DNA of 64,000 nt, taken from the NCBI GenBank assembly GCA_043819555.1, contig JBDREQ010000009.1, positions 99,006-163,005 of the forward strand, written 5' to 3'. Numbering within the stretch: the first letter of the stretch is position 1; every line of letters begins with the position of its first letter. Positions 1 through 64,000 of this stretch are shown piece after piece. Made by a program: the position numbers and the translations under genes. Below the pieces are notes generated by a model. It saw only the letters and a program-made list of their open reading frames with translations, searched no databases and had not been told where the DNA came from. The DNA comes from Candidatus Zixiibacteriota bacterium (GTDB taxonomy: Bacteria; Zixibacteria; MSB-5A5; GN15; JAAZOE01).

Positions 1-261
1 AAAAATCGATAAAAACAAAATCGCGATAACAAAAACGATCAGGTATAATTTTTTGTCATATAAAAGATGCATAAATATCAGCAACACCATCAAACCCTTT
101 ACGCCGGCGATGGCCAACGCGACAACGACATTCCATCCTCCGAGGTTAATCTTCGATACAGCGACCGTCACTACCGTTAGAATAAACAAAGCTAATGCCA
201 CGCCCAGATATACCTTGATTGGTACCAGATAATGTTCTCCTTTAACTGCCTGTTGACTCAT
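1..261 (-). CDS. ctaF: Cytochrome c oxidase subunit IV (caa3-type), partial, runs off left edge
   Basis: Not in the ORF track. Manual translation from ATG at 261 gives MSQQAVKGEHYLVPIKVYLGVALALFILTVVTV...ALAIAGVKGLMVLLIFMHLLYD. The K...FMHL motif of subunit IV is present, and the gene directly follows subunit III. Confidence 0.9.
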   Translation of the reverse strand, partial: MSQQAVKGEHYLVPIKVYLGVALALFILTVVTVAVSKINLGGWNVVVALAIAGVKGLMVLLIFMHLLYDKKLYLIVFVIAILFLSIF

Positions 262-265
262 ATCA

Positions 266-913
266 TCATCCAATCAAATACAATAGCGGGAATAAAAATA
301 TCCAGATCAAATCGACCAGATGCCAGTACAATCCGGTCATCTCCATTGGAGTATAATAATCTTTGGAGAATCTATTTTTCAAAGTCTTAACCATCACCCA
401 CGTAATTGCTATCATTCCGCCAATTACATGCAATCCATGCAGTCCGGTCATCACAAAATAAACGCTAAAAAATATATGCGGGTTGGATCCTTCGACTCCG
501 GTGAAAGTGTAATATTTCCCCGGCAATTGTCCCAGATGATACTTGTGGCTATATTCAAAATATTTTACGACCAAAAACACGGCCGCGAACACCAGCGTCA
601 ATGCCAGGCTTATCACCGTTTTTCTTTTATCGCCAACCTGCATAAATCGAATTGACAGAGCCATCGTCAGGGAACTAGTGATCAGAACAATCGTATTGAG
701 CATGCCCAGATTGGAATCCAGAAATTTATGGGCGTTATAAAACATATCGGGATTCCAGGCGCGATAGATGGCGTAAAAACAAAACAACCCGCCAAACAGT
801 AATATTTCGGTCAGCAGAAATATCCACATCCCCAGCTTGGCGGAATCCTGCTGCTGTGTTACATCGCTGAAATGATGCGCCAGATGTGACGGATGTCCGT
901 TCGCGTCGCTCAT
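266..913 (-). CDS. ctaE: Cytochrome c oxidase subunit III
   Basis: LGMWIFLLTEILLFGGLF, TGLHGLHV and GLYWHLVDLIWIFLFPLLY motifs. Confidence 0.95.
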   Translation of the reverse strand: MSDANGHPSHLAHHFSDVTQQQDSAKLGMWIFLLTEILLFGGLFCFYAIYRAWNPDMFYNAHKFLDSNLGMLNTIVLITSSLTMALSIRFMQVGDKRKTVISLALTLVFAAVFLVVKYFEYSHKYHLGQLPGKYYTFTGVEGSNPHIFFSVYFVMTGLHGLHVIGGMIAITWVMVKTLKNRFSKDYYTPMEMTGLYWHLVDLIWIFLFPLLYLIG

Positions 914-922
914 GATATTTTC

Positions 923-2524
923 CTAATTTCGCTCCACCAGAACTTTATCATAATCGTATGGTCCGTGTAAAAATATCGGCGTCCCCACGAAATTCTCCGG
1001 GGGGGGCGGCGATGTCGTTTGCCATTCCATCGTAAGGGAACCCCAGGGATTATCGGGGGCTTGTTTTCCTTTGATTAATGAATGGACAAAATAAATAATC
1101 ATTATCAAAAACCCTGCGCCAAGAACCCACGAGCCAACCGAAGAAAATCCATGCAATGGCTGATACTGGTCGAGATAATTATAATACCTCCGCGGCATAC
1201 CTTTTGTCCCCAGAATAAATTGCGACATAAAAGTCATATTGAAACCGATGAATATCAGGGCCAGCGATATTTTCGCCCACCGTTCGCTATACATCCTGCC
1301 AAACATTTTGGGCCACCAGAAATGGAGCCCGCCCAAAAAAGCGATTGTCGTTCCACCCATCATGACATAATGAAAATGCGCCACCACAAAATAGGTGTCA
1401 TGCAAATGAACATCAACCGCCAGAGATCCCAGAAAGATACCGGTCAATCCACCGATAGAGAACAAAAATAAAAACGACAAGGCATACAGCATCGGCGTAT
1501 CGAGTTTTATCTGGGCTTTATACATCGTTGCCAGCCAGTTGAAGACTTTGATTCCCGAGGGAATGGCGACCATAAAAGTCAAGAATGAAAATATCATAGC
1601 CGCGATTTCCGATTGTCCGCTGGTGTACATATGATGGCCCCAGACGAGGAAACTGACAAATGCAATCGCCAGCGATGAAAACGCGATGGCGTTATAACCA
1701 AATATTTTCTTATGCGAAAAAGTCGCGACCAGCTCGCTGATAATACCCATCCCCGGCAAAATCATGATATATACCGCCGGATGCGAATAGAACCAGAAGA
1801 AATGTTGAAACAAAACCGGATCGCCACCCATGGCCGGATCAAATATCCCAATTCCAAAAACCCGCTCCAAAATCAAAAGTATCAACGTAATTCCCAAAAC
1901 CGGCGTTGCCAGGACCTGAATTATCGCCGTAGCATACAATCCCCAAACAAATAAAGGCATCTTAAACCATGTCATTCCCGGCACGCGCAGCTTGTGAACC
2001 GTTACGATGAAATTAAGCCCGGTAAATATTGATGAGAATCCCAGTATAAACACACCGGTCGTCATCGACACCACCGACGTCGTCGATTCAGTGCTATAAG
2101 GCGTATAAAAAGTCCACCCGGTATCGACCGCTCCGGCCACGATTGAATAGAGAGCAAAAAGCGAACCGGCGACATATATATACCAACTCGCAAGATTCAA
2201 TCGGGGGAAGGCGACATCTTTGGCGCCAAGCATCTGGGGCAGGACAAAATTGCCAAGCGCCGCCGGAATTGAAGGGATGATAAAAAGAAAAATCATGATC
2301 GCGCCATGAAGAGTAAATACCCGATTATAAGTATCGGCTTCGATAAAATCTTTGCCCGGTGATAATAATTCCAGCCGTATCACCATCGCCAGGAGACCGC
2401 CCACGATGAAAAAAGTCATGATCGCCGCCAGATACATAATCCCGATTCGTTTATGATCAAGCGTATATAGCCAGCTTTTTATTCCTTTTGGTTCCTTCAA
2501 GTAACTCAGCCTTACTTCATCCAT
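923..2524 (-). CDS. ctaD: Cytochrome c oxidase subunit I, A2-type
   Basis: [31 protein letters not shown] (YS motif instead of Glu, so A2 type), WGHH and [11 protein letters not shown]. Start at 2524 chosen for its GAGGT RBS; the ORF track starts at 2542. Confidence 0.97.
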
Positions 2525-2531
2525 ACAGACC

Positions 2532-3476
2532 TCATTCCTCAAGCGACTTTATATAAGCTATCAACGCGTCAACCTGACGATTATTCAAAATCCCCTGAAA
2601 AGTCGGCATCACCGGCTGATACCCGGCAACCACTTTTGCTCGCGGATTAACGATTGATTCGCGCAAATAGTTTTCATCTATTGTAAGGACAGTTCCATCG
2701 GCCAGTCCGCGTTCAATTCCAAAGATTTTATTCAATGGCGGTCCGGTATGCGCACCTCCGTCAACTTTATGGCATGTAACGCAAGCTTTCGTTCTGAATA
2801 ATTGTTCGCCGTATTCGTCCAGCGACATGCCCTCGCCGCTAACCGCGCTCGATTCCAGCCACGCGGCGAATTCCCGCTCACCAACGACATTGACGCGCCC
2901 GATCATATCCGAATGCGATTTCCCGCAATATTCGGCGCAAAACAGATTATGTCCGCCGACACTTTCAGCCTCAAACCATGTCACGGTGTAACGATTCGGC
3001 AATACATCCATTTTGATGCGAAAGTCGGGTACAAAAAAACTGTGAATAACATCCTTGGATGACATCAACAGCTTGATCGGCTTACCCGCCGGAACCGTTA
3101 AATCATTGACGGTTGTCGCTCCATTGGGATAATCAAAGGTCCAAAACCACTTTTGACCGGTAACCTTAATCTCATAGGCGTCTTTGGGGACGACATGCAT
3201 TTTCATAAAGAGTCGGAAACCCCAGAAAAACACAATAATGACCAGTATCGTCGGGATAATCGACCAGATCAGTTCCAGTTTAAAATTATGCGATAAATCC
3301 GGAGTCAGGGTATCTTTGGCTTTACTGTGGTAGCGAGTGGCGAAAAAGAAAATGATGAAGACAACGATAACAAAAAAAACCAACCCGCCGTAAAGAATAA
3401 AATTAAAAAGAGCGTCCACATCTGGTGCAATCGTTGAACTGCCCGGTGGCATAATCAAAGTACCGGCCGTATCCAT
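2532..3476 (-). CDS. ctaC: Cytochrome c oxidase subunit II with fused cytochrome c (caa3)
   Basis: DVIHSF and [12 protein letters not shown] (CuA ligands), with a C-terminal CVTCH heme c motif. Confidence 0.96.
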
Positions 3477-3496
3477 AATCTAAGTCTTTGCCTTTC

Positions 3497-4333
3497 CTAT
3501 ATCTTATTTTGCCCGGTCGAGACGCGGCGGCGCCGCGATTCTCTCAGCCACCAGAACCCCAAAAATAACACCAACAAAACCACCGTTATGGTTCCTCCTA
3601 ATTTCATCACATTGCCCGCCAGTACCACATATCCTCCGGCATCGGGATCATAATGGAAACAGTAAAGCAGTACTCGATCAATCGTATTTCCGATTTTCCC
3701 TTCGGATGCTTCGAGCAATGCCAGTCTCAAATCGCGTTCTTTGAATTCAATGCCGTACAGGTATCTCGATATTTTGCCCTCGGGAGTCAGGATAGTTATT
3801 ACGGCCGCATGCGCGTACTGATTATTCGCTTCATCCCAGTAGTATTTAAATCCGATCGCATCCGCCAACCGTTTCGATTCTTCCGCCGCAGCAACAAAAT
3901 ACGTCCACCCGGCCGAAACCTCCGCTCGTCCCAACGACTTGATGTAATTTTGCTTTTTATCCGCGGCTAATTGCACTGTTTCAAGAGGATCAATACTGAC
4001 GGTCAGAAGGCGATATTCTTTCCCCGGAGTCCAGGCAAGATTCCTGATGCCTTCAGTTACCCCGTTGAAAACCAGATTGCACAACATCGGACAGGTATAA
4101 TATCCCAATATCAAAATTACCAGCTTATCATCATTGAAATATTTTTCCAGAATTACCTGTTTGCCGGCATCATTGGTTAAGACAACATCTAGCGGAATGA
4201 TATCTCCCAGATGTTCCTCAATATCAATTCCCTCAAGAGCCGGATCATTCTGATTTATTACTTGCGCCAAAGAAGAAACACCAATCCAATTGACAACAGC
4301 CAAAACCAATATATATCTGATAAATCGCCTCAT
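3497..4333 (-). CDS. SCO1/SenC family copper chaperone
   Basis: Signal peptide, YYTCPMLC (CxxxC), conserved His in QYAHAA and a C-terminal TM helix. Sits between the act and cox genes. Confidence 0.88.
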   Translation of the reverse strand: MRRFIRYILVLAVVNWIGVSSLAQVINQNDPALEGIDIEEHLGDIIPLDVVLTNDAGKQVILEKYFNDDKLVILILGYYTCPMLCNLVFNGVTEGIRNLAWTPGKEYRLLTVSIDPLETVQLAADKKQNYIKSLGRAEVSAGWTYFVAAAEESKRLADAIGFKYYWDEANNQYAHAAVITILTPEGKISRYLYGIEFKERDLRLALLEASEGKIGNTIDRVLLYCFHYDPDAGGYVVLAGNVMKLGGTITVVLLVLFLGFWWLRESRRRRVSTGQNKI

Positions 4334-4335
4334 GA

Positions 4336-4689
4336 TCACCTTCCCTTATCCGTTTTCGCGCTATAAATCGAATCCGCCATTAATTTCATCGCCGCTTCAA
4401 TCGGAATCCGATACACTTCGTTCTTTTCATCGATAAGGCCATAAGATGATAATAACTCCGCTTCCTGTGCGCGCAGCTCCCGCAGTTCCGCTGAAATCGG
4501 TTTCAACTCCATTTCATAAACCAATTCCTCCCTGGTGGCAAAATAATAATCAAATAAAAATATCAGGATAATCACCAGAACCGCTATCAACCCGGCGCCG
4601 TACCCAAGAACCTTCAAAATATTTACGTCGCGTTTCTCGTAACCGCTATCGGTTTTATTCAGGGAGTTATTTTTCTTTTTTTCGCCCAT
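4336..4689 (-). CDS. actG: Alternative complex III small single-TM subunit (ActG-like)
   Basis: GYEKRD, one TM helix and YRIPIEAAMKLM. Located immediately after actF. Confidence 0.7.
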   Translation of the reverse strand: MGEKKKNNSLNKTDSGYEKRDVNILKVLGYGAGLIAVLVIILIFLFDYYFATREELVYEMELKPISAELRELRAQEAELLSSYGLIDEKNEVYRIPIEAAMKLMADSIYSAKTDKGR

Positions 4690-4698
4690 CTTCTTTCA

Positions 4699-5883
4699 TT
4701 AATGATTTATAAAGTTTATCGAATCCTCAAGGCGCGGATCTCGGATCGGAACAATCGGGTGCGAAACAAAGCGCGACCAGAAAAACCAGAAACAAATTCC
4801 GCCGATGCCAATGAAGGTACTGATATCCATCCATGATAAATAAAATCCATGCTGATGGTATGTCGGGATAATCAACCAGTACATGTCAACGTAATGCATG
4901 AAAAGCAGCCACCCGGCCAGAATTTTCAAAGATACTAATTGCCGTTTTGCTCCCCGCGTTATCAGGATAAAAAACGGAATCACAAAATTCCCAAAGACCA
5001 AAAGTAGCGATACAGCTTTCCACGATCCTTCCCAACGATGCAAAAACCAAATTGTTTCCTCGGGGATATTCGCATACCATATCAGAAAATACTGCGAAAA
5101 AGCCATATAACCCCAGAAAACCATGAAAGCGAATGTCAGTTTGCCTAAATCATGATAATGCTCAATCGTTACAACATTAGCCAATACTCCGCGATTCCGC
5201 AAATACATTAAGATCAAGGTCGTGAACGTTAAAAATCCGACCAATCCTCCAGAGAAGATATAAACACCGTAAATTGTCGAATACCAGTGAGGATCCAGAG
5301 ACATCAGCCAATCGAAAGATGCGAAAGTCAAAGACAGAGCAAACAAAATCATCCCAGGCGCGCTGACGCGCCCGAATTTCTGGCGGATCTTTTCTGTATG
5401 GCCATCATCCTGCCTGAGTGAATATTTGCGAAGAAGAAATATCAGTATAATCCAGATCGCAAAATAGATAAATGAACGGATTACAAAAAAGGACATATTC
5501 AGATACGGTTGTTTTCCCATGAGAAGCGCATCCTGCGCCACAGCATCAACATGGGTCCAGTGATACAATGAATGCGCCCCAAATAATATCGGCAGAAAGA
5601 ATATTATCATCAGAGGCAGCATCAGCATGATATTTTCTGTCAAACGCCGCAGGACAACGCTCCATGTCGCACCGGTCAGATGATGCACCATAGCAAAAAA
5701 CAACGCTCCCGCCGAAAGCGTAAACCAAAAGGCAAATGATGTAAGATACGAAAAGAAAAACTGGTCATTATCAACGAAATATCCAATCAGGCTGACCACC
5801 AGACCGGCAATCCCTAATGTCAGTGCGGTTTTGCCCAGGTGTCCGGCATCCGATATCATATATGTCGAAGCATCATATTTCAT
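4699..5883 (-). CDS. actF: Alternative complex III subunit ActF
   Basis: Polytopic membrane protein with DWLMSLDPHWYSTIYG, HYHDLGKL and SQYFLIWYANIPEET. Confidence 0.93.
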   Translation of the reverse strand: MKYDASTYMISDAGHLGKTALTLGIAGLVVSLIGYFVDNDQFFFSYLTSFAFWFTLSAGALFFAMVHHLTGATWSVVLRRLTENIMLMLPLMIIFFLPILFGAHSLYHWTHVDAVAQDALLMGKQPYLNMSFFVIRSFIYFAIWIILIFLLRKYSLRQDDGHTEKIRQKFGRVSAPGMILFALSLTFASFDWLMSLDPHWYSTIYGVYIFSGGLVGFLTFTTLILMYLRNRGVLANVVTIEHYHDLGKLTFAFMVFWGYMAFSQYFLIWYANIPEETIWFLHRWEGSWKAVSLLLVFGNFVIPFFILITRGAKRQLVSLKILAGWLLFMHYVDMYWLIIPTYHQHGFYLSWMDISTFIGIGGICFWFFWSRFVSHPIVPIRDPRLEDSINFINH

Positions 5884-6524
5884 TGGTTGCCCTGCCTGAT
5901 TTTCTCACGTAATTCTTCGGGAACATCATTAGGCTTTGAATTTTGACTTTTTTGCAGTGCCCGCAAATAGGTGATTATTGCCCAGCGATCATTGACCGGG
6001 ATCTGATGGGCGTAAGCTGGCATATTGCGAACGCCATTTGTAACCACGTCAAATATTTGACCAGCCGGCATTTCACGTATCCGATCATCATGAAATGAGG
6101 GCGGAGGCAAATACCCCTTTTTGATCATTATTCCTTTCCCGTCGCCGAGCCGACTGTGACAGGGGGAGCAATATATATCAAATCTCTCCCGGCCCCGTTT
6201 TAATATCTCCATGTCAACATCGATCGGACTCGTCCGGATAAAATCACCCCTATCGTTCTTCCCCAGGTAAAATTCATCATCATCCCGCAAATCACCTCGG
6301 GCAATCGTCCCCGCTACCGGATTTCGCATCGACGCACCATCTTCAAAAAATGAATTGGCCGACTGTGGCTTAACTTTCTCTTGATCATCCATATTGGGAT
6401 TCAAATGAATTGGAGGATTTCCTGAAGGCCGCTCCCTGGCACAACCCATAAGAACAATCAAAGACATCAAAATAATATACGCTGTTGACAATACTTTATA
6501 ATACCCGATCATTTTCATAATCAA
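5880..6524 (-). CDS. actE: Alternative complex III monoheme cytochrome c lipoprotein ActE
   Basis: Lipobox LMGC, NMDDQ, CSPCH heme motif and DRWAIITYLRALQ. Confidence 0.92.
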   Translation of the reverse strand: MIMKMIGYYKVLSTAYIILMSLIVLMGCARERPSGNPPIHLNPNMDDQEKVKPQSANSFFEDGASMRNPVAGTIARGDLRDDDEFYLGKNDRGDFIRTSPIDVDMEILKRGRERFDIYCSPCHSRLGDGKGIMIKKGYLPPPSFHDDRIREMPAGQIFDVVTNGVRNMPAYAHQIPVNDRWAIITYLRALQKSQNSKPNDVPEELREKIRQGNQ

Positions 6525-7060
6525 CTTTCAAGCAGTTCGACATTATATCCGCCCAGTGATTGCAGGAGCTCTTTAGTTTTATCCGGATCGAAATCCTTAT
6601 CGCCTTTTTCCACGCTTACAAAGAAACAATCGATACTACAAGCCGCGAACCGTTCCGAATAAAATACCGGATGATGCAGGCGAGGAAGTCCGTTAATCGC
6701 CAGCATTCCGATCGACGCCGTAAAGGCGCTGGCCAGAACCGCCAATGCAAAAGTCACAAATAAATAGGCGTGGTAACTAAAAAAAGGCTTGCCGGATATT
6801 ATGATTGGATAATCTATTGCGCTTGTCCACCACTGCAGAGCCAGCGCTCCGATCCCGCCTATTAAGGCCATTAAACCGACCATCCACCCCAGAGGCGACC
6901 GTTTCAATCCCATCGCTTCGTCCATTCCATGAATCGGAAACGGCGAATGACAATCGAATTTTGTCAGTCCGGCATCACGCAATTTCTCCGCCGCGCGCAA
7001 AAGGACCAGCGGATTATCAAACTGGGCCAGCATACCATGAATCTTTTTCTGGCTACTCAT
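6521..7060 (-). CDS. actD: Alternative complex III subunit ActD (DUF3341)
   Basis: [27 protein letters not shown] and [10 protein letters not shown]; two TM helices. Confidence 0.92.
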
Positions 7061-8444
7061 CGCCCGTCCCCTTCCCGTGCGATTCATAATAATGAGGATT
7101 GGCTTCCGGCAAGACTCCCTTCACCTCCGACATGGCGATAATCGGCACGAATCGGATGAAGAGTAAAAACAGCGTGAAGAACAATCCGAACGACCCGACA
7201 AATGTGCTGATATCCCAAAATGTGGGACGGAAATAATCCCAGCTCGACGGAAGAAAATCATTTGCCAGCGAGGAGACAACAATCACAAACCGTTCAAACC
7301 ACATACCAACATTGATAAAGATTGAAGCGACAAACATTACCGGAATTGAGCGGCGCAGTTTCTTGAACCAGAAAAGCTGAGGCACAATCACATTGCACGA
7401 TATCATTGTCCAATAAGCCCAGGCATAAGGACCGGTGGCGCGATTAATAAACACAAACTGTTCATATAAATTGCCGCTATACCAGGCGATGAAAAATTCT
7501 ATCGAATAGGCATATCCGACCATCATTCCCGTCAAAAGCATTATTTTGTTCATCCGTTCCAGATGGCGGATGGTGATATAATCTTCGAGGGCAAATATCT
7601 TGCGAACGATTATCGAAAGCGTCATGACCATCGCGAATCCGGAAAAGATTGCACCGGCCACAAAATACGGCGGGAAAATCGTCGTATGCCACCCCGGTAA
7701 AATACTAGTCGCAAAGTCGGTCGAGACAACCGAATGCACGGAAAGAACCAAAGGCGTTGAAACTCCGGCCAAAATTAAATAGGCCAGTTCATAATGTTTC
7801 CATTGCCGGTTGCCGCCGCGCCATCCAACGGAAAATATTCCAAAGGCAATTTTTCGAATTTTCTTTTTGGCCCGATCGCGAAGCGTCGCCAGATCGGGAA
7901 TTAGTCCGACATACCAGAACAAAAGCGAGGCGGTAAAGTAAGTTCCGACCGCAAACACATCCCACAACAGGGGACTGCGGAAATTCGGCCACATCTCCAT
8001 CTGATTGGGAATGGGAAACAGATAATACGCTATCCAAATTCGCCCAACATGAATACCGGGAAATATCAAGGCGCAAATTACGGCAAACAACGTCATCGCT
8101 TCGGCGAATCGATTAATCGACGTCCGCCATTTTTGCCGGAGCAAAAATAATATCGCTGAAATCAGGGTGCCGGCATGGCCAATTCCGACCCAGAAAACAA
8201 AATTCACAATCGCCCAACCCCAGCCAACGGGATTATTCAAACCCCAAATCCCGATACCTTCCCAGACCAGATAGCCTATCGAAATAAACAGAAGCAATGT
8301 CAGAGCGCTCGAAATGGTGATAGCGGCATACCACCACTTCGAAACTTTCTGCTCGCTTACTTTTGAGATGCGTTCGGAAATTATTCCAAACGATTGTTGA
8401 CCGTCAAGCAGCTGTTCTGTTTCTGTTTTCTCGATTGTACTCAA
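7053..8444 (-). CDS. actC: Alternative complex III quinol-oxidising subunit ActC (NrfD/PsrC family)
   Basis: [60 protein letters not shown] and GMWFERF. Confidence 0.96.
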
Positions 8445-8458
8445 GTTTTTGTTATACC

Positions 8459-11431
8459 TTATTGTCCCCGGTTTGTTTTATATCCCACCAATTTTGGATT
8501 CGGATTTCGCACCCGCGCCAGATATGAGTTTCTTGGCCGAACATTAAGCTCGGCCAGAAGCTCATAATTCAAATTATCTTTTTTCTTTAATGCGACTGCG
8601 CTTTCAGGGTCGTTGATATTGCCAAATGTTATCGCCTCGGTCGGACAGGCTTGCTGGCAGGCGCTGACAATCTCACCATCACTAAGCTCACGTCCTTCTT
8701 TCCTGGCCGATATCTTTCCACGATTGATGCGCTGGGTACAGAATGTGCATTTTTCCATCACGCCCCGGAATCGAACCGTTACGTCCGGATTCATGGCCAT
8801 CTTTACAATTTCCGGAGTTTTACTCGTGTAATTAAAGAAATTGAACCGCCGCACCTTATAAGGACAGTTGTTGGAACAATAGCGCGTCCCCACACAACGG
8901 TTATAGGTCATGACATTGAGACCTTCTTTATCATGCGATGTCGCCTGCACCGGACAAACTTGCTCGCAAGGGGCATTCTCGCAATGCTGACAGGCAACCG
9001 GCTGGAACAATGCTTTGGGATCCTCGGTATCGCCGGTAAAATAACGATCCAGACGAATCCAGTGCATCTCCCGGCCATTTCCAACCTGTTCTTTGCCCAC
9101 CACGGGAATATTATTTTCACTCTGACACGCAATCGTACAGACATTGCATCCGATACACTTACTCAAATCAATCGTCATGCCCCACTGATAACCTGCGCTG
9201 TAATCATGCTCGGGATAAATATTTCTAAGCGGCGGATGCGACTCGGCGTCTTTGGCAAAATCCGGATTGTGTTTGTATTCGTCGAGATTCGCCTCTCTAA
9301 CAAGTGGACGTCCCTCCATGCTGCCATGATCCTGAGTTGATGCCAGGGGATACACTTTACCTGTTTTGGAAACCTTCACGCCATTAATATAGTCAAGCTG
9401 ACCGAATTTTCTCATTCCATAGATGTTGACTCCGACGCCGTTGCCGACTCGTCCGGCATGAGAACGCCCATAACCAACTTCAACGGCAATTGAATAATCC
9501 GGCTGTCCTGGCAATATCCAAATTGGTAATTCGATTGATTCATTATTGGCATCAATTTTGATAATATCACCGTTTGTAACATCCAATTCACTGGCGCTTT
9601 TTGGGCTAAGATATACTGCATTACCCCAGGTTAGCTTTGATATCGGATGCGGTAATTCCTGAAGCCAGCCATTATTGGCGTAACGTCCATCATATACAGC
9701 GGGCGATATATTAAACGTCAATTCCAGAGAATTGACTGAGTGCTCGGTATCAAAACCTATAATTGATGATACTTCCGCGTTTTTCAATTTCTCCGGTTTA
9801 TTTTGACTGTCAGTCAAAACCCCATCATGTAAAACCCGTCGCCATTTCTTTTCAAAATTGCTTTTGAGAATGTCCCGCCATGTTTCCCGAACAATCTCAT
9901 AACCCCGTCTATCAGTACCGTCGATTATAGTAGTGAAAACCTCAATATCGCTTTTTCCTCCAAATAACGGCTCGATCAATGGCTGAATAATGCTTTTGGT
10001 CCCATTGATTGCCGATGCATCTCCCCAATACTCTAAGAAATGCGCCCGATGAATATGCCAAGTTACATTTTGCGATGTTTCGTTGATATGCGAACTTAGA
10101 TGAACCGTATTGGGAACTCTACTAATGACATCTGAAAATTCCGGAGTATGATAAACCGGATTTCCTCCCAGAATTATTAATGTGTCAATTTTTCCGGAAA
10201 TGGAATCATCTATTAAAGATTGATAATCCCCGGCATCTGAGATTTTAACATCGTCAGCAGGATAATATGTAGCGGTTTTATTAGTGTTTCCCAGTTCATC
10301 ATTTATGGCGGCGATTAATTCATGCGTATTTTGAGAGAGAGTTTGGCCTCCAATGACCAAACTATGTCCACGATTCCCAATTAAATCTTCTGCAACTGCT
10401 CCCAACCAATCGTCATCCCATGAATCAACCGGGATCTTCATTAGGAAACCGTTTAACTTTATTTCAATACCTCTATCTTTCAATTCAAAATAAAGGCCGG
10501 TCACATAATGCTCAATAAGCTGTCTCGAAAGTCGTAATCGGTGGTCAGCCATCGCTCCGGTCGAGGTAAACGATGATTCAATCATATACAATCGATTAAT
10601 ATCGTCCTGACCCCCAGTGACATCTCTGCCCTTTGAGAATCGCTTAGCCGCAAGAACGCTTTCGCTTTCGGTCAGCAGAAAATCAGAATCAAACGAAAGG
10701 ATAACTTTGGCTTCATCATATAGATAATCCGGTCGGTAAGTTTTGTTTGTATTGAATGCCTTTTGTATGCCTCGATAAATATTCTCGTTGCCAATCGGTT
10801 CGTAGGCAACGATTTTTGCTTTGGGAAATTTGCGTATAAACTCTTTTTGCAATCGCGCCATAGTCGGCGACGCAAACGGTTCGGTCAAAATTGCAAGACC
10901 TTCGCCTTTATTGAGAACAGACTCCTCCCGCTTCTTTCTCCAGTATGATACAAACTCATCCCAACTCGACCCGGCCATATTATTTAAGACCTTTTTGGAC
11001 CTGTCGGGATCATACAGATTCAATATTTCCGCCTGCATCCAGACATTCGAACTGCCCAATGTTGACGGATGCAGTTTATTGCCTTCAATCTTAGTCGGGC
11101 GTCCTTCATGGCTTTCAACTACGATACCAAATGACGAAGAACCGAACGGCATCGTCGTGGCGTAATATTTGGGTATTCCCGGAACAATTTCTTCCGGCTG
11201 AACCACGTAAGGAATTACTTTCTCAACCGGCCTGCGGCACCCGGCCAACCCGGCCAGAGCCATCGAAGCCGCCATAATTCCCAGGAATTTCCTGCGGCTG
11301 ACTGGATTTTGTATTTCGGGCAATAAATCGGGGAATTCCGCCTCGACATGTTTTATATACTCGGGAGAATCGGCCAGATGATCAAGGCTGCGCCAGTATT
11401 CCTTGCCGTTATTCTTAAGTCTATTAGTCAT
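8459..11431 (-). CDS. actB: Alternative complex III subunit ActB (Tat-exported molybdopterin-oxidoreductase-like plus Fe-S)
   Basis: YWRSL, SRRKFL Tat motif, [14 protein letters not shown] and Fe-S motifs [35 protein letters not shown] and CTFC...ACP. ATG at 11431 overlaps the actA stop. Confidence 0.96.
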
Positions 11432-12075
11432 CGATGGCACCCCGAACAATCAAGGGGCGGATTTATATTTTTCTCTTTTATCATTTTTTCCGCAAAATCT
11501 TTTTGATGGGCTGGAGCTATCCAGTTCATATTGGTTAATTCTTCCTTTGGGCGCAGATGATTATTGGGATTTCGATGACAATCCAGACACCACCCCATCG
11601 ACAAAGGCTTAACCTGCATCACTACCGCCATTTCGGCAATATTACCATGACAGCTCAAGCATCCCACCCCGGCATTAAGATGAGCGCTGTGATCAAAATA
11701 AACGTAATCGGGCAAATCATGGATTTTAATCCATTCGATAGGCGTTTTATTGGCCCAGCTTTCGCGCACCGGAAGAAGTTTTTCCGATTCCGGCAATATT
11801 AATTTATGGCAATTCATACATGTTTGAGTTGGCGGGATGTTGGCTTTGGGAGAAATTTCCACATTGGTATGGCAATAACGGCAATCTATCCCGAGGTCGC
11901 CGGCATGAAGTTTATGGCTATAAGCTACCGGCTGTTTGGGCCGATATCCGACATCGGTATATTTGGGTGAACCATAATACCAGAAAAATCCGGTCACCAT
12001 TATTGCCATTGCGGCAATCCCCGCAACCGCATAAGTCGGTAATTTATTTGTCCATTCTGGAAATATCTGTGCCAA
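11428..12075 (-). CDS. actA: Alternative complex III pentaheme cytochrome c ActA
   Basis: N-terminal TM helix and five CxxCH motifs (CRYCH, CMNCH, CLSCH, CLDCH, CSGCH). Confidence 0.95.
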   Translation of the reverse strand: MAQIFPEWTNKLPTYAVAGIAAMAIMVTGFFWYYGSPKYTDVGYRPKQPVAYSHKLHAGDLGIDCRYCHTNVEISPKANIPPTQTCMNCHKLILPESEKLLPVRESWANKTPIEWIKIHDLPDYVYFDHSAHLNAGVGCLSCHGNIAEMAVVMQVKPLSMGWCLDCHRNPNNHLRPKEELTNMNWIAPAHQKDFAEKMIKEKNINPPLDCSGCHR

Positions 12076-12090
12076 TTTCTTACCCTGTTA

Positions 12091-13095
12091 TTAAATCAGA
12101 AACCGCTTAAGTACCGCATCTCCGATAATCGCCATAAATAGGCCGAACAGATAAATCAATGAAAATTTGAATATTCCCCAATATGCTTCACTGCTTTTAT
12201 ACCGCCAGGCTTTGATAATCTTAATAGCGAAGATTACGCCCAGACCTACCGCACTCACGCCGAATAACCACCCGCCCCAAAATACAAATAATAAGCCGCT
12301 GGTCATAAACAGTAACGAGGCGTGAATTGAAATCTGAGTGAGAGCCGAAACTTCGCCTTTGACATTCGGGAGCATCGGCAGTTTTACTTTATCATAATCA
12401 TCGCGAAATTTCAGCGCCAGAGCCCAAAAATGCGGAGGCGTCCAGAAAAAAATTATCAAAAACATCAACCAGCAGACAAGCGACGTTTCCCCCGTCGCCG
12501 CGGCCCAGGCTCCGATCGGAGCCATCGCGCCGGCAATTCCGCCGATTACTATATTCTGAGATGTATTCGGTTTGAGCCAGAGAGTATAAAAAAGGCTATA
12601 GAATAAAATCGTCGCAAGAGATAATCCAGCCGTTAAGATATTAAATGTCACGGCTAGTAGCGCTACACCCGAAGTGCCCAGTATTATTGAAAACAGCACA
12701 GCTGACCATGGACTGATTTTTCCCATTGGAAGGGGACGCCGACTGCTCGTCCGTAACATTCGCTTATCAATATCACGCTCAAAATACTGGTTAAAAGCGT
12801 TTGCCGCTCCGCCTGTCATATACAGGCCCAACAAAAACAGTAAAAATTTAAGCGGCTGATTTACAAGATTACCTTCAACTATCAACGCTGCCGCCCCGGT
12901 AAATAAAACCATGAACATTATCGCAGGCTTGGTCAATAGTATTAAATACCCTAGAGTTCGAACAGATTGACTGAATCCGGCTAACCGTTGGGATGCAAAT
13001 CCAGTACCGGCCACTTCTGCGATTCTGACATTTGAAATCGGAGCTGTTAAAGAAATATCCCTAATTTTACCCCTGCCTATTGTGGATTCATTCAT
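12091..13095 (-). CDS. ctaB: Protoheme IX farnesyltransferase (heme O synthase)
   Basis: LTKP, NQYFERDIDKRMLRT..RPLP, YTLWLK, NIVIGGIAGA and WTPPHFWALA. Confidence 0.95.
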   Translation of the reverse strand: MNESTIGRGKIRDISLTAPISNVRIAEVAGTGFASQRLAGFSQSVRTLGYLILLTKPAIMFMVLFTGAAALIVEGNLVNQPLKFLLFLLGLYMTGGAANAFNQYFERDIDKRMLRTSSRRPLPMGKISPWSAVLFSIILGTSGVALLAVTFNILTAGLSLATILFYSLFYTLWLKPNTSQNIVIGGIAGAMAPIGAWAAATGETSLVCWLMFLIIFFWTPPHFWALALKFRDDYDKVKLPMLPNVKGEVSALTQISIHASLLFMTSGLLFVFWGGWLFGVSAVGLGVIFAIKIIKAWRYKSSEAYWGIFKFSLIYLFGLFMAIIGDAVLKRFLI

Positions 13096-13332
13096 TGCCG
13101 CATCTCATTTCATAGAATTCAAAGACCACATTAAACGTATTTACGATTGCGCCCTGCAATTATTTGATCATTTCTGGCCAAAACCATAGAACATGGACAA
13201 TTGTTCCCCCTATTCAGACACCGGGAAGCAATAAATTGCATCAATGATTTAAATTTTTATCATAAAATCCCATAAGAATATAAGAATATGCAACCATTCA
13301 GGGCAAGGCGTTTAATCGGACATTTATAAAAT

Positions 13333-13365
13333 AAAAATACCCGGGGAACTGGGGATTCCCCGGGT
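13333..13365 (-). terminator. Intrinsic terminator of the 13408-13773 gene
   Basis: Perfect 10-bp stem ACCCGGGGAA/TTCCCCGGGT, followed on the minus strand by a T-run. Confidence 0.75.
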
Positions 13366-13407
13366 GAGGCAAAGGTATATATAGCGTAAACAGGATTTTT
13401 ATTCAGG

Positions 13408-13773
13408 CTATTCCGTCTTTTGCTCCGGATGGTCCTGCATATGCTTTTTTCTGAGCGAACCGGCTACAAAGTAGTAAATCAAAAGTCCGGCCCCGGCCGC
13501 GACCAATATTACTCCAAAAATCATTTCGGGTTCTACATAACCGGGGAAAACCTGAATTACTAAAAGGCTTAGACCCACCAGTATGAAAACCAATCCCCAC
13601 TTCAAGGAAGTTGGAGTGTATTTTTCATAATTGTTGAAATTTAAGAACTTAACCTTTTCATCAACCATCCCTCGATTAATAAGTTTTGATTTCAACAGGT
13701 ACTCAAGCCAGCATTTTAGCATAAACGCGAACACTCCGAATATTACGGGGACAATAATTATTTCTGTATCCAT
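13408..13773 (-). CDS. Small membrane protein, DUF6249-like, divergent from the ECF sigma gene
   Basis: Three hydrophobic segments with LINRG, SLKWGLV and GAGLLIYY. This arrangement is typical of ECF-associated membrane proteins. Confidence 0.65.
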   Translation of the reverse strand: MDTEIIIVPVIFGVFAFMLKCWLEYLLKSKLINRGMVDEKVKFLNFNNYEKYTPTSLKWGLVFILVGLSLLVIQVFPGYVEPEMIFGVILVAAGAGLLIYYFVAGSLRKKHMQDHPEQKTE

Positions 13774-13813
13774 TGGTTTCTCCTTTACATTTAATTTTGT
13801 TTTCTAACCATCA

Positions 13814-13888
13814 GACCGAGATCCGCCGCAATTGTTGCAATTTTTTTTATCTTCATATTTCCTGCAACTTTTACTTATTTGTTCTGTC
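13814..13888. promoter_or_regulatory. Two divergent ECF-type promoters, TGCAAC-N16-(G/T)GTC
   Basis: Plus strand: TGCAAC at 13863-13868, 16 nt, TGTC at 13885-13888. Minus strand: TGCAAC at 13839-13834, 16 nt, GGTC at 13817-13814. Confidence 0.7.
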
Positions 13889-13905
13889 AAATAGGGTGGC
13901 GATAT

Positions 13906-14472
13906 ATGATTGACTCAAAAAGGCTGGTTCATAAGATTTTGGCTGGAAACAAATCGGCCTTCCGTGATTTGATAAATCAATACCAACGCCTTGTCAGTCA
14001 TATAGTTTATCGAATGATAAAACGGGAGACGGACCAGGAAGATATTTGTCAGGAGGTCTTTATTAAAGTGTATCAGAATCTTGGAAATTTCCGCTTCGAT
14101 TGCAAACTCTCGACCTGGATAGCCAGAATCTCCTACACTACCTGTCTGAATTTTCTGGAAAAGAAAAAACTTCCGTTTTATGAAGATTTGGGAGATGAGG
14201 GCAGTTCGTTTGAACCGGCTGACAGCCAAGTCAAAAGGCCTGATTATCAGTTTGCTCAAAAGGATATTTCTTCTATATTAAAGCAGGAAATTGAAAATAT
14301 CCCGCCGGTTTATCAGACGATTGTGACTTTATATCATATTGATGAAATGAGTTACACCGAAATCGCCGATATAATGAAAATGCCGGAAGGAACCGTAAAA
14401 AGTTATCTTTTTCGAGCCCGGCGCATGTTAAAAGATAAATTGCTGACAAAATATAATCGGGAGGAATTGTGA
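13906..14472 (+). CDS. ECF RNA polymerase sigma-70 factor (SigW/RpoE-like)
   Basis: EDICQEVFIKVY, STWIARI (region 2) and MSYTEIADIMKMPEGTVKSYLFRAR (region 4). Confidence 0.93.
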   Translation: MIDSKRLVHKILAGNKSAFRDLINQYQRLVSHIVYRMIKRETDQEDICQEVFIKVYQNLGNFRFDCKLSTWIARISYTTCLNFLEKKKLPFYEDLGDEGSSFEPADSQVKRPDYQFAQKDISSILKQEIENIPPVYQTIVTLYHIDEMSYTEIADIMKMPEGTVKSYLFRARRMLKDKLLTKYNREEL

Positions 14473-15008
14473 ACCGAGACCATTTGACAGATGAGCAAAT
14501 ACAGGGATTTCTTGATCGAAGCATAATCCTGGACGACGAAACCGCCTTCCACCTGAACACCTGCCCCCAATGCCAGCAGGTTTTATCAGACTATAAGGCT
14601 GTTATTGCCGGACTGTCCGAAGAACCCGAAATGGCTCTTTCCGCCAGTTTTGCCGATTCTGTCATCGAAAAGATTCCCGAATTGAATCAATTTGAAAGCG
14701 AAGAAAAATCAAAATTCTTTATTTTTGGAGAAAAAGCTATCGCGGCGGTTTTTGCCGTCGTTGTCATCGCGGCAGCAATTTACTTTATCAACTTCGAACA
14801 AATTTTCGCTAATCTGGCGAACTCGTTTGCGGCCTCGGAGACCACTTCCAGTTCATCATTGACCTGGTTCGAAAGTAAATTATCGGAATTCGGCAAATTC
14901 CCCCTATTGGCGCTGTTCACGTTCCTGACTTTTGCCCTCATAGCGGGAATCGACAGCTTTGTTAAACATCAACGAAAACAATCCAGTTTGAGAATTTTCA
15001 GCGTATAA
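14469..15008 (+). CDS. Zinc-binding transmembrane anti-sigma factor
   Basis: HLNTCPQC (HxxxCxxC ZAS motif) and two TM segments. Overlaps the sigma stop codon. Confidence 0.85.
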   Translation: MNRDHLTDEQIQGFLDRSIILDDETAFHLNTCPQCQQVLSDYKAVIAGLSEEPEMALSASFADSVIEKIPELNQFESEEKSKFFIFGEKAIAAVFAVVVIAAAIYFINFEQIFANLANSFAASETTSSSSLTWFESKLSEFGKFPLLALFTFLTFALIAGIDSFVKHQRKQSSLRIFSV

Positions 15009-15031
15009 TTTTTATAAAGATTTCTATGAAG

Positions 15032-15065
15032 AAAAGGCGAGTCGATTTCAGATTCGCCTTTTTTT
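15032..15065. terminator. Bidirectional intrinsic terminator
   Basis: AAAAGGCGAGTC-loop-GATTCGCCTTTTTTT between convergent genes. Confidence 0.75.
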
Positions 15066-15211
15066 GTATATATTCTATGGTAGACATCAATATTAGGTAG
15101 AGTCGAAACAAGATACACGGATTAAATTTATGGTTGTCATTTGAATTCCCCAAATTCTCTAATTGTGTTTGATTGCTTTTCCCCTGGTGCGTGAAATTGG
15201 TATAGATTATT

Positions 15212-17815
15212 CTATAAACATGCGCATGGATCAGGTCCGCCGGAATATACAAAATTCTTCAAATATACCGCATCTCCAATATTTACAATCCCGTCGCAAT
15301 TGGCGTCACCTGCTATTACCGGATCGGGAGGAGGACCATGTTTGAAGATGTGATTGATTAAATAAACTACATCTCCCGCGTTCACTAAACCATCGCCATT
15401 GGCATCTCCGCAGATGTAATACTGGTCTATCCCATGTTCGTACCAGATATCCTGCATCTCCGGCCTACTGCCGTGCGAAGGAGACTTGAACCACCCCAGC
15501 CAGAAATCATATATTCTATCAGGTTTGTGGCCGCTGACGGTTCGATTGACCAGAACATCAAGTATGTTATTCGGAGCATCGCTTAGAGCATCCCCAATAC
15601 CATCAGGATTATATAGATTTGGCGGCGGTAAAGGCGGCCAGAGATAGGTACTGTAATCATCATCAATATTATCGTAGATATCCCATAAAATACTCGCCAC
15701 CGAACCTTCACATTCCGCTCCATAGTTGTTGGCTGAATAATATGTAAGACCATCAACGCCGGTCTCACCATTTTCAGTATTGCGCCAATACATACCGCTA
15801 AAATTGTAATTATAGTTACGCCACTCCGGATTGTTCATCAGCATATTTGGAAAGAATGTTGCAAAACCTTCCATCGCCGCCATTGCTGGCCCGATAATTT
15901 CATTCCATTCATGTGGTCCACCGGAGGAATTGTCGAAAAAATATAAGTTGTGTTCAAGCCAGTGTGCATATTCATGGTACATGACCGATTTATCGTATGT
16001 ATCGGGCCTGTATAAAGGATCGTCTCTGATCCCTTCAATATAGACATAGTCATCTTCCGAATTATAATGACTGCCAACGCCGTCGTCCGTATAAACCACC
16101 TGGACAATATCGGGAGGGTATTGGCTTGTCCAATTGTACCAAGTATCAGATGCAGTCAAAATCGCATTAGCTATAAAAAATGGTCCGCTGGATCCAATAT
16201 CGGCAACAATAGTTGTGTCATATTCTCCGCTAACAATGTCATCCACTGTCGGCGTTTGAATCATGTGAATATCTCCGTCGTAATCTTCAGTCACATAACA
16301 GGCATCATTTTCGGCATATATGCGAAAGAAAATATCAAGACCTTTATAGATATCATCATTCTCAACTGGTCCTAATTCAAAATAACCAAATTCATCTGTT
16401 GTCGTACTTGCCAGTAAATCATCGCCCGCAATATCTTCATCCCACATCTCTATTGTAACATTGCGCATCGAATCTTGTGTCGTAGTCGGCGGAACGGGGT
16501 CCTGATAATAAAGATAGCCCGTATAAGTTATCGAATTCGAAACTGTAAACCAATACGGGCCGTCCCATAAAGGGAAATAAACATCATTACCTAAATTGTA
16601 ACTCCAAATCCATCCATGACCTCCGAACTTCGAAGAATCCAAGCATATAGTTTTTCCTTCTGAATAACTGTCAAATGGGCCTATGGTGATTGAAAATGAG
16701 ACTTCATCAAAATGGGCGGGCATTCCGGTCCCAGCGGTGTCAGCGTAAGCCAAATATGTTGCAGTATCGGTCCCTAATCCGTCCGCTCCAAAAAGCCTAA
16801 CAGTAAAGGCCTTATTAAACATATCTTTCCAGCCAAGATTGAGCGTATCGGCTGAAAAATTTTGCCAATCAGCTCCATCCGGGGAATACACCTTAAAACC
16901 ATTTGTTGGCCCATCCATAATATGTTCAGTGGGATTGTTTACTCGAAGGTAAAATGTTATTATCTCACCGGTCGGAAGAATGCCCGGCGTCGTTTCGCCA
17001 TCGACATATTCAAGAGATATCCCCGGAAAGGAGTTATTGATACTGCTTTCCTGATTTTCTAAGCTGCCGTTTTGTTCCTCCAATTTCAAGGAATCCTTTA
17101 ATGGTTGTTCTTCCGATTTTTTTCTAACTTCATCGAGTTCAATCCCAAATTCATGCAATTTTAGCACATTATCAAGTGTCATTTTCATTATATAAGTGCC
17201 CATTCTGTGTGGAATCTGGCAGGAATCCGGAATATGGCCAAGCAATTGCTCCGCATATTGAAAATGTGACTCATCCCGTAAATCTATCGCGATTTCATAT
17301 TCCTTCTGAAGTTGTTCCTGGGTCAAAGTATCTCGATTGGGATCGCTTGATTTAGAATTATTTTTGGAAGGCTTAGGATCGAAATTGGCCAGAAACTGAA
17401 CCTCATCACCGGTCGTTATTATATCTCTGAATATTGGATATCCAATCATACCACATCCCAATAAAATGCACAATTCAGTAGTATCATTGTCCTGTACCGT
17501 TACCTGAAATGCAGTTGAATACGAATGATCTTTATCAAATTGAACCGGCCATGTATTGACGGTTAGAGTATCCCGCTTCCGATATGTCAGGGTAATAACT
17601 GTCACGTAACCGGTATCACCGCAAAAATAATATTTGGGTGTTAGACCGTATGTCAGATTTAGAGTTAATGGAGCATTTTTTTCCATTTCCCCAGCCGGTT
17701 CAAGCGATATATCAAATGGATGCGGCGGTGTCGAATCAGAATAACAGACATTCCCCACAGCCGCCAATATCAAAAATATTACCACCGATAACAACGTTTT
17801 CCTATAACGTCGCAT
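15212..17815 (-). CDS. Secreted multidomain zinc metalloprotease-like protein with C-terminal type I dockerin
   Basis: Signal peptide; transthyretin-like segment (EMWDEDIAGDDLLASTTTDEFGYF); HEYAH with downstream EGFA; duplicated Ca-binding loops DANGDGLVNAGD and DANCDGIVNIGD. Confidence 0.75.
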   Translation of the reverse strand: MRRYRKTLLSVVIFLILAAVGNVCYSDSTPPHPFDISLEPAGEMEKNAPLTLNLTYGLTPKYYFCGDTGYVTVITLTYRKRDTLTVNTWPVQFDKDHSYSTAFQVTVQDNDTTELCILLGCGMIGYPIFRDIITTGDEVQFLANFDPKPSKNNSKSSDPNRDTLTQEQLQKEYEIAIDLRDESHFQYAEQLLGHIPDSCQIPHRMGTYIMKMTLDNVLKLHEFGIELDEVRKKSEEQPLKDSLKLEEQNGSLENQESSINNSFPGISLEYVDGETTPGILPTGEIITFYLRVNNPTEHIMDGPTNGFKVYSPDGADWQNFSADTLNLGWKDMFNKAFTVRLFGADGLGTDTATYLAYADTAGTGMPAHFDEVSFSITIGPFDSYSEGKTICLDSSKFGGHGWIWSYNLGNDVYFPLWDGPYWFTVSNSITYTGYLYYQDPVPPTTTQDSMRNVTIEMWDEDIAGDDLLASTTTDEFGYFELGPVENDDIYKGLDIFFRIYAENDACYVTEDYDGDIHMIQTPTVDDIVSGEYDTTIVADIGSSGPFFIANAILTASDTWYNWTSQYPPDIVQVVYTDDGVGSHYNSEDDYVYIEGIRDDPLYRPDTYDKSVMYHEYAHWLEHNLYFFDNSSGGPHEWNEIIGPAMAAMEGFATFFPNMLMNNPEWRNYNYNFSGMYWRNTENGETGVDGLTYYSANNYGAECEGSVASILWDIYDNIDDDYSTYLWPPLPPPNLYNPDGIGDALSDAPNNILDVLVNRTVSGHKPDRIYDFWLGWFKSPSHGSRPEMQDIWYEHGIDQYYICGDANGDGLVNAGDVVYLINHIFKHGPPPDPVIAGDANCDGIVNIGDAVYLKNFVYSGGPDPCACL

Positions 17816-17847
17816 AGTCTTTCTCCTTTCCGTTTTTTGTTAACTAG

Positions 17848-17935
17848 GTCATTGCGAGCGAGTGAAACGAGTGCGGCAATCTATTGCCCAATAATTAGAG
17901 ATCGCCGCGTCGGCCTTCGGCCTCCTCGCGATGAC
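17848..17935. repeat. Palindromic intergenic element (GTCATTGCGAG...GCAATC / GAGATCGCC...CTCGCGATGAC type)
   Basis: Terminal inverted repeat GTCATTGCGAG/CTCGCGATGAC with internal hairpins. GC-rich in an AT-rich intergenic region. Confidence 0.75.
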
Positions 17936-18237
17936 GGAATCTGTTAATTGTGTAAATCAACACGAATTTGACGGATGAAGTCGATTGGGCCTCATCCCTA
18001 TTATTTCACCTCCTCTCCTATTTAAATGCCTTATTCTTTTTACACCCTCAATCCCAATATCCTCTGAAGTATTTGCTTCCCCGTGCTGAAAATATTGTAT
18101 TTTGTGAATTCATGTTTCCCCACAATCCCCTCACACAGCAGAATTGATATGTTTATTGACTTCCCTCAAAATAAAGACGCAAAGACGGTATGATTTGTCA
18201 AATAATATAATTGAAATTGGGGAAAATTAATTGTATT

Positions 18238-18266
18238 GTGGACGGCAGACGTCCTCGCCTGCCGCC
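18238..18266 (+). repeat. REP-like hairpin
   Basis: GTGG tetranucleotide followed by GGCAGACG-TCCT-CGCCTGCC. A related copy is at 26137-26164. Confidence 0.6.
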
Positions 18267-18293
18267 TTCTTATTATAAATCTATTATACTAGT

Positions 18294-21200
18294 CTACGCT
18301 TCGATTTTTTCCTCTTCCGGAATTTCAGCAGCCTGCCAGCGATAAACTCTAAACAGCTGCCGGAATCTGCCGTGGGCCAAATCATCTATAAACGTATAAA
18401 CCACCGGAATCACAATCAACGTCAGAACCGTCGATGAAATCATTCCGCCGATAACCGCGCGCGCAATCGGCGCCCGGAACTCGGCGCCCGAACCGATGGC
18501 CAATGCCAATGGCAACACACCACCAATTGTTGACAGGGCCGTCATCATAATCGGGCGGAACCGGATCTGACCGGCATGAAGCAGCGCTAAATTTCTCTCT
18601 TCGCCCTGCTCGCGTCTCTGTTTGGTAAAATCAATCAGCAAAATAGCGTTTTTGGTCACCAGTCCCATAAGCAGCACAATTCCAATCAGCGACATGATCG
18701 AAAAGGCGGTATTAAAAATCCAAAGGCTGATCATGGCTCCCACAATCGCCAGCGGTTGCGATACCATAATCGAGAGAGGATCGGAAAAGCTGTTGTACTG
18801 GCTGGCCAGTACTAAATAAATAAAAATAACGGCGAGAACCAGAGCCATCCCGATTTCCTGAAATGATTCTTCCATAAATTCAGCCTCGCCAACAGCCCCT
18901 ATACTGTATCCCGGATCCAATGCAAATGAATCTACCACTATTTGGACATCGGCCCGAATATCTCCTGTCGGACGACCCGATGACCCGCCGGTAACTCGCA
19001 CTTCGCGAACCCGGTCATATCGCTTAATTTCCGATGGTCCGCTCGCTGTTTTAATCTCAGCTATTTGGCTAAGCGGTACACTGTATCTATCACGGCCGAT
19101 TATTTCTTTGGATGAGGGTACCGCCAGCAAAGATAGATTATTTTTATCCCGTCGATATTCTTCGGCCACTTGAAGCCGAATATCATATTCCTCATCATCT
19201 TCTTTGAAGCGGCTGACCTCATCGCCATCAATAAACGTCCGCATCGTCATTGCCACATCAGCGACATTGATACCCAGATCCGAGATCAAGTCGCGATTCA
19301 ATTCGATTTGAAGTTCCGGCTTACCGCTTTCCTCTGAAGATTTCAAATCCACTAATCCGGGAGTATATTTGATTTTCTCCATCAATGCTTCTGCATATTC
19401 ATTCAGCTTTGCCCGATCCGTTCCTCGAATCGAATACATAATTGGCTGTTCCTGCCCGCCGGGGTCCGAAGTTCCCATTGAGGCCGTAAAGAAAAATCCG
19501 GGATAATTTTTTATTTTTTCGCGAATCTCCTCCGTTATTTCCCGAGCGTGCCGTTCGCGTTCGGATTGATCTTTCAATCTCATGGTTATCGCTCCCTGGT
19601 GAACCGGGTTGGAACCGGCTCCGATGGAAGTAAGCAAGCTCGAGACTTCATCGAACTCCATTAGCATCTGTTCGACCGGTTCGATATCCTTGATAGTCGC
19701 TTGCAAATTATTTCCCGGCCGGCCCTGGAACGTCACCGAAATGAGTCCCTCATCCGCCTGCGGCATAAACTCAGAACCGATAACAAACATCGCCATAAAT
19801 ATACTAAACGCGAAAGCTACCCCAGCCATAAGTAAAACCATCCATCGGTGAGAAATCGACCAACGCAGCGCCGGACGATACCATTTCTTTTCCAAAGCAT
19901 CAAAAAACCGGTTCCAACCTCGAAGCCGTTTATATATTCTCGATTTCATCACCTCAACCTGAGGCTTTAGATAAATAGATGACATCATCGGAGTCAGGGT
20001 AAAGGCAATAAATAAGCTGACCAGAATCGCGAATGCGACCGTCATTCCGAACGAATAGAAAAATTGCCCAACGATCCCGCTCATAAACGCCACTGGCAAA
20101 AAAACCACCATAATCGAAAATGTCGTTGCCGATACCGCCAGGCCAATTTCACCAGTTGCCTCCCCGGCCGCTTTCATTGGCTTTTTCCCCATCTCCATAT
20201 GCCGATAAATATTTTCGATTACTACAATGGCATCGTCAATTAATAACCCCACAGCCAGCGACAGACCCAGCAGCGTCATAAAATTGATTGTAAAGCCAAG
20301 CATGCGCATGAGCGTGAAGGTTGCAATAATCGAGGCCGGGATAGCGATCCCGCTTATTATTGTGGCGCGGAAATTTGACAGAAACAAAAAGATGACCAGG
20401 ATCGCCAGCGATCCACCGTAAACTATATTCATCAGGACATCATCAATCGATTCTTCAATAAAAACTGAATCGTCTCGAGCGATAACGATATTCATTCCGG
20501 CCGGCAAATCCTTTTCAATCTCTTTCACTTCTTCTTTGATTTCGCGTGCCACCTCAACTGTATTGGCTCCCGATTGGCGGCGAATATCAAGCCCAACCAG
20601 GGGTGTTCCGTTTAACCTTGAAGTGGATGTCGGCTCGACTTCCGTATCAATTATGTCGGCCACTTCCTCAAGTTTGACATGCCTGCCTTTGGGAGTAAGG
20701 ACAACTAAATTCCGTATTTCCTGAACCGATGTAAAACGACCCATCGTTCGCACGACCCAATCACGGTCGCCGTCAACGACTCGACCGGCCGGCAGTTCCA
20801 GATTGGCCTGGGATAGTTTAAAAGCAATATCCGCAGGCGTCAAATCGAGTGACCGCAACCGATCCGGTTTCAAACGAACCTGGATTTCGCGCAGTGCTCC
20901 ACCGACGATGGCAGCTTCTCCGACACCGGAAACATTTTCCAATCGCGGTCGGATATTGTCATCGACATAATCGGTCAAATCCCGAAGAGGCTGTGAGCCC
21001 GAAATGGCCAATGATATAATCGGCTGGGCTTCAGGATCGAATCTTTGGATTAACGGTTCTTCGATATCATCCGGTAAATCGGGTCGGATATTGGTAATTT
21101 TATCCCGCACGTCCGCCGCCGCATCCAAGGCGTCGGTTTCCAGGGTAAACTGAATCACCGTCAACGAATATCCCTCGTATGAGGTCGATTCAATATGCTT

Positions 21201-21431
21201 GACCCCCGCAATAGTGTTACAAGCATCCTCAACCTTCTTGGTAATATCCAACTCAACGGCTTCGGCGCTGGCCCCTGGATAGACCACAGAAATAACCACA
21301 AACGGGAAGTTCACATCCGGAAACAGATCCACGGACAGGGCCATATATGACGTCACGCCCAGAACCATCAGGGCCAGCGTCATCATAGTCGCGAAGACGG
21401 GGCGCTTAATCGATATATCAGCAAGTATCAT
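18294..21431 (-). CDS. RND efflux permease (AcrB/AcrD/AcrF family)
   Basis: SIKRPVFA, GLLIDDAIVVIENI, GLVTKNAILLIDF and RFRPIMMTA; 1045 aa. Confidence 0.95.
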   Translation of the reverse strand: MILADISIKRPVFATMMTLALMVLGVTSYMALSVDLFPDVNFPFVVISVVYPGASAEAVELDITKKVEDACNTIAGVKHIESTSYEGYSLTVIQFTLETDALDAAADVRDKITNIRPDLPDDIEEPLIQRFDPEAQPIISLAISGSQPLRDLTDYVDDNIRPRLENVSGVGEAAIVGGALREIQVRLKPDRLRSLDLTPADIAFKLSQANLELPAGRVVDGDRDWVVRTMGRFTSVQEIRNLVVLTPKGRHVKLEEVADIIDTEVEPTSTSRLNGTPLVGLDIRRQSGANTVEVAREIKEEVKEIEKDLPAGMNIVIARDDSVFIEESIDDVLMNIVYGGSLAILVIFLFLSNFRATIISGIAIPASIIATFTLMRMLGFTINFMTLLGLSLAVGLLIDDAIVVIENIYRHMEMGKKPMKAAGEATGEIGLAVSATTFSIMVVFLPVAFMSGIVGQFFYSFGMTVAFAILVSLFIAFTLTPMMSSIYLKPQVEVMKSRIYKRLRGWNRFFDALEKKWYRPALRWSISHRWMVLLMAGVAFAFSIFMAMFVIGSEFMPQADEGLISVTFQGRPGNNLQATIKDIEPVEQMLMEFDEVSSLLTSIGAGSNPVHQGAITMRLKDQSERERHAREITEEIREKIKNYPGFFFTASMGTSDPGGQEQPIMYSIRGTDRAKLNEYAEALMEKIKYTPGLVDLKSSEESGKPELQIELNRDLISDLGINVADVAMTMRTFIDGDEVSRFKEDDEEYDIRLQVAEEYRRDKNNLSLLAVPSSKEIIGRDRYSVPLSQIAEIKTASGPSEIKRYDRVREVRVTGGSSGRPTGDIRADVQIVVDSFALDPGYSIGAVGEAEFMEESFQEIGMALVLAVIFIYLVLASQYNSFSDPLSIMVSQPLAIVGAMISLWIFNTAFSIMSLIGIVLLMGLVTKNAILLIDFTKQRREQGEERNLALLHAGQIRFRPIMMTALSTIGGVLPLALAIGSGAEFRAPIARAVIGGMISSTVLTLIVIPVVYTFIDDLAHGRFRQLFRVYRWQAAEIPEEEKIEA

Positions 21432-22468
21432 CGCGCCGCCTCCTGAACCTTTGCGCCCGGTGTCAGCATTTTATGTCCCAAAACGACCACTCTATCATCC
21501 AATTGAATCTGCCCTTCAATCGCACTGTAATACTCTCCATTTGCCAGAACTTTAACCGAAATCAATCGCGCGGTATCGGAATGAATCGAATAAATTGAGG
21601 TTTCCCCTCCCCGATATAAGATGGCATCGTTAGGTACCAGTAATGCATTCGACAGCGTCTCGACCTCAATGTCGGCAATCACATAAACTCCCGGCGCGAA
21701 TCCTTTTATCGGTTCATCGAATCGGCATTCAACCTCAAAGCTCCTCGTGTCCCTATTAGCCGCATCCGCCACGCTGATAACTGTCCCGGTCATTGTATTT
21801 TCAATATCCTGAGATGAAGTGACTATAACTTTCTGACCGGTTTTGATAATGTCAACCTGAATCGTCGGTACATCGAGAATCAGCCGCAAAGCAGACACTT
21901 TGGCAATCTCAATCAACGGCAACCCCTGTGCCACTTCGTTTCCGATTCGTACCGGAATATCGACGACAACGCCGTCAAACGGGGCATTGATTTCAATCGC
22001 CTGTCGGGCGGATTCGAAATTGGCTTTAGCCACTTTATAATCCGTCTCAGCAGCGTCGCGCTGCGATTCAGAAATCGCTCCGGCGGCCAACAACCGCTCC
22101 ATTTTATTGAATTGTTTTTCGGCATTCAGAAAAACCGCTTCGGCCTGATTGTATTGCGTCTGGACTCCGCCGCGATCAAGCTTCACCAGCATATCGCCTT
22201 TTCCTACCGCTTGTCCGGTTCTAACCGGAATATCGACGACCGTGCCCGTCACTTTGGATAGTATCGTAGCCTGCCTATCACCTTTCAAAGTTCCTCCGAC
22301 CTTAATTGTCCGAGAAAAATCATTGACCGTCGCTTTTTCGGTTACGACCATGACCGGAGGAGCCTCGCCAATTTCGTTTGTCTCCTGCTCAAAACACCCC
22401 GTCACAATTACCAATGCCGTTAATACAAACATTATTTTCAAGAATTTCATTTTTTTATCCTTTACCAT
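21428..22468 (-). CDS. RND periplasmic adaptor (membrane fusion protein), lipoprotein
   Basis: Lipobox VTGC, lipoyl halves (VRTGQAVGKGDMLV and INAPFDGVV) and a central helical hairpin. Confidence 0.92.
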   Translation of the reverse strand: MVKDKKMKFLKIMFVLTALVIVTGCFEQETNEIGEAPPVMVVTEKATVNDFSRTIKVGGTLKGDRQATILSKVTGTVVDIPVRTGQAVGKGDMLVKLDRGGVQTQYNQAEAVFLNAEKQFNKMERLLAAGAISESQRDAAETDYKVAKANFESARQAIEINAPFDGVVVDIPVRIGNEVAQGLPLIEIAKVSALRLILDVPTIQVDIIKTGQKVIVTSSQDIENTMTGTVISVADAANRDTRSFEVECRFDEPIKGFAPGVYVIADIEVETLSNALLVPNDAILYRGGETSIYSIHSDTARLISVKVLANGEYYSAIEGQIQLDDRVVVLGHKMLTPGAKVQEAAR

Positions 22469-23808
22469 TGTGCCCCCCAATCCCGTCCGACTGCCCGTTT
22501 GAGTGAACTGACCGCAACGGCCAAATCATACAAAGCCGTTAACCGATTTACCCGAGCCGTTGTCAAGGCGACCTGCGAATCCAGAAGTTCAAGCTGGGTT
22601 CCGATGCCATTTTCAAAACGCACCTCGCCGATCGCAAGTCCTCGTTCGGCCTGCGATACGGTTTCGCCCAACGCCTCGACCCGTTGCCGGGCTTCATTCA
22701 CTTTCCCGACCGCGTCGCGGACCTCCAGTTGAATCTGTCGTTTCAATTGGCTGTTATTCAGCCGACTTTGGTTGTAATCAACTTTTGCCTGTTGAACCTT
22801 GCCGCCTGTTTCGAATCCGGAAAATATCGGCCAATTCAATACCACCGACACATTCCACGACCGATTCCAGGAATCGCCCGCAAGCGATGTCTTGCCAATA
22901 TCATCCTTAAAACTATCCCATTGGACACGGCTGTTGATGCCGACATCCGGCTTATATCCGCTTTTTGCGATAGATACCAATTTCTCGTTTATATTCATCA
23001 TTTCCCGGCTCTGAGCGATTTCGGGACGACTGGCAATCGCTTCGGATATCAAATCGTCCAAACTCAGTTCGGGAATCGAAATTTCCTCAATCGTCGTGCC
23101 CAATTCAATTTCCGTATCCGGTTCAAGGGCTAGAATATTCTTCAGATAATTCATTGCATGATCGGCGTCGTTTTCGGCCCGGATTCGATCCGGCCGAGTA
23201 TTGGCCACCTGAACCTGAGACCTCAATAGCTCATATTCTGAAGTCTGTCCTTCATTATATAGTTTCTGCACAACATCCAGATTGGCCTGCGCCACCAATT
23301 CGGCATCGCGAAAAACCTGCGCCGCTTCGTTCGCAGTCACCGCATTCAGATACGCCTTGTCGGCTTCGGCAGCGACGTCATGACGGGCCGCCCGAATCAA
23401 TTCATCGGTATAACTAAAGCCATATTTGGCTATTTTGATTGCCGTACCGACTTTCCCGGCCGCGTATAGAGGCTGGTATAAGCTAAATCCGAACGAATAA
23501 TTGTGCGGTGTACCGAAGCGCAATGTGAATTTATCTGTTTCGCCTTCATCATCGGTCATGGTCAACACCGAAGATTGCAAATCTATATTGCGAAGATATT
23601 GTCCGTCGAATGTTATCCGAGGAAACGCTCCCGCACGAGCCTCAACATACTGGCCCTGTATCCTTTCGCGTTCGAGCAAAGCCGCCTGATATCGCTCGTT
23701 TCTTTCTACAGCCAGCGCTACCGCTTTCTCTCGAGATAGCACAATCGTTTCCGCGTTGACAAACGGCGCCAGCATCAAAAGCGCCATTAACATCCCAAGT
23801 AATTTCAT
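22462..23808 (-). CDS. TolC family outer membrane efflux protein
   Basis: Signal peptide, QPLYAAG, WPIFSG and [16 protein letters not shown]. Confidence 0.92.
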
Positions 23809-24434
23809 GCATTCCTCTCTGTATTTAATGCCCGGCTGATAAGCCGGGTGTAATTTTCAATTTCAGTTTTCAATCTGTCCTCATATTCTTCCTGCACATG
23901 AATCAAAAACAGGTAACGAGACACGGCAATTATCATAACTGCCGCCGATAACCGATCCTCATAAGGCGAATCTTTTCCCTCTTCCAAATCGCCGAACGCC
24001 TCGGCGATTTTTTGCGTCGCCGCTTCGATTCTTTTATGCCAGTCAATAATGATCTCTGAGCAATCATCTCCGGAACCGCGCATGCCTGAAGTCAATATCA
24101 TCCGTACCAGATACCGGTGGTCAAACAACGTTTTAATAAAACCGGTAAACAGATTCCCTACCAGACTCTCCATGCTTTTGCTTTTCCCAATCGCTTCTTC
24201 AAAACATAGCAGAAAATGTTCATGACCGTGATCCATCAGCGAATCAAACAGATCCTGTTTATCTTTGAAATAATTGTAAAGCGTACCTTTTGAAAGTTCA
24301 GCCTCAATCGCGATTTCGTCCAGAGTCGCTTCGCCAAAGTTTTTTCGAGAAAAAACCCGCGCCGCCGCTTCCAGTATCGAATGCCTGCGCGCTTCTTTTT
24401 CTCGTTCTTTTCTTTTGGCTATCGATTTTTCCAT
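23805..24434 (-). CDS. TetR/AcrR family transcriptional regulator
   Basis: [46 protein letters not shown]. First gene of the efflux operon. Confidence 0.93.
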
Positions 24435-24453
24435 ATTTTACCTTCCAGTCAAC

Positions 24454-24473
24454 AAATGACCCCTCGGTCATTT
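24454..24473. promoter_or_regulatory. Putative TetR operator
   Basis: Perfect inverted repeat AAATGACC-N4-GGTCATTT, 20 bp upstream of the tetR start. Confidence 0.7.
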
Positions 24474-24671
24474 TTTGAATATACGGTAAGATTCAAAAAA
24501 AGTTCATACTTTTTTTCAATTTTTTATCATTTTTTTAATGGGAATTCTTGGTGTTTAATAGATTGGTATATATATTCTTAGCTTCTTCGGGAAATTATTT
24601 ATGGAAATAAATGGAAAAATGTGATGCCAAAATCTGTCGGAAATATGGCCCAATGTGTATATTATGACTGT

Positions 24672-26003
24672 ATGGATTTTTTCAATTCAGACAAAAAACC
24701 ACAGCCGGAAAATATTTCCGAAACCAGGCCTCTCGCCGACCGGATGCGACCGACGACTCTCGATGAATTTTGCGGCCAGGAAAAAATAATCGCTCCCGGC
24801 ACGCCTCTGCGTCGAGCTATCGAAGAGGGCCGTTCCGGCTCGATGATTTTTTGGGGTCCGCCCGGAAGCGGCAAAACCACACTGGCCTTTCTGATAGCCA
24901 ATTCATGCCCGGGAGATTTCCTGCCGTATTCCGCCGTTATATCGTCTATCCGCGAACTCAAAGACGTCATCGCCCGCGCCCGCAAACGCAAAAAAATGTA
25001 CGGCACCTCAACCCATCTTTTCATAGATGAAATTCACCGCTTCAATAAAGCCCAGCAGGATGCTTTTTTACCTTACGTTGAAGATGGCTCGATAGTTCTC
25101 ATTGGAGCCACAACAGAAAATCCATCGTTCGAAATCATCACTCCGCTTTTATCCCGCGTTCGAGTTCATGTTTTGGAACGGCTCACATCGGAACATATCA
25201 AAACTATTTTAAAACGTTCTCTTGAGGATAGCGAAAAAGGACTGGGCCAGCGGAAATTATCCATTGAGCAAAAAGGTCTCGATTATCTTGCTGAGCAATC
25301 CGATGGCGATGCCCGCTGGGCATTGTCCATCCTCGAAGCCGCCGCCGGTGATATAGAGGATAAAAACGAAATCACTTACGTTCTTCTCAAGAAAATCATC
25401 GGTCAGCGCAACATCATCTATGATAAATCGGCCGAAGAGCATTTTAATATAATCTCGGCCCTGCACAAATCGATTCGGGGCGGCGACATCGACGCATCGT
25501 TGTATTGGCTGGCGAGGATGCTCAAAGGCGGCGAACAGCCTTTATATATATTAAGGCGTCTGGTTCGCTTCGCATCCGAAGATGTGGGATTGGCCGACCC
25601 GTTTGCGCTGACGCTGTGCATGTCCGCCACCGAATCATATCGTTTTCTTGGTTCGCCCGAAGGCGAACTGGCTATCGCTCAGGCGGTCATCTATCTCGCC
25701 TCGGCTCCCAAATCAGTCTCGGCTTACAAAGCCTTCGGAGCCGTTATGGATGAAGTCGAAAAATCGGAAAACCTTCCCGTCCCGATGCATATTCGCAACG
25801 CTCCGACGCGTTTGATGAAAGATGTCGGATACGGCAAGGGATATATTTATCCTCCCGATAGCGACACGCCTTTTGTTGATCAGACATTTTTACCCGATAA
25901 TATTGCCGATAAGAAATTCTATTTCCCCACCGATAAGGGCCGTGAACGCAAAATCGCCACCTATTTCCACGCCTTCCGGAAATATCGGGAGGAGAAGAAG
26001 TAA
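24672..26003 (+). CDS. rarA: Replication-associated recombination protein A (RarA/MgsA)
   Basis: PLADRMRP, WGPPGSGKTT, FIDEIHRFNKAQQD, GATTENPSFE, ISALHKSIRG and ASEDVGLADP. Confidence 0.96.
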   Translation: MDFFNSDKKPQPENISETRPLADRMRPTTLDEFCGQEKIIAPGTPLRRAIEEGRSGSMIFWGPPGSGKTTLAFLIANSCPGDFLPYSAVISSIRELKDVIARARKRKKMYGTSTHLFIDEIHRFNKAQQDAFLPYVEDGSIVLIGATTENPSFEIITPLLSRVRVHVLERLTSEHIKTILKRSLEDSEKGLGQRKLSIEQKGLDYLAEQSDGDARWALSILEAAAGDIEDKNEITYVLLKKIIGQRNIIYDKSAEEHFNIISALHKSIRGGDIDASLYWLARMLKGGEQPLYILRRLVRFASEDVGLADPFALTLCMSATESYRFLGSPEGELAIAQAVIYLASAPKSVSAYKAFGAVMDEVEKSENLPVPMHIRNAPTRLMKDVGYGKGYIYPPDSDTPFVDQTFLPDNIADKKFYFPTDKGRERKIATYFHAFRKYREEKK

Positions 26004-26007
26004 TTTA

Positions 26008-26034
26008 GTAGGTCGAAATCCTTGCGGTTTCGAC
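26008..26034 (+). repeat. REP-like hairpin after rarA
   Basis: GTAG followed by GTCGAAA...TTTCGAC. Confidence 0.5.
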
Positions 26035-26071
26035 AATGTCATTTCCCTTGTTCCCCTGCCAGGCTATCGCC

Positions 26072-26220
26072 TGTCATTCCCGAGAGCGGAGTCCGGTTAG
26101 GGACGAAGCGAGTCGGGAATCCAGACTATACATTTCGTGGGCTGCAGACGTCCTCGTCCGCCCCATAGATAATCACAAAACTCTTAAAATTCCTGGACAC
26201 CCGCTTTCGCGGGTGTGACA
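26072..26220. repeat. Composite palindromic element (TGTCATTCCCG...GGGAATCCAG / CTGG...CCCGCTTTCGCGGG..TGACA) with nested REP
   Basis: Left arm 26072-26126 matches 46094-46148 at 49/55 nt. Right arm is 26193-26220, and a REP-like hairpin at 26137-26164 lies between the arms. Confidence 0.75.
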
Positions 26221-26281
26221 AATTTAATATGCAGGAAAAAAATATAACCCGCGTAGGAATTGGTTAATTGGGTAAGCGATA

Positions 26282-26746
26282 TCACTTCTGCACTATTACA
26301 ACCCTAGTCCCGGCAATACGGTCGCCAAATCGAGCGCATTCGTCTGAACGCAATATCAAAATTACGCCGGCGATGTTTAAAATTGGCAGGCTATCGACAG
26401 CACGCAGAATATTTCTAATCAAGCTTTTGACAAGGCCAGGCTTTTGTCCATCATAGTCTATAACCCGAATCCCGACTAAAAACTTCCCCAGCGTCGCACC
26501 CAAATAGCCTTCGAGCAAAACAAAATAAGAAACAATCACAATAAAAAAGATGATACACAGAGGGTCGGTTATAAAAAGCCCGAAACTCCAAAGGTGATCC
26601 GACGCGCCCATCAACCACGTCCCCTTGACAATTCTCGTAATCGGAAAGAAAAAAGCGCTCAGGATTGCGAAATCAAGAAACAGTCCCCAAAACCTCGGCC
26701 ACAAACCGGCATAAATGTATTTTTGATTTTCAGCCCCGCTTTTCAT
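26282..26746 (-). CDS. RDD family membrane protein
   Basis: YAGLWPRFWGLFLD, GATLGKFLVGIRV, RNILRAVD and RFGDRIAGTRVV. The upstream GTG at 26800 lies within a REP-like hairpin, so ATG 26746 is preferred. Confidence 0.9.
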   Translation of the reverse strand: MKSGAENQKYIYAGLWPRFWGLFLDFAILSAFFFPITRIVKGTWLMGASDHLWSFGLFITDPLCIIFFIVIVSYFVLLEGYLGATLGKFLVGIRVIDYDGQKPGLVKSLIRNILRAVDSLPILNIAGVILILRSDECARFGDRIAGTRVVIVQK

Positions 26747-26782
26747 CTCAATGCACCCCTTACGATAAGGATAAATACTGTT

Positions 26783-26842
26783 GGGGACAGGTGTCCACAC
26801 CTGTTCCCTAATCTATTTTTCCGCACAGATATGGACACCTGT
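26783..26842. repeat. REP-like hairpin pair
   Basis: GGGGACAGGTGT-CC-ACACCTGTTCCC (26783-26808) and a degenerate inverted copy, ACAGATATGGACACCTGT. Confidence 0.5.
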
Positions 26843-27079
26843 ACAGCACATTAAAAAACCATTGTATTAAAAATATATCTATATCGGATGATAAATCAAA
26901 TAATTATTGTGGGGATGAAGCACGAAGGGCGTCAGTTAATAATCAAATATATCGTCTTGCCTCGCAACGCTCCTTGAATCATCACCTTCATGTCCTGCCG
27001 TTAGGCAAGTTACAGCATCACATCGCCCAAACCACCCATTGAATTTGGGGCAACAGCTATCCCTATGTCCAAAAATAAC

Positions 27080-27108
27080 TTGACACGATTGCCGTAAATT
27101 ATTATCTT
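27080..27108 (+). promoter_or_regulatory. Sigma70-type promoter for the secreted-protein/TPR-bEBP operon
   Basis: TTGACA-N17-TATCTT. Confidence 0.6.
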
Positions 27109-27220
27109 TCGCATGTGAGGAGGTTCCCTTCTCCCACCCTGTTCATTAAGAAATCCTCGCCGCCCATTGGGAAAAGTATGCATAAAATATAAATAAAAAC
27201 CTTTAGCAAGGAGTGACGTC

Positions 27221-27586
27221 ATGTGGCGTAAAATTATTTTAGTCATGTTCGCGGCTCTAATATTGTTGGCTGCGTCATCGCCGGTTTTGGCCTACGACCC
27301 AAGGTGCCGACTCCCCTTCGGTGAACCATCAAACGATGAACACCCCTGGGGCGATGAAAACTATTCCAATGAACGACCCCTTATCGGATACGACCGAGTG
27401 TACACATTAACGGGAAATTATGATTTGATTTCCATAGCGGTACAGGGCGTCTGGGACAGCGCGGTTGGCAAAGCTAAGGAAATATTTGGCCTGCAGAATT
27501 CGCAAGCGCGAACTGCGACGGTTTCAGAAACCAGGACAATGCGAATTTACAATTCCCGGAAACCATCTGCGATGAGGAAAAGGTAA
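27221..27586 (+). CDS. Small secreted protein (candidate signalling pro-peptide)
   Basis: RBS GCAAGGAG; Sec signal MWRKIILVMFAALILLAASSPVLA; mature part contains NDEHPWGDE. Stop is 2 nt before the bEBP start. Confidence 0.75.
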   Translation: MWRKIILVMFAALILLAASSPVLAYDPRCRLPFGEPSNDEHPWGDENYSNERPLIGYDRVYTLTGNYDLISIAVQGVWDSAVGKAKEIFGLQNSQARTATVSETRTMRIYNSRKPSAMRKR

Positions 27587-27588
27587 TC

Positions 27589-29847
27589 ATGAGTCAAACT
27601 TTAAACACGAAATCGGATGTCCGGTTTGAATTATTGCGACAATTGTCGCAATCGATTCAGCGAGGAGATATTTCCGGTGGTCTGCGCATGGCGAAACAAA
27701 TACGCCAAAAAATGATCGCGGAAAAAGATCTTCTGGCCGGACAATTTCGGTGTCTTGAAGCGAAGCTCTGGCTATTGTCCGGTGATTACCATAAATCCCT
27801 CACGTCGGCGCGCGTGTCAGCTTCTTTCCTGACGCCATTTGGCGAATCGGAAGAACTGGCCGAAGCGTTTCTAATAGCAGGGAAGTCATTGATTAATATC
27901 GGTAATTACCGCGAAGCGGAAACAGCATTTTTAGACGCCGATTCACTTTACCGCAGGACCGACAATGATGCCGGTCGCATAAATGCGGTTAACCAACTGG
28001 CCCGAGTCAGCTTCATCCACGCCGAGTACAAAAGCGCGTTGAAGTATCTACTTGAAGCGATAAAACTTGCGGAGAAGACGGGCGACCGCAAAAAACTGGC
28101 TTTTTTATGGGGCAACCTTGGACGAGTCTATACGTTTTTGGGAAACTTCAAAAAAGCCAAAGAATCTCTCAAAATGGATCTTCAGCTTTGTGATGAATTT
28201 GACAATGAGAACGAGAGGGCAAAGGCACTGTTATCTCTCGGTTATATAGAGATGCAGCAAGAGAGATATGAAAAGGCCGAACAGCGATACGATGAGGCCA
28301 ATTTGATTCTTAAACGGCTGGACATGAAACGCGAACTCATAATCAGCCAGACGTATTATGGTGAATTAAGACTCAAATGCGGTGATCTGTCCGCGTCCAG
28401 GCGTTTATTGAATGAGGCGGCTGAGACGGCCAGGACAATGGCTCCCGAATCGTCGCTTCTGGTTATGCCTCTTCGGCTTCTGGCAGAGCTTGAATTGACC
28501 GGCTGTAGTTACAGTTCTGCATCGCGTTTGGCCAACAAGGCTTATGATTTGGCTCGAAAGATAAATGAGCCGATCGAAAAGGCCTGTGCACTAAGAATTA
28601 TTGCACAAATAGATTTCGCGAAAAAGCCGGAATGCATCAAAACTGTCGAGAAAACCCGGCAGACATTTCTAAAAGTTCTTGAAATAATGCATGATTATGA
28701 TGCCCGGTTTGAATTAGCGGAAACTCTGGTAATAATGGCTGAATGCGGTATTAGCTCTCAACGCCGCCGATTGGCTAATCTATTCCGAGCGAGTGATATA
28801 TATAATCGACTGGGAATAGAATCAAAGCTGGAAAAAACTCAGAAGCTTATCAATCAATCTGAAATTTCCACGGCTTCACCAAGAAAATCAAAACCAAAGC
28901 CTGCCTCGAATGCGCCAGTGATAATTACAATCAATGCCCGTATGGAAAAGATAATGGAGCAAATAGCCCTGGCGGCCAGGTCGGAATTGCCGGTTTTACT
29001 AATGGGCGAAACCGGAACCGGTAAGGACCTGCTGGCCAAATATTATCACAGCCATACCGGTCGGACGGGTGATTTTGTGGCAATAAATTGCGCCGCCTTT
29101 CCCGATACGCTTCTCGAGGCTGAGCTCTTTGGATACCGCAAAGGCGCATTTACCGGCGCCGGGGCTGATAAAGAGGGGCTCTTGCATCGCGCCAGCGGTG
29201 GAACATTCTTCCTTGATGAAATCGGAGAGATGTCGTTCATATCGCAGGCGAAATTATTGTCGGTGATTGAAACCTGCCGAACTCGACGGCTGGGTGGAAC
29301 CGAAGAAGAAAGCCTGGATATCAGGTTCATTGCCGCCACAAACTGTAATTTGGCTGAAATGGTTGATGACGGTACCTTCCGGAGAGATCTTTTTTATCGC
29401 CTGAGTGGAATCTGTTTTAAGATTCCCTCACTTGCGGAAAGACCGGAGGATATACCGATATTATTGAGACATTTTCTCGAGAGAGAAAACGCTTTGATAA
29501 AAGATCAAGACCTCGATCCGGAATTGATTAATCAATTCACATCGAGGACATGGCCTGGAAACATCAGACAGCTTGAATCGGAAGTCAAAAAGCTGGTATT
29601 GTTTTCGGAGATCGCTCGGGAGGATTCACTTGGCGATCTGGCTGAAATCCTGGTCCAGAATGATGGTGACAACGAAACCATAACTTTGATGAATCAGGTG
29701 GAACAGTTCGAGAAGGCATTGATTATCAAAGCCCTTCGCGGGTCGAGCGGGAATAAATCCCTCGCCGCGCGGACTTTGTCAATTCATGAATCGACCCTTC
29801 GGGCGAAAATGAAACGATATGATCTGAGTATGAGCATGATATCGTAA
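27589..29847 (+). CDS. TPR-repeat sigma54-dependent transcriptional activator (bEBP; TPR-AAA+-Fis HTH)
   Basis: About 430 aa of TPR-like helical repeats, then GETGTGKD, ELFGYRKGAFTGA, FFLDEIGEM, FRRDLFYRL, WPGNIRQL and HTH GNKSLAARTLSIHESTLRAKM. No receiver domain. Confidence 0.93.
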   Translation: MSQTLNTKSDVRFELLRQLSQSIQRGDISGGLRMAKQIRQKMIAEKDLLAGQFRCLEAKLWLLSGDYHKSLTSARVSASFLTPFGESEELAEAFLIAGKSLINIGNYREAETAFLDADSLYRRTDNDAGRINAVNQLARVSFIHAEYKSALKYLLEAIKLAEKTGDRKKLAFLWGNLGRVYTFLGNFKKAKESLKMDLQLCDEFDNENERAKALLSLGYIEMQQERYEKAEQRYDEANLILKRLDMKRELIISQTYYGELRLKCGDLSASRRLLNEAAETARTMAPESSLLVMPLRLLAELELTGCSYSSASRLANKAYDLARKINEPIEKACALRIIAQIDFAKKPECIKTVEKTRQTFLKVLEIMHDYDARFELAETLVIMAECGISSQRRRLANLFRASDIYNRLGIESKLEKTQKLINQSEISTASPRKSKPKPASNAPVIITINARMEKIMEQIALAARSELPVLLMGETGTGKDLLAKYYHSHTGRTGDFVAINCAAFPDTLLEAELFGYRKGAFTGAGADKEGLLHRASGGTFFLDEIGEMSFISQAKLLSVIETCRTRRLGGTEEESLDIRFIAATNCNLAEMVDDGTFRRDLFYRLSGICFKIPSLAERPEDIPILLRHFLERENALIKDQDLDPELINQFTSRTWPGNIRQLESEVKKLVLFSEIAREDSLGDLAEILVQNDGDNETITLMNQVEQFEKALIIKALRGSSGNKSLAARTLSIHESTLRAKMKRYDLSMSMIS

Positions 29848-29945
29848 ATTCATACGAATAAACACACTTCTTGCTAATAAGGGTAAGTTCTTATTTATTC
29901 AGGGCTTACCCTTTTTTTGTATCCGTATCGTAAAATCAAACGAAT
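29840..29945. promoter_or_regulatory. Two enhancer (UAS)-like repeats
   Basis: TATCGTAAATTCATACGAAT (29840-29859) and TATCGTAAAATCAAACGAAT (29926-29945) are 18/20 identical, each with TCGT...ACGA dyad symmetry. Confidence 0.65.
29879..29918 (+). terminator. Intrinsic terminator of the bEBP operon
   Basis: AAGGGTAAG...CTTACCCTT stem followed by a T-run. Confidence 0.8.
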
Positions 29946-30031
29946 GGGCATTCCGTGATCGAAATTGGTGTAAGGTTATAAGTGATTGTTTTTCATTTGG
30001 TTGGGCTGACGAAAATATCCATTTTCAAAAA

Positions 30032-30047
30032 AGGCACAAACCTTGCT
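30032..30047 (+). promoter_or_regulatory. Sigma54 -24/-12 promoter
   Basis: AGGCACAAACCTTGCT: GG (30033-34), 10 nt, GC (30045-46), matching GGCAC-N5-TTGC. An IHF-like TAAGTGATTGTTT lies at 29979-29991. Confidence 0.8.
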
Positions 30048-30057
30048 ATAGGATTTG

Positions 30058-30150
30058 TGTCATTTTTAGCTCCTTTTTGCGCTGCTTTAATAGTCCTTTT
30101 TTCTCGGTTGGCCACCCGTACTTGAGGGGAGTACGGGGGCCATTTTAATT
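30058..30150 (+). ncRNA. Candidate sigma54-dependent small RNA with anti-Shine-Dalgarno motifs
   Basis: Lies between the sigma54 promoter and a GC-rich hairpin (30109-30142) followed by TTTTAATTT. No credible ORF. Contains GTCATTTTTAGCTCCTTTTT and TAGTCCTTTTTT. Confidence 0.55.
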
Positions 30151-30226
30151 TATGGATAAAACTGTTTTTCAATCAGTCCAAGAAATTAATTGTATAAAGC
30201 CATGAAGAGATATATTTTGGAGCGAT

Positions 30227-30739
30227 ATGAAAATTTGCCGTGTTATTGTTTTGGTATTAATGATTACCGCCGCCGTCTGGGCGGATCCTGGACAGGAAAG
30301 ACATAATCCATTTCAGCTGTCGTCATTGGACGGAGAATGGGAAGGAATGGGCGAAGCGGTAATTCCCATGACGAAAATCCCGATTTCACTCGAGGGTGAA
30401 GCGGTTTTCAAATATGATTCTGCCCTGGGATATCTGCGGACTTCCATTATTGCGAAAAAGTTCTTTTTTTCTTATGCCGATTCAGGACATCTATATCATG
30501 ATCCCAGGACCGACTCCATTATCTGGGAAGTTTGGGACGGCTTCGGAAAATATGGAAAATATCACGGCATACTAAATGAACGGATGCTTACGGGAATGCT
30601 TATTAAGGGAAAAAGGCGGTTTGATATCGAAATCGATTTCGTGACAGACGATAGCCTCACTTTTGGTATGTCCAGCCAGAAACAAACTGATGAAATTCAG
30701 CCTCGTGCCAATATCAGTCTCTGGCGCGTAAAAAAATAA
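30227..30739 (+). CDS. Hypothetical secreted protein
   Basis: Signal peptide (MKICRVIVLVLMITAAVWA); LDGEWEG and a beta-rich pattern suggest a lipocalin-like barrel. Confidence 0.65.
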   Translation: MKICRVIVLVLMITAAVWADPGQERHNPFQLSSLDGEWEGMGEAVIPMTKIPISLEGEAVFKYDSALGYLRTSIIAKKFFFSYADSGHLYHDPRTDSIIWEVWDGFGKYGKYHGILNERMLTGMLIKGKRRFDIEIDFVTDDSLTFGMSSQKQTDEIQPRANISLWRVKK

Positions 30740-30800
30740 TTCCTCAGTCTTATTTCCCGAGCTGTTGAATCCTGTGGGTATTTTTTATATATATACTCCC

Positions 30801-31331
30801 ATGGAAGATTATCATAAAAACCGAAGAGAAGAATTGATGAGCATGCCCAAAGAAAAACTCATCGGTATGCTCGAAGATGCCGCCAAAAACTGGCTGGCGC
30901 ATGACGGACTATGGTTTTTGACGGTCGAGTCTGAACATGGCCTTGAAAACGCAATCTCGCATGATACAAACGCGTGGGAGAAATTTACCGTCATCGAAGC
31001 CCGGCGGATTATGAAACGTCAGGGTATCGAGCCAAATTCTGGTCTGGAAGGATTAAAACAGGCTCTAAAATATCGGCTCTATGCACATCTCAATATCCAG
31101 GAAATTGTTGATGAAATGAAAAAAAGTTTTATATTCAGGATGAATGACTGCCGGGTCCAGTCGGCTCGCAAAAGGGACGGACGTCCTGATTTCCCCTGTA
31201 AACCGGTTGGGTTAGTCGAATACGCTTTATTTGCCTCAACGATTGACTCCCGGATTAAAACAGAATGTGTTTGCTGTCCGCCCGATGATCACCCCGAAAA
31301 TTACTATTGTTCCTGGAAATTCTCCATTTAA
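30801..31331 (+). CDS. DUF6125-family (4VR-like) protein
   Basis: KNWLAHDGLWF, MNDCRVQSARKR...FPCK and CCPPDDHP...CSWKF. Confidence 0.75.
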   Translation: MEDYHKNRREELMSMPKEKLIGMLEDAAKNWLAHDGLWFLTVESEHGLENAISHDTNAWEKFTVIEARRIMKRQGIEPNSGLEGLKQALKYRLYAHLNIQEIVDEMKKSFIFRMNDCRVQSARKRDGRPDFPCKPVGLVEYALFASTIDSRIKTECVCCPPDDHPENYYCSWKFSI

Positions 31332-31500
31332 ATAGCAAAACGGCCGGCTTGGGGATCCGGCCGTCTGCTCTTGCAGGGGCAATTAAGGCAAGGAGGTTAC
31401 TATTTGCCGGGTCATTCGGGGGAAAGTAACCGGCAAACCAGAACACTTTGTATCAAGTGGGTAGTTCCCTGATGCGACACAAATTGTGCTCTATTAGGTT
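31330..31500 (-). ncRNA. Candidate structured small RNA with C-rich loops
   Basis: Minus-strand hairpins TTTGCCGG/CCGGCAAA with a TTTCCCCC loop, single-stranded AACCTCCTTGCC, and terminator ACGGCCGG/CCGGCCGT followed by TTTT. Confidence 0.45.
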
Positions 31501-31695
31501 TAACAAAATAATCGGACACTGGTTCCGGAAATATCATGTTTTTTAATTAAAAAGGTAAAATAAGGCCATTATTTTTGAGATTGATTCAGGATTCAAAAAT
31601 TATATATTACGGTACTTTAATGGGCCCCTAACCTGGCTTTGATGACAACTTAGAAATCTATTGCAGTTAATCATAGATTTGGAATTGAGGTTCAT

Positions 31696-32873
31696 TTGGA
31701 TTCGACACGATTGAGGAGTATTCAGGGGGAATTGGCCCGTTTGGGATTAGACGGATGGCTGATATATGATTTTCATGGTCAAAACGATGTCGCCGTTAGC
31801 TTTTTGGGGCTTTCCGGAATAATTACCCACCGCTCATTTTATTTCATACCAGCCAGCGGACAACCAATCGCTTTTATTCACAATGTTGAAAAAAAACCGT
31901 TTGAATTATTACCGGGACGCAAGTTTTTTTACTCATCTTATCGCCTGCTTGAAGAAGAGCTGGCCCGGGAGCTGAAAGGCAAAAAGCGTCTGGCAATGGA
32001 ATATTCCGAAAAAGGCCGTTTGCCATATATCGGAAAAGTTGATGCCGGCACCATTGAACTGATTCGATCGTTTGGAGTGGAAGTTGTCACATCGGGCAAT
32101 CTGGTTGCAAAATTCGATGCCTGTTTGACCCCGGATCAGGTTATCATGCAAAAAGATGCGGCGGAAAGTATCAATCGCATAAAAGACGAAGCATTTACTT
32201 TTATTAAGGATAAATTGAACGGTGGCGAGGTTTTAACCGAGTATGAAGTAGTTCGATATATCATGGATAAATTTGCCCGGGCAGGGATGACGACTGACCA
32301 TCCCCCGATTTGCGCCGTCGGACCCAATGCCGGCAATCCTCATTATGTCCCGACCGCTGATAATTGCGCCAAAATTAAAAATGACAATTTGGTGCTTATT
32401 GACCTTTGGCCAAGCTGCAAAAACCAAGATCGGTCTTCGCCGATATAACCTGGATGGCTTATACCGGCAGCGATCTGCCGGAAGAGTACGTCAGAAATTT
32501 CGCATTGATATGTATGGCTCGTGATGCGGCGGTCGATTTTTTGATCACAAACTGGGGACAGAAAAACATTTTTGGGTACCAGGTTGATGATGTTTGCCGG
32601 GGCGTGATAGCGGCCGACGACCTGGGGGATTATTTCACGCATCGCACCGGACACTCCATCGCCGAATCGGTTCATGGCTCCGGGCCAAATATCGATAACC
32701 TTGAAACTGAAGACCGCCGACTGTTGATGCCGGGGCATCTGTTTTCGATAGAACCTGGATTGTATTTTAAAGATTATGGCGTTCGGACGGAAATTGACGT
32801 ATTAATTGATGAGACCGGCCCGGTTATTACCACCCTGCCGGTACAGGAAGAAATTATCCGTTTGCTCGCGTAA
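31696..32873 (+). pseudogene. Xaa-Pro aminopeptidase (M24B) split by a 1-nt frameshift
   Basis: ORF 31696-32448 (..NPHY..LVLIDLW) continues in ORF 32406-32873 (AK..FADITW, HRTGHSI, FSIEPGLY, GVRTE). TGG-GCC lacks one G near 32409. Could be a sequencing error. Confidence 0.8.
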
Positions 32874-32899
32874 ATCGCTCATTTGTTATTGAAAAGACT

Positions 32900-33454
32900 A
32901 TGTATGTAAATTACCGCCTCATACAGGAAGCCGCCGATAAGTATGGTTATCCGCCGGTTATTCACATGATGGCGCCGGTGGACCATCAGGAATATGAATT
33001 CATCCGCTCGACGCAGCATTATGGCCGGGCCCATGATGTGACTATGTTTCTCTTCAAGGGACCCGAGTTAATCGTCATCGCCAAGCATAACTATCCGCCG
33101 GGGCTTTTTCGTCCGCCGTCGGGCGCCTGCCGCCCGGGCGAGTCGCTGGCTGAAGGCGCCATTCGTGAAGCATACGAAGAAACAGGATGTACAATCGCGC
33201 TTGACCGTTACCTGCTTCAGGTGAACGTTAATTTTACCGACGGGCGGGGAAAGATACCCTGGACATCGCATGTTTTCGCCGGACACTATATGTGTGGTGA
33301 GATTCAGCCGATTGATACTCGTGAGATTCGGGAAGTGGCTCTGGCTCGGCTCGATGATTTTGATCGATACAAAGAGATTATCCGTAATAAAACCGCATCA
33401 GGCGGCCTCAACTACCGCGCCAGATTACATGATGAGGTTTTAAGGCTGTTGTGA
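32900..33454 (+). CDS. NUDIX hydrolase
   Basis: Nudix box GACRPGESLAEGAIREAYEETG. Confidence 0.88.
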   Translation: MYVNYRLIQEAADKYGYPPVIHMMAPVDHQEYEFIRSTQHYGRAHDVTMFLFKGPELIVIAKHNYPPGLFRPPSGACRPGESLAEGAIREAYEETGCTIALDRYLLQVNVNFTDGRGKIPWTSHVFAGHYMCGEIQPIDTREIREVALARLDDFDRYKEIIRNKTASGGLNYRARLHDEVLRLL

Positions 33455-33888
33455 GGGTTGATTATTAATCGCTCTGTTGAATTTGATATAGATTATATAC
33501 AATCTTAGACGGGGTATGAAACGGCATATTACAGCCGATTTCAAAACCCCAAATTCGTAAGAAATTAATTTATAAAAATTGCCCCCGGTGGATTATTTAA
33601 TTATCGTCGCCCATACCATCACTTGTACAAGCCATAGGTCCCCTTTCTAAAAGTGTAGTTGATTCCTATTCATTATCGGAATTTCTCTTAATTTAGTCAA
33701 TATTAAATTGTACGTTTTTTTCACACTTTTTATTCAATTTTACTTGTTAAAGAGCTTGACAAATCGGTTATTGTTTTTTACATAATATACATATCTTATA
33801 TTATATAGCGAGGGAGAGAATTATTCCATCTTTTTCAAGCAGACATCCAATAATTGTAGGCATATATATCACGATTATAACTGCAATC

Positions 33889-34506
33889 TTGGTTAACTTG
33901 GCAAGCAATTACATATCTGGCAGCCATCTTTGGAATTTAGCCTTTCAAAATAAGGCCATTTATTTCAATTTTGGAACCGAGGATGTCGAGAAGTATTTCA
34001 ACAATTTCTCACTATATGTGGGGGTGATTACTAATTGTTCAGATGAGGCAGTAAAGACCTTAGATTTTGGTGTTACGTCAACCAGACCTGTTTTATTATT
34101 TGACATTCATAGGGATTATTTAAGAAGCACAAAAAAAGAATTAAATATAGAAAATGGTTTAAGCGGAGCTGAGTATTTATCGAAAATTAGCTTAACAAAT
34201 TTGAACTTTGCACCGAATGATAGCCTATGGGTAGTTTTTATATCTGATGGCCTGGCGGGGTTTTCTTTAGAAACTGTGTATGCTGATAAACACCCCACTG
34301 GCACAGAGGGTTCTGTTATTTGTGAAACTGACATTTTTAGAGCTAATTCTAATAGGGGGGACGTTTATTTTTATCATTTATTGGCAATTTTATTGGGCTT
34401 GATTGGAGGTTTTTTTATGTATCGAGTCCAACTTGAAAGAATTAGTGATTATAAAGGATTTCTTGATGCTCATATGGCTAACTTAGAGGAACAACGACGT
34501 GCTTAA
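33889..34506 (+). CDS. Hypothetical membrane protein (AT-rich); true start probably upstream
   Basis: The frame stays open upstream through a hydrophobic stretch (HPIIVGIYITIITAILV) to ATT codons after GAGGGAG at about 33820. C-terminal TM helix. Confidence 0.55.
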   Translation: MVNLASNYISGSHLWNLAFQNKAIYFNFGTEDVEKYFNNFSLYVGVITNCSDEAVKTLDFGVTSTRPVLLFDIHRDYLRSTKKELNIENGLSGAEYLSKISLTNLNFAPNDSLWVVFISDGLAGFSLETVYADKHPTGTEGSVICETDIFRANSNRGDVYFYHLLAILLGLIGGFFMYRVQLERISDYKGFLDAHMANLEEQRRA

Positions 34507-35278
34507 TCTTGGTAAACAAATGTCTACTCGCGCAATTATTAAGGAAATCTTATATTCAGCAATATTAATAGCATTTCTGGGTATGCTATTTTCAATATTT
34601 TCGCCAAATTTATGGCAGATCACTACGCTTTCATTGCTATTAGCGATTACATTATTACTATTAAATGGAATTATTCATGATATGGATGTTCTGGAGAAAT
34701 ATCAGACAAGTCTTACGGAAGATGTTATTCACTCTGATTATATTGTCGGTCTAACGGATTGCACTCTAGAATTATTGGATAAATCCGGAGAAAAGGCCCG
34801 TTACAAAAAGGAAAAAACAATTTATGCAAATATAGATAGCTTAAATCATTACGAGGAGAAGGGTTTTTACTTCGATGGCGATTTTGATTTAGATTCGATC
34901 GAATCTAATTGTACGCATACATTGAAAAAAGTGAATGTCGAAAACGATAATCGCTATCGCATTATGCTCAATTGGTCGCCTCCAACTAAGAAAGGTTATC
35001 AAAAAAATATAAGTTTATCCTTCCGTGTAAATGGTGCATTCAAAAATGATATTGAGTTTTTTAAGACTCGATTTATACACCCCATAAAGGAATATCGATT
35101 AAGAATTAAATTCCCAGCTGATCGCCCTGTAAAAGATGCCTGGGTCGATTTTAAATATCAAGATAAAGAAACAAAAATCGAAAAAGGATATGCTCTGGAC
35201 ATTAAAGATAATGAAATAATTTACAAAATTTACTATGCTCGCCCTGGCATGGAAAGTAAATTATCCTGGCATTGGTAA
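34499..35278 (+). CDS. Hypothetical protein, two N-terminal TMs plus beta-rich soluble domain (AT-rich)
   Basis: 259-aa ORF overlapping the previous gene; ends in KLSWHW. Confidence 0.65.
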   Translation: MLNLGKQMSTRAIIKEILYSAILIAFLGMLFSIFSPNLWQITTLSLLLAITLLLLNGIIHDMDVLEKYQTSLTEDVIHSDYIVGLTDCTLELLDKSGEKARYKKEKTIYANIDSLNHYEEKGFYFDGDFDLDSIESNCTHTLKKVNVENDNRYRIMLNWSPPTKKGYQKNISLSFRVNGAFKNDIEFFKTRFIHPIKEYRLRIKFPADRPVKDAWVDFKYQDKETKIEKGYALDIKDNEIIYKIYYARPGMESKLSWHW

Positions 35279-35299
35279 TTATTATCATCTACAACAATT

Positions 35300-36853
35300 T
35301 CATTCTAAATACATTTTACTTATTCTAAGATCGCCTCTAGTGATTTCATCAATACTAGTTCCTGTTACTCGATATAGATTATACACTAATTTAGACGGGG
35401 AAATGAACCATTCGACAACTTCATATCGTTCGGCAAATAAATCATCTTTCAAAAATCCCGAGATCTCGCTCTGGGGTGAAGCGACGACCCAATCGGGATT
35501 ATAATCGAGAATAAATTCAAGATACCTGCCGTCGCGATTGTACGGTACCGCCTGTGGTGAAACCAATCCGTCACGATCGAGTAAATGTTTTTCTGAATAA
35601 TACCCAATATAGCCGATGTCCTCGGCGGCGATAAGATCATTCAGCCCGGCATGAAACTTAAGGTATTCCCCGATTGATTTGTGTATTTCTTCATGCGTCG
35701 TCTGCTGATTTTTGAAACTTTCCAACGGTCTGTAATTGGCGTAGAGAAGTATCACAACCGCCAATGATGCAAATATTATCGCCGAAAGTCTGGAATTGTC
35801 TCTACTCCATTCGAATTTCTCGCATAAATATGGAACTGCCGCCAAAGCAATCAGGATATAAACTGGATAAATCGGAGTAATATACCAGAGGAATAGATGC
35901 GTTTTGCCTGCTGCATAAAATAGAATCATGGCGGCCATCCAGATTAATTCCAACAACCCAAAACGTTTTTGATGATACAGCCAGTGCGCTCCGACTAATG
36001 CCAATATAAACATGGCAATTCCAAAAAGATTATGCCAGCCCATGAGGAAAACAATGCTGTCCCAAAACGACATTGTTCCAAATTGACTGTATAATGCGAG
36101 TTTGGCAGGAATTGAGTGAGGTATGATCGAACCGAAGTAAATTTGAGAAAATACCAGCCACGCTGCGACAGGCAGGAGAGATATTACTGCCATCTTCACC
36201 GTCTTTGAAATGTTTGAAAAAATATTCCGTCCAAATATAATCGCAAACAAAAACAATCCTTCGGGGCGCGTCAGGACAGCCAGTCCCGATAAATACAATG
36301 CTACCTGGGGCATTTTTCTTCTCTGATAATAAAAGGCAGCAATAACGAGCAGGGCAAAAAGCGGCGTTTCCATCCCGCCGGTGTCGGTTGATATTATCCG
36401 GGGAAAGAGAATAAAAATCACAACCGGCAGGATAGAATATTTCTTAAAGGACAACAATTTGGCGAAACGATAAATTATTACCGCCGTCAGCCCGGTACTT
36501 ATCAAAGAAACAAAAAGAGCTCCGAGAATCGGTTTGATACCTGTAAGAGATAGAAGCGATAGAATAAGAGCAAAAAGCGGGGTCGATGTCCCCATGACAT
36601 TTTCACCAACATTGTAAACGAAACCCAATCCGTTGGCAATGTTATCGGCGTATCGGAAAGTAATAAAGGCGTCATCGGCGGTATAGCTTGTATATATATG
36701 CCAGAATATCCGGACGGCGGCAGCCAAAAGAAAAACTAAATATGTCGCGCGCCTATCCTTCGCGTTTTTGTAATTCCCTCGGTTCGACAAGAATTGTTGT
36801 CTCCCGTTCGATTGTAACCAGTCCTGATTTGCCCCGGCGTGGTTTGCGGACAT
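35300..36853 (-). CDS. GT-C fold membrane glycosyltransferase (arabinosyl/mannosyltransferase-like)
   Basis: ADDAFITFRYADNIANGLGFVYN..E...GTSTPL, GMETPL, LTRPEG and DIGYIGYYS..DRDGLV; many TMs. Start uncertain. Confidence 0.78.
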   Translation of the reverse strand: MSANHAGANQDWLQSNGRQQFLSNRGNYKNAKDRRATYLVFLLAAAVRIFWHIYTSYTADDAFITFRYADNIANGLGFVYNVGENVMGTSTPLFALILSLLSLTGIKPILGALFVSLISTGLTAVIIYRFAKLLSFKKYSILPVVIFILFPRIISTDTGGMETPLFALLVIAAFYYQRRKMPQVALYLSGLAVLTRPEGLFLFAIIFGRNIFSNISKTVKMAVISLLPVAAWLVFSQIYFGSIIPHSIPAKLALYSQFGTMSFWDSIVFLMGWHNLFGIAMFILALVGAHWLYHQKRFGLLELIWMAAMILFYAAGKTHLFLWYITPIYPVYILIALAAVPYLCEKFEWSRDNSRLSAIIFASLAVVILLYANYRPLESFKNQQTTHEEIHKSIGEYLKFHAGLNDLIAAEDIGYIGYYSEKHLLDRDGLVSPQAVPYNRDGRYLEFILDYNPDWVVASPQSEISGFLKDDLFAERYEVVEWFISPSKLVYNLYRVTGTSIDEITRGDLRISKMYLE

Positions 36854-38390
36854 ATTTTTTCAAAGTATAGCTAACCGGAACTTTGGCCGAATTGCGAGCT
36901 TTGCTGGCCCAGGCCGCCGCCGCGGCCGCTTCTTCCAGCTCGCCTTTTGACGGTTCGAAATTTTTGTGCGGATATTTCAGGACGATATGCGAACCGGGGC
37001 ATTGCGAGGCGTGAAACCACATTTCATAGGGTCGGGCGAATTCGAAAGTCGTCCGGTCGTTATCGCTTCCGGTTTTACCGACCAAAACCGTCAGACCGGT
37101 TGAAGTTTGATATTCTTTGTATGGTTTTCTGAGGGCAGCGGATTTTTCTTTGGTGTCCGCGTTTGACGGCAGGAGTTCGGGATAATAGTTGCAGGCCTGC
37201 TCAAAATTATTTTCAAACATGTCGAGCGCCTTTTCGAGGGCTTCGACTTCCTCAATTGTGTTATCTTTCCGGCGCGTCATCAGGTCCAAGCCTTCTTTAC
37301 CTTTTCTGAAACGGCGCGAGTAGGCTTTGATGTTTTCCGGTCCGGTCAGTTTGGAATCGAGAGGAATTTCAACGGGTTGATTATTATCATAAAGATCTTC
37401 GACGGTGATGCCGTCAAGTCCGCGGCGAAGTTTATTGATATTGATTTTGAGCAAATCGGCAAATTGCAAATATTTTTCATACTGAGCCGCTTCTTTTATA
37501 TCTGATTCCAGTTTCCCCAATAATCGTTTTGATTTTTTTAATCTGGTCCTGACCGCTTTCAGAGTCAGTTCGCGGAATTGGGATTCTTCGTTTTCGGATT
37601 TGGATTCGTGAACGCATTTTACCTGAGCGGCAGACAGGCTCGGAAATTTGTCCTCAGGTTCGTACTTGCTTATTTTGAACGGATAATATTGAAATTTGTT
37701 TTTGACTCGGTAAGCATGAACGGGAGAATCCGAATTATTGTAAGCCGTTAACATAGTTACAATTCGACTTAAAATAATATCAGGTGAATCGCCTGATTTC
37801 AGCGCCGTCAACGCCATCAAATAATCGAAGCCATATATGTTTTTTTCGAGTAATCGAATCGGGTCAATTCCGGGGTTATCTGTCAAAAGTCTCTCGATTT
37901 TTTCCCGATTCAATGAGTACGGATTTATCTTGGGCGGAAGCGGAGGCGTCTGATAGGGGATTTTCGTATCAATTTTCCTCCGGCGGAGTGTTTCCTTCGG
38001 GATTTTATTCTCATCCAGGAACCATAGATTCCCATTGGGACCGATGATTTCAAAAATCAGATACCATAATTGTTTATTTTTAGTAACTTCAAATTCGACG
38101 ATGCGGTCGTTGGGAATTTGCCTGATTGAATTTATTTTCGATTCCCAGATATCCCGGGCGAAGGGGCGATATTTTTCGGATGTATTGAGCGCTGATTTTC
38201 CGGCGGGCAATATATAAAAACCACTCTGGTCGGGATGATATGACAGGGTAACGCAATACTTCTGGGAGGCCTGGATATAAATTTGAACCGCCCGTTCTTT
38301 GCGGTAAAATTCCACTGAGGATATTATTCCGCCTTCAATAAAACCCGATGATTCGGCCAATATTCTCGTAATATCAAGTGACGACAACAT
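36753..38390 (-). CDS. rqcH: NFACT family / ribosome quality control protein RqcH (FbpA-like)
   Basis: NDRIVEF, FEIIGPNGN, VGKTGSDND, WFHASQCPGSHIV and KYVRKPR. Confidence 0.88.
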   Translation of the reverse strand: MLSSLDITRILAESSGFIEGGIISSVEFYRKERAVQIYIQASQKYCVTLSYHPDQSGFYILPAGKSALNTSEKYRPFARDIWESKINSIRQIPNDRIVEFEVTKNKQLWYLIFEIIGPNGNLWFLDENKIPKETLRRRKIDTKIPYQTPPLPPKINPYSLNREKIERLLTDNPGIDPIRLLEKNIYGFDYLMALTALKSGDSPDIILSRIVTMLTAYNNSDSPVHAYRVKNKFQYYPFKISKYEPEDKFPSLSAAQVKCVHESKSENEESQFRELTLKAVRTRLKKSKRLLGKLESDIKEAAQYEKYLQFADLLKININKLRRGLDGITVEDLYDNNQPVEIPLDSKLTGPENIKAYSRRFRKGKEGLDLMTRRKDNTIEEVEALEKALDMFENNFEQACNYYPELLPSNADTKEKSAALRKPYKEYQTSTGLTVLVGKTGSDNDRTTFEFARPYEMWFHASQCPGSHIVLKYPHKNFEPSKGELEEAAAAAAWASKARNSAKVPVSYTLKKYVRKPRRGKSGLVTIERETTILVEPRELQKREG

Positions 38391-38465
38391 AGCCGAATAT
38401 ATAAAATCTTTTATAACGTTGGAACAAAATAGCGAAAAAGCCGATATTATTATTGAGGTGCTTGA

Positions 38466-39527
38466 TTGACGACGAGAATTATGAAAATATTCCTTCCGTT
38501 TCTTTTAGTCGCGATACTAACCGTTTATCCATTTGTTCCCCGGGTTCAAGCCGATCAACTCAAGGGAGATCGGGCTTTGTTGGTGAAGGTTGTCGCCGAC
38601 CAGAGTTTCGCTCGGCAAAACCTCTGGCAGCAAAAAGCCCGGAAGATCCTGATGGGATCCTCGGACATGATAGCGGAGTTACTCGGGGTGCGCATCGGTA
38701 TCGATGATTTTGAGGTCTGGGAGCACGAGCCGATTGATGATATTACGGTTCTGACAACACGGATGATTAACGAAGTCGAGCGCGGGCGGGCTGATATCCT
38801 GGTCGGATTCTGCCTTGAAACGGATCATGATAAAATCAACGGGCTCAGAAAAGATGGCCTGACCATCGCTTATCGCGGCTTTATGGTTCAAACGGTGCCC
38901 AGGGGACCAAAAAATAATAAGTATTTGCCGATTGTTATCGTTCATGAAATGATTCATGCGTTCGGAGGCGTTCATGTCTATGACAGTACCTTGATGTCGC
39001 CGATTTTTGAAAACGAGATTAAGGTAACTCTTGACCCATTAAATGAGGCAATTGTAAAAATTACGCGAAATATTGATTTCGCGGAAGGGTATTCGTCACT
39101 ATCTCATGATGATTTGGAGAAATTGGGAGATTTATATAAGCAGGCAACACTGACCGGGAATCGGGAAATTCCCACATATCTTGAATTGGGAGCGATTTAC
39201 AGCGAATTGGGAAATTATGAAGAAGCTATCCGGGCATTCCGTCAGGCGGTTCGTCAGGATCAATCATTAGCCTATGGCTGGGAACGGATTGGCGATTGTT
39301 ATCATAAGCTGGGGGATATTGAAAAGGCGATAATCACTTTCGAAGATGCTCTCGGTAAGATCAAGGACAAGGGTATTTTTCACAAAAAGTTGGCAATCCT
39401 GCATTTTAATTCAAGGAATTTTGAAAAATCTTATAACAGCGCGGTCAACGCCGAACGTTATGGGACAGAAATTGACCGAAGAATGTGGGATGAATTCGAG
39501 CGGCTTGGCATGTCGCGAAGGCGGTAA
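38466..39527 (+). CDS. Secreted zincin-like metalloprotease with C-terminal TPRs
   Basis: Signal peptide; VHEMIHAFGGVH...LMSP (HExxHxxGxxH plus Met-turn); TPRs such as LGAIYSELGNYEEAIRAFRQAV. Confidence 0.78.
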   Translation: MTTRIMKIFLPFLLVAILTVYPFVPRVQADQLKGDRALLVKVVADQSFARQNLWQQKARKILMGSSDMIAELLGVRIGIDDFEVWEHEPIDDITVLTTRMINEVERGRADILVGFCLETDHDKINGLRKDGLTIAYRGFMVQTVPRGPKNNKYLPIVIVHEMIHAFGGVHVYDSTLMSPIFENEIKVTLDPLNEAIVKITRNIDFAEGYSSLSHDDLEKLGDLYKQATLTGNREIPTYLELGAIYSELGNYEEAIRAFRQAVRQDQSLAYGWERIGDCYHKLGDIEKAIITFEDALGKIKDKGIFHKKLAILHFNSRNFEKSYNSAVNAERYGTEIDRRMWDEFERLGMSRRR

Positions 39528-39563
39528 GGTTTACTGCTGATTATCAATATTCAATCCAAAAAA

Positions 39564-41366
39564 TTAATTTCTCTCAATTTTAAGAGCGGCCAGAAAGGCT
39601 TCCTGCGGAATTTCGACTGAGCCGATCTGTTTCATCCGCTTTTTCCCTTCTTTTTGCTTTTCGAGGAGTTTGCGCTTGCGAGTAATATCGCCGCCATAAC
39701 ATTTGGCTGTTACGTTTTTGCGTAAAGCCCGAACGGTCGCCTTGGCGATAATCCGACTGCCAACCGATGCCTGAATTATAACTTCAAACATCTGCCGGGG
39801 AATCAGTGTCTGCAGTTTTTCGCATAAAGCCCGGCCATAATGAAAAGCCCGTTCCCGGTGGATAATGACCGACAAGGCGTCAACCGGATCGTTATTAACC
39901 AGAATATCGAGTTTAACCAGATTTGATACGCGGTAATGCGGGAGTGAATAATCAAATGAGGCATAACCGCGCGTGGAGGATTTTAATTTATCATGAAAAT
40001 CAAAAATTATCTCAGCAAGAGGGAATGAAAACGAGAGGTTGGCGCGAATCGTACTCAGATATTCGGTAGTTTTATATTCGCCTCGCCTGTCAGTAGCCAG
40101 TTTCATAATATTGCCTATGAATTCCGGGGGAGTTATTGTCTGGCTATCAACGTATGGTTCTTCGATCCGATCGATTTCGCCGGGCGGCGGCAGTTTTGAT
40201 GGAGAATCGACAATGATTTTGTCGCCGGTTTTAGTCCAGACATGGTACTCGACATTGGGGACGGTATTAATTATGTGGCTGTCGTATTCCCGGGCCAGCC
40301 GTTCGGTGATAATTTCCATGTGAAGCAATCCAAGAAAACCGCACCGAAAACCAAAACCAAGCGCGGCTGACGTTTCCGGAACATAATTAAGAGAGGCGTC
40401 ATTTAGTTTTAATTTTTCAAGGGCTTCGCGAAGCTGAGTATAATTCTCCGCGACGGCAGGGTATATCCCGGCAAATACCATCGGTTTAATTTCGACAAAA
40501 CCCGGTAGTGGTTTTTTGGCCGGATTTTTGGCATCAGTGATGGTATCCCCAACCTTTGTATCGGCCACGTTTTTTATCCCGGCGAAAAAATACCCTACCT
40601 GCCCGGTTTCCAGTATGCCAGTTGGGAAATAGTCCAGGCGGCGATAGCCGACTTCATCGACTTCAAATTGCTTACTATGATAAAAAAATCGAATTCGGGT
40701 TCCCTTCATCAGCATCCCGTCAATAACTTTTACATATCCGGCCGTGCCTCTATATGAATCATAAATCGAATCAAATATCATGGCTCTCAGGGGAGCATTG
40801 GGATTGCCCCGGGGGGGCGGTATTTGGGTTATAATAGCTTCCAGGAGGTCAGCGATTCCAATACCCTGCTTGGCGCTGCAGGCCAGTATTTCATCACGCG
40901 TACAACCAAGCAAATCAATAATCTCGTCGGCGACCTCTTCGGTTCGAGCCGATGGCAAATCTATTTTATTTATTACCGGAATAATCGAAAGGTCATTTTC
41001 TAAGGCCAGATAGAGATTGGAAACCGTCTGCGCCTCGATGCCCTGCGCGGCGTCGACAACTAATAATGCGCCCTCGCAGGCGGACAATGATCGGGATACT
41101 TCATAAGTAAAATCAACATGCCCGGGGGTATCAATTAAATTGAGATTATACAGATTTCCATCTTTGGCCTTGTAATCAAACCTGATCGCATGGGATTTGA
41201 TGGTGATACCGCGTTCCCGTTCAAGGTCCATATCATCCAGAGTCTGATTGGTCATCTGCCGGTCCCGCAAAGCTCCGGTTGCTTCCAGAAGCCGGTCGGC
41301 CAGGGTTGATTTTCCATGATCGATATGCGCGATTATGGAGAAATTTCTAATCCGATTTTGATCCAT
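39564..41366 (-). CDS. lepA: Translation elongation factor 4
   Basis: [42 protein letters not shown] and [25 protein letters not shown]. Confidence 0.98.
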
Positions 41367-41531
41367 CAATAGTTCCAACAAAATTGCCAAATAAGGAAAG
41401 CCAATATATCATAAAGGCTTTGATTTGTCATTGCATTTCAGAATATTTATTGGCAGGCAGTTCCGATACTTTCTGGTTGATTGGGGCGGCAGTCTTTTAT
41501 TAATTGGGCTAAAACAATATTCGGAGGACAA

Positions 41532-43556
41532 ATGGATCAGACAAAAGATATATTTAGGCGGCGGTTGCCTGCGGCCTTTCTGGTATTTCTGGCAGCCCAG
41601 GTTTTTATTATGGGCTCATGCTCTGAACTTGAGCAAAAATATATTCGCCAGGATAAATTGTACAAAATTTCATTGATGGAAAATACCCGCGACGATATCA
41701 GGATTCCGACCGATAGCCTATATCTCGACGATCCCGATCCGGAAATCAGGGCACGCATGGCCCTGGCGTTAGGACGAATCGGTGGCGGTGTATATAATCA
41801 GAAGTTCATTGAGCATTTGCCCGATTCATCGGAAATCGCGGCCGAGGCAAAATTTTTCGCAGCTGGTCTCATCGGCGATTCATCTTTCTTTGATCCAATT
41901 TATAATCTGGCGATAAGCGGATCTCCCGCTCTGGAAGCGGCGGTAGAAGCTTTGGGCCGGGTGGCCGATTCGGTCAATTCCGAAAAAATTGCCGAATTTC
42001 TGGATCATTCGGATACGATGGTTGTTTATCAAGCGATGTTGGCCTTATTTCGAGCCGGGCAATGGAATTTCTCAGATAAGATGACCGAAATTGGCATGAC
42101 CAGCAACAATAGAAAAATCAAATATGGAGCTCTTTATGCCTTATCCCGTGGTAGTCGAGCCGAGGGTCGAAAGTACTTCAAAACCATGCTCTCCGATGCC
42201 GACGCGGAATACCGGATGCTTGCGTACGACGGATTAGGACGGTCAGGCGACACATCTTCGGTTTCACTAATTGCGACCGGCCTCAACGATGATGACCTCA
42301 GGGTGGCTGCGGCCGCAATGGGGGCTTTGCAGAATATTGGCAATCCGGGTGTCAAATTCATTTATTCGAAATTGGCCGACTTGCAGGATGAAAAACTGCT
42401 CAGTTTTGCCTTCGATATTCTCGGCAATTTCCCGGACGTTTCGGGCAAAAATAACCTTGGCGATAAGATTGAAAAAATACTCCGTACGGATAAGAGAGAG
42501 AATATTCAAGCCTCAGCCGCAAAGTCGCTTTTGAAAATCAAAGGCGCGGGAGCGTTATTCGTAATAGATGAAATCTTGACAAGTCCGACCGCGCATGAGA
42601 AAAAAAGCATTGCCGAGGGATTGGTTTCGATTCCCAAAGACGCCGCGATGGCTCGTCTGGCGAAGTTATTCAATGATGAAACGCCATCGGTACGCTTTAC
42701 CGCGCTGGCCAGCCTGGGCACGGTCGATTCATCCGGAACGGCCCAATATATTGAAACCGCTCTGAAAGACAGCGATTACGTGGTGCAGTTAAACGCGGTC
42801 GATATGGCGTCAAAACGCAAAATGTCGCAATTCATCCAGCCTATCGCCGAATTGTTTCTGAATAACCGCGCAACTCTGGATATCGACCTCAAATGGAGCA
42901 TTATCGAATGCTGGCGAGAATTCGACAATAATCCCCAATACGACAGCCTCATTATCTCCGTGCTGGAAGAGGGTAGCAACGACGAATCGTATTTTATCAG
43001 GATTAAGGCTTCGGATGTATTGTTTGAAAAATATAAAATCGATCGCCGCGGCGGCATCGCTTCATACAGTACGCTTCTTGAAAATAAAAACTACCGTGAT
43101 TTTTATGAACGCTATAAGCGGAATCCTCATGCCGTCATCTCAACCTCCAGGGGCGAAATAACAATTGAATTGCTGTATAAAGAAGCCCAGATGACAGTCA
43201 ATAATTTTATTGAGCTGGCCGAGAAAGGTTATTACGACAGCCTTGAATTTCACCGGGTCGTGCCTAATTTTGTTATTCAGGATGGATGTCCACGCCGCGA
43301 TGGATGGGGCGGGCCGGGCTACCTGATGCGATGCGAGTACAATCGCTTATCCTATAAGACAGGAATGTTCGGCATGGCTCACGCCGGAAAAGACACCGGC
43401 GGATCGCAATATTTCATCACTCTTTCGCCTCAACTCCGCCTTGATTCACGCTATACCCTGTTCGGACAGGTCGTATCGGGAATGGATATCGCTCAGCAAA
43501 TCGTGCGCGGCGATCGTATCAATTCTATACAAATAATTTACGACAGAGGTGAATGA
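41532..43556 (+). CDS. HEAT-repeat lipoprotein with C-terminal cyclophilin-type PPIase
   Basis: RBS GGAGG; lipobox MGSC; HEAT repeats; FHRVVPNFVIQDG, GMAHAGKDTGGSQYFIT and YTLFGQV. Confidence 0.88.
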   Translation: MDQTKDIFRRRLPAAFLVFLAAQVFIMGSCSELEQKYIRQDKLYKISLMENTRDDIRIPTDSLYLDDPDPEIRARMALALGRIGGGVYNQKFIEHLPDSSEIAAEAKFFAAGLIGDSSFFDPIYNLAISGSPALEAAVEALGRVADSVNSEKIAEFLDHSDTMVVYQAMLALFRAGQWNFSDKMTEIGMTSNNRKIKYGALYALSRGSRAEGRKYFKTMLSDADAEYRMLAYDGLGRSGDTSSVSLIATGLNDDDLRVAAAAMGALQNIGNPGVKFIYSKLADLQDEKLLSFAFDILGNFPDVSGKNNLGDKIEKILRTDKRENIQASAAKSLLKIKGAGALFVIDEILTSPTAHEKKSIAEGLVSIPKDAAMARLAKLFNDETPSVRFTALASLGTVDSSGTAQYIETALKDSDYVVQLNAVDMASKRKMSQFIQPIAELFLNNRATLDIDLKWSIIECWREFDNNPQYDSLIISVLEEGSNDESYFIRIKASDVLFEKYKIDRRGGIASYSTLLENKNYRDFYERYKRNPHAVISTSRGEITIELLYKEAQMTVNNFIELAEKGYYDSLEFHRVVPNFVIQDGCPRRDGWGGPGYLMRCEYNRLSYKTGMFGMAHAGKDTGGSQYFITLSPQLRLDSRYTLFGQVVSGMDIAQQIVRGDRINSIQIIYDRGE

Positions 43557-44326
43557 TGAAAACCCTTCCTTTTTTTGCATTAATGATTTTTTGTATATCA
43601 GCCGTAACACAGGCACAAGATTTTGACCTTGAGGATATAATTGACGGCATTTATCTGCGCGACAGCAGTATCCAGGCCGATATCAAAGATTTGACAATCA
43701 GCGTTGAAGCTTATTCCCGCAAGCTGTCGGGTGATGGCGATATCAAGGAAGAGGCTAAGTTTTTGAAAACCTATTATTTCAAAGATACTCTGTTCGCGGT
43801 TAAGTTTTTGGAATATTATAAGGACGGCGAAAAGCAATCTGATGAAGAACTCGCCAAACAGGAAAAAGAAGCCGTCAAAAAAATGAAAAAAGATAACTCC
43901 CGCGACGCGCAGGCCAATCCCATTGATCCTTTTTATCCCGAATTCCGTGCCAAATATCGATTTGATTTGATGGGAAATGAAAGCAAAAACGGATATGAGT
44001 GTTATCATATCTTCGCCGATTGCCGTGACGAAGATGAAAGGCTGATTGAGGGGGATTTTTGGTTTGAAATCGACAATTTGAATCTGGTCGAAACCGAGTT
44101 TAAGCCGTCAAAATTACCCGGACCTCTCAAACAACTCGATATGGTTCAGACGCGCAAACCGACCGAAACGGGGTACTGGCTGCCGGCGAGCTTTTACCTG
44201 CGCGGGCGAGGCAAAGTGATGATATTTATAAAATTCAATTTCGAGGCTGAGGAACTCTATTCCGATTACAAAATTAACACCGGTTTGACCGATGATATTT
44301 TTGGGGAGGACAATGATGAAGACTAA
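43553..44326 (+). CDS. Hypothetical secreted protein (LolA/MucB-like fold possible)
   Basis: Signal peptide; GDFWFEID, YWLP and YSDYKINTGLTDDIF. Confidence 0.6.
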   Translation: MMKTLPFFALMIFCISAVTQAQDFDLEDIIDGIYLRDSSIQADIKDLTISVEAYSRKLSGDGDIKEEAKFLKTYYFKDTLFAVKFLEYYKDGEKQSDEELAKQEKEAVKKMKKDNSRDAQANPIDPFYPEFRAKYRFDLMGNESKNGYECYHIFADCRDEDERLIEGDFWFEIDNLNLVETEFKPSKLPGPLKQLDMVQTRKPTETGYWLPASFYLRGRGKVMIFIKFNFEAEELYSDYKINTGLTDDIFGEDNDED

Positions 44327-44798
44327 AACTTATAAGATTCAAGTTGCCGCCGATGAGAACATGATTCTGGGGATGTCGCATTTCATCAAGACGGTTGAGG
44401 ATGTTTATGAGATAATGGTCGACAGCGCTCCATCGATAAAATTCGGAATCGCTTTTTGCGAAGCATCCGGCCCCTGCCTGATCCGAAGCGACGGCAATGA
44501 TCCCGATTTAATCGAGCGGGCGGAAAAATACGCCCACGATATCGGCGCCGGACATAGCTTTATTATTCTCATGAAAGACGGTTTTCCGATTAACGTCCTG
44601 CCCTCTTTGAAAGACTGCCGCGAAGTTTGCCGGATATTTTGCGCAACCGCCAATCCTGTTGAAGTAATAATCGCCGAGACCGAACAGGGCCGCGGAATTA
44701 TAGGCGTCATTGACGGTTTTTCTCCCAAAGGTATCGAAAGCGACGAAGACAAAAAAGCCCGGGTGGACTTCCTGCGAAAAATCGGCTATAAGAGGTAG
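44313..44798 (+). CDS. Adenosine-specific kinase family protein
   Basis: SHFIKTVED, FGIAFCEASG, GAGHSF, CRIFCATANP and GRGIIGVIDG. Confidence 0.88.
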   Translation: MMKTKTYKIQVAADENMILGMSHFIKTVEDVYEIMVDSAPSIKFGIAFCEASGPCLIRSDGNDPDLIERAEKYAHDIGAGHSFIILMKDGFPINVLPSLKDCREVCRIFCATANPVEVIIAETEQGRGIIGVIDGFSPKGIESDEDKKARVDFLRKIGYKR

Positions 44799-44883
44799 AG
44801 AGAAACGCGCTTGGATAATTACTTGCGAGAGATATGTCCGATCTGCGGTGGATTTGAAACACCAGAAGAGAGAATATATTATC

Positions 44884-45843
44884 ATGAGCAAAGAGGTAAA
44901 AAAATCATATCAGCTCTCAGGTAAAATTAATCCACTTTTTTATCTACTCCTGCCAATTATTTTAATGTTCACCCTAATTTTGAGTTTATTGGTTGGAGGA
45001 ATTCTTACGATTCTATCGCTCTGGTTATTATCGTACATTTATGCCCGTTTAGACATATTCAGATATTTCCTGGTATTTGTGCCAGAAATCGTTTTGTCGA
45101 TTCCCTTTGCAGTTACGGGGTATTTATGCGGGTTACTGGTTGATTATTCTTCTGTCATGGGCAAGAATCGAAACATGCCTTTGGCCACAACACTTGCTAT
45201 TATTTTTTGTGCCTTATGCGTTGCTATCGGTCTTTTTATCTTTTATCGTCCCGGGGGGATAATAGACAAATTTTATCTATTTGATACCTTTGTCTCTCAC
45301 AAAGTATATTTGCCGTTATTTGCATTTCTTGCGTTCCTGGCATCAATATTCTTCGCATGTCTAAGAGTAAATAATCTGAAGGACAAGCCCTTTTGCGAAG
45401 ACTGCAATTTGTGGCTGGAAAAGAAAAAAATGAGCCCCTCATTAAGGCTGGATCAATTGAAAAATCTCATTGAATTATCGAAAGAGGGACGTTTCAAAAA
45501 ATTAAATAAACTCATTATTAGCTGCCCAGACTCTGGCAGTTTCTGTAAAGCTGAATTTTTCAAATGTCCTAAGTGTACTACGGCATATTATGATGTGTAT
45601 AGCAAAAAATCGTCAAAATCTTTGGAATTGATTGTTTCATCTAAAGTTAATAAAGAGCATATTCAGGAATTCACCGAGGCATACTTCATTGACGATTCGC
45701 ACCAGAAAATAAAATCAATTGAAAGCGAAGACAGAGAATACGAGGAAAAGCGAAAAACAACATGGATATGCTCAAACTGCGGAGAAAAAGTAGAGGGGCA
45801 ATTTGGCACTTGTTGGAATTGCGGAGCAGATAGAATGAACTAA
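44884..45843 (+). CDS. Hypothetical membrane protein with zinc-ribbon motifs (AT-rich)
   Basis: Several TMs; FCEDC and CPKC; C-terminal WICSNCGE...CWNCG ribbon. Confidence 0.7.
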   Translation: MSKEVKKSYQLSGKINPLFYLLLPIILMFTLILSLLVGGILTILSLWLLSYIYARLDIFRYFLVFVPEIVLSIPFAVTGYLCGLLVDYSSVMGKNRNMPLATTLAIIFCALCVAIGLFIFYRPGGIIDKFYLFDTFVSHKVYLPLFAFLAFLASIFFACLRVNNLKDKPFCEDCNLWLEKKKMSPSLRLDQLKNLIELSKEGRFKKLNKLIISCPDSGSFCKAEFFKCPKCTTAYYDVYSKKSSKSLELIVSSKVNKEHIQEFTEAYFIDDSHQKIKSIESEDREYEEKRKTTWICSNCGEKVEGQFGTCWNCGADRMN

Positions 45844-46008
45844 ATCAAATTTTCGTTTAATGGTCCTTCCGGACCGGTAACCCATCTCAACTTGAAGGAA
45901 ATGATCTTACAAAAAGCCTTTTACATTTTCCCCATCAAAATCATACATTTTCTAAAATCATCCGCATTTGTAAGATGAAAATGCAAGCAATATTATGCGT
46001 ACTAGCTG

Positions 46009-46075
46009 GGGCTCGTCGCGACGAGCCCGCGGTCGGAATAATATCATTTTCGGGTCGCTCGCGAGCGACCCTTAC
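46009..46075. repeat. Two perfect 20-bp palindromes (REP-like)
   Basis: GGGCTCGTCGCGACGAGCCC (46009-46028) and GGGTCGCTCGCGAGCGACCC (46052-46071), the second followed by TTAC. Confidence 0.7.
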
Positions 46076-46093
46076 AGGAAATTGCATTTCTTC

Positions 46094-46148
46094 TGTCATT
46101 CCCGAGAGCGAAGCCCCGTCAGGGGCGAATCGAGTCGGGAATCCAGAC
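46094..46148. repeat. Second copy of the TGTCATTCCCG...GGGAATCCAGAC element
   Basis: 49/55 identical to 26072-26126. Confidence 0.8.
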
Positions 46149-46193
46149 AGCGTTTTCCTTTGAATATTAACGCCCATTAAGTATAAATATGTT

Positions 46194-46466
46194 ATGGAAG
46201 GCTTATTAAATTATTTAATCATCGCTTGCGGATTTATTCTCCCTGCCGGTGTGTTTGCTCTTATTGGTTATATTATCTATCGCCGCCTCCGAGGCAAAAG
46301 CACCCATACCGCCGGGACGAGTTTTGTCGGTGAGAATATTTTTATGAATATGGGGCAGGAAAATCAAAAATCTGCTATGGAAGAGGTTCAATACATCCGC
46401 GAAGACAAGCGCGACGACGCCGATTCCGGCGACCCACCCAAACCGGGTGAGGGCAAGCGCTTTTAA
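46194..46466 (+). CDS. Small single-TM hypothetical protein
   Basis: N-terminal TM helix and acidic tail (DDADSGDPPKPG). Confidence 0.6.
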   Translation: MEGLLNYLIIACGFILPAGVFALIGYIIYRRLRGKSTHTAGTSFVGENIFMNMGQENQKSAMEEVQYIREDKRDDADSGDPPKPGEGKRF

Positions 46467-46477
46467 TTTATTTATCC

Positions 46478-47095
46478 CTATTTATATTTAATATCACTAA
46501 AACTCAATTTTTGAGTGTGTGATAGATATAAAATCTTGGCCGAAGAATGATATTCTTTATCGCCTTCGCCCAACACGCCAGAATATGTACACTTTATTTC
46601 AAAGATACATGTATCATCTGGCCGCATAATGTTCTCGTATATCTCCTCTATAATTCCAACATAAAAGTTAACGGGTGTCGACGATATATTAGTTTCTATT
46701 GGAGTAAATGTTGAATCCATCAAAATGTTATTTACAAATATCTTACCCACGAACATGACTTTGGTAGCTGGAATATCTGTAGCATTGTGAAGTCTAACCT
46801 TCAAGGAATGAGGATATAAATATTTTTGGCCTGATTGCCATGAGCCAGCCAAATTTGCTTCTTGAATATAAACATATGGCCGATTACGAATTTTAAATTC
46901 TTGGGATTGCAATTCAACTGATTTAGATTGCGTTTCAATTGATTTAGCTGTCAAAGATACTGCCTGATATGATTGATATACAGCAAATGTTGATGTCATT
47001 AATGCAAGTAATATACCAATGATTTCATATAAGGATATCCATTTCCCCAAATGGACAAGAATTTTACAGTTTTCTTCTTTTTCATCTTTAGTCAT
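46478..47095 (-). CDS. Hypothetical single-TM protein (AT-rich)
   Basis: TM helix, coiled segment, RNRPYV and LHNATDIPA. ATG overlaps the ompA stop. Confidence 0.6.
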   Translation of the reverse strand: MTKDEKEENCKILVHLGKWISLYEIIGILLALMTSTFAVYQSYQAVSLTAKSIETQSKSVELQSQEFKIRNRPYVYIQEANLAGSWQSGQKYLYPHSLKVRLHNATDIPATKVMFVGKIFVNNILMDSTFTPIETNISSTPVNFYVGIIEEIYENIMRPDDTCIFEIKCTYSGVLGEGDKEYHSSAKILYLSHTQKLSFSDIKYK

Positions 47096-48555
47096 TTTTC
47101 AAACACCAGTTCAATCCGGCGGTTTTTGGCGCGACCATCGGCGGTATCATTCGATGCGATAAAATTGGTTTCCCCGCGACCGCGGGCTGTCATCCGCTCG
47201 GCGGCAATGCCCTGTGTCGACAGCCAGTCACGCATCCGATTGGCGCGCCGCTCAGATACTGTTTGATTGGCATCCGACGGACCGACGTTATCGGTATAAC
47301 CGTTGATGGTGATTTTGATATGAGACAGTATTTTCAATTTCCGGATCAGCGGTTGCAGCCTTTGTTTAGTCCGCGCGTCAACCTCAAACGATCCCGGCAA
47401 ATAATCAACATTGACGATATATGGCTGTAACAGGAAACTGATATCGATACACCCCCGCTCATCGACTTCAATACCGTCTTCGGTGTTGGGACAATCATCA
47501 ATGCCGTCATAGACACCGTCGCCGTCGCTGTCAGTCGGACAACCCGATTCATCAACCAGCGCGCCGACCGGGCCGTCGGTGCACTTGTCTTTGTAATCGG
47601 GTACGCCGTCATAATCGGAATCGATCGGACATCCGAAAATATCAACATACCCATAAGCCAGCCGGGGCGTGCGCGGGCAATCATCGAGCCCGTCAAAAAC
47701 TCCGTCGCCGTCCGAATCATTCGGGCAACCGTTGTCGTTGATATATGCTCCCCGCGGGGTATCAGGACATTTGTCATCGCCGTCATTGATGCCGTCGCCA
47801 TCGCTGTCCAGTTCGACCGGTTCGGGTCTCCCTGCATCATCCTGCATTTTCCAGCTTTCAGTCGATGGCCAGGCAATCAACGGCATAACTTCTTTGCGCT
47901 TTTCGGTTCCGAACAGATAGGCCACCGCCAGAGTAAACCGCATCTCGGTGCGGGGACGAATATTATTTGTGGTTTCACTAAACGAGGTCCCAATGCCGGT
48001 CAGGTAATCCATCGTCGTTTTCAGATGAAAATACCAGCGAGGCGACGCTTTCATCTCCAAACCGACCGAACTCGAGATAAACATTTCGGCGGCATTAAAA
48101 TCAACTGTGTTGTTTTTATCGTCGGTAACTTTGACTGTCGTATCGGCCACCGGATCGGTGACGTTATAAATAATGTATCCCAGTCCCGCTCCGAGAGTAG
48201 GTCGCAATTTTCCTTCAGTTTTCAAACGCAAATCGGTGTCAAACCCGAGGCGCAATGTTTTGAAAAGAGAACTGGCTTTTTTTTGATCGCTGAAGAACTT
48301 AAAACTCCCCGACGCTAAGCTATCGGAATAGTTCCTATGCGTTAGAAGCGAGAAGTTGAGCATAAAACGATTGCCATTTAGGCCGGCAATAAAACCCCAG
48401 GCGTGATTAAAAGTATAATATGGTTTTTCGGAGGCTTTGATATTACTTAGGCCATAGATCGGCCCAAACCTGTACTTCGGTTTGAATTCAGCGCCATACA
48501 CCGCCGTAGCGATACATATATATATTATAAACAGGCATGTAGTTATCTTTCGCAT
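47092..48555 (-). CDS. OmpA family protein with beta-barrel and thrombospondin type-3 Ca-binding repeats
   Basis: Signal peptide; four DSDGDG..D..DxCP repeats; GYTDNVG..NQTVSERRA and GRAKNRRIE. Confidence 0.92.
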   Translation of the reverse strand: MRKITTCLFIIYICIATAVYGAEFKPKYRFGPIYGLSNIKASEKPYYTFNHAWGFIAGLNGNRFMLNFSLLTHRNYSDSLASGSFKFFSDQKKASSLFKTLRLGFDTDLRLKTEGKLRPTLGAGLGYIIYNVTDPVADTTVKVTDDKNNTVDFNAAEMFISSSVGLEMKASPRWYFHLKTTMDYLTGIGTSFSETTNNIRPRTEMRFTLAVAYLFGTEKRKEVMPLIAWPSTESWKMQDDAGRPEPVELDSDGDGINDGDDKCPDTPRGAYINDNGCPNDSDGDGVFDGLDDCPRTPRLAYGYVDIFGCPIDSDYDGVPDYKDKCTDGPVGALVDESGCPTDSDGDGVYDGIDDCPNTEDGIEVDERGCIDISFLLQPYIVNVDYLPGSFEVDARTKQRLQPLIRKLKILSHIKITINGYTDNVGPSDANQTVSERRANRMRDWLSTQGIAAERMTARGRGETNFIASNDTADGRAKNRRIELVFEK

Positions 48556-48608
48556 CGTTATAGTGTGAGAAATCGGCGAAGCAAAATCAATTAAAAACTA
48601 TTGCAGGA

Positions 48609-50468
48609 TTACCAGCGGGAAATTTCGAGAGGGATCGTCAGTCCTTCCAATTGAGATGCGGCCGCAGCATCCACGAGCCAGAGAACATTGCCATGATTTG
48701 GATTGACACGAGCAGCCGGAACAGTTTGGGATTTATCGGGAAAATATACCGAATGCAAAGCGCCGGCTTTATTCTCACCGTGAGCGACAAAAAATATATT
48801 AGCGGCGCTGTTAATCAGATGGATACTGAAGCTGAATCTTAGTTGATCGAGTTTACGAACGAAATCGTAGATTACAAGCAGATTGGGATCAATTTTGGCA
48901 AAGTCAAAATCAGGAAATAAAGACGCCGTATGACCATCCTCGCCCAGTCCCAGAAATATCAAATCAAATCGGGGTTTCCCTTGTCGATCACGAGGCAAAT
49001 GTGATTTTATGATTTCGTCGTATTTATTGCAAACTTCTTTATGGGTTGGATTCTCTCCTTCGATACGAAAAACATTTTCATCCGGTATGTCCAACGGCTC
49101 AAAAAGAAAATCATGGGCGAGTTTATAATTGGAATCAGCATGCTCCGGTCCCACGGGTCGTTCATCTCCGAAAAAGAAAAATACATTTTCCCAGGCAACA
49201 GCACGGGCGTAAGGCGATTTGACCATTTCACGGTAAATTGCTTTGGGTGTGGATCCTCCCGATAACGCGACAAAAAAATGATCCTTGAATGCCAGGGCGC
49301 GAATCGCCAGACTATAAAAGAGCCGGGCCGCGATTCGAGCCAATCTATCAGAATCATCAATGACAATCATTGATCTGCGACCGGCAATGCCTTTTGATAA
49401 ATTATGCAACCTGGCGGCAGCTTTATATGAAACGGCATAAGATGAGCGAAGTCGATCCTTGCTGCTTTGCTCGAAGACAAAGGCGTTTTTATCGAATGGT
49501 TTTTCATTTATGAAAATATCTTTGAAGCTGCCAATTCTTACTTCAGTTGTGCTTTCTGAACCTGAAAATGAAACTATTTCCGTATCGGTTCCAAAATCGA
49601 AATCAATCGACAGATCACCGGCTTCTTCTGATTCTTCTGAGGAAGAAATAAATCCCAATCGCAACGACCGGCCTTTTTTATCAATAGCTTGAAAAGTGTT
49701 TACATTTTGGGTTTCAATTTCAAGTTCCAGCGAAGAAATAACCCATCCGGCGAGAAGCAACGCCGTCGAGGGAAGGACTTCGGGGCGCCCTTTGTAGGAA
49801 ATCGTAATTTGCCGAATTTGATCAAGAAGGAGAAGACGATCGGGTTTGTCAAAATAATCTCGGATCGCTTCTCGTAAATTATCTATTCGGGTCCAGTCAA
49901 ATCCGTAAATATATTTACGGGCGAATGCTCCCGGAGGCGGCAACAGTAGTTCAAAATTGTTTTGGCTATCGACAAAAATATAATCGGCCAATTGATATGT
50001 TTTGCGACGCAAATCGACGCGCCGTTTTAATCCGAATAAATCGACCATATAAACCGGAATGTCACCCCCGATTAGCAGAGAACGTATCACCGCCACAATA
50101 TCTGAAAGCCTTTCAGGGCCGGTTTCAACTGTTATTTTTTCCCAGCACAAATAATCACGCATGCCGTCGGTAAGATTGCATGATGCTGAAATATACGCCT
50201 CCGGCTCCGCTTTTCTCTCTTTATCAATAGCGATGAGAATGACTCTCGAGGGGGTTCGGGATTCAAAGTGTTGAATTATGTCTTCGGCATCATTCCTGTT
50301 ATCCCGGTGACAAAATAGAATCAAGTTGGACAGGGCGATTTTTTGAATTCTATCCCGATCGTCGGCTTCTTTCAGAGACAGCCGCCACTGTTTTGATAAT
50401 TCGCGTTCAATAATTTCGGCATCAAGAGGTAATACTGGGTTTATTTTATCCGAGCTCACGCCGTTCAT
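48609..50468 (-). CDS. pgl: OpcA (G6PDH assembly protein)-6-phosphogluconolactonase fusion
   Basis: N-terminus is OpcA-like (IERELSKQW, PSRVIL, CWEKI, SLLIGGDIPV, WTRI..LREAI...FD, LLLAGW). C-terminus is Pgl (ALSGGSTP, FGDERPV...SNY, LGLGEDGHTASLFP). Confidence 0.85.
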   Translation of the reverse strand: MNGVSSDKINPVLPLDAEIIERELSKQWRLSLKEADDRDRIQKIALSNLILFCHRDNRNDAEDIIQHFESRTPSRVILIAIDKERKAEPEAYISASCNLTDGMRDYLCWEKITVETGPERLSDIVAVIRSLLIGGDIPVYMVDLFGLKRRVDLRRKTYQLADYIFVDSQNNFELLLPPPGAFARKYIYGFDWTRIDNLREAIRDYFDKPDRLLLLDQIRQITISYKGRPEVLPSTALLLAGWVISSLELEIETQNVNTFQAIDKKGRSLRLGFISSSEESEEAGDLSIDFDFGTDTEIVSFSGSESTTEVRIGSFKDIFINEKPFDKNAFVFEQSSKDRLRSSYAVSYKAAARLHNLSKGIAGRRSMIVIDDSDRLARIAARLFYSLAIRALAFKDHFFVALSGGSTPKAIYREMVKSPYARAVAWENVFFFFGDERPVGPEHADSNYKLAHDFLFEPLDIPDENVFRIEGENPTHKEVCNKYDEIIKSHLPRDRQGKPRFDLIFLGLGEDGHTASLFPDFDFAKIDPNLLVIYDFVRKLDQLRFSFSIHLINSAANIFFVAHGENKAGALHSVYFPDKSQTVPAARVNPNHGNVLWLVDAAAASQLEGLTIPLEISRW

Positions 50469-50470
50469 AA

Positions 50471-52069
50471 TTACAATTTCCGCCAGCCGCGGCCGTCGCG
50501 CGATAATAAAATATCAGTTTGGTGCGGCCCCCAACTTCCCGCCTCATAATAGGCAAGATGCATAGAGGGATCGTTTTCCCATGCTTTAAGAACCGGATCA
50601 AGCAGCCCCCATGACAGATCGACTCCGTCTTCGCGAGCAAACAGCGTTGAATCTCCAAGGATCGTATCGAGTAAAAGCCGCTCATAGGCTTCGGGAGATG
50701 GAATCCCGAATGAAGTCGCATAATTGAATTCCATGCTGACCGGGTTGATTTCATAGGATTGACCGGGGCGTTTGGAACCGATGCAAAGCGAGATTCCTTC
50801 CTCGGGCTGGATTTTTATTCCCAGGACATTTGGCTGGAGATGCTCAATACCGGCCTGTTTGAATATCTGATGCGGCGGAGCTTTGAAGACTATATCCACT
50901 TCGGTAATTTTGCGGGCCAGACGTTTGCCGACCCGAATATAAAAAGGGACTCCCGACCATCGCCAATTATCAATTTCAAGACGCATCGCCAAATATGTTT
51001 CCGTTCGGGAGCTTTCAGAAACACCTGGTTCTTCAAGATATCCAACAACCGATTTGCCTCCGACTGACCCTTTTTGATATTGGCCTCGCACTACCTGACG
51101 CTGCACATTATCCAGATTAATCGGGTGCACGGACCGAAGCAGTTTTACTTTTTCATCCCGGATATATTGGGGGGCAAAAGATACCGGCGGTTCCATGGCA
51201 ATCAATGAGAATAATTGGAGAATATGGCTCTGAATCATATCCCGCATAATGCCCGAAGTATCAAAATATCCGGCGCGGCCTTCGACGCCCAGCGTCTCGG
51301 CTACGGTAATTTGGACATGATCTATATAGCGGCGATTCCATAGCGGTTCGAAGATTCCATTTCCAAGTCGAAAAGCCAGGATATTTTGAACGGTTTCTTT
51401 GCCCAGATAATGATCAATACGGTAAACTTGTTCTTCATTAAAAACCGAATGAACCGCCCCGGTCAGCATCCAGGCCGATTTTAAATCTTTGCCGTAGGGC
51501 TTTTCAATAACGATTCTTTGCCACCCCTCAGAAATATGACTTTCGTCGGTCAGCCCCGATTTTTTCAGATTACGAATAATTTCGGGAAACGCGTCAGGAG
51601 GCGTGGCCAGATAGTATAATCGATTGGGCGCTCCCCCGCGCTGAGCCTCAATCTCACGAATATATCCGGCCAAGGCTTTAAAATCTTCGGGATTATCAAA
51701 ATTGCCTCGGCAATAAGAAATCGACATTAGGAATTTGTCGAGTCCAGAAAACCTCTCGGGATTCACACGGGAAAATTCCTCAAGGGCTTTTCGCATTAAA
51801 CTACGAAATTCGGAATGTTTTTTGTCGCTACGGGCAAAACCGATAATATTGAACGGCACCGTTATAGATTTGTCCGCGGTCAAATTGAATAAAGCCGGTA
51901 CCAGTTTTCGTCGGGTCAGATCGCCCGAGGCGCCAAAAATTATTATACTACATGGCTCGGCGTTGGTGTGTCCGGTTTGATTCCTGCGAAAAGGATTTAT
52001 ACCGGATCCAGATGAAAATTCCGATTTTTCATTCCCCACTGTTTTTATCCTTAACGGGATGACCGCCAA
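50471..52069 (-). CDS. zwf: Glucose-6-phosphate 1-dehydrogenase
   Basis: IFGASGDLTRRKLVPAL, IEKPYG, RIDHYLGKETVQN and RWSGVPFYIRVGK. Confidence 0.97.
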   Translation of the reverse strand: MAVIPLRIKTVGNEKSEFSSGSGINPFRRNQTGHTNAEPCSIIIFGASGDLTRRKLVPALFNLTADKSITVPFNIIGFARSDKKHSEFRSLMRKALEEFSRVNPERFSGLDKFLMSISYCRGNFDNPEDFKALAGYIREIEAQRGGAPNRLYYLATPPDAFPEIIRNLKKSGLTDESHISEGWQRIVIEKPYGKDLKSAWMLTGAVHSVFNEEQVYRIDHYLGKETVQNILAFRLGNGIFEPLWNRRYIDHVQITVAETLGVEGRAGYFDTSGIMRDMIQSHILQLFSLIAMEPPVSFAPQYIRDEKVKLLRSVHPINLDNVQRQVVRGQYQKGSVGGKSVVGYLEEPGVSESSRTETYLAMRLEIDNWRWSGVPFYIRVGKRLARKITEVDIVFKAPPHQIFKQAGIEHLQPNVLGIKIQPEEGISLCIGSKRPGQSYEINPVSMEFNYATSFGIPSPEAYERLLLDTILGDSTLFAREDGVDLSWGLLDPVLKAWENDPSMHLAYYEAGSWGPHQTDILLSRDGRGWRKL

Positions 52070-52937
52070 ATTGATTTCTTAGCGCTGCCAAAACTTTGGC
52101 TGAAAAGGATTCATCCTGACGACTCCGAAACCGAGTCATCAAAGCATTGACGATACTTAAGGCCGGAACATCCTTGTCTATGGCTTCAAGAACTGTCCAG
52201 CGCCCCTCGCCGGAATCATCGACATAATCCGAGATATTTTCAAGATGGGCATCATCTGAAAAAGCATTTTCAGCCAGCTCCAATAACCAGCTTCGGACAA
52301 CGGAACCCTGATTCCAAAGATGGCAAACTTTTTCAAGATCATAGTCATAATCCGATTTTTCAAGAATTTCAAACCCTTCGGCATAAGCCTGCATCATGGC
52401 GTACTCGATGCCATTGTGTATCATCTTTAGATAATGTCCAGCACCCGATTTCCCGACATACAAATATCCTTCCGGTGGGGCGAGAGATTTCATGATAGGT
52501 TTAATCGCATCAAACGCCTGCCGGTTTCCTCCGGCCATCATACAATAGCCGGCATCAAGCCCCCAGATTCCGCCCGAAGTTCCGACATCAAGCAAATGAA
52601 TTTTCCTATGGGATAATTTGGTGGCATTGGAAACAGTATCATGGAAATTGGAATTACCGCCGTCAACAACAATGGACTCGCCAGGTAATAGGCTGGATAA
52701 TTCCTCCAATACACCATTGGTGATATTTCCCGCTGGAACCATTATCCATATTACTTGAGGTTTGGGGAGTTTTTTGACTAAATCAGAGAGTGATATCGCC
52801 GGATCGGCGCCTAAAGCAACGGCCTCCTCAACGGAGGCCGTGTTTAAATCATGTACAATAATCTCATGGCCATCCCGAATTAGGCGGGTTACCATATTAA
52901 GTCCCATTTTTCCAAGACCAACAAAGCCAATTTTCAT
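52029..52937 (-). CDS. gnd: 6-phosphogluconate dehydrogenase, decarboxylating (short YqeC type)
   Basis: GLGKMG, DGGNS, DVGTSGG, KMIHNGIEY, DSGEGRWT and ALRNQFGGH. Confidence 0.95.
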   Translation of the reverse strand: MKIGFVGLGKMGLNMVTRLIRDGHEIIVHDLNTASVEEAVALGADPAISLSDLVKKLPKPQVIWIMVPAGNITNGVLEELSSLLPGESIVVDGGNSNFHDTVSNATKLSHRKIHLLDVGTSGGIWGLDAGYCMMAGGNRQAFDAIKPIMKSLAPPEGYLYVGKSGAGHYLKMIHNGIEYAMMQAYAEGFEILEKSDYDYDLEKVCHLWNQGSVVRSWLLELAENAFSDDAHLENISDYVDDSGEGRWTVLEAIDKDVPALSIVNALMTRFRSRQDESFSAKVLAALRNQFGGHPVKDKNSGE

Positions 52938-52971
52938 AAAATTTCAGCCTGTTCGCCCTGAGACAAGATTA

Positions 52972-54675
52972 TTATTTTTTTACCAGCTCAAGAAAACGTG
53001 TCAATCCCGCCACAGGGTTGCTCTTTAGGTTTATAGTTATTATGGGGCGTTTGCGTTTCTTGAGAGCCGCGATATCAGCCTTGGCTTGAGCTTTTATCAA
53101 TCGCTCAAAACTAAACAGAGTCAAGGGTATATCGTAATCATTTGGAAACTCTCGCTCAAAAACAATAAAATGTCCGTTTTGCTTTCCGCCTTTATGTAAT
53201 TGCCCCAATGAATGCAAATACCGAGGGCCGAAACTGCGCAAAACAGTGACATTATAATCTTTGGCAAGCGTCTCACGAACGACGTCAAACTTTCGTTCGA
53301 TCGCGGGAGTAATTTCGCTGTAACATAATAGCGAAATATAATCACCCTTTCCAATATCGCCAAAAAAGCTCCGAATTATTTCTTCGGGTGAATAAGGTTT
53401 CTTGCGCGCCAAAGCCTTGATTTCTTCAGCGCCCATTATATCCATATCCCCGTAATAGAATAACGGATCAATCGGTATGATTTTGCGAGGTCCCCGCCGA
53501 GTTTTTAGAAATTCATATGTATTGGCCTTGGTTTCAGCGACATTTGGTTCATCAAAAGGATTTACATCCATAATAATGGAACTTACCGCGGTCGCCATTT
53601 CCCATTTCAACATCTCCGCCCCCAGATTAACCGACTTGGAAACGTTTATAACCACCCACGGAATGTTAGATCCCGAAGAAGGTAATAATTTGGGTTTCTC
53701 ACCGCCCATTGTGTAATAAATAAAGGCGCTATCGTTATTTACGTCGGATACCGGACCGCGATTATCTCCCTCAATCGGAACAATTCCCTTACCGTCTTTG
53801 CCCGTTGATTCTGCGACCAACTGCTCAATCCAGGGAATAAGCGAAGCCGTTTTGGGCGAGGCGACAAATCTTAATTTATCCTTTCCGGCTTCCCAGGCAC
53901 TGCCCAGAAAACAACCCAGAGATAAGGCATCATTGTTATTGGGGTTTGCTTCCATGGTTGATAAAAAATCGTCGGCGCTGGAAATTATCCCATTTATATT
54001 CGCCTTGGTGAACGCCGCCGGTACCAACCCAAAATATGAAAGTGCGGAATACCGCCCGCCCACATCACCCGGATTGAGATACAAAGCTCGAAAACGATTG
54101 CGCCGCGACATGTGGTGCAAATCCGACCGCTCATCGGTAACAGCACAAAAATACTTCCCGGCTTTTAAAGGACGAGCGTCCTTAATCCGCCGAAACAGCA
54201 ATCGAAACAACGATATTGTTTCGATAGTACTGCCCGATTTTGACTCGACAATAAAAAATGATTTTGTCAAATCAATTGATTTAAAAATCTCATCAAGAAC
54301 TGTCGGGGCCGTTGTATCGACAATTGTAAAGGTTTTGAGCCAGCTTTGCTTGCCAAAAACTTTGGAGATAACACTAGCGGAAAGCGAGGATCCGCCCATT
54401 CCAAGAACAAAAAGATGCTCAACGCCATCGTCGCGAACAGCGTCGGCCATTCGTTCTATGGCGAGTGTCTCTCTCTTCAAAGACCTCATCACATCGGTCC
54501 ACCCGAGCCGCTCCTCAATCAATGCGATTTGTTCTCGGCCCTTTTTGTTAAAGACGCTCGGTCGCTTGTCGATTATTTTTTCAATAATGTTTGACTGACC
54601 GGCCTTTTTTAGCCAAGCATCATAGCCCCTCTTGATTCCCCCTGGATGTACTACTTGTTTTGTTGCATCAGACAT
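52972..54675 (-). CDS. pgi: Glucose-6-phosphate isomerase (Tal-Pgi-type Pgi domain, stand-alone)
   Basis: RLGW, LGMGGSSL, SKSGSTIET, GGRYSALS, EQLVAESTGK, NPFDEPNV and GPRYLHSLGQLHKGG. Confidence 0.88.
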   Translation of the reverse strand: MSDATKQVVHPGGIKRGYDAWLKKAGQSNIIEKIIDKRPSVFNKKGREQIALIEERLGWTDVMRSLKRETLAIERMADAVRDDGVEHLFVLGMGGSSLSASVISKVFGKQSWLKTFTIVDTTAPTVLDEIFKSIDLTKSFFIVESKSGSTIETISLFRLLFRRIKDARPLKAGKYFCAVTDERSDLHHMSRRNRFRALYLNPGDVGGRYSALSYFGLVPAAFTKANINGIISSADDFLSTMEANPNNNDALSLGCFLGSAWEAGKDKLRFVASPKTASLIPWIEQLVAESTGKDGKGIVPIEGDNRGPVSDVNNDSAFIYYTMGGEKPKLLPSSGSNIPWVVINVSKSVNLGAEMLKWEMATAVSSIIMDVNPFDEPNVAETKANTYEFLKTRRGPRKIIPIDPLFYYGDMDIMGAEEIKALARKKPYSPEEIIRSFFGDIGKGDYISLLCYSEITPAIERKFDVVRETLAKDYNVTVLRSFGPRYLHSLGQLHKGGKQNGHFIVFEREFPNDYDIPLTLFSFERLIKAQAKADIAALKKRKRPIITINLKSNPVAGLTRFLELVKK

Positions 54676-55028
54676 TCAAAAAGTCCCCCTTAATGAATAA
54701 ATTGATTTATTAATGAACAGATTTATCCATTAAAAGTCAAGGGAATACTATTAGGATTGATTCCCGTTCAATTTGTGATTACTCGCAATTCTTTCCAAAT
54801 AGCCCTAAAACCATATTTTGCTCGCCTATAATACGAAATAATTCCGAAGAAGTCTATTATATTTTAACATCAAAACTAATTTATATTTCAAGAATTTATA
54901 TTATATTCCTCATTTGTCATGATCCGCAAAAGCCTAATCCGTGCCGGTTTAAGAATCAGTTAATGGCTTCCGGGCAGTTATTCCTGATGGCTTTTATTGA
55001 TAATAAATATGTTATTTTCAGAAATGGG

Positions 55029-55694
55029 TTAAATTGTGCTCCTGCCCGGCAATGAACGCAGAAATCCTACTAATTCCGCTTTGGTGTCCTCTCCAAAAAA
55101 AGCAGACCCCATAACCAAAACATCGACACCCGCCGCTATAACATCCGGAGCGTTTTTACGATTTATGCCGCCGTCAATCTCAAGCAGACAGTTTAAACCA
55201 TTATCGTCTATGAAGTCCTTAATTTTCTTCGCCCGTTGAATTGACTCGGGTATAAAACTCTGACCGCCAAATCCTGGGAAAACCGACATAAGCAAAATCA
55301 AATCGACTTGATGAAGAAAAGGAAGAACCGATTCTACCGGCATATCGGGATTGATAGACAATCCAACCTTTTTCCCCAGGGTGCGAATTAACTCAATATT
55401 GGGCATAGGGTTGGGGGCGGTTTCGAGATGAAAAGCAAGCAGATCCGCACCTGCCGCCGCAAATGGCCCAAAAAATTCATCCGGTTTTTCAACCATCAGA
55501 TGAACATCCAAAAATAGATTTGTGGAGCGTTTCAGAGCCTTGACCAAATCCGGTCCCATTGTCAAATTGGGCACAAAATGCCCATCCATGATATCTACAT
55601 GCAGCCAATCAGCCCCAGCCTTCTCGGCTTTTTTCGCTTCTACCCCAATACAGGCAAAATCGGCCCCCAAAATTGATGGCGCTATCTTAATCAT
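55029..55694 (-). CDS. rpe: Ribulose-phosphate 3-epimerase
   Basis: IAPSIL, HVDIMDGHFVPNLTMG, DVHLMV, MSVFPGFGGQ and EIDGGI. Confidence 0.96.
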   Translation of the reverse strand: MIKIAPSILGADFACIGVEAKKAEKAGADWLHVDIMDGHFVPNLTMGPDLVKALKRSTNLFLDVHLMVEKPDEFFGPFAAAGADLLAFHLETAPNPMPNIELIRTLGKKVGLSINPDMPVESVLPFLHQVDLILLMSVFPGFGGQSFIPESIQRAKKIKDFIDDNGLNCLLEIDGGINRKNAPDVIAAGVDVLVMGSAFFGEDTKAELVGFLRSLPGRSTI

Positions 55695-55808
55695 ACTCGG
55701 GATTATACTATAAGATGTTACAATTCCCAACTGATTTTAAAACTATAATTTAAAAATTTGTGAATAGCTGGGCATTTTGGCAATAATGATGTAAATCGTT
55801 GGATTCGC

Positions 55809-57098
55809 TTAATAGAGGTTTTTTAAAGCGGTGCCTTGATAATATAAAGATAAAATGGAATCATAAGTTATGCCCTGGGCGGCGAGGCCCTTGGCTCCCA
55901 TTTGACACATGCCGACGCCATGCCCGTATCCGCGCCCATGAAAAACAACTTCTTCGATCTCGCCATGATTATTTTTTTTAATATCGAGTGTAAAATTGGC
56001 CGAACGCAAAATCCCACCGGAATTATCGCTCCGTCCGACAACCCAGCGAACTTTTTCCTTATTAAAAGTGTATCTGCCATTGGCAGTTTCAAACGTAATC
56101 GCCGCCGTACGGCCGCCGGGAGTCCGATTTGGGATACGAATGTCAATGAGCCGGCCAATCCGAATATCATTACCCCGTTCACGCGATAGATATTGATCTA
56201 TTCTCAGAACCAGCTGATCGGCGGTAAATGTTTCTTCCCAGGAATGATATTTGGAAATCTTGCAGGCATCCCCATCGCTAATCATCTTCAGATATGGACG
56301 CGGATCTTTCTCCCAGACATCCTCGATATCATCGGTTGTCCCGCCGCAAGTCGAATGATAATAGGCGTCAATCATTTCGTCTTTGTATACCGCCACCTGG
56401 CCTTTGGTTGCTATTATAGCTTTGTGAAAATTCTTTATCTCTGCCGATAGTCCGCCGTAAACCTGATCGATGATATCAGACTTGAGATCATATCCGGCTT
56501 CATCGCCGTACTGTCCTAAATGCGACATGGCATAGGTGCGAGCCGCAACCGCCTGAGCTTTCACCGATTCTATCATCGAATCGGGCGTGGGACCAATCTC
56601 AAGCGGAACCACACCGAGCAAATAATCCTCGATATACACAATATTGACGATCTTTATCTGTCCGGAGATGGAGATCAACTCAAACAGACCACGGTATTGC
56701 TTGTTATCATAACCGAGAATCTGGTTCTTTCCCCGCGGTGATATAATTATGCGATCGATATCATAATCAAGAGTTGTGCCGGTTTTGGTAAACAGCGCCA
56801 GTTTCCTGCCTTCGCTTTTGACTTTGACTGACTGACGTGAGTAATAGGAATATCGATCGTCGCCTTTATAGCAGTCAATCGCCATTTGATCGCCGCCCGA
56901 TATAAAGCTATGTTGGCGTGAGGCGTCATCAAGTAAAATGCGCACAAACGGCAATCGGCTGAACGGCATCGGGGATTCATCTATCCGCGGGACTCGCCCA
57001 CAGCCCCAGACAAGTATAATCATAAACACGAAAAGGCTAATGCGAACCAGCCATGATTTTATCTTTTCAAATATCATATCTTTATATGTATCGGCCAA
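55809..57098 (-). CDS. SpoIID/LytB domain protein (lytic transglycosylase-like), lipoprotein
   Basis: Lipobox VWGC; EDYLLGVVPLE, KAQAVAARTYA, DQVYGG, YHSTCGG and GYGHGVGMCQMGA. Confidence 0.9.
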   Translation of the reverse strand: MADTYKDMIFEKIKSWLVRISLFVFMIILVWGCGRVPRIDESPMPFSRLPFVRILLDDASRQHSFISGGDQMAIDCYKGDDRYSYYSRQSVKVKSEGRKLALFTKTGTTLDYDIDRIIISPRGKNQILGYDNKQYRGLFELISISGQIKIVNIVYIEDYLLGVVPLEIGPTPDSMIESVKAQAVAARTYAMSHLGQYGDEAGYDLKSDIIDQVYGGLSAEIKNFHKAIIATKGQVAVYKDEMIDAYYHSTCGGTTDDIEDVWEKDPRPYLKMISDGDACKISKYHSWEETFTADQLVLRIDQYLSRERGNDIRIGRLIDIRIPNRTPGGRTAAITFETANGRYTFNKEKVRWVVGRSDNSGGILRSANFTLDIKKNNHGEIEEVVFHGRGYGHGVGMCQMGAKGLAAQGITYDSILSLYYQGTALKNLY

Positions 57099-57106
57099 TT
57101 ATGGTT

Positions 57107-58303
57107 TCATTTGACCATTTTGATAATATTTCCGCCTCCCGGCAAAGATAATTTTCCAGCAATACCACCCGCCTGCGCACCGGTGACTTTTGGTAATGTC
57201 GATGCTATAGAGTTTAAATAGCATCCACCCAAAACCGCAAAACTGGCAGCTTCCAGCAAGTCACCGTCATATCCGAGTTTTTCAATGGGCCAAACCGGTA
57301 TGGGGTCGCAGTAATTTGTTATCCTTTCGAAAAGATAAGTATTTTTGCGGCCCCCTCCGCATAAATATACTGCTTCGCAATCTTTATCGCCCAAATATTT
57401 TTTGATAGAATTATATACCAATCGGGCCGTGCCTTCGCATATCGATGTCACAATAGATTCTTTATCCGCTTTTACTTTTCGAGAAATATGCACGAGACGG
57501 GCCAATAGTCGATAATCAAACATTTCGCGGCCGGTCGAAACCGTTTTGCGTTTATTGGCATTTATGATTGCCAATACAATCTCTTTTTCGATTTTCCCGG
57601 ATGAAGCTATCGTCCCATTTTTATCGAATGGCGTATTGAACATTAATTTGCAGGCCATATCCGATAACACGTTCCCGGGACCGCAATCCCCGCCTGCGAT
57701 TTTATTGAAATCCCGGTCAGGAAAATGATAACTGAAATTGGCGATTCCGCCAATATTGACGATGAGTCTTCCCCTGAGATTATGCCCGAATAAAATTTGA
57801 TTGACAAACGGCGTCAACGGCGCGCCTTCCCCGCCCAATGCGATATCAGCCCTGCGGAAATCTGTAATTGCCGGAACGCCAGAGGAAAATGCGATGGCAT
57901 TGCCGTCTCCTATCTGAACTGTAGCTTTTGTTTTGATGCCCAGAGCTGTTACGGAAGACGGATAATGCCCAATTGTCTGGCCATGTGAGGCAATCGCATC
58001 AATTTGAATTCCCGTCTCATCTGAGAATTTTCGGGCGACTTGGCCCAAATAATGACCATAGGTAATGTCAATCCGCGATAGTCTATCAAGGTCAACCCGG
58101 TGATCGTCGATGATATTTTCCAGTTCCCGTTTGATTTTAGCGGGAAATGAAATCATCTTGCCTGTGATGAATTTTATCCCGGGATTTTTTGCGGCCGAAA
58201 ATTTAATTGTCGCCAGATCAATTCCATCGGCCGATGTACCCGAATTGATTCCCAGGATAGTTAAATTCTTTTTTGCTGTCAGTTTTTTAAAAAAATGTGA
58301 CAT
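57107..58303 (-). CDS. anmK: Anhydro-N-acetylmuramic acid kinase
   Basis: GINSGTSADGID, SHGQT, DFRRADIALGGEGAPL, NIGGIAN, DCGPGN, STGRE and CGGG. Confidence 0.94.
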   Translation of the reverse strand: MSHFFKKLTAKKNLTILGINSGTSADGIDLATIKFSAAKNPGIKFITGKMISFPAKIKRELENIIDDHRVDLDRLSRIDITYGHYLGQVARKFSDETGIQIDAIASHGQTIGHYPSSVTALGIKTKATVQIGDGNAIAFSSGVPAITDFRRADIALGGEGAPLTPFVNQILFGHNLRGRLIVNIGGIANFSYHFPDRDFNKIAGGDCGPGNVLSDMACKLMFNTPFDKNGTIASSGKIEKEIVLAIINANKRKTVSTGREMFDYRLLARLVHISRKVKADKESIVTSICEGTARLVYNSIKKYLGDKDCEAVYLCGGGRKNTYLFERITNYCDPIPVWPIEKLGYDGDLLEAASFAVLGGCYLNSIASTLPKVTGAQAGGIAGKLSLPGGGNIIKMVK

Positions 58304-58305
58304 TT

Positions 58306-59154
58306 TTAAAAACTCAAAAACTGTTTGGTTTTATCCGATGCCTTTTCCCAGTTCCGCGTATTTTTCTCAATAACATCAGCCATACTCACCTTCTCTATGT
58401 TCATTTCAAAACTATAACAAAGACGGAACAAACGTTCGCGCAACTGGTCGGCTTGCCTTTTATTTTCGATAGGAGCCGTGAAGGCTCTGCGAATTTTGGG
58501 AAAATAAATCGCTTCCGGAATAAGATTGTTCTCAAAATAAAAATAGAACCATTTGGTAAGGTATGGCTGGAATAATTTATTTTTGGCGTATGCCCACAAA
58601 ATCATGTTTTCAGCTGCCCGTCTCAGGAGATGCGCCAAATTCCATATCTGTCCCCGCGCTTCCCAGGCAGGATAGATATAATTCAAGATTTCATCGACCC
58701 GGTGATGATAGCGATTCAATAAAAGTTTTTGTTCATTTTTAGGAAATATAAGTTTTTTATCAAAAAGAGTTTTTACTTTGGCGCCCGGGTCATACCAAAT
58801 TTCGCCATATTTCAGCGTCCAGCGAACCACCTGCGACCAGTAATTTGAGGGAACTTTGTGCCTCATCGCATTCTGATAAGATAAAACCGGAATATCAAGT
58901 TGAATATTTTTATAACAAAGTTGGCCAATGGCAATGTAAGACGCTATCTGGCGGGCTTTTGATTTGTCGGCATATACAAAAAAATCAAGATCCGAGAATT
59001 CATCGCTGAATTTCCGCCCAATACCACCGGTCGCGACAATTCCCATAACGCCGCCAATATCGGAAATCTTATTGCATACAATCCTCCCCGCCTTACGAAA
59101 ACGGTTATTGATATTCCTGCTTTTGTAAGCAGTTCGTCGCATTATCTCCACCAT
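58306..59154 (-). CDS. Pol-beta superfamily nucleotidyltransferase-like protein
   Basis: TGGIGRKFSDEFSDLDF (G[GS]...DxD motif). Confidence 0.7.
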   Translation of the reverse strand: MVEIMRRTAYKSRNINNRFRKAGRIVCNKISDIGGVMGIVATGGIGRKFSDEFSDLDFFVYADKSKARQIASYIAIGQLCYKNIQLDIPVLSYQNAMRHKVPSNYWSQVVRWTLKYGEIWYDPGAKVKTLFDKKLIFPKNEQKLLLNRYHHRVDEILNYIYPAWEARGQIWNLAHLLRRAAENMILWAYAKNKLFQPYLTKWFYFYFENNLIPEAIYFPKIRRAFTAPIENKRQADQLRERLFRLCYSFEMNIEKVSMADVIEKNTRNWEKASDKTKQFLSF

Positions 59155-59163
59155 ACCTGGTCT

Positions 59164-59499
59164 TTACCTGAACGCATCCGGGTCTTCCCAGATATTATAA
59201 AGCTGTCCGAACGGATCGCGAATATAACAGCATTTACCTTTGCCCTCCCAGCGCTCCACTTGGCTGCCGGCGGCAACCAATTCCTCGCGAGCCTTTCCCA
59301 GATCCGGCACTATCAATTCCATAATAAGTTCCCGCGGTTCCCTGCCATCCAGAAAGAGGCGGTATGGATCAGCGTTTAGTTCAATTCCGTCGGGGCCTTC
59401 CTCGACGACCTCCAATCCTATGACATCGCGATAAAATTCCAGGATCTGTTTTTCCGCCGGATTCTGCATGGCAATACAGCGGCTGAATTTATAGGGCAT
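59164..59499 (-). CDS. VOC/glyoxalase family protein
   Basis: FYRDVIGL and YIRDPFG. Confidence 0.85.
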   Translation of the reverse strand: MPYKFSRCIAMQNPAEKQILEFYRDVIGLEVVEEGPDGIELNADPYRLFLDGREPRELIMELIVPDLGKAREELVAAGSQVERWEGKGKCCYIRDPFGQLYNIWEDPDAFR

Positions 59500-59535
59500 G
59501 GCTTATCTTTCCTTTATTTTAATTATTTTTATCTC

Positions 59536-60519
59536 TTATCCGCTCAATTGATATATGAGATTACCCACCCGTGAAGAGGCGTCCTCGATTCTCTGATCAG
59601 AAAAGTAAGCGGCCATCATTTTTTCATTAAACTCTTGAAACACTTCTTGCGTTTGTTTTAGTTTTTGTCCGAATAATAATAAATCCGCACCCGCTTCGAA
59701 TGCGCGGAGGGCGAGATTGGGCGCTTTATCAATATCAGATGCTCCCGACATCAGCAAATCATCGGTCAGGACCGCTTTATCAAATTTTAGTTTTTGCTTC
59801 AACCAGTCATCAATTATAATTCGCGAAACCGTTGCCGGATTTTCATCCACCTTAGGTATATTCAGATGAGTTACCATGATACTATCCACCTCATGCGATA
59901 TAATATCAAAAAATGGGCGGAGCTCAAACTCAAAAATATCTTTTTCAGACAAATCGGACTGCGATAGGGTCAAATGCGGATCATTGACCGATCGTCCCAG
60001 CCCAGGAAAATGTTTGCCGCAGCATAACAATCCCATCTCATGATGAATATCAATAGTAACCCTTGCGAAACGCGATACAATTTGAGGATCATCGGAGAAG
60101 GTGCGGGTATCAAGGACATGTTCAGGATTGGAATCAAATAAATCAACCGATGGCACGAGATTGATATTGATTCCGGTTTCATGCAATTCTTCACACACCC
60201 GTTTTAGATCACTGCAATATTGATCAAACTTATTGTGATATCCATAAAAACGAGGAGACTCCAGGCAAGGGAAGTTACTCGTCAACCGCTGCACCCGGCC
60301 CCCCTCCTGATCAATAGCAACGATCAATTTTCGCCCCAGCGTGTTTTTTAAATCTCTTAACCAGCTTTTAAGGCTATCCCTGTCTTCGCAATGATTAGCA
60401 AGAAGAATTAATCCGCTGATGTGATTATCCTGAATAAAAAAGAGTGTATCATCACGGGGCAATTTTTCCGGAAAAGAAATAATAAAAAATTTCCCCGGAT
60501 GTGATAAAGCACCATTCAT
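59536..60519 (-). CDS. nagZ: Beta-N-acetylhexosaminidase (GH3)
   Basis: AIDQEGGRVQR, KHFPGLG...DPH, MVTH and TDDL. Confidence 0.92.
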   Translation of the reverse strand: MNGALSHPGKFFIISFPEKLPRDDTLFFIQDNHISGLILLANHCEDRDSLKSWLRDLKNTLGRKLIVAIDQEGGRVQRLTSNFPCLESPRFYGYHNKFDQYCSDLKRVCEELHETGININLVPSVDLFDSNPEHVLDTRTFSDDPQIVSRFARVTIDIHHEMGLLCCGKHFPGLGRSVNDPHLTLSQSDLSEKDIFEFELRPFFDIISHEVDSIMVTHLNIPKVDENPATVSRIIIDDWLKQKLKFDKAVLTDDLLMSGASDIDKAPNLALRAFEAGADLLLFGQKLKQTQEVFQEFNEKMMAAYFSDQRIEDASSRVGNLIYQLSG

Positions 60520-60560
60520 AATTTGGCAATATATAAAAATTGTTGAGGGGTTTCAAAGAA

Positions 60561-62123
60561 TCAAACAGTGCAGACGGTATTTTTTCCCGAACCCTTGGCA
60601 CGGTACATTGCCTGATCAACGGCATGAACTAGTTCTTCCTCTGTCAATCCATTTTCAGGATAGCTGCTGACCCCAACCGAAACAGTCACCTTCAAATCCG
60701 GTATTCCATCACCGCCAAATTCGGAAACTTCCACTTCTTTACGAATACGTTCGGCGATTTTCACCGCCTCGCGTTCAATGGTCTGGGGCAGGATGATTAT
60801 AAATTCTTCTCCGCCGTAACGACATAGAATATCAACATCTCGTATACCGCGCTTGATGACCTGGACCAAATTTACCAAAACATGATTTCCCACTTCATGG
60901 CCATAATTGTCATTAAATTTTTTAAACCAGTCAATATCGAGCATAATAAGCGACAGCGGCTGATTGTAGCGAACCGCCCTTCTTTTTTCTTCCCTGATTT
61001 TGTCCGAAAAATATCGATAATTTTTGACACCGGTCAGATCATCAATGATCGTCAATTCTTCCGTTTTGCGATGCAGGATTGCGTTTTCCAAAGCCATAGC
61101 CGCCGAACGAGCCAAAACCGACAAAAAGGCTTCATCACGCTCATTAAAAATTCCCCGCCGGGGCGATTCGGCGCATAAAAGACCGGTAGCCCGGCCATGT
61201 GTAACCATCGGAACCAGCATCACCGAACGCGCTGATTTTAGTAATGGTCGATAGTCGCTTCGTTTGGATAAATCAATCACCCTGACCGGTTCACCGGCAT
61301 TGACTACCCGATACGCCAACTGCATTTCGTCGTGCCCGGCTTTTTTCAAACGAGTTTCCTTTTGGCCTCCAATGAGTCGTCCTCGATATGTCAGGCTCTT
61401 GCCAGGTCCGGTCAATAAAATTCCAAGGGCTGGATAATCCAGAACTCGCTCGCCAATCTTGATAATCTCTTCTATGATTTGATCAAAATCCAATATCCCG
61501 GCCAGAATACGGCTGTTTTCATACACCATTTCAAGCTGGGCATGGGTTTTTTCCAGTTCACTGGTCCGGCGATTCAGCGTATTGAATACTTTCAATAAGC
61601 GGCCTTCCGAACGCCGGATATATTCGGCGACATAATTAACGGTCAGGGCGTAAAACCAAATTGCCACAAAATGAAGCGAGAATTCCAGAGGATCTAACTT
61701 GCTCAAAGATTGGTAATTGCCCGCTATAAATGAAATTGTTATTAGAAGACAAAGGAGCAACGTCGGTTTGGAAGGCATCATATAGGCGCCGAGTGATACG
61801 GTTAGAAAATAAAAAATATAGAACTCCGAACGAACGCCTCCGGTGAAATGAATAATTCCAGTTATTAGAATAACATCAATAGCGATTGCCATAAGAAAGA
61901 GGTTGGCATTGGCCAAAGTTTTTTTCGTATTTAAAAACCACCACAGACAGCACAGACCGATTTCTACTACCAACAAAATTACCAGAGGCGTAAAATTCTG
62001 TTCGGCCAATTCGCCAAAGCTTAAATACGCTGCCACTCCCAATATGACAATCAGGCGTGAAAATAGATGTAGCGATTCAACCCGCGGCAATATGGATCGC
62101 GATTCACGATATATTAATTTCAT
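60561..62123 (-). CDS. Membrane-anchored GAF-GGDEF diguanylate cyclase
   Basis: N-terminal TMs; GAF domain (LVPMV...GLL...F.ERDE); DDLTG, DIDWFKKFND.YGH; I-site RDVD; GGEEF. Confidence 0.92.
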   Translation of the reverse strand: MKLIYRESRSILPRVESLHLFSRLIVILGVAAYLSFGELAEQNFTPLVILLVVEIGLCCLWWFLNTKKTLANANLFLMAIAIDVILITGIIHFTGGVRSEFYIFYFLTVSLGAYMMPSKPTLLLCLLITISFIAGNYQSLSKLDPLEFSLHFVAIWFYALTVNYVAEYIRRSEGRLLKVFNTLNRRTSELEKTHAQLEMVYENSRILAGILDFDQIIEEIIKIGERVLDYPALGILLTGPGKSLTYRGRLIGGQKETRLKKAGHDEMQLAYRVVNAGEPVRVIDLSKRSDYRPLLKSARSVMLVPMVTHGRATGLLCAESPRRGIFNERDEAFLSVLARSAAMALENAILHRKTEELTIIDDLTGVKNYRYFSDKIREEKRRAVRYNQPLSLIMLDIDWFKKFNDNYGHEVGNHVLVNLVQVIKRGIRDVDILCRYGGEEFIIILPQTIEREAVKIAERIRKEVEVSEFGGDGIPDLKVTVSVGVSSYPENGLTEEELVHAVDQAMYRAKGSGKNTVCTV

Positions 62124-62235
62124 ATTTCTGTCCACTCCGGCTGTCTTAATATCAAGTATCGGACGCACAGGTATAAACATTAACCCGTTAAATTCTAACA
62201 GATTATAAGATGAAATAACTTAGATTTGTTACCCG

Positions 62236-63864
62236 TTAAATCCCGTTGATTTGACGGATTCGACCAGCGACGGATTGTAATGATATGGCCACCACGCCAA
62301 ATGATAGGGCCAGAAGAATTAAATCGGCAATAATTAAAACTATATTTCCCGATGGAAGATAAGTCATGATTAATAAATAGATTAATGACGCCACTGTGGT
62401 AATCACCATGAAAACTGCAGGAATCAGCGTAAACCAGTTTTTTCTTCCTTTTCGAAAAAGCCAGGCCGATACGGCAATTAACGCCAGGGCCGCCATCAAT
62501 TGATTGGCGGTTCCAAACAGTGGCCAGATAAGCCTGAAGGCATTAAAATAAGCCAGGAGGAACATGATTATGACTGAAATCCCCGAATTGAACCAGAATT
62601 TTCTTAGTAATGAAGGTACAGGATCAAAAATCAGCGACCAGAATTCTTCAAATAAATATCGATTTAATCTGACTGCTGAATCTAGGGTTGTAACAACAAA
62701 TCCCTCGATTAAGAGAATACCCATTACCGCTCCGACAGAAATCGGAATTCCCAGACTGCCGTTCATTAATCCTCCCACCGCCAGCGCAAAGGCCAAAACC
62801 GGATTAGAACCTGAATCTGGCCAAACGATATTCAGATAGTCCGAATATCCCAAAGATGACGCCAGAGCCAGAAGAACCAGAACTGCCAAAGCCCCTTCGA
62901 GGACCATTCCCCCAAATCCAATTTTGCGTGCCGATGATTCATTTCTTACCTGTTTGCTCGAAGTCCCCGATGCGACCAAAGAATGAAATCCGGAAATTGC
63001 TCCGCAGGCGATAGTTATCATCAGCATCGGCCAGATAAATCCCAAATGCTCAATCCCTGCACTCAGCGAAAAAGCCGGAAACGAAATTGTCAATCCCGAA
63101 AAACCGCCAATGATAATTGAAATTACCAACGCGGCCATGCCCCCATACAGTATTTGGACATTGGTAAAATCGCGCGGTTGTAAGATCACCCAAACCGGCG
63201 CGCCGGCGGCGAATAAGACGTAAATTGATATAATTATCATCCACGCCGTTGGCGGCAAATTAATTGGATAATTAAAACCAATGATTATCGATAGGGCACA
63301 TACAATCGCGGCCAAAAAATACCCCGGAACCATTTTCATCGATTTGCGGCACATTAAAAACCCCAATAGAGGCGAAAAGATGGTTATGATAATCACTGAT
63401 GTTGAAGCGATTCCGCCGATAATACCCATCGGTTGACCGTTTACTTCTGTTGTTTTAAGCAGGGTTTGTCCGGTTTCCAGTGATAATTTCGACAGTGGCC
63501 ACATTGACGTTAATGATATCGCTGTCATGCTCAAAAACGCCGAAGTTACCAGAAATATCATTATCAATGTAAAGGCGAGGAATAAAAACATTCCCGTTTT
63601 TCCCAGAGAAATACCGGCAATTTCACCGATTGATTTACCGCCTTCTCGAATAGAAGCGAAAAGCGTCGAATAATCATGAACGGCACCAAAGAAAACTGTT
63701 CCCGGGACAATCCATATCCAGGCCGGAGCGAAACCGTAGAGAATGCCAATGGTCGGACCGATGATTGGCCCGGCCCCCGCAATAGTGGAGAAATGATGGG
63801 CGAATAGTATATGCGTCCGCGTCGGCACAAAATCTTTGCTATCATTCCGGCTATTTGCCGGGGG
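62236..63864 (-). pseudogene. cstA: Carbon starvation protein A (peptide/pyruvate transporter), 5' end interrupted by an IS30 element
   Basis: PA..RND..DFVPT, HHFSTIAGAGPIIGP, GAVHDY, ITIACGAISGFHSL and WPLFGTANQL. The ORF-track N-terminus upstream of about 63865 is IS sequence read out of frame. Confidence 0.8.
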
Positions 63865-64000
63865 TGGATTCACATTTGAAGTGCAACAGTTTATCTCCAA
63901 ATAACTCAGCTGGGGTTCGAAAGTCCAGACATTTCCTTGGAGTGTTATTATAAGCGCAAATGAGTTTGAAGAAACGATCATCAGTAAGTGTAGCCAAATC
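63851..64000 (-). CDS. IS30 family transposase, C-terminal 49 aa (partial)
   Basis: Manual translation from 64000: DLATLTDDRFFKLICAYNNTPRKCLDFRTPAELFGDKLLHFKCESTPGK*. The NxxPRKCLxxxTPxE motif is characteristic of IS30 C-termini. Confidence 0.88.
   Translation of the reverse strand, partial: DLATLTDDRFFKLICAYNNTPRKCLDFRTPAELFGDKLLHFKCESTPGK
63865..64000 (-). mobile_element. Right end of an IS30 family element
   Basis: Transposase C-terminus running into the terminal sequence TGTTGCACTTCAAATGTGAATCC (63888-63866), which abuts the cstA coding sequence. Confidence 0.85.

Follow-up and report, generated by a model that had tools for sequence, protein, structure and literature searches.

Organization of the locus

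The locus described here lies at positions 27080 to 30150 of a 64,000-nucleotide stretch of DNA (the window) from contig JBDREQ010000009.1 of a Candidatus Zixiibacteriota assembly, GCA_043819555.1. It carries, in order, a sigma70-type promoter, a gene for a small protein, a gene for a sigma-54 activator (bEBP), a terminator, two dyads, a sigma-54 promoter and a putative small RNA (sRNA):

27080 to 27108, plus strand: sigma70-type promoter of the two-gene operon, TTGACA-17-TATCTT, with 10 of 12 consensus matches in a consensus scan
27221 to 27586, plus strand: ORF for a small exported protein of 121 aa, with a signal peptide, a DEHPWGD motif and a variable region
27589 to 29847, plus strand: ORF for the TPR-bEBP, 752 aa, beginning 2 nt past the stop codon of the small ORF
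29840 to 29859, no strand: distal enhancer-like dyad, core TCGTA-N6-TACGA at 29842-29857, overlapping the bEBP stop codon
29876 to 29922, plus strand: intrinsic terminator of the operon, arms at 29876-29887 and 29905-29916, followed by a T-run
29926 to 29945, no strand: proximal enhancer-like dyad, TCGTA-N6-AACGA at 29928-29943, 105 bp upstream of the promoter GG
30033 to 30047, plus strand: sigma-54 promoter (-24/-12), GGCACAAACCTTGCT, pattern GGCAC-N5-TTGCT
30058 to 30150, plus strand: sRNA of ~93 nt, its 5' end, UGUCAUUUUU, placed from the promoter spacing

An earlier reading of this DNA, the original prediction, had listed a sigma70 promoter, a 121-aa ORF with a Sec signal, a 752-aa receiver-less protein joining TPR repeats to a GAFTGA AAA+ domain and a Fis HTH, a terminator, two 20-bp dyad repeats, an IHF-like site, a GG-N10-GC promoter and an untranslated unit of ~90 nt, ending in a hairpin and of anti-Shine-Dalgarno (anti-SD) character. 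Eight of its nine elements are confirmed at their positions and are conserved. The exception is the IHF-like site, whose best match (8 of 9 consensus positions, 29979-29991, minus strand) is at chance level, being equalled by 51 of 300 shuffles. The other elements are judged real because they are conserved across relatives, since counts inside the window alone do not exclude chance.

In the operon promoter, TTGAC and TAT..T are kept in all 11 aligned loci of the window's family. The terminator is an inverted repeat (I6) with 12-nt arms that are 92% complementary; a simple scan skipped it because its loop is 17 nt long. A hairpin with a T-rich tract stands at this position in 13/13 family loci, its stem being GGGTAAG/CTTACCC in the window's genus and GATAAGCGCATG/CATGCGCTTATC, or a near variant, in the other 11 loci. 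An Rfam match to sbrA over this terminator was rejected as chance-level, scoring 20 bits where the gathering score is 45.

The TPR-containing activator

The bEBP consists of ~10.5 TPR-like repeats (residues 10-423), a linker, an AAA+ domain with the GAFTGA loop (445-677) and a Fis-type HTH (701-743). Pfam finds TPR_12, Sigma54_activat (PF00158, E 2e-59), AAA_lid_14 and HTH_8 (E 5e-12) in it, and no receiver domain. In its AlphaFold2 model (pLDDT 84 overall and 92 over the TPR part), residues 10-423 form 21 helices; as modelled, the regulatory domain is a TPR superhelix of ~410 residues rather than a receiver. Among 37 orthologues, GETGTGK (Walker A) and DE (Walker B) are invariant, as are G519, A520, T522 and A524 of the GAFTGA loop, with F521 and G523 conserved in at least 90%. 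The three family-2 orthologues examined have GAYTDA instead, which we count against the explanation favoured below. Structurally, the AAA+ domain matches NtrC1, FleQ and FlrC (TMt 0.85-0.88), PspF, and the catalytic domain of LuxO (TMt 0.81). The gene rpoN is present in the window's genome, at C57. The AAA+ domain with its Walker motifs, the GAFTGA loop, the HTH, rpoN and a -24/-12 promoter are thus all found, and the sequence assigns the protein to the sigma-54 activators. Orthologues occur in 61/61 genomes of the order searched.

The TPR domain is less easily assigned to a kind of sensor. Its sequence matches LGN (E 4e-17), RapJ (9e-5) and RapI (6e-4), and structural re-ranking places Rap-pheromone complexes at the top, tied with MalT domain III, APC5 and LGN; NprR too is among the peptide receptors with which the fold ranks. 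The Pfam model TPR_MalT gives the window's protein 41 bits, under the 45-bit cut-off, and its paralogue 64 bits, over it. A STAND regulator of the MalT type was considered and rejected, the NTPase being Sigma54_activat.

The small exported protein and its pairing with the activator

The N-terminus of the small protein shows a K/R n-region, then a hydrophobic core and then a site between VLA and YD, together assigned by eye as a Sec-type signal peptide. Its motif, DEHPWGD at residues 39-45, is a form of the more general [DE][DE]HPWGG; in an alignment of 37 orthologues W and one G are invariant, and H, P and one G are conserved in at least 90%. Only the signal peptide and this short motif are conserved, the remainder being variable and predicted to be disordered (Atlas model, pLDDT 0.51). 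Lengths range from 107 to 137 aa. No family in Pfam or NCBIfam matches the protein, and its 48 relatives are all unnamed or 'hypothetical', the organism names given being Zixibacteria or unclassified bacterium.

The original prediction had proposed to look, among homologues of the TPR-bEBP, for a conserved small signal-peptide ORF upstream and for a sigma-54 promoter with a short terminated RNA downstream. The former lies directly upstream in 39/39 loci of the TPR-bEBP (class 1), and the latter is found in three families and in 3/15 genomes of a fourth (f4). The pair of genes itself is present in all four sampled families of the order. Of 38 loci measured, 37 have between -4 and +29 nt from the stop codon of the small ORF to the start of the bEBP; in the 38th, the two ORFs overlap by 29 nt, from an uncertain start call. 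Sequence comparison thus indicates that the two genes are translationally coupled. A signal peptide together with HPW[GE] is found in only two ORFs of the window's genome, and these lie ahead of its two TPR-bEBPs. The same arrangement recurs in two further classes: class-2 activators (TPR-GAF-bEBP) have a signal-peptide ORF of their own upstream in 17/17 loci, and class-3 TPR-bEBPs in 8/8. The small ORFs of these classes carry their own variants of the acidic, Trp-centred motif, which directly follows the signal peptide in class 2 and is generally close to it. At two loci there are tandem small ORFs.

The input of the circuit had been predicted to be RRNPP-like, that is, a peptide sensed by the TPR domain. 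The coupling of the two genes, the two additional classes with their motif variants and the top rank of Rap-pheromone complexes speak for this part of the prediction; the tie of that rank with MalT domain III, APC5 and LGN, and a motif nearly invariant within a class, unlike pherotypes, speak against it. That the small protein is the ligand is a strong genomic inference. Since it is predicted to be exported and the TPR domain is cytoplasmic, direct contact requires an extra step, and re-import of a peptide would be a speculative one.

The dyads and the sigma-54 promoter

The two dyads are 20-nt copies of the same element (direct repeat D1, 90% alike), with the core TCGTA-N6-(T/A)ACGA, and both cores are invariant in 13/13 family loci. 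Apart from the distal copy, the 3.35-Mb genome contains no exact TCGTA-N6-TACGA; composition would lead one to expect 3.8. With up to one mismatch, the dyad occurs three times in the window against 1.6 expected, a number reached by 22 of 100 shuffles. A CGTA-N6-TACG dyad is found ~113-115 bp upstream of the promoter at 20/20 loci of two other families; the module carries one TCGTA-N6-TACGA dyad, except in the window's family, where there are two. Their co-occurrence with the bEBP suggests that it binds them.

The sigma-54 promoter follows the bEBP stop codon at a distance of 184-209 nt in 13/13 family loci, and its GGCAY-N5-TTGCT pattern is kept around a variable spacer in all of them. Of the 20 loci of two other families, 19 have GGCAY-N5-TTGC(T/A) and the 20th has TTGTT. 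In the window the pattern occurs once against 0.5 expected (reached by 40 of 100 shuffles). From the conserved spacing of dyads and promoter, the bEBP is predicted to activate this promoter from upstream sites.

The putative small RNA

Both the sRNA itself and its ends are predicted from the DNA. It is C- and U-rich and measures ~93-110 nt across the order. Its terminator hairpin (30110-30141) has an invariant GAGGGG loop and shows compensatory changes in 12 of 13 pairs among 37 sequences; the observed measures were reached by none of 500 shuffles. Indels of 1 nt between orthologues rule out that the unit is coding. A search of Rfam 15 with E values up to 5 returned nothing over 30058-30150.

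With covariance model R1, the sRNA was found in 100/151 genomes of the order, namely 13/13 in family f1, 5/5 in f2, 79/99 in f3 and 2/33 in f4. A second model, R2, gave 9/9, 3/3, 52/55 and 5/15, respectively, and no match among 68 genomes elsewhere in the phylum, from 15 further families. Closer examination upheld three of the five f4 matches as real. The 10/15 f4 and 3/55 f3 genomes in which R2 has no match are counted against our preferred explanation. In both models nearly every genome with a match has a single copy. Of the 26 f2 and f3 genomes that appear both in the bEBP orthologue search and in at least one of the two sRNA searches, 24 carry the sRNA shortly after the bEBP gene and in the same orientation; in the other two, contig ends separate gene and sRNA. 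Three f4 genomes have it unlinked from the bEBP gene, flanked by a purA-like gene on one side and a dehydrogenase gene on the other; at all three loci the promoter is retained, preceded at 113 bp by a dyad. Downstream of the sRNA the genes vary (DUF6125, BMC shell/EutN, a symporter, a dehydrogenase or a gene on the opposite strand). The unit thus appears, from its sequence, as a non-coding, terminated RNA with its own -24/-12 promoter beside the bEBP gene. The output half of the original prediction, a sigma-54 activator whose product would be an sRNA, is well supported, the linkage of the sRNA and the retention of promoter and dyad arguing strongly for it.

The anti-SD character attributed to the RNA resides in two CU-rich motifs, CUCCUUUUU (30070-30078) and GUCCUUUUUUCUCGG (30093-30107), which resemble the anti-SD tail of the organism's 16S RNA, CACCUCCUUUCU. 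In this genome, SD-like cores are found upstream of 40% of long ORFs, against a background of 10%. A candidate target is the start region of a conserved ECF anti-sigma gene, which ranks 7th of 7,527 candidate start regions (-21.4 kcal/mol), with six others scoring as well or better. The duplex is kept in 14/14 family genomes, a conservation confounded by the overlap of the site with the coding end of the sigma gene, and it is weak or absent in 5/8 f3 genomes.

Relation to known systems

The output half is reminiscent of the LuxO-Qrr system of Vibrio, in which a sigma-54 activator at the end of a signalling pathway has small regulatory RNAs as its direct products. LuxO is controlled by phosphorylation of its receiver domain, and the Qrr RNAs are Hfq-dependent and unlike the present sRNA in sequence. 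The NCBIfam LuxO model gives the bEBP 192 bits, against a cut-off of 800, and the sRNA matches no Qrr family in Rfam.

On the input side, the locus resembles RRNPP systems (Rap-Phr, NprR-NprX) in that a small signal-peptide gene adjoins the receptor gene and in the sequence matches to RapJ and RapI. It differs from them in its effector, a C-terminal AAA+ sigma-54 module with HTH_8 where RRNPP proteins have an N-terminal HTH or a phosphatase bundle, in the upstream position of the small gene and the 107-137 aa of its product, and in its host, a diderm of the FCB group. RRNPP pro-peptides are as a rule shorter than this, and most Phr and PapR peptides are C-terminal. The sensor is MalT-like by fold, resembling MalT domain III with a TPR_MalT score below cut-off. 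The protein differs from MalT in its NTPase, a sigma-54 AAA+ in place of a STAND NOD, in the opposite order of its domains and in its output, a sigma-54 promoter.

A comparable layout is that of nla19-pxr in Myxococcus xanthus, where the gene of a sigma-54 response regulator is followed by its own sRNA (PMC5568312). As in that pair, a bEBP gene precedes an sRNA, here with a gap of ~210 nt and an RNA of ~93 nt; Nla19, as described there, is a response regulator, whereas the present bEBP lacks a receiver and carries a TPR domain instead. The secreted small protein of our locus has no counterpart in the passages describing nla19-pxr (PMC5568312). The phylum is also different, and the RNA has no sequence relation in Rfam. 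In Pseudomonas, the sigma-54 activator CbrB directly activates the sRNA gene crcZ in an IHF-dependent manner from upstream binding sites; CbrB belongs to a two-component system and recognizes non-palindromic subsites, and CrcZ is a protein sponge for Crc (excerpts of PMC6296734). In contrast to CbrB-CrcZ as there described, the RNA studied here looks base-pairing and the putative enhancer is a palindrome. A literature search on the whole architecture (small protein, TPR-bEBP and sigma-54 sRNA) found no earlier description, and the combination appears to be without a published one. The original statement that the architecture is undescribed thus stands for the whole, but not for the order of bEBP gene and sRNA, known from nla19-pxr (PMC5568312).

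A model and its alternatives

Taken as a whole, the locus is probably best explained, in our moderately confident view, as a regulatory module that is complete in itself and belongs to a single order of Zixibacteria, its dyad, promoter and sRNA unit extending to three families and part of the fourth. The sigma70-type promoter would transcribe the small exported protein and the cytoplasmic activator, which would bind the dyads via its Fis-type HTH. When the TPR domain is permissive, the activator would assemble and open the sigma-54 promoter at the expense of ATP; the sRNA would be the chief direct product of the activator, and perhaps the sole one. Control of the TPR domain would come from the co-encoded small protein or from a fragment bearing the Trp motif. 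The sRNA would act by base-pairing, its single-stranded CU-rich stretches covering ribosome-binding sites; one candidate outcome is a block at the ECF anti-sigma start region that frees the sigma factor.

How the small protein relates to the TPR domain can be seen in several ways. It may not be a ligand at all but a periplasmic or surface partner in the operon, for example a co-factor of the pathway, while the TPR domain, like domain III of MalT, responds to a small molecule or to some different protein. The TPR_MalT scores of the bEBP and its paralogue and the different compartments predicted for the two proteins fit this view. We nonetheless hold it to be rather unlikely, since the pairing persists (39/39, 17/17 and 8/8) in three long-diverged classes of TPR-bEBP, the stop codon of one gene meets or overlaps the start codon of the next and no other gene is constantly linked; mere operon sharing rarely outlasts such divergence without a direct functional tie. 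A full quorum-sensing circuit, which is the original prediction in its complete form and in which the pro-peptide is exported and cut, and the Trp-motif peptide re-imported into the TPR groove to control a LuxO-Qrr-like sRNA output, would account for a conservation limited to signal peptide and motif in an otherwise variable, disordered protein, for three receptor classes each with its own motif variant, for the tandem small ORFs and for the rank of the Rap-pheromone complexes. One Opp/Dpp-type binding-protein gene (SBP_bac_5, 44 bits) is available in the genome, in itself without bearing on this peptide. Much speaks against such a circuit. Within each class the motif hardly varies over the order, hence without strain-level pherotypes, and it is internal or N-terminal, in proteins longer than RRNPP pro-peptides generally are. 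The peptide would need two passages through the outer membrane, and the locus has neither a protease for processing nor an importer of its own linked to it. The RRNPP effector domains are absent, and TPRs from outside the RRNPP group match equally well in structure. We regard the circuit as unlikely. The TPR domain could instead bind the newly made, unexported small protein in the cytoplasm, with Sec export removing it and the anti-SD sRNA tuning translation. Because export clears the small protein, such a module would report export capacity or the state of the envelope. This solves the compartment problem without re-import and agrees with the coupled stop and start codons of nearly all loci and with the motif's place near the signal peptide; it is pure inference, leaves unexplained why three classes with different motifs are needed, and we know of no precedent for a TPR-bEBP sensing an unexported precursor. 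We consider it improbable.

A last alternative concerns the output: the RNA could be a 5' leader or attenuator of the genes downstream, which would be the true sigma-54 product. A same-strand DUF6125 gene does follow it in 12/12 loci of the window's family with enough sequence, same-strand BMC genes follow it in about half of the f3 loci, and the U-tract in the window is interrupted (AUUUUAAUUU). The downstream gene family varies, however, between and within families and is sometimes on the opposite strand; the f4 units have unrelated genes on either side, the next one 470 nt away; and the RNA is conserved far above any downstream start region and everywhere keeps a strong, covarying hairpin with a U-run behind it. 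This makes a leader very doubtful.

The widest reading, which we put forward as a long shot, is that Zixibacteria possess peptide circuits with up to three classes of TPR activator per genome, each reading the acidic, Trp-centred motif of its own exported mini-protein. The class described here would turn its signal into one anti-SD sRNA, which would stop an ECF anti-sigma factor from being translated and thereby free an alternative sigma factor. If this were true, it would be signalling of a kind unknown in diderms, with receptor-ligand pairs that diversified together as Rap and Phr did.

Layout of the locus

The locus joins an operon for a small exported protein and a TPR-containing sigma-54 activator (bEBP) to a sigma-54 promoter and a predicted small RNA (sRNA). 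Its elements are, in the coordinates of the window:

27080-27108, + strand: sigma70-type promoter, TTGACA-17-TATCTT (sequence scan)
27221-27586, + strand: 121-aa ORF, the small protein (ORF call)
27589-29847, + strand: 752-aa ORF, the bEBP, starting 2 nt past the small-ORF stop
29840-29859 and 29926-29945: two 20-nt repeats, 90% alike, each with the dyad core TCGTA-N6-(T/A)ACGA
29876-29922, + strand: hairpin and T-run, the operon terminator (inverted-repeat search)
30033-30047, + strand: sigma-54 promoter GGCACAAACCTTGCT (pattern match)
30110-30141, + strand: hairpin terminating the sRNA, then AUUUUAAUUU (sequence)

The sigma70 promoter of the original prediction is present as TTGACA-17-TATCTT at 27080-27108, and so is the 121-aa ORF; the IHF-like site that was also proposed matches no better than chance. 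The source genome, a 3.35-Mb MAG that is 97% complete, encodes rpoN and about 17 sigma-54 activators. Within the single window, the locus elements do not go beyond chance: one match to the promoter pattern is seen where 0.5 would be expected, and three to the dyad, allowing at most one mismatch, where the expectation is 1.6. The support for them is comparative.

The activator and its TPR domain

Pfam finds TPR_12, Sigma54_activat (E 2e-59), AAA_lid_14 and HTH_8 in the 752-aa protein and no receiver domain, and both GAFTGA and GETGTGK can be read in its sequence. Domains and sequence thus agree with the earlier description of a TPR protein with GAFTGA and a Fis-type HTH, lacking a receiver. AlphaFold2, supplied with a 37-row alignment, models residues 10-423 as 21 helices and residues 427-440 as a disordered linker, followed by the AAA+ and HTH domains; mean pLDDT is 84 for the whole bEBP and 92 for the TPR part alone. 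Since AAA+ matches filled the list returned by a fold search with the whole model, the TPR part was folded and searched by itself. By sequence its closest match was LGN/Pins (E 4e-17), RapJ and RapI also being matched. Foldseek ranked LGN first, and the best TM-score went to MalT domain III. A structural re-ranking put Rap-pheromone complexes at the top, and below came MalT domain III (30.8), RapJ-CSF (30.5), APC5 (29.8), NprR (28.9) and LGN (about 28). Judged from the model, the top matches are tied: all are long TPR superhelices with peptides or small ligands as binding partners. The predicted fold fits a ligand-binding sensor and does not single out RRNPP receptors.

TPR-part orthologues of about 750 aa were present in all 61 sampled genomes of the order. 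They came from a genome-by-genome search; a search of the genome-contig collection with the bEBP returned just two distant AAA+ matches. Among the four sampled families of this Zixibacteria order (f1, the window's own, to f4), the f2 orthologues (L071-L073) have GAYTDA in place of GAFTGA, yet the dyad and the sigma-54 promoter persist, as does the sRNA, which is longer.

Pairing with an exported mini-protein

Homologues of the bEBP had been expected to lie beside an upstream signal-peptide ORF. Such an ORF, of 107-137 aa, was found in 39 of 39 loci of class 1, the type of TPR-bEBP studied here; its end lies -4 to +29 nt from where the bEBP starts, the start call being uncertain in one locus. 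Alignment of 37 of these small proteins revealed just three conserved features: a signal-peptide-like N-terminus, in keeping with the Sec signal proposed for the 121-aa protein; the motif [DE][DE]HPWGG[DE], ~15-25 residues later, whose W and G are invariant; and a weak TGxxxID block. Pfam and NCBIfam hold no family for the 121-aa protein. Its Atlas model is poor (pLDDT 0.51), and the ESM Atlas search gave no usable feature match, the structural neighbours being low-TM and derived from that poor model. A profile search collected 48 relatives, each unnamed or 'hypothetical', from organisms named, where a name is given, as Zixibacteria or unclassified bacterium.

In the whole genome of the window, a signal peptide and HPW[GE] are combined in two ORFs only. 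One is the window's small ORF; the other immediately precedes the genome's second TPR-bEBP (977-aa, TPR-GAF-AAA+-HTH), which belongs to class 2:

C3:155242-158553 (L111:343-3651), outside the window: 103-aa ORF, then 977-aa TPR-GAF-Sigma54_activat-HTH_8

The 103-aa ORF carries GEHPWEEN directly past its signal peptide, and a secreted M28 peptidase with a dockerin domain is encoded downstream of the pair. Class-2 loci have a signal-peptide ORF in 17 of 17 cases, with xPW[D/E/N/A] right after the signal peptide (PF in one locus). All 8 loci of class 3 (~730 aa) have, upstream, a signal-peptide ORF whose Trp motif is acidic, and in two of them this ORF is present in tandem copies; examples of the motif, from other genomes (L112-L119), are DEDPWGEG, AHPWDDP and ETGWN.

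The occurrence of an own mini-protein variant in each of three anciently diverged receptor classes argues for a direct functional pairing of mini-protein and TPR-bEBP, which is the most economical reading of these sequences. An exported protein might reach a cytoplasmic TPR domain by re-import, or the TPR domain might sense the precursor of the mini-protein; both are kept as rivals, as is the view that the two make no contact at all, against which stands the recurrence of the pair in all three classes. A complex prediction for the TPR part (residues 1-440) and the small protein in its mature form (25-121), run from 37-row alignments without controls, gave 0.26 and 0.00 against a mark of 0.32, scores that speak neither for nor against contact.

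The dyad-promoter-sRNA unit

Twelve further f1 loci offered enough sequence for comparison and, with the window, make 13. In every one, GGCAY-N5-TTGCT, with a variable spacer, lies 184-209 nt past the bEBP stop, both dyad cores are invariant, a terminator hairpin whose stem sequences differ stands between the dyads, and a nearly invariant stretch of ~95 nt follows the promoter. The predicted terminator, dyad repeats and -24/-12 promoter are thus kept in 13/13 f1 loci, together with the hairpin-ended unit behind them.

Beyond f1, 26 genomes of f2 and f3 had both bEBP and sRNA listings. The sRNA lies on the same strand, a few hundred nt past the bEBP gene, in 24 of them; contig ends split the other two. 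Twenty such loci were fetched (17 f3, 3 f2). GGCAY-N5-TTGC(T/A) stands upstream of the sRNA in 19, the remaining locus having TTGTT; in f3 (17 loci) the match directly precedes the sRNA, and in the three f2 loci it stands 77-136 nt before the model start. A CGTA-N6-TACG dyad is found in every one of the 20, ~113-115 bp upstream of the promoter. The -24/-12 site and short terminated RNA anticipated downstream of homologues were therefore recovered in 13/13 f1 loci, with a promoter match in 19/20 f2/f3 loci.

In three f4 genomes the sRNA is found elsewhere, between purA-like and dehydrogenase genes. These unlinked copies have kept the promoter and, 113 bp upstream of it, a dyad of the type TTCGTA-N6-TACGAG. 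In the window's whole genome the exact dyad is present a single time. The gene that follows the sRNA varies: in f1, tblastn detected DUF6125 in 12/12 loci and the gene for a 170-aa secreted protein in 6/12, and in f3 the sRNA is followed by a BMC shell/EutN gene, a symporter, a dehydrogenase or an opposite-strand gene. A changing downstream gene beside a constant dyad, promoter and RNA suggests that the unit travels as one piece; on this comparison of sequences, it is tied to the activator and not to any downstream gene.

In the window itself, the sRNA is followed on the same strand (30227-31331) by the genes for the 170-aa secreted protein, of no known family, and the DUF6125 protein. The gene past DUF6125 (31696-32873) is split, by a frameshift or an assembly error, into overlapping ORFs of 250 and 155 aa, its relatives being single ORFs of ~392 aa. 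In f3, BMC shell/EutN-like genes, recognized from N-terminal sequences only, come right after the sRNA in about half of the loci (L056, L058, L060, L061, L065, L068-L070).

A candidate RNA family

Promoter spacing places the sRNA start at ~30057-30059, and the onset of conservation, at UGUCAUUUUU, coincides exactly with it. A query of public RNA runs over 27000-31400 listed no RNA holder. A coding reading (a 22-codon frame from GUG) was ruled out: 1-nt indels between orthologues from different genomes make the ~95-nt stretch non-coding, as the original prediction of an untranslated unit had it.

A first covariance model (R1, 13 sequences) matched 100 of 151 genomes of the order, with one copy in nearly every matched genome (f1 13/13, f2 5/5, f3 79/99, f4 2/33). 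A second (R2, 37 sequences) matched 9/9 genomes of f1, 3/3 of f2, 52/55 of f3 and 5/15 of f4; three of the five f4 matches are real and two are without any promoter. R2 had no match in 68 genomes from 15 other families of the phylum. In the terminal hairpin, 95.8% of cells are paired, 12 of 13 pairs show two-sided changes, and none of 500 shuffles equalled any observed measure. The loop GAGGGG is kept in 37/37 sequences, and the f3 sRNAs have a further short hairpin upstream.

The remainder of the sRNA is single-stranded and rich in C and U. Its CU-rich motifs in the window are CUCCUUUUU and GUCCUUUUUUCUCGG, the latter invariant in 14 family genomes. The 16S rRNA of the organism has the 3' tail CACCUCCUUUCU, and SD-like cores precede 40% of long ORFs against a background of 10%; taken together, these data indicate that the sRNA carries anti-SD look-alikes, as had been proposed. 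The operon leader (27110-27220, ~130 nt) contains, in 11/11 f1 loci, a conserved hairpin-like block, GUGAGGAGG...CUCCCAC, at 27115-37, a conserved CCUCACCGC motif and a strong AAGGAG SD. Its purine-rich arms are complementary in kind to the CU-rich motifs of the sRNA, so that feedback on the operon is conceivable.

Rfam has no family over the sRNA, which is a candidate new family of ~100 nt, present as one copy per genome in the majority of genomes from three families and in a small number from the fourth. With a clear promoter, enhancer and terminator, it is ready for an Rfam-style description.

Possible targets of the sRNA

A seed-and-extend duplex scan of the genome produced inflated multi-loop duplexes and no clear winner, and none of 7,527 start regions stood out when scored without gaps. 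With the register locked, start regions were also searched for antisense complementarity to the sRNA 5' end (ideal GGAGCUAAAAAUGACA); no site was perfect, and the best one, a 98-aa ORF at C17:11910, pairs at 21 of 26 positions. No FlgM-type anti-sigma was found in the window's genome, which has six zf-HC2 anti-sigma genes. One of these starts inside the 3' end of its own ECF sigma gene, at C51:3496:

C51:2937-4152 (L120:638-1853): ECF sigma and zf-HC2 anti-sigma genes, overlapping by 44 nt

Its start region, AACCGAGAAUGGAGGAA, can pair with GUCCUUUUUUCUCGGU and, against the second CU-rich region of the sRNA, ranks 7th of the 7,527 start regions (-21.4 kcal/mol). The duplex is predicted in 14/14 family genomes (-19 to -25 kcal/mol), with at most 10 of 200 shuffles as good; in f3, z <= -2 is reached in 3 of 8 genomes only. 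Of the 30 loci of the order examined, 16 share the same 15 nt at the start of the anti-sigma gene (AUGCGUUGUCGAAAG); in the remaining 14, one or two positions are changed, mostly third-codon ones. Because the site is dual-coding, its conservation is confounded. The anti-sigma start region is a tentative candidate target, and a rather doubtful one.

Proposed mechanism and relation to known systems

From the parts, their order and their conservation, all directly observed, we infer a mechanism in which the activator would bind the dyads and open the sigma-54 promoter, which would make the sRNA its main product. The mini-protein or a fragment of it would govern the TPR domain, and the sRNA would pair with ribosome-binding sites.

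LuxO with its Qrr RNAs is a precedent for a sigma-54 activator with an sRNA output. Myxococcus pxr encodes a 108-nt RNA behind a sigma-54 promoter and is separated by a 262-nt spacer from nla19, upstream of it (PMC5568312), and crcZ is activated by CbrB (PMC6296734); nla19-pxr, CbrB-crcZ and LuxO-Qrr are all precedents for the present layout. The original prediction took the whole architecture to be undescribed. This does not hold for the output layout, known in kind from pxr, crcZ and Qrr, but it stands for the sRNA as a family, for a TPR domain as the input of a sigma-54 activator and for the fixed pairing of the activator with exported Trp-motif mini-proteins, each of which is undescribed in the literature searched, Rfam or NCBIfam. 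Searches of the literature outside subscription journals found nothing on sigma-54 in Zixibacteria or on an sRNA linked to TPR-bEBPs.

Sigma-54 activators are usually switched through receiver, GAF, PAS or similar domains. In this locus that role would fall to a TPR superhelix of the Rap/MalT type, whose constant partner is an exported mini-protein, and this would be a new input into sigma-54 transcription. Firmicutes and their phages are the known home of RRNPP-style receptor-peptide systems. Should the ligand be the mini-protein or a peptide derived from it, the logic of these systems would extend to an uncultured diderm phylum, and the module might conceivably represent a diderm family of peptide-signalling systems. 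With few parts and probably a single direct target, it could be tested in a heterologous rpoN+ host. We know of no cultured representative of the phylum, and such tests would give a handle on its regulation.

Follow-up and report, generated by a model that had tools for sequence, protein, structure and literature searches.

A conserved small RNA gene of a Zixibacteria order with a predicted sigma-54 promoter and probable anti-sigma factor targets

Between the gene of a sigma-54 enhancer-binding protein and a gene that begins at 30227 lies a short stretch of DNA that raises three questions: does it hold an RNA gene of its own, what controls this gene, and which mRNAs would its product act on? 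The DNA is from Candidatus Zixiibacteriota bacterium (GCA_043819555.1; own genome 3.35 Mb, 97% complete). The window, i.e. the whole stretch of 64,000 nucleotides that was analysed, covers positions 99,006-163,005 of JBDREQ010000009.1 on the forward strand, and positions without a contig label are those of the window. A preliminary description, made from the letters of the window, had proposed a sigma-54 driven small RNA that reads as the antisense of a translation-initiation region and acts in trans on ribosome-binding sites. We consider it fairly probable that the locus encodes a trans-acting RNA of about 93 nt, belonging to one order of Zixibacteria, that is driven by sigma-54 and its activator and blocks the translation starts of anti-sigma factor genes. 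The features of the locus are listed in Table 1.

Table 1. Features of the small RNA locus in window coordinates
Feature	Position	Strand	Remarks
Small exported protein gene	27221..27586	+	121 aa, signal peptide, motif DEHPWG; stops 2 nt ahead of the activator gene
Sigma-54 enhancer-binding protein gene (activator)	27589..29847	+	752 aa; Pfam domains as given in the text
Distal enhancer-like palindrome TCGTAAATTCATACGA	29842..29857	.	Overlaps the activator stop codon; 191 bp 5' of the promoter GG
Intrinsic terminator of the activator gene	29881..29918	+	GGGTAAG / CTTACCC then T7; read from the sequence
Proximal enhancer-like palindrome TCGTAAAATCAAACGA	29928..29943	.	105 bp 5' of the promoter GG
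Sigma-54 promoter GGCAC-N5-TTGCT (-24 GG, -12 GC)	30033..30047	+	Only pattern match in the window; conserved
Small RNA, ~93 nt	30057..30149	+	5' end predicted from the promoter, 3' end from the U-run
Seed A, 5' end UGUCAUUUUUAGCUCCUUUUUG	30058..30079	+	Complement of Shine-Dalgarno, spacer and AUG; predicted unpaired; conserved across the order
Seed B GUCCUUUUUUCUCGG	30093..30107	+	Invariant in 14/14 family genomes
Terminator hairpin and U-rich tail	30110..30151	+	Stem 30110-30122 (GGCCACCCGTACT) / 30130-30141 (AGTACGGGGGCC), loop UGAGGGG (TGAGGGG in the DNA) 30123-30129

The preliminary description had named two pyrimidine motifs, a hairpin and a U-rich tail, and all of these were located where it had placed them. 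The promoter match GGCAC-N5-TTGCT has its GG at -24 and its GC at -12, the spacing of TGGCAC-N5-TTGCW. The GC at 30045-30046 puts the predicted start of transcription at 30057-30058, so that the transcript would begin (G)UGUCAUUUUUAGCUCCUUUUUG. In brief, the first motif, GTCATTTTTAGCTCCTTTTT, starts at 30059, and the second, TAGTCCTTTTTT, lies at 30091-30102 within the transcript stretch UAGUCCUUUUUUCUCGG (30091-30107). Both pyrimidine-rich stretches are predicted to be unpaired. The ATG on the minus strand opens an ORF of five codons, as had also been stated. The G+C-rich hairpin at 30110-30141, with a centroid energy of -25 kcal/mol, is followed directly on its 3' side by ATTTTAATTT (30142-30151) and has the make-up of an intrinsic terminator. 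The U-run is interrupted here (AUUUUAAUUU) and stronger in the relatives. A simple terminator scan did not flag the hairpin, the stem of which contains a bulged A.

Taken alone, the promoter match and the fold are within or near chance, and the feature is judged to be real because it is conserved. The promoter pattern has one match in the window against 0.5 expected, and 40 of 100 shuffles contain at least one. The fold is mildly better than that of shuffled sequences (z -1.86; equalled by 6 of 200 shuffles). BLASTN found the region in all 13 other genomes of the same family. When the 14 family genomes were aligned, the conserved block ran exactly from the promoter to the U-run. Within this block the GGCA and TTGCT columns are invariant, in agreement with a -24/-12 promoter and with the sigma-54 control of the preliminary description, unlike the upstream flank of the promoter, which is unconserved. 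The motif is found with equal spacing in 15 of 16 inspected, more distant loci (family f3), and rpoN is encoded in the own genome (Sigma54_DBD, 194 bits, contig C57). Conservation of the pyrimidine motifs in homologous loci had been named as a check on the RNA reading; GTCCTTTTTTCTCGG and seed B are invariant in the 14 family genomes.

The terminator provides the second line of evidence that the feature is real. Among 43 distinct sequences, compensatory changes were found in all 11 pairs of the stem, with 96.2% of the cells paired, and none of 500 shuffles matched this. The RNAalifold structure also contains the terminator, and 9 of 16 pairs have compensatory changes. The GAGGGG loop does not vary within the family, and almost every member seen across the order has it, L121 being the one with a different loop; none of the pairings proposed below accounts for it. 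A pseudoknot between this loop and the pyrimidine linker can be drawn by eye. It is beyond the covariation test, because any pyrimidine run can pair with a G-run.

A covariance model, which the preliminary description had called for, found one copy of the RNA in 100 of the 151 genomes of the order. By family, the family model gave one match per genome in 13/13 genomes of f1, 5/5 of f2, 78/99 of f3 and 3/33 of f4. A broader model matched 9/9, 3/3, 52/55 and 2/15 genomes of the same four families, and none of 68 genomes from fifteen further families of the phylum. The match in the own genome (G000:C9:129062-129154) corresponds to 30057-30149 of the window; the gene is single copy there and has no paralogue. 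The Rfam search that had been suggested as a further check (Rfam 15) gave nothing overlapping 30032-30150 at E <= 10. An exact-pattern scan of approximately 185,000 species genomes gave 117 loci against an estimated 87 or so chance matches, and 28 of the 117 have the GAGGGG loop downstream. These 28 are labelled Zixibacteria or Zixiibacteriota, uncultured Ignavibacteriales, one Calditrichaeota MAG and one 'FCB group' MAG, and the labels other than Zixibacteria are taken to be mislabelled Zixibacteria. A search of sequencing runs for the locus listed no RNA run; the matches were two DNA runs, for which the share of words was 5-6%. The form of the RNA in f4 (L301 and L302; G038 and G044) has about 10 extra bases between the promoter and GUCAU, and a different middle part.

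The conserved block could also be the leader of an mRNA, with the genes at 30227 and 30765 (DUF6125) transcribed from the promoter and the hairpin serving as a regulated terminator. Consistent with this, the DUF6125 gene is found downstream on the same strand in 13 of the 14 family loci and a 170-aa gene in 7 of the 14, and the U-run of the own genome is interrupted (ATTTTAATTT). However, neither the DUF6125 gene nor the 170-aa gene is found downstream in any of 16 loci of families f2 and f3. The RNA and its promoter are kept there beside different neighbours (putative BMC shell genes, dehydrogenases or others), with a convergent nearest ORF in 4 of the 16. Moreover, the sequence 3' of the U-run is unconserved even within the family. 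We find a leader or attenuator highly unlikely. As the downstream genes differ by family and are convergent in 4/16 loci, the transcript is predicted to stand alone and not to be the 5' UTR of the 30227 gene, in line with the preliminary description.

The 5' end of the transcript invites one more reading, as a leaderless mRNA that encodes a tiny hydrophobic peptide from a 5'-terminal GTG or ATG. An ATG, GTG or TTG is present two bases before TCAT in 31 of 39 sequences, and the ORF in the window has 22 codons and a hydrophobic product. Across the sequences, however, ORF length ranges from 2 to more than 35 codons and 1-nt indels are tolerated, by which the peptide is largely refuted; only its first five residues are common, because the nucleotides are conserved. 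The chance that the locus works in this manner is very slight. Judged from the comparative evidence, the locus is a conserved stand-alone RNA gene, and its product a new RNA family of a known kind.

Some observations were made on the genes 3' of the RNA. The DUF6125 gene is located at 30765-31331 (Pfam 2.8e-78). Two overlapping ORFs on the same strand (31696-32873; 250 aa and 155 aa, in different frames) resemble the two halves of one aminopeptidase-like gene, which suggests a frameshift or an assembly error. By eye, the genes located 60-1000 nt 3' of the RNA in five of the 16 distant loci (L043, L045, L049, L052 and L054 of f3) resemble bacterial microcompartment (BMC) shell genes, with one for a tandem BMC-type protein. 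In L049 and L054 the protein next after the BMC-type protein is EutN/CcmL-like, as judged from the sequences.

An orthologue of the activator gene is located directly 5' of the RNA gene in 29 of 30 loci. The activator encoded in the window matches Sigma54_activat (2.3e-59), TPR_12, AAA_lid_14 and HTH_8 in Pfam. In brief, it has a MalT-like TPR N-terminus, an AAA+ sigma-54 interaction domain, an AAA lid and a Fis-type HTH, and is without a receiver domain. Over the terminator of the activator gene (29881-29918) there is an Rfam match to 'sbrA' that is weak and at chance level (20 bits against a gathering score of 45, E = 1).

Two copies of a palindrome with the consensus TCGTA-N6-TACGA are found approximately 110 and 200 bp 5' of the promoter. 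We suggest that these enhancer-like palindromes are putative binding sites of the activator. The proximal site, [TC]CG[TC]A-N6-[TAC]ACG[AG], is present at -103 to -128 in all 29 loci of families f1 and f3, and the distal site at -191 to -208 in 17 of the 29. The strict motif has 7 matches in the 3.35-Mb genome, where composition predicts 7.6. Among these seven, only those at 29842-29857 and 29928-29943 lie near a sigma-54 promoter, and because only these two adjoin one, the data suggest that the RNA is the sole direct output of the activator.

The product of the small gene ahead of the activator (27221-27586) matched no Pfam family. Of 12 relatives examined, 11 likewise have, directly 5' of the activator gene, a small ORF whose product has a hydrophobic N-terminus and the motif (E/D)(H/Q)PWGG; the remaining relative is G047, for which the start of the activator was not located. 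The exported protein, as predicted from its signal peptide, could be the signal or the partner of the activator.

For the targets, the 14 family genomes were scanned for the complement of the 5' end of the RNA, and the RNA gene itself was also recovered. Perfect second sites are present in genomes G010 and G004, with complementarity of 19 and 23 nt. Both sites consist of the Shine-Dalgarno sequence, spacer and AUG of a zf-HC2 anti-sigma gene located 25 nt after an ECF sigma gene. The orthologous ECF sigma/anti-sigma operons were taken from 30 genomes, and the RNAs of further genomes were added. The start of the anti-sigma gene (anti-sigma 1) was set by the position of its HxxxCxxC motif. This left 22 of 24 genomes usable, with G006 and G015 dropped since the rule found no start in them.

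The cognate duplexes of seed A and anti-sigma 1 have a mean of -25.6 kcal/mol against -20.5 kcal/mol for non-cognate ones (22 genomes, 20 distinct pairs; three f3 genomes of one genus carry identical sequences). Cognate duplexes in f3 range from -21.7 to -41.5 kcal/mol, and unrelated start regions give a background median of -12 kcal/mol, with -25.9 kcal/mol as the best of 1500. The cognate mean was reached in 0 of 5000 permutations, and in 0 of 5000 within families, counts that are indicative and overstate independence because the genomes are related. With the register fixed on CAU:AUG, 82.6% of the positions pair, against 42-50% when it slides by 1-2 nt. For permuted partners in the fixed register the mean is 72.5% and the highest value 78.7%; 0 of 2000 permutations reach the cognate value.

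Several changes in the RNA are matched by changes in the target. G021 has UUGUU in the RNA and AACAA in the target, and G031 has UUCUU and AAGAA. The RNA of G008 and G013 reads GGUGCC and their target GGAACC, and ACGUCC in the RNA of G005 is matched by GGACG. From f1 to f3, a 1-nt deletion is found on both sides, with AGCUCC becoming ACUCC in the RNA and GGAGCU becoming GGAGU in the target.

The pairing is less evident in the genome of the window. The anti-sigma 1 start there (contig C76, 117286) reads GGAGGCUCUAAAUGUCA, and seed A pairs with it at -14.1 kcal/mol, the 28th percentile of the background. Similarly weak values, -12 to -14 kcal/mol, were obtained in G001, G012, G011 and G007. Nonetheless seed A is unchanged in the own genome, so either a short helix is enough or seed A is kept by some other target. 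The f4 genome G038, with its diverged RNA, showed no extended match at its anti-sigma 1 start. The antisense reading of the preliminary description is thus supported in the relatives by the covarying match to the anti-sigma start, and the own genome shows a match of no more than moderate strength (-14.1 kcal/mol).

Seed A is complementary to an idealised start region, and the RNA might then be a general one that has no dedicated target and, when induced, binds many strong starts (GGAG, A-rich spacer, AUG) and so damps translation broadly. In the own genome, 650 of 2829 start regions pair with seed A at -14 kcal/mol or better, against 338-551 in 15 shuffles, and the best matches are functionally mixed (DnaK, ferritin, Rrf2, ECF sigma). 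This excess over the shuffles is modest, however. A general effect would also not require the RNA and one orthologous start region to co-vary across genera, whereas seed A tracks anti-sigma 1 between lineages. We therefore see a general RNA of this type as unlikely. The comparative data support the occlusion of ribosome-binding sites in trans, as had been proposed, and narrow the predicted targets to anti-sigma factor mRNAs.

Other candidates for seed A were tried and rejected. Five of its 20 best matches among 2829 crude start regions of the own genome are in one cluster on contig C66 (fliM, fliO, fliP, flhG-like and PilZ); controls gave 0-2 matches in this cluster with 16 shuffles and one with the reversed seed. 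This flagellar lead comes from the own genome only, and the pairing is not kept in orthologues. With the fliM, fliO and fliP orthologues of 11-13 genomes seed A gave mostly -10 to -20 kcal/mol, and among 24 genomes the match to flhG was found in G000 alone. FlhA is encoded in 147 of the 151 genomes of the order, including all 33 of f4, and there is therefore no phyletic signal for flagellar targets. The cluster itself (G000:C66:2600-27600, minus strand) extends from fliK to flhA, flhF, flhG-like and fliA, followed by PilZ and GAF-kinase genes, and contains sigma-54 promoter-like motifs. The start of the ECF sigma gene itself pairs at -21.9 kcal/mol in G000 but at -7 to -20.6 kcal/mol elsewhere. 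On contig C17 a 98-aa ORF and a TPS-domain exoprotein gene have good seed-A matches, yet they do not form an operon and have no further support; by eye, the 98-aa ORF resembles a short DUF6125 relative. The start regions of neighbouring genes gave nothing convincing.

The predicted partner of seed B is AACCGAGAAUGGAGGA, which forms the Shine-Dalgarno region of another zf-HC2 anti-sigma gene (contig C51, 3496). This gene shares its operon with those of an ECF sigma factor and a trypsin-PDZ (HtrA-like) protease. Pairing energies are -18.8 to -22.6 kcal/mol in all 14 family genomes. The value for the own genome, -21.4 kcal/mol, is in the top 0.3% of 1200 start regions and ranks 6th of 2829. It should be noted that covariation is unusable for this target, because neither RNA nor mRNA varies within the family and part of the site is also coding sequence at the 3' end of the sigma gene. 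In f3, cognate pairs do not stand out, as 1813 of 5000 permutations do equally well. For these two reasons we rate the second anti-sigma gene as a family-specific candidate. A further ECF sigma paralogue is located in the window itself, at approximately 13912-14442 (G000:C9:112917-113447), with 26-27% identity to the query ECF sigma in tblastn.

The RNA could instead act on a protein, its pyrimidine-rich stretches and GAGGGG loop titrating an RNA-binding protein in the manner of CrcZ and Hfq. The order of the genes, activator followed by sigma-54 RNA gene, matches that of cbrB-crcZ as given in the cited part of PMC8871633. The invariant GAGGGG loop is left over by the base-pairing targets, and CsrA is present. 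However, RNAs that sequester CsrA/RsmA are recognised by multiple GGA hairpin loops, and the Zixibacteria RNA has a single G-rich loop. Neither GGA nor A-rich motifs are repeated in it, and the loop has an unconserved GGA, most family members having GAGGGGU. As for Hfq, the 97% complete genome gave no match to PF17209, and the RNA is short and has each motif once. The covariation with an mRNA start region argues for base pairing, and we regard protein sequestration as distinctly unlikely.

Base pairing with anti-sigma mRNAs thus remains our preferred reading. It is plausible for this organism in that the own genome has many strong Shine-Dalgarno motifs. We envisage the following mechanism. The TPR-AAA+-HTH activator, possibly in response to the small exported protein encoded ahead of it, would bind both TCGTA-N6-TACGA palindromes and then open the sigma-54 promoter at 30033-30047. 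Transcription would end at the covarying hairpin and the U-run. Seed A would then base-pair with the translation start of the zf-HC2 anti-sigma, which is the second gene of the ECF sigma/anti-sigma operon. With ribosome entry blocked, less anti-sigma would be made relative to the co-transcribed sigma factor, and the ECF sigma regulon would be turned on. In the family of the window, seed B may act likewise at the Shine-Dalgarno sequence of the anti-sigma in the ECF sigma/anti-sigma/HtrA-like operon.

More tentatively, we speculate that the locus is a three-part relay. The exported DEHPWGG protein and the cytoplasmic TPR activator would have a single RNA as their sole direct output. Through its two separate seeds this RNA would silence an anti-sigma gene in each of two different ECF sigma operons, of which the sigma/anti-sigma/HtrA operon is envelope-stress-like. 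The ECF sigma factors would then be released by halted synthesis of the anti-sigma and not by the usual regulated proteolysis. The set of targets would be drifting, with seed A strong in f3 and decayed in the genus of the window, and seed B specific to the family of the window. As a whole this relay is a possibility that we hold to be rather doubtful.

The predicted circuit couples two alternative sigma systems via an RNA: sigma-54 would drive the RNA, the RNA would repress the anti-sigma, and the ECF sigma would be released. It would be a route to ECF sigma activation without proteolysis of the anti-sigma. To our knowledge, Zixibacteria have no cultured member. A full-text literature search for Zixibacteria together with sRNA found no paper, and the RNA would therefore be the first regulatory RNA of the phylum with a predicted promoter, regulator and target. 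Natural compensatory changes are present in both RNA and target, and the prediction therefore lends itself to direct reporter-fusion assays in a laboratory host, with no need to cultivate the Zixibacteria themselves.

By sequence, the RNA is not a member of the CrcZ, Pxr or CJnc230 families (no Rfam match). According to the cited part of PMC8871633, the CrcZ gene is located directly 3' of cbrB as a separate unit, its sigma-N promoter is activated directly by CbrB, and the synteny is conserved in the Pseudomonadaceae; the Zixibacteria RNA gene is alike in adjoining the gene of its own predicted sigma-54 activator. CrcZ differs in that it titrates Hfq/Crc and in that its activator is a two-component response regulator. 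The Zixibacteria RNA, in contrast, is short and pyrimidine-rich and apparently pairs with mRNA, its activator has a TPR sensor and is without a receiver, and Hfq was not found in the own genome.

Pxr, an sRNA of approximately 108 nt, is encoded in the intergenic region after nla19, the gene of a sigma-54-dependent regulator, in Myxococcus and relatives, and the cited part of PMC5568312 describes a predicted sigma-54 promoter, an enhancer site and a lineage-restricted distribution. The locus studied here shares this arrangement: an sRNA gene behind the gene of a sigma-54 regulator, with its own predicted sigma-54 promoter and enhancer-like site, and restricted to one lineage. For Pxr no target is known according to the cited part of PMC11928866, whereas covariation points to one for the Zixibacteria RNA. 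The two RNAs are unrelated in sequence and fold: Pxr has three stem-loops and the Zixibacteria RNA an unpaired 5' half and one terminator.

The Qrr RNAs depend on Hfq and have several gene copies, whereas the Zixibacteria RNA is single copy and Hfq was not found in the own genome. LuxO is a response regulator, and the activator here has a TPR sensor. In the Qrr/LuxO system of Vibrio, as in the circuit proposed here, a sigma-54 activator has a small base-pairing RNA as its main output (cited parts of PMC4878744 and PMC11407668).

CJnc230 (FlmE) of Campylobacter jejuni is an RpoN-dependent sRNA that directly represses translation of the flgM anti-sigma mRNA and so raises the activity of another sigma factor (cited part of PMC11187230). 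The path from an RpoN-dependent RNA to the repression of an anti-sigma is the same as that predicted for the Zixibacteria RNA. However, CJnc230 is processed from the flgE mRNA and targets the anti-sigma-28 of the flagellar cascade, whereas the Zixibacteria RNA has a predicted promoter and activator of its own, and its probable targets are zf-HC2 anti-sigmas of ECF sigma factors.
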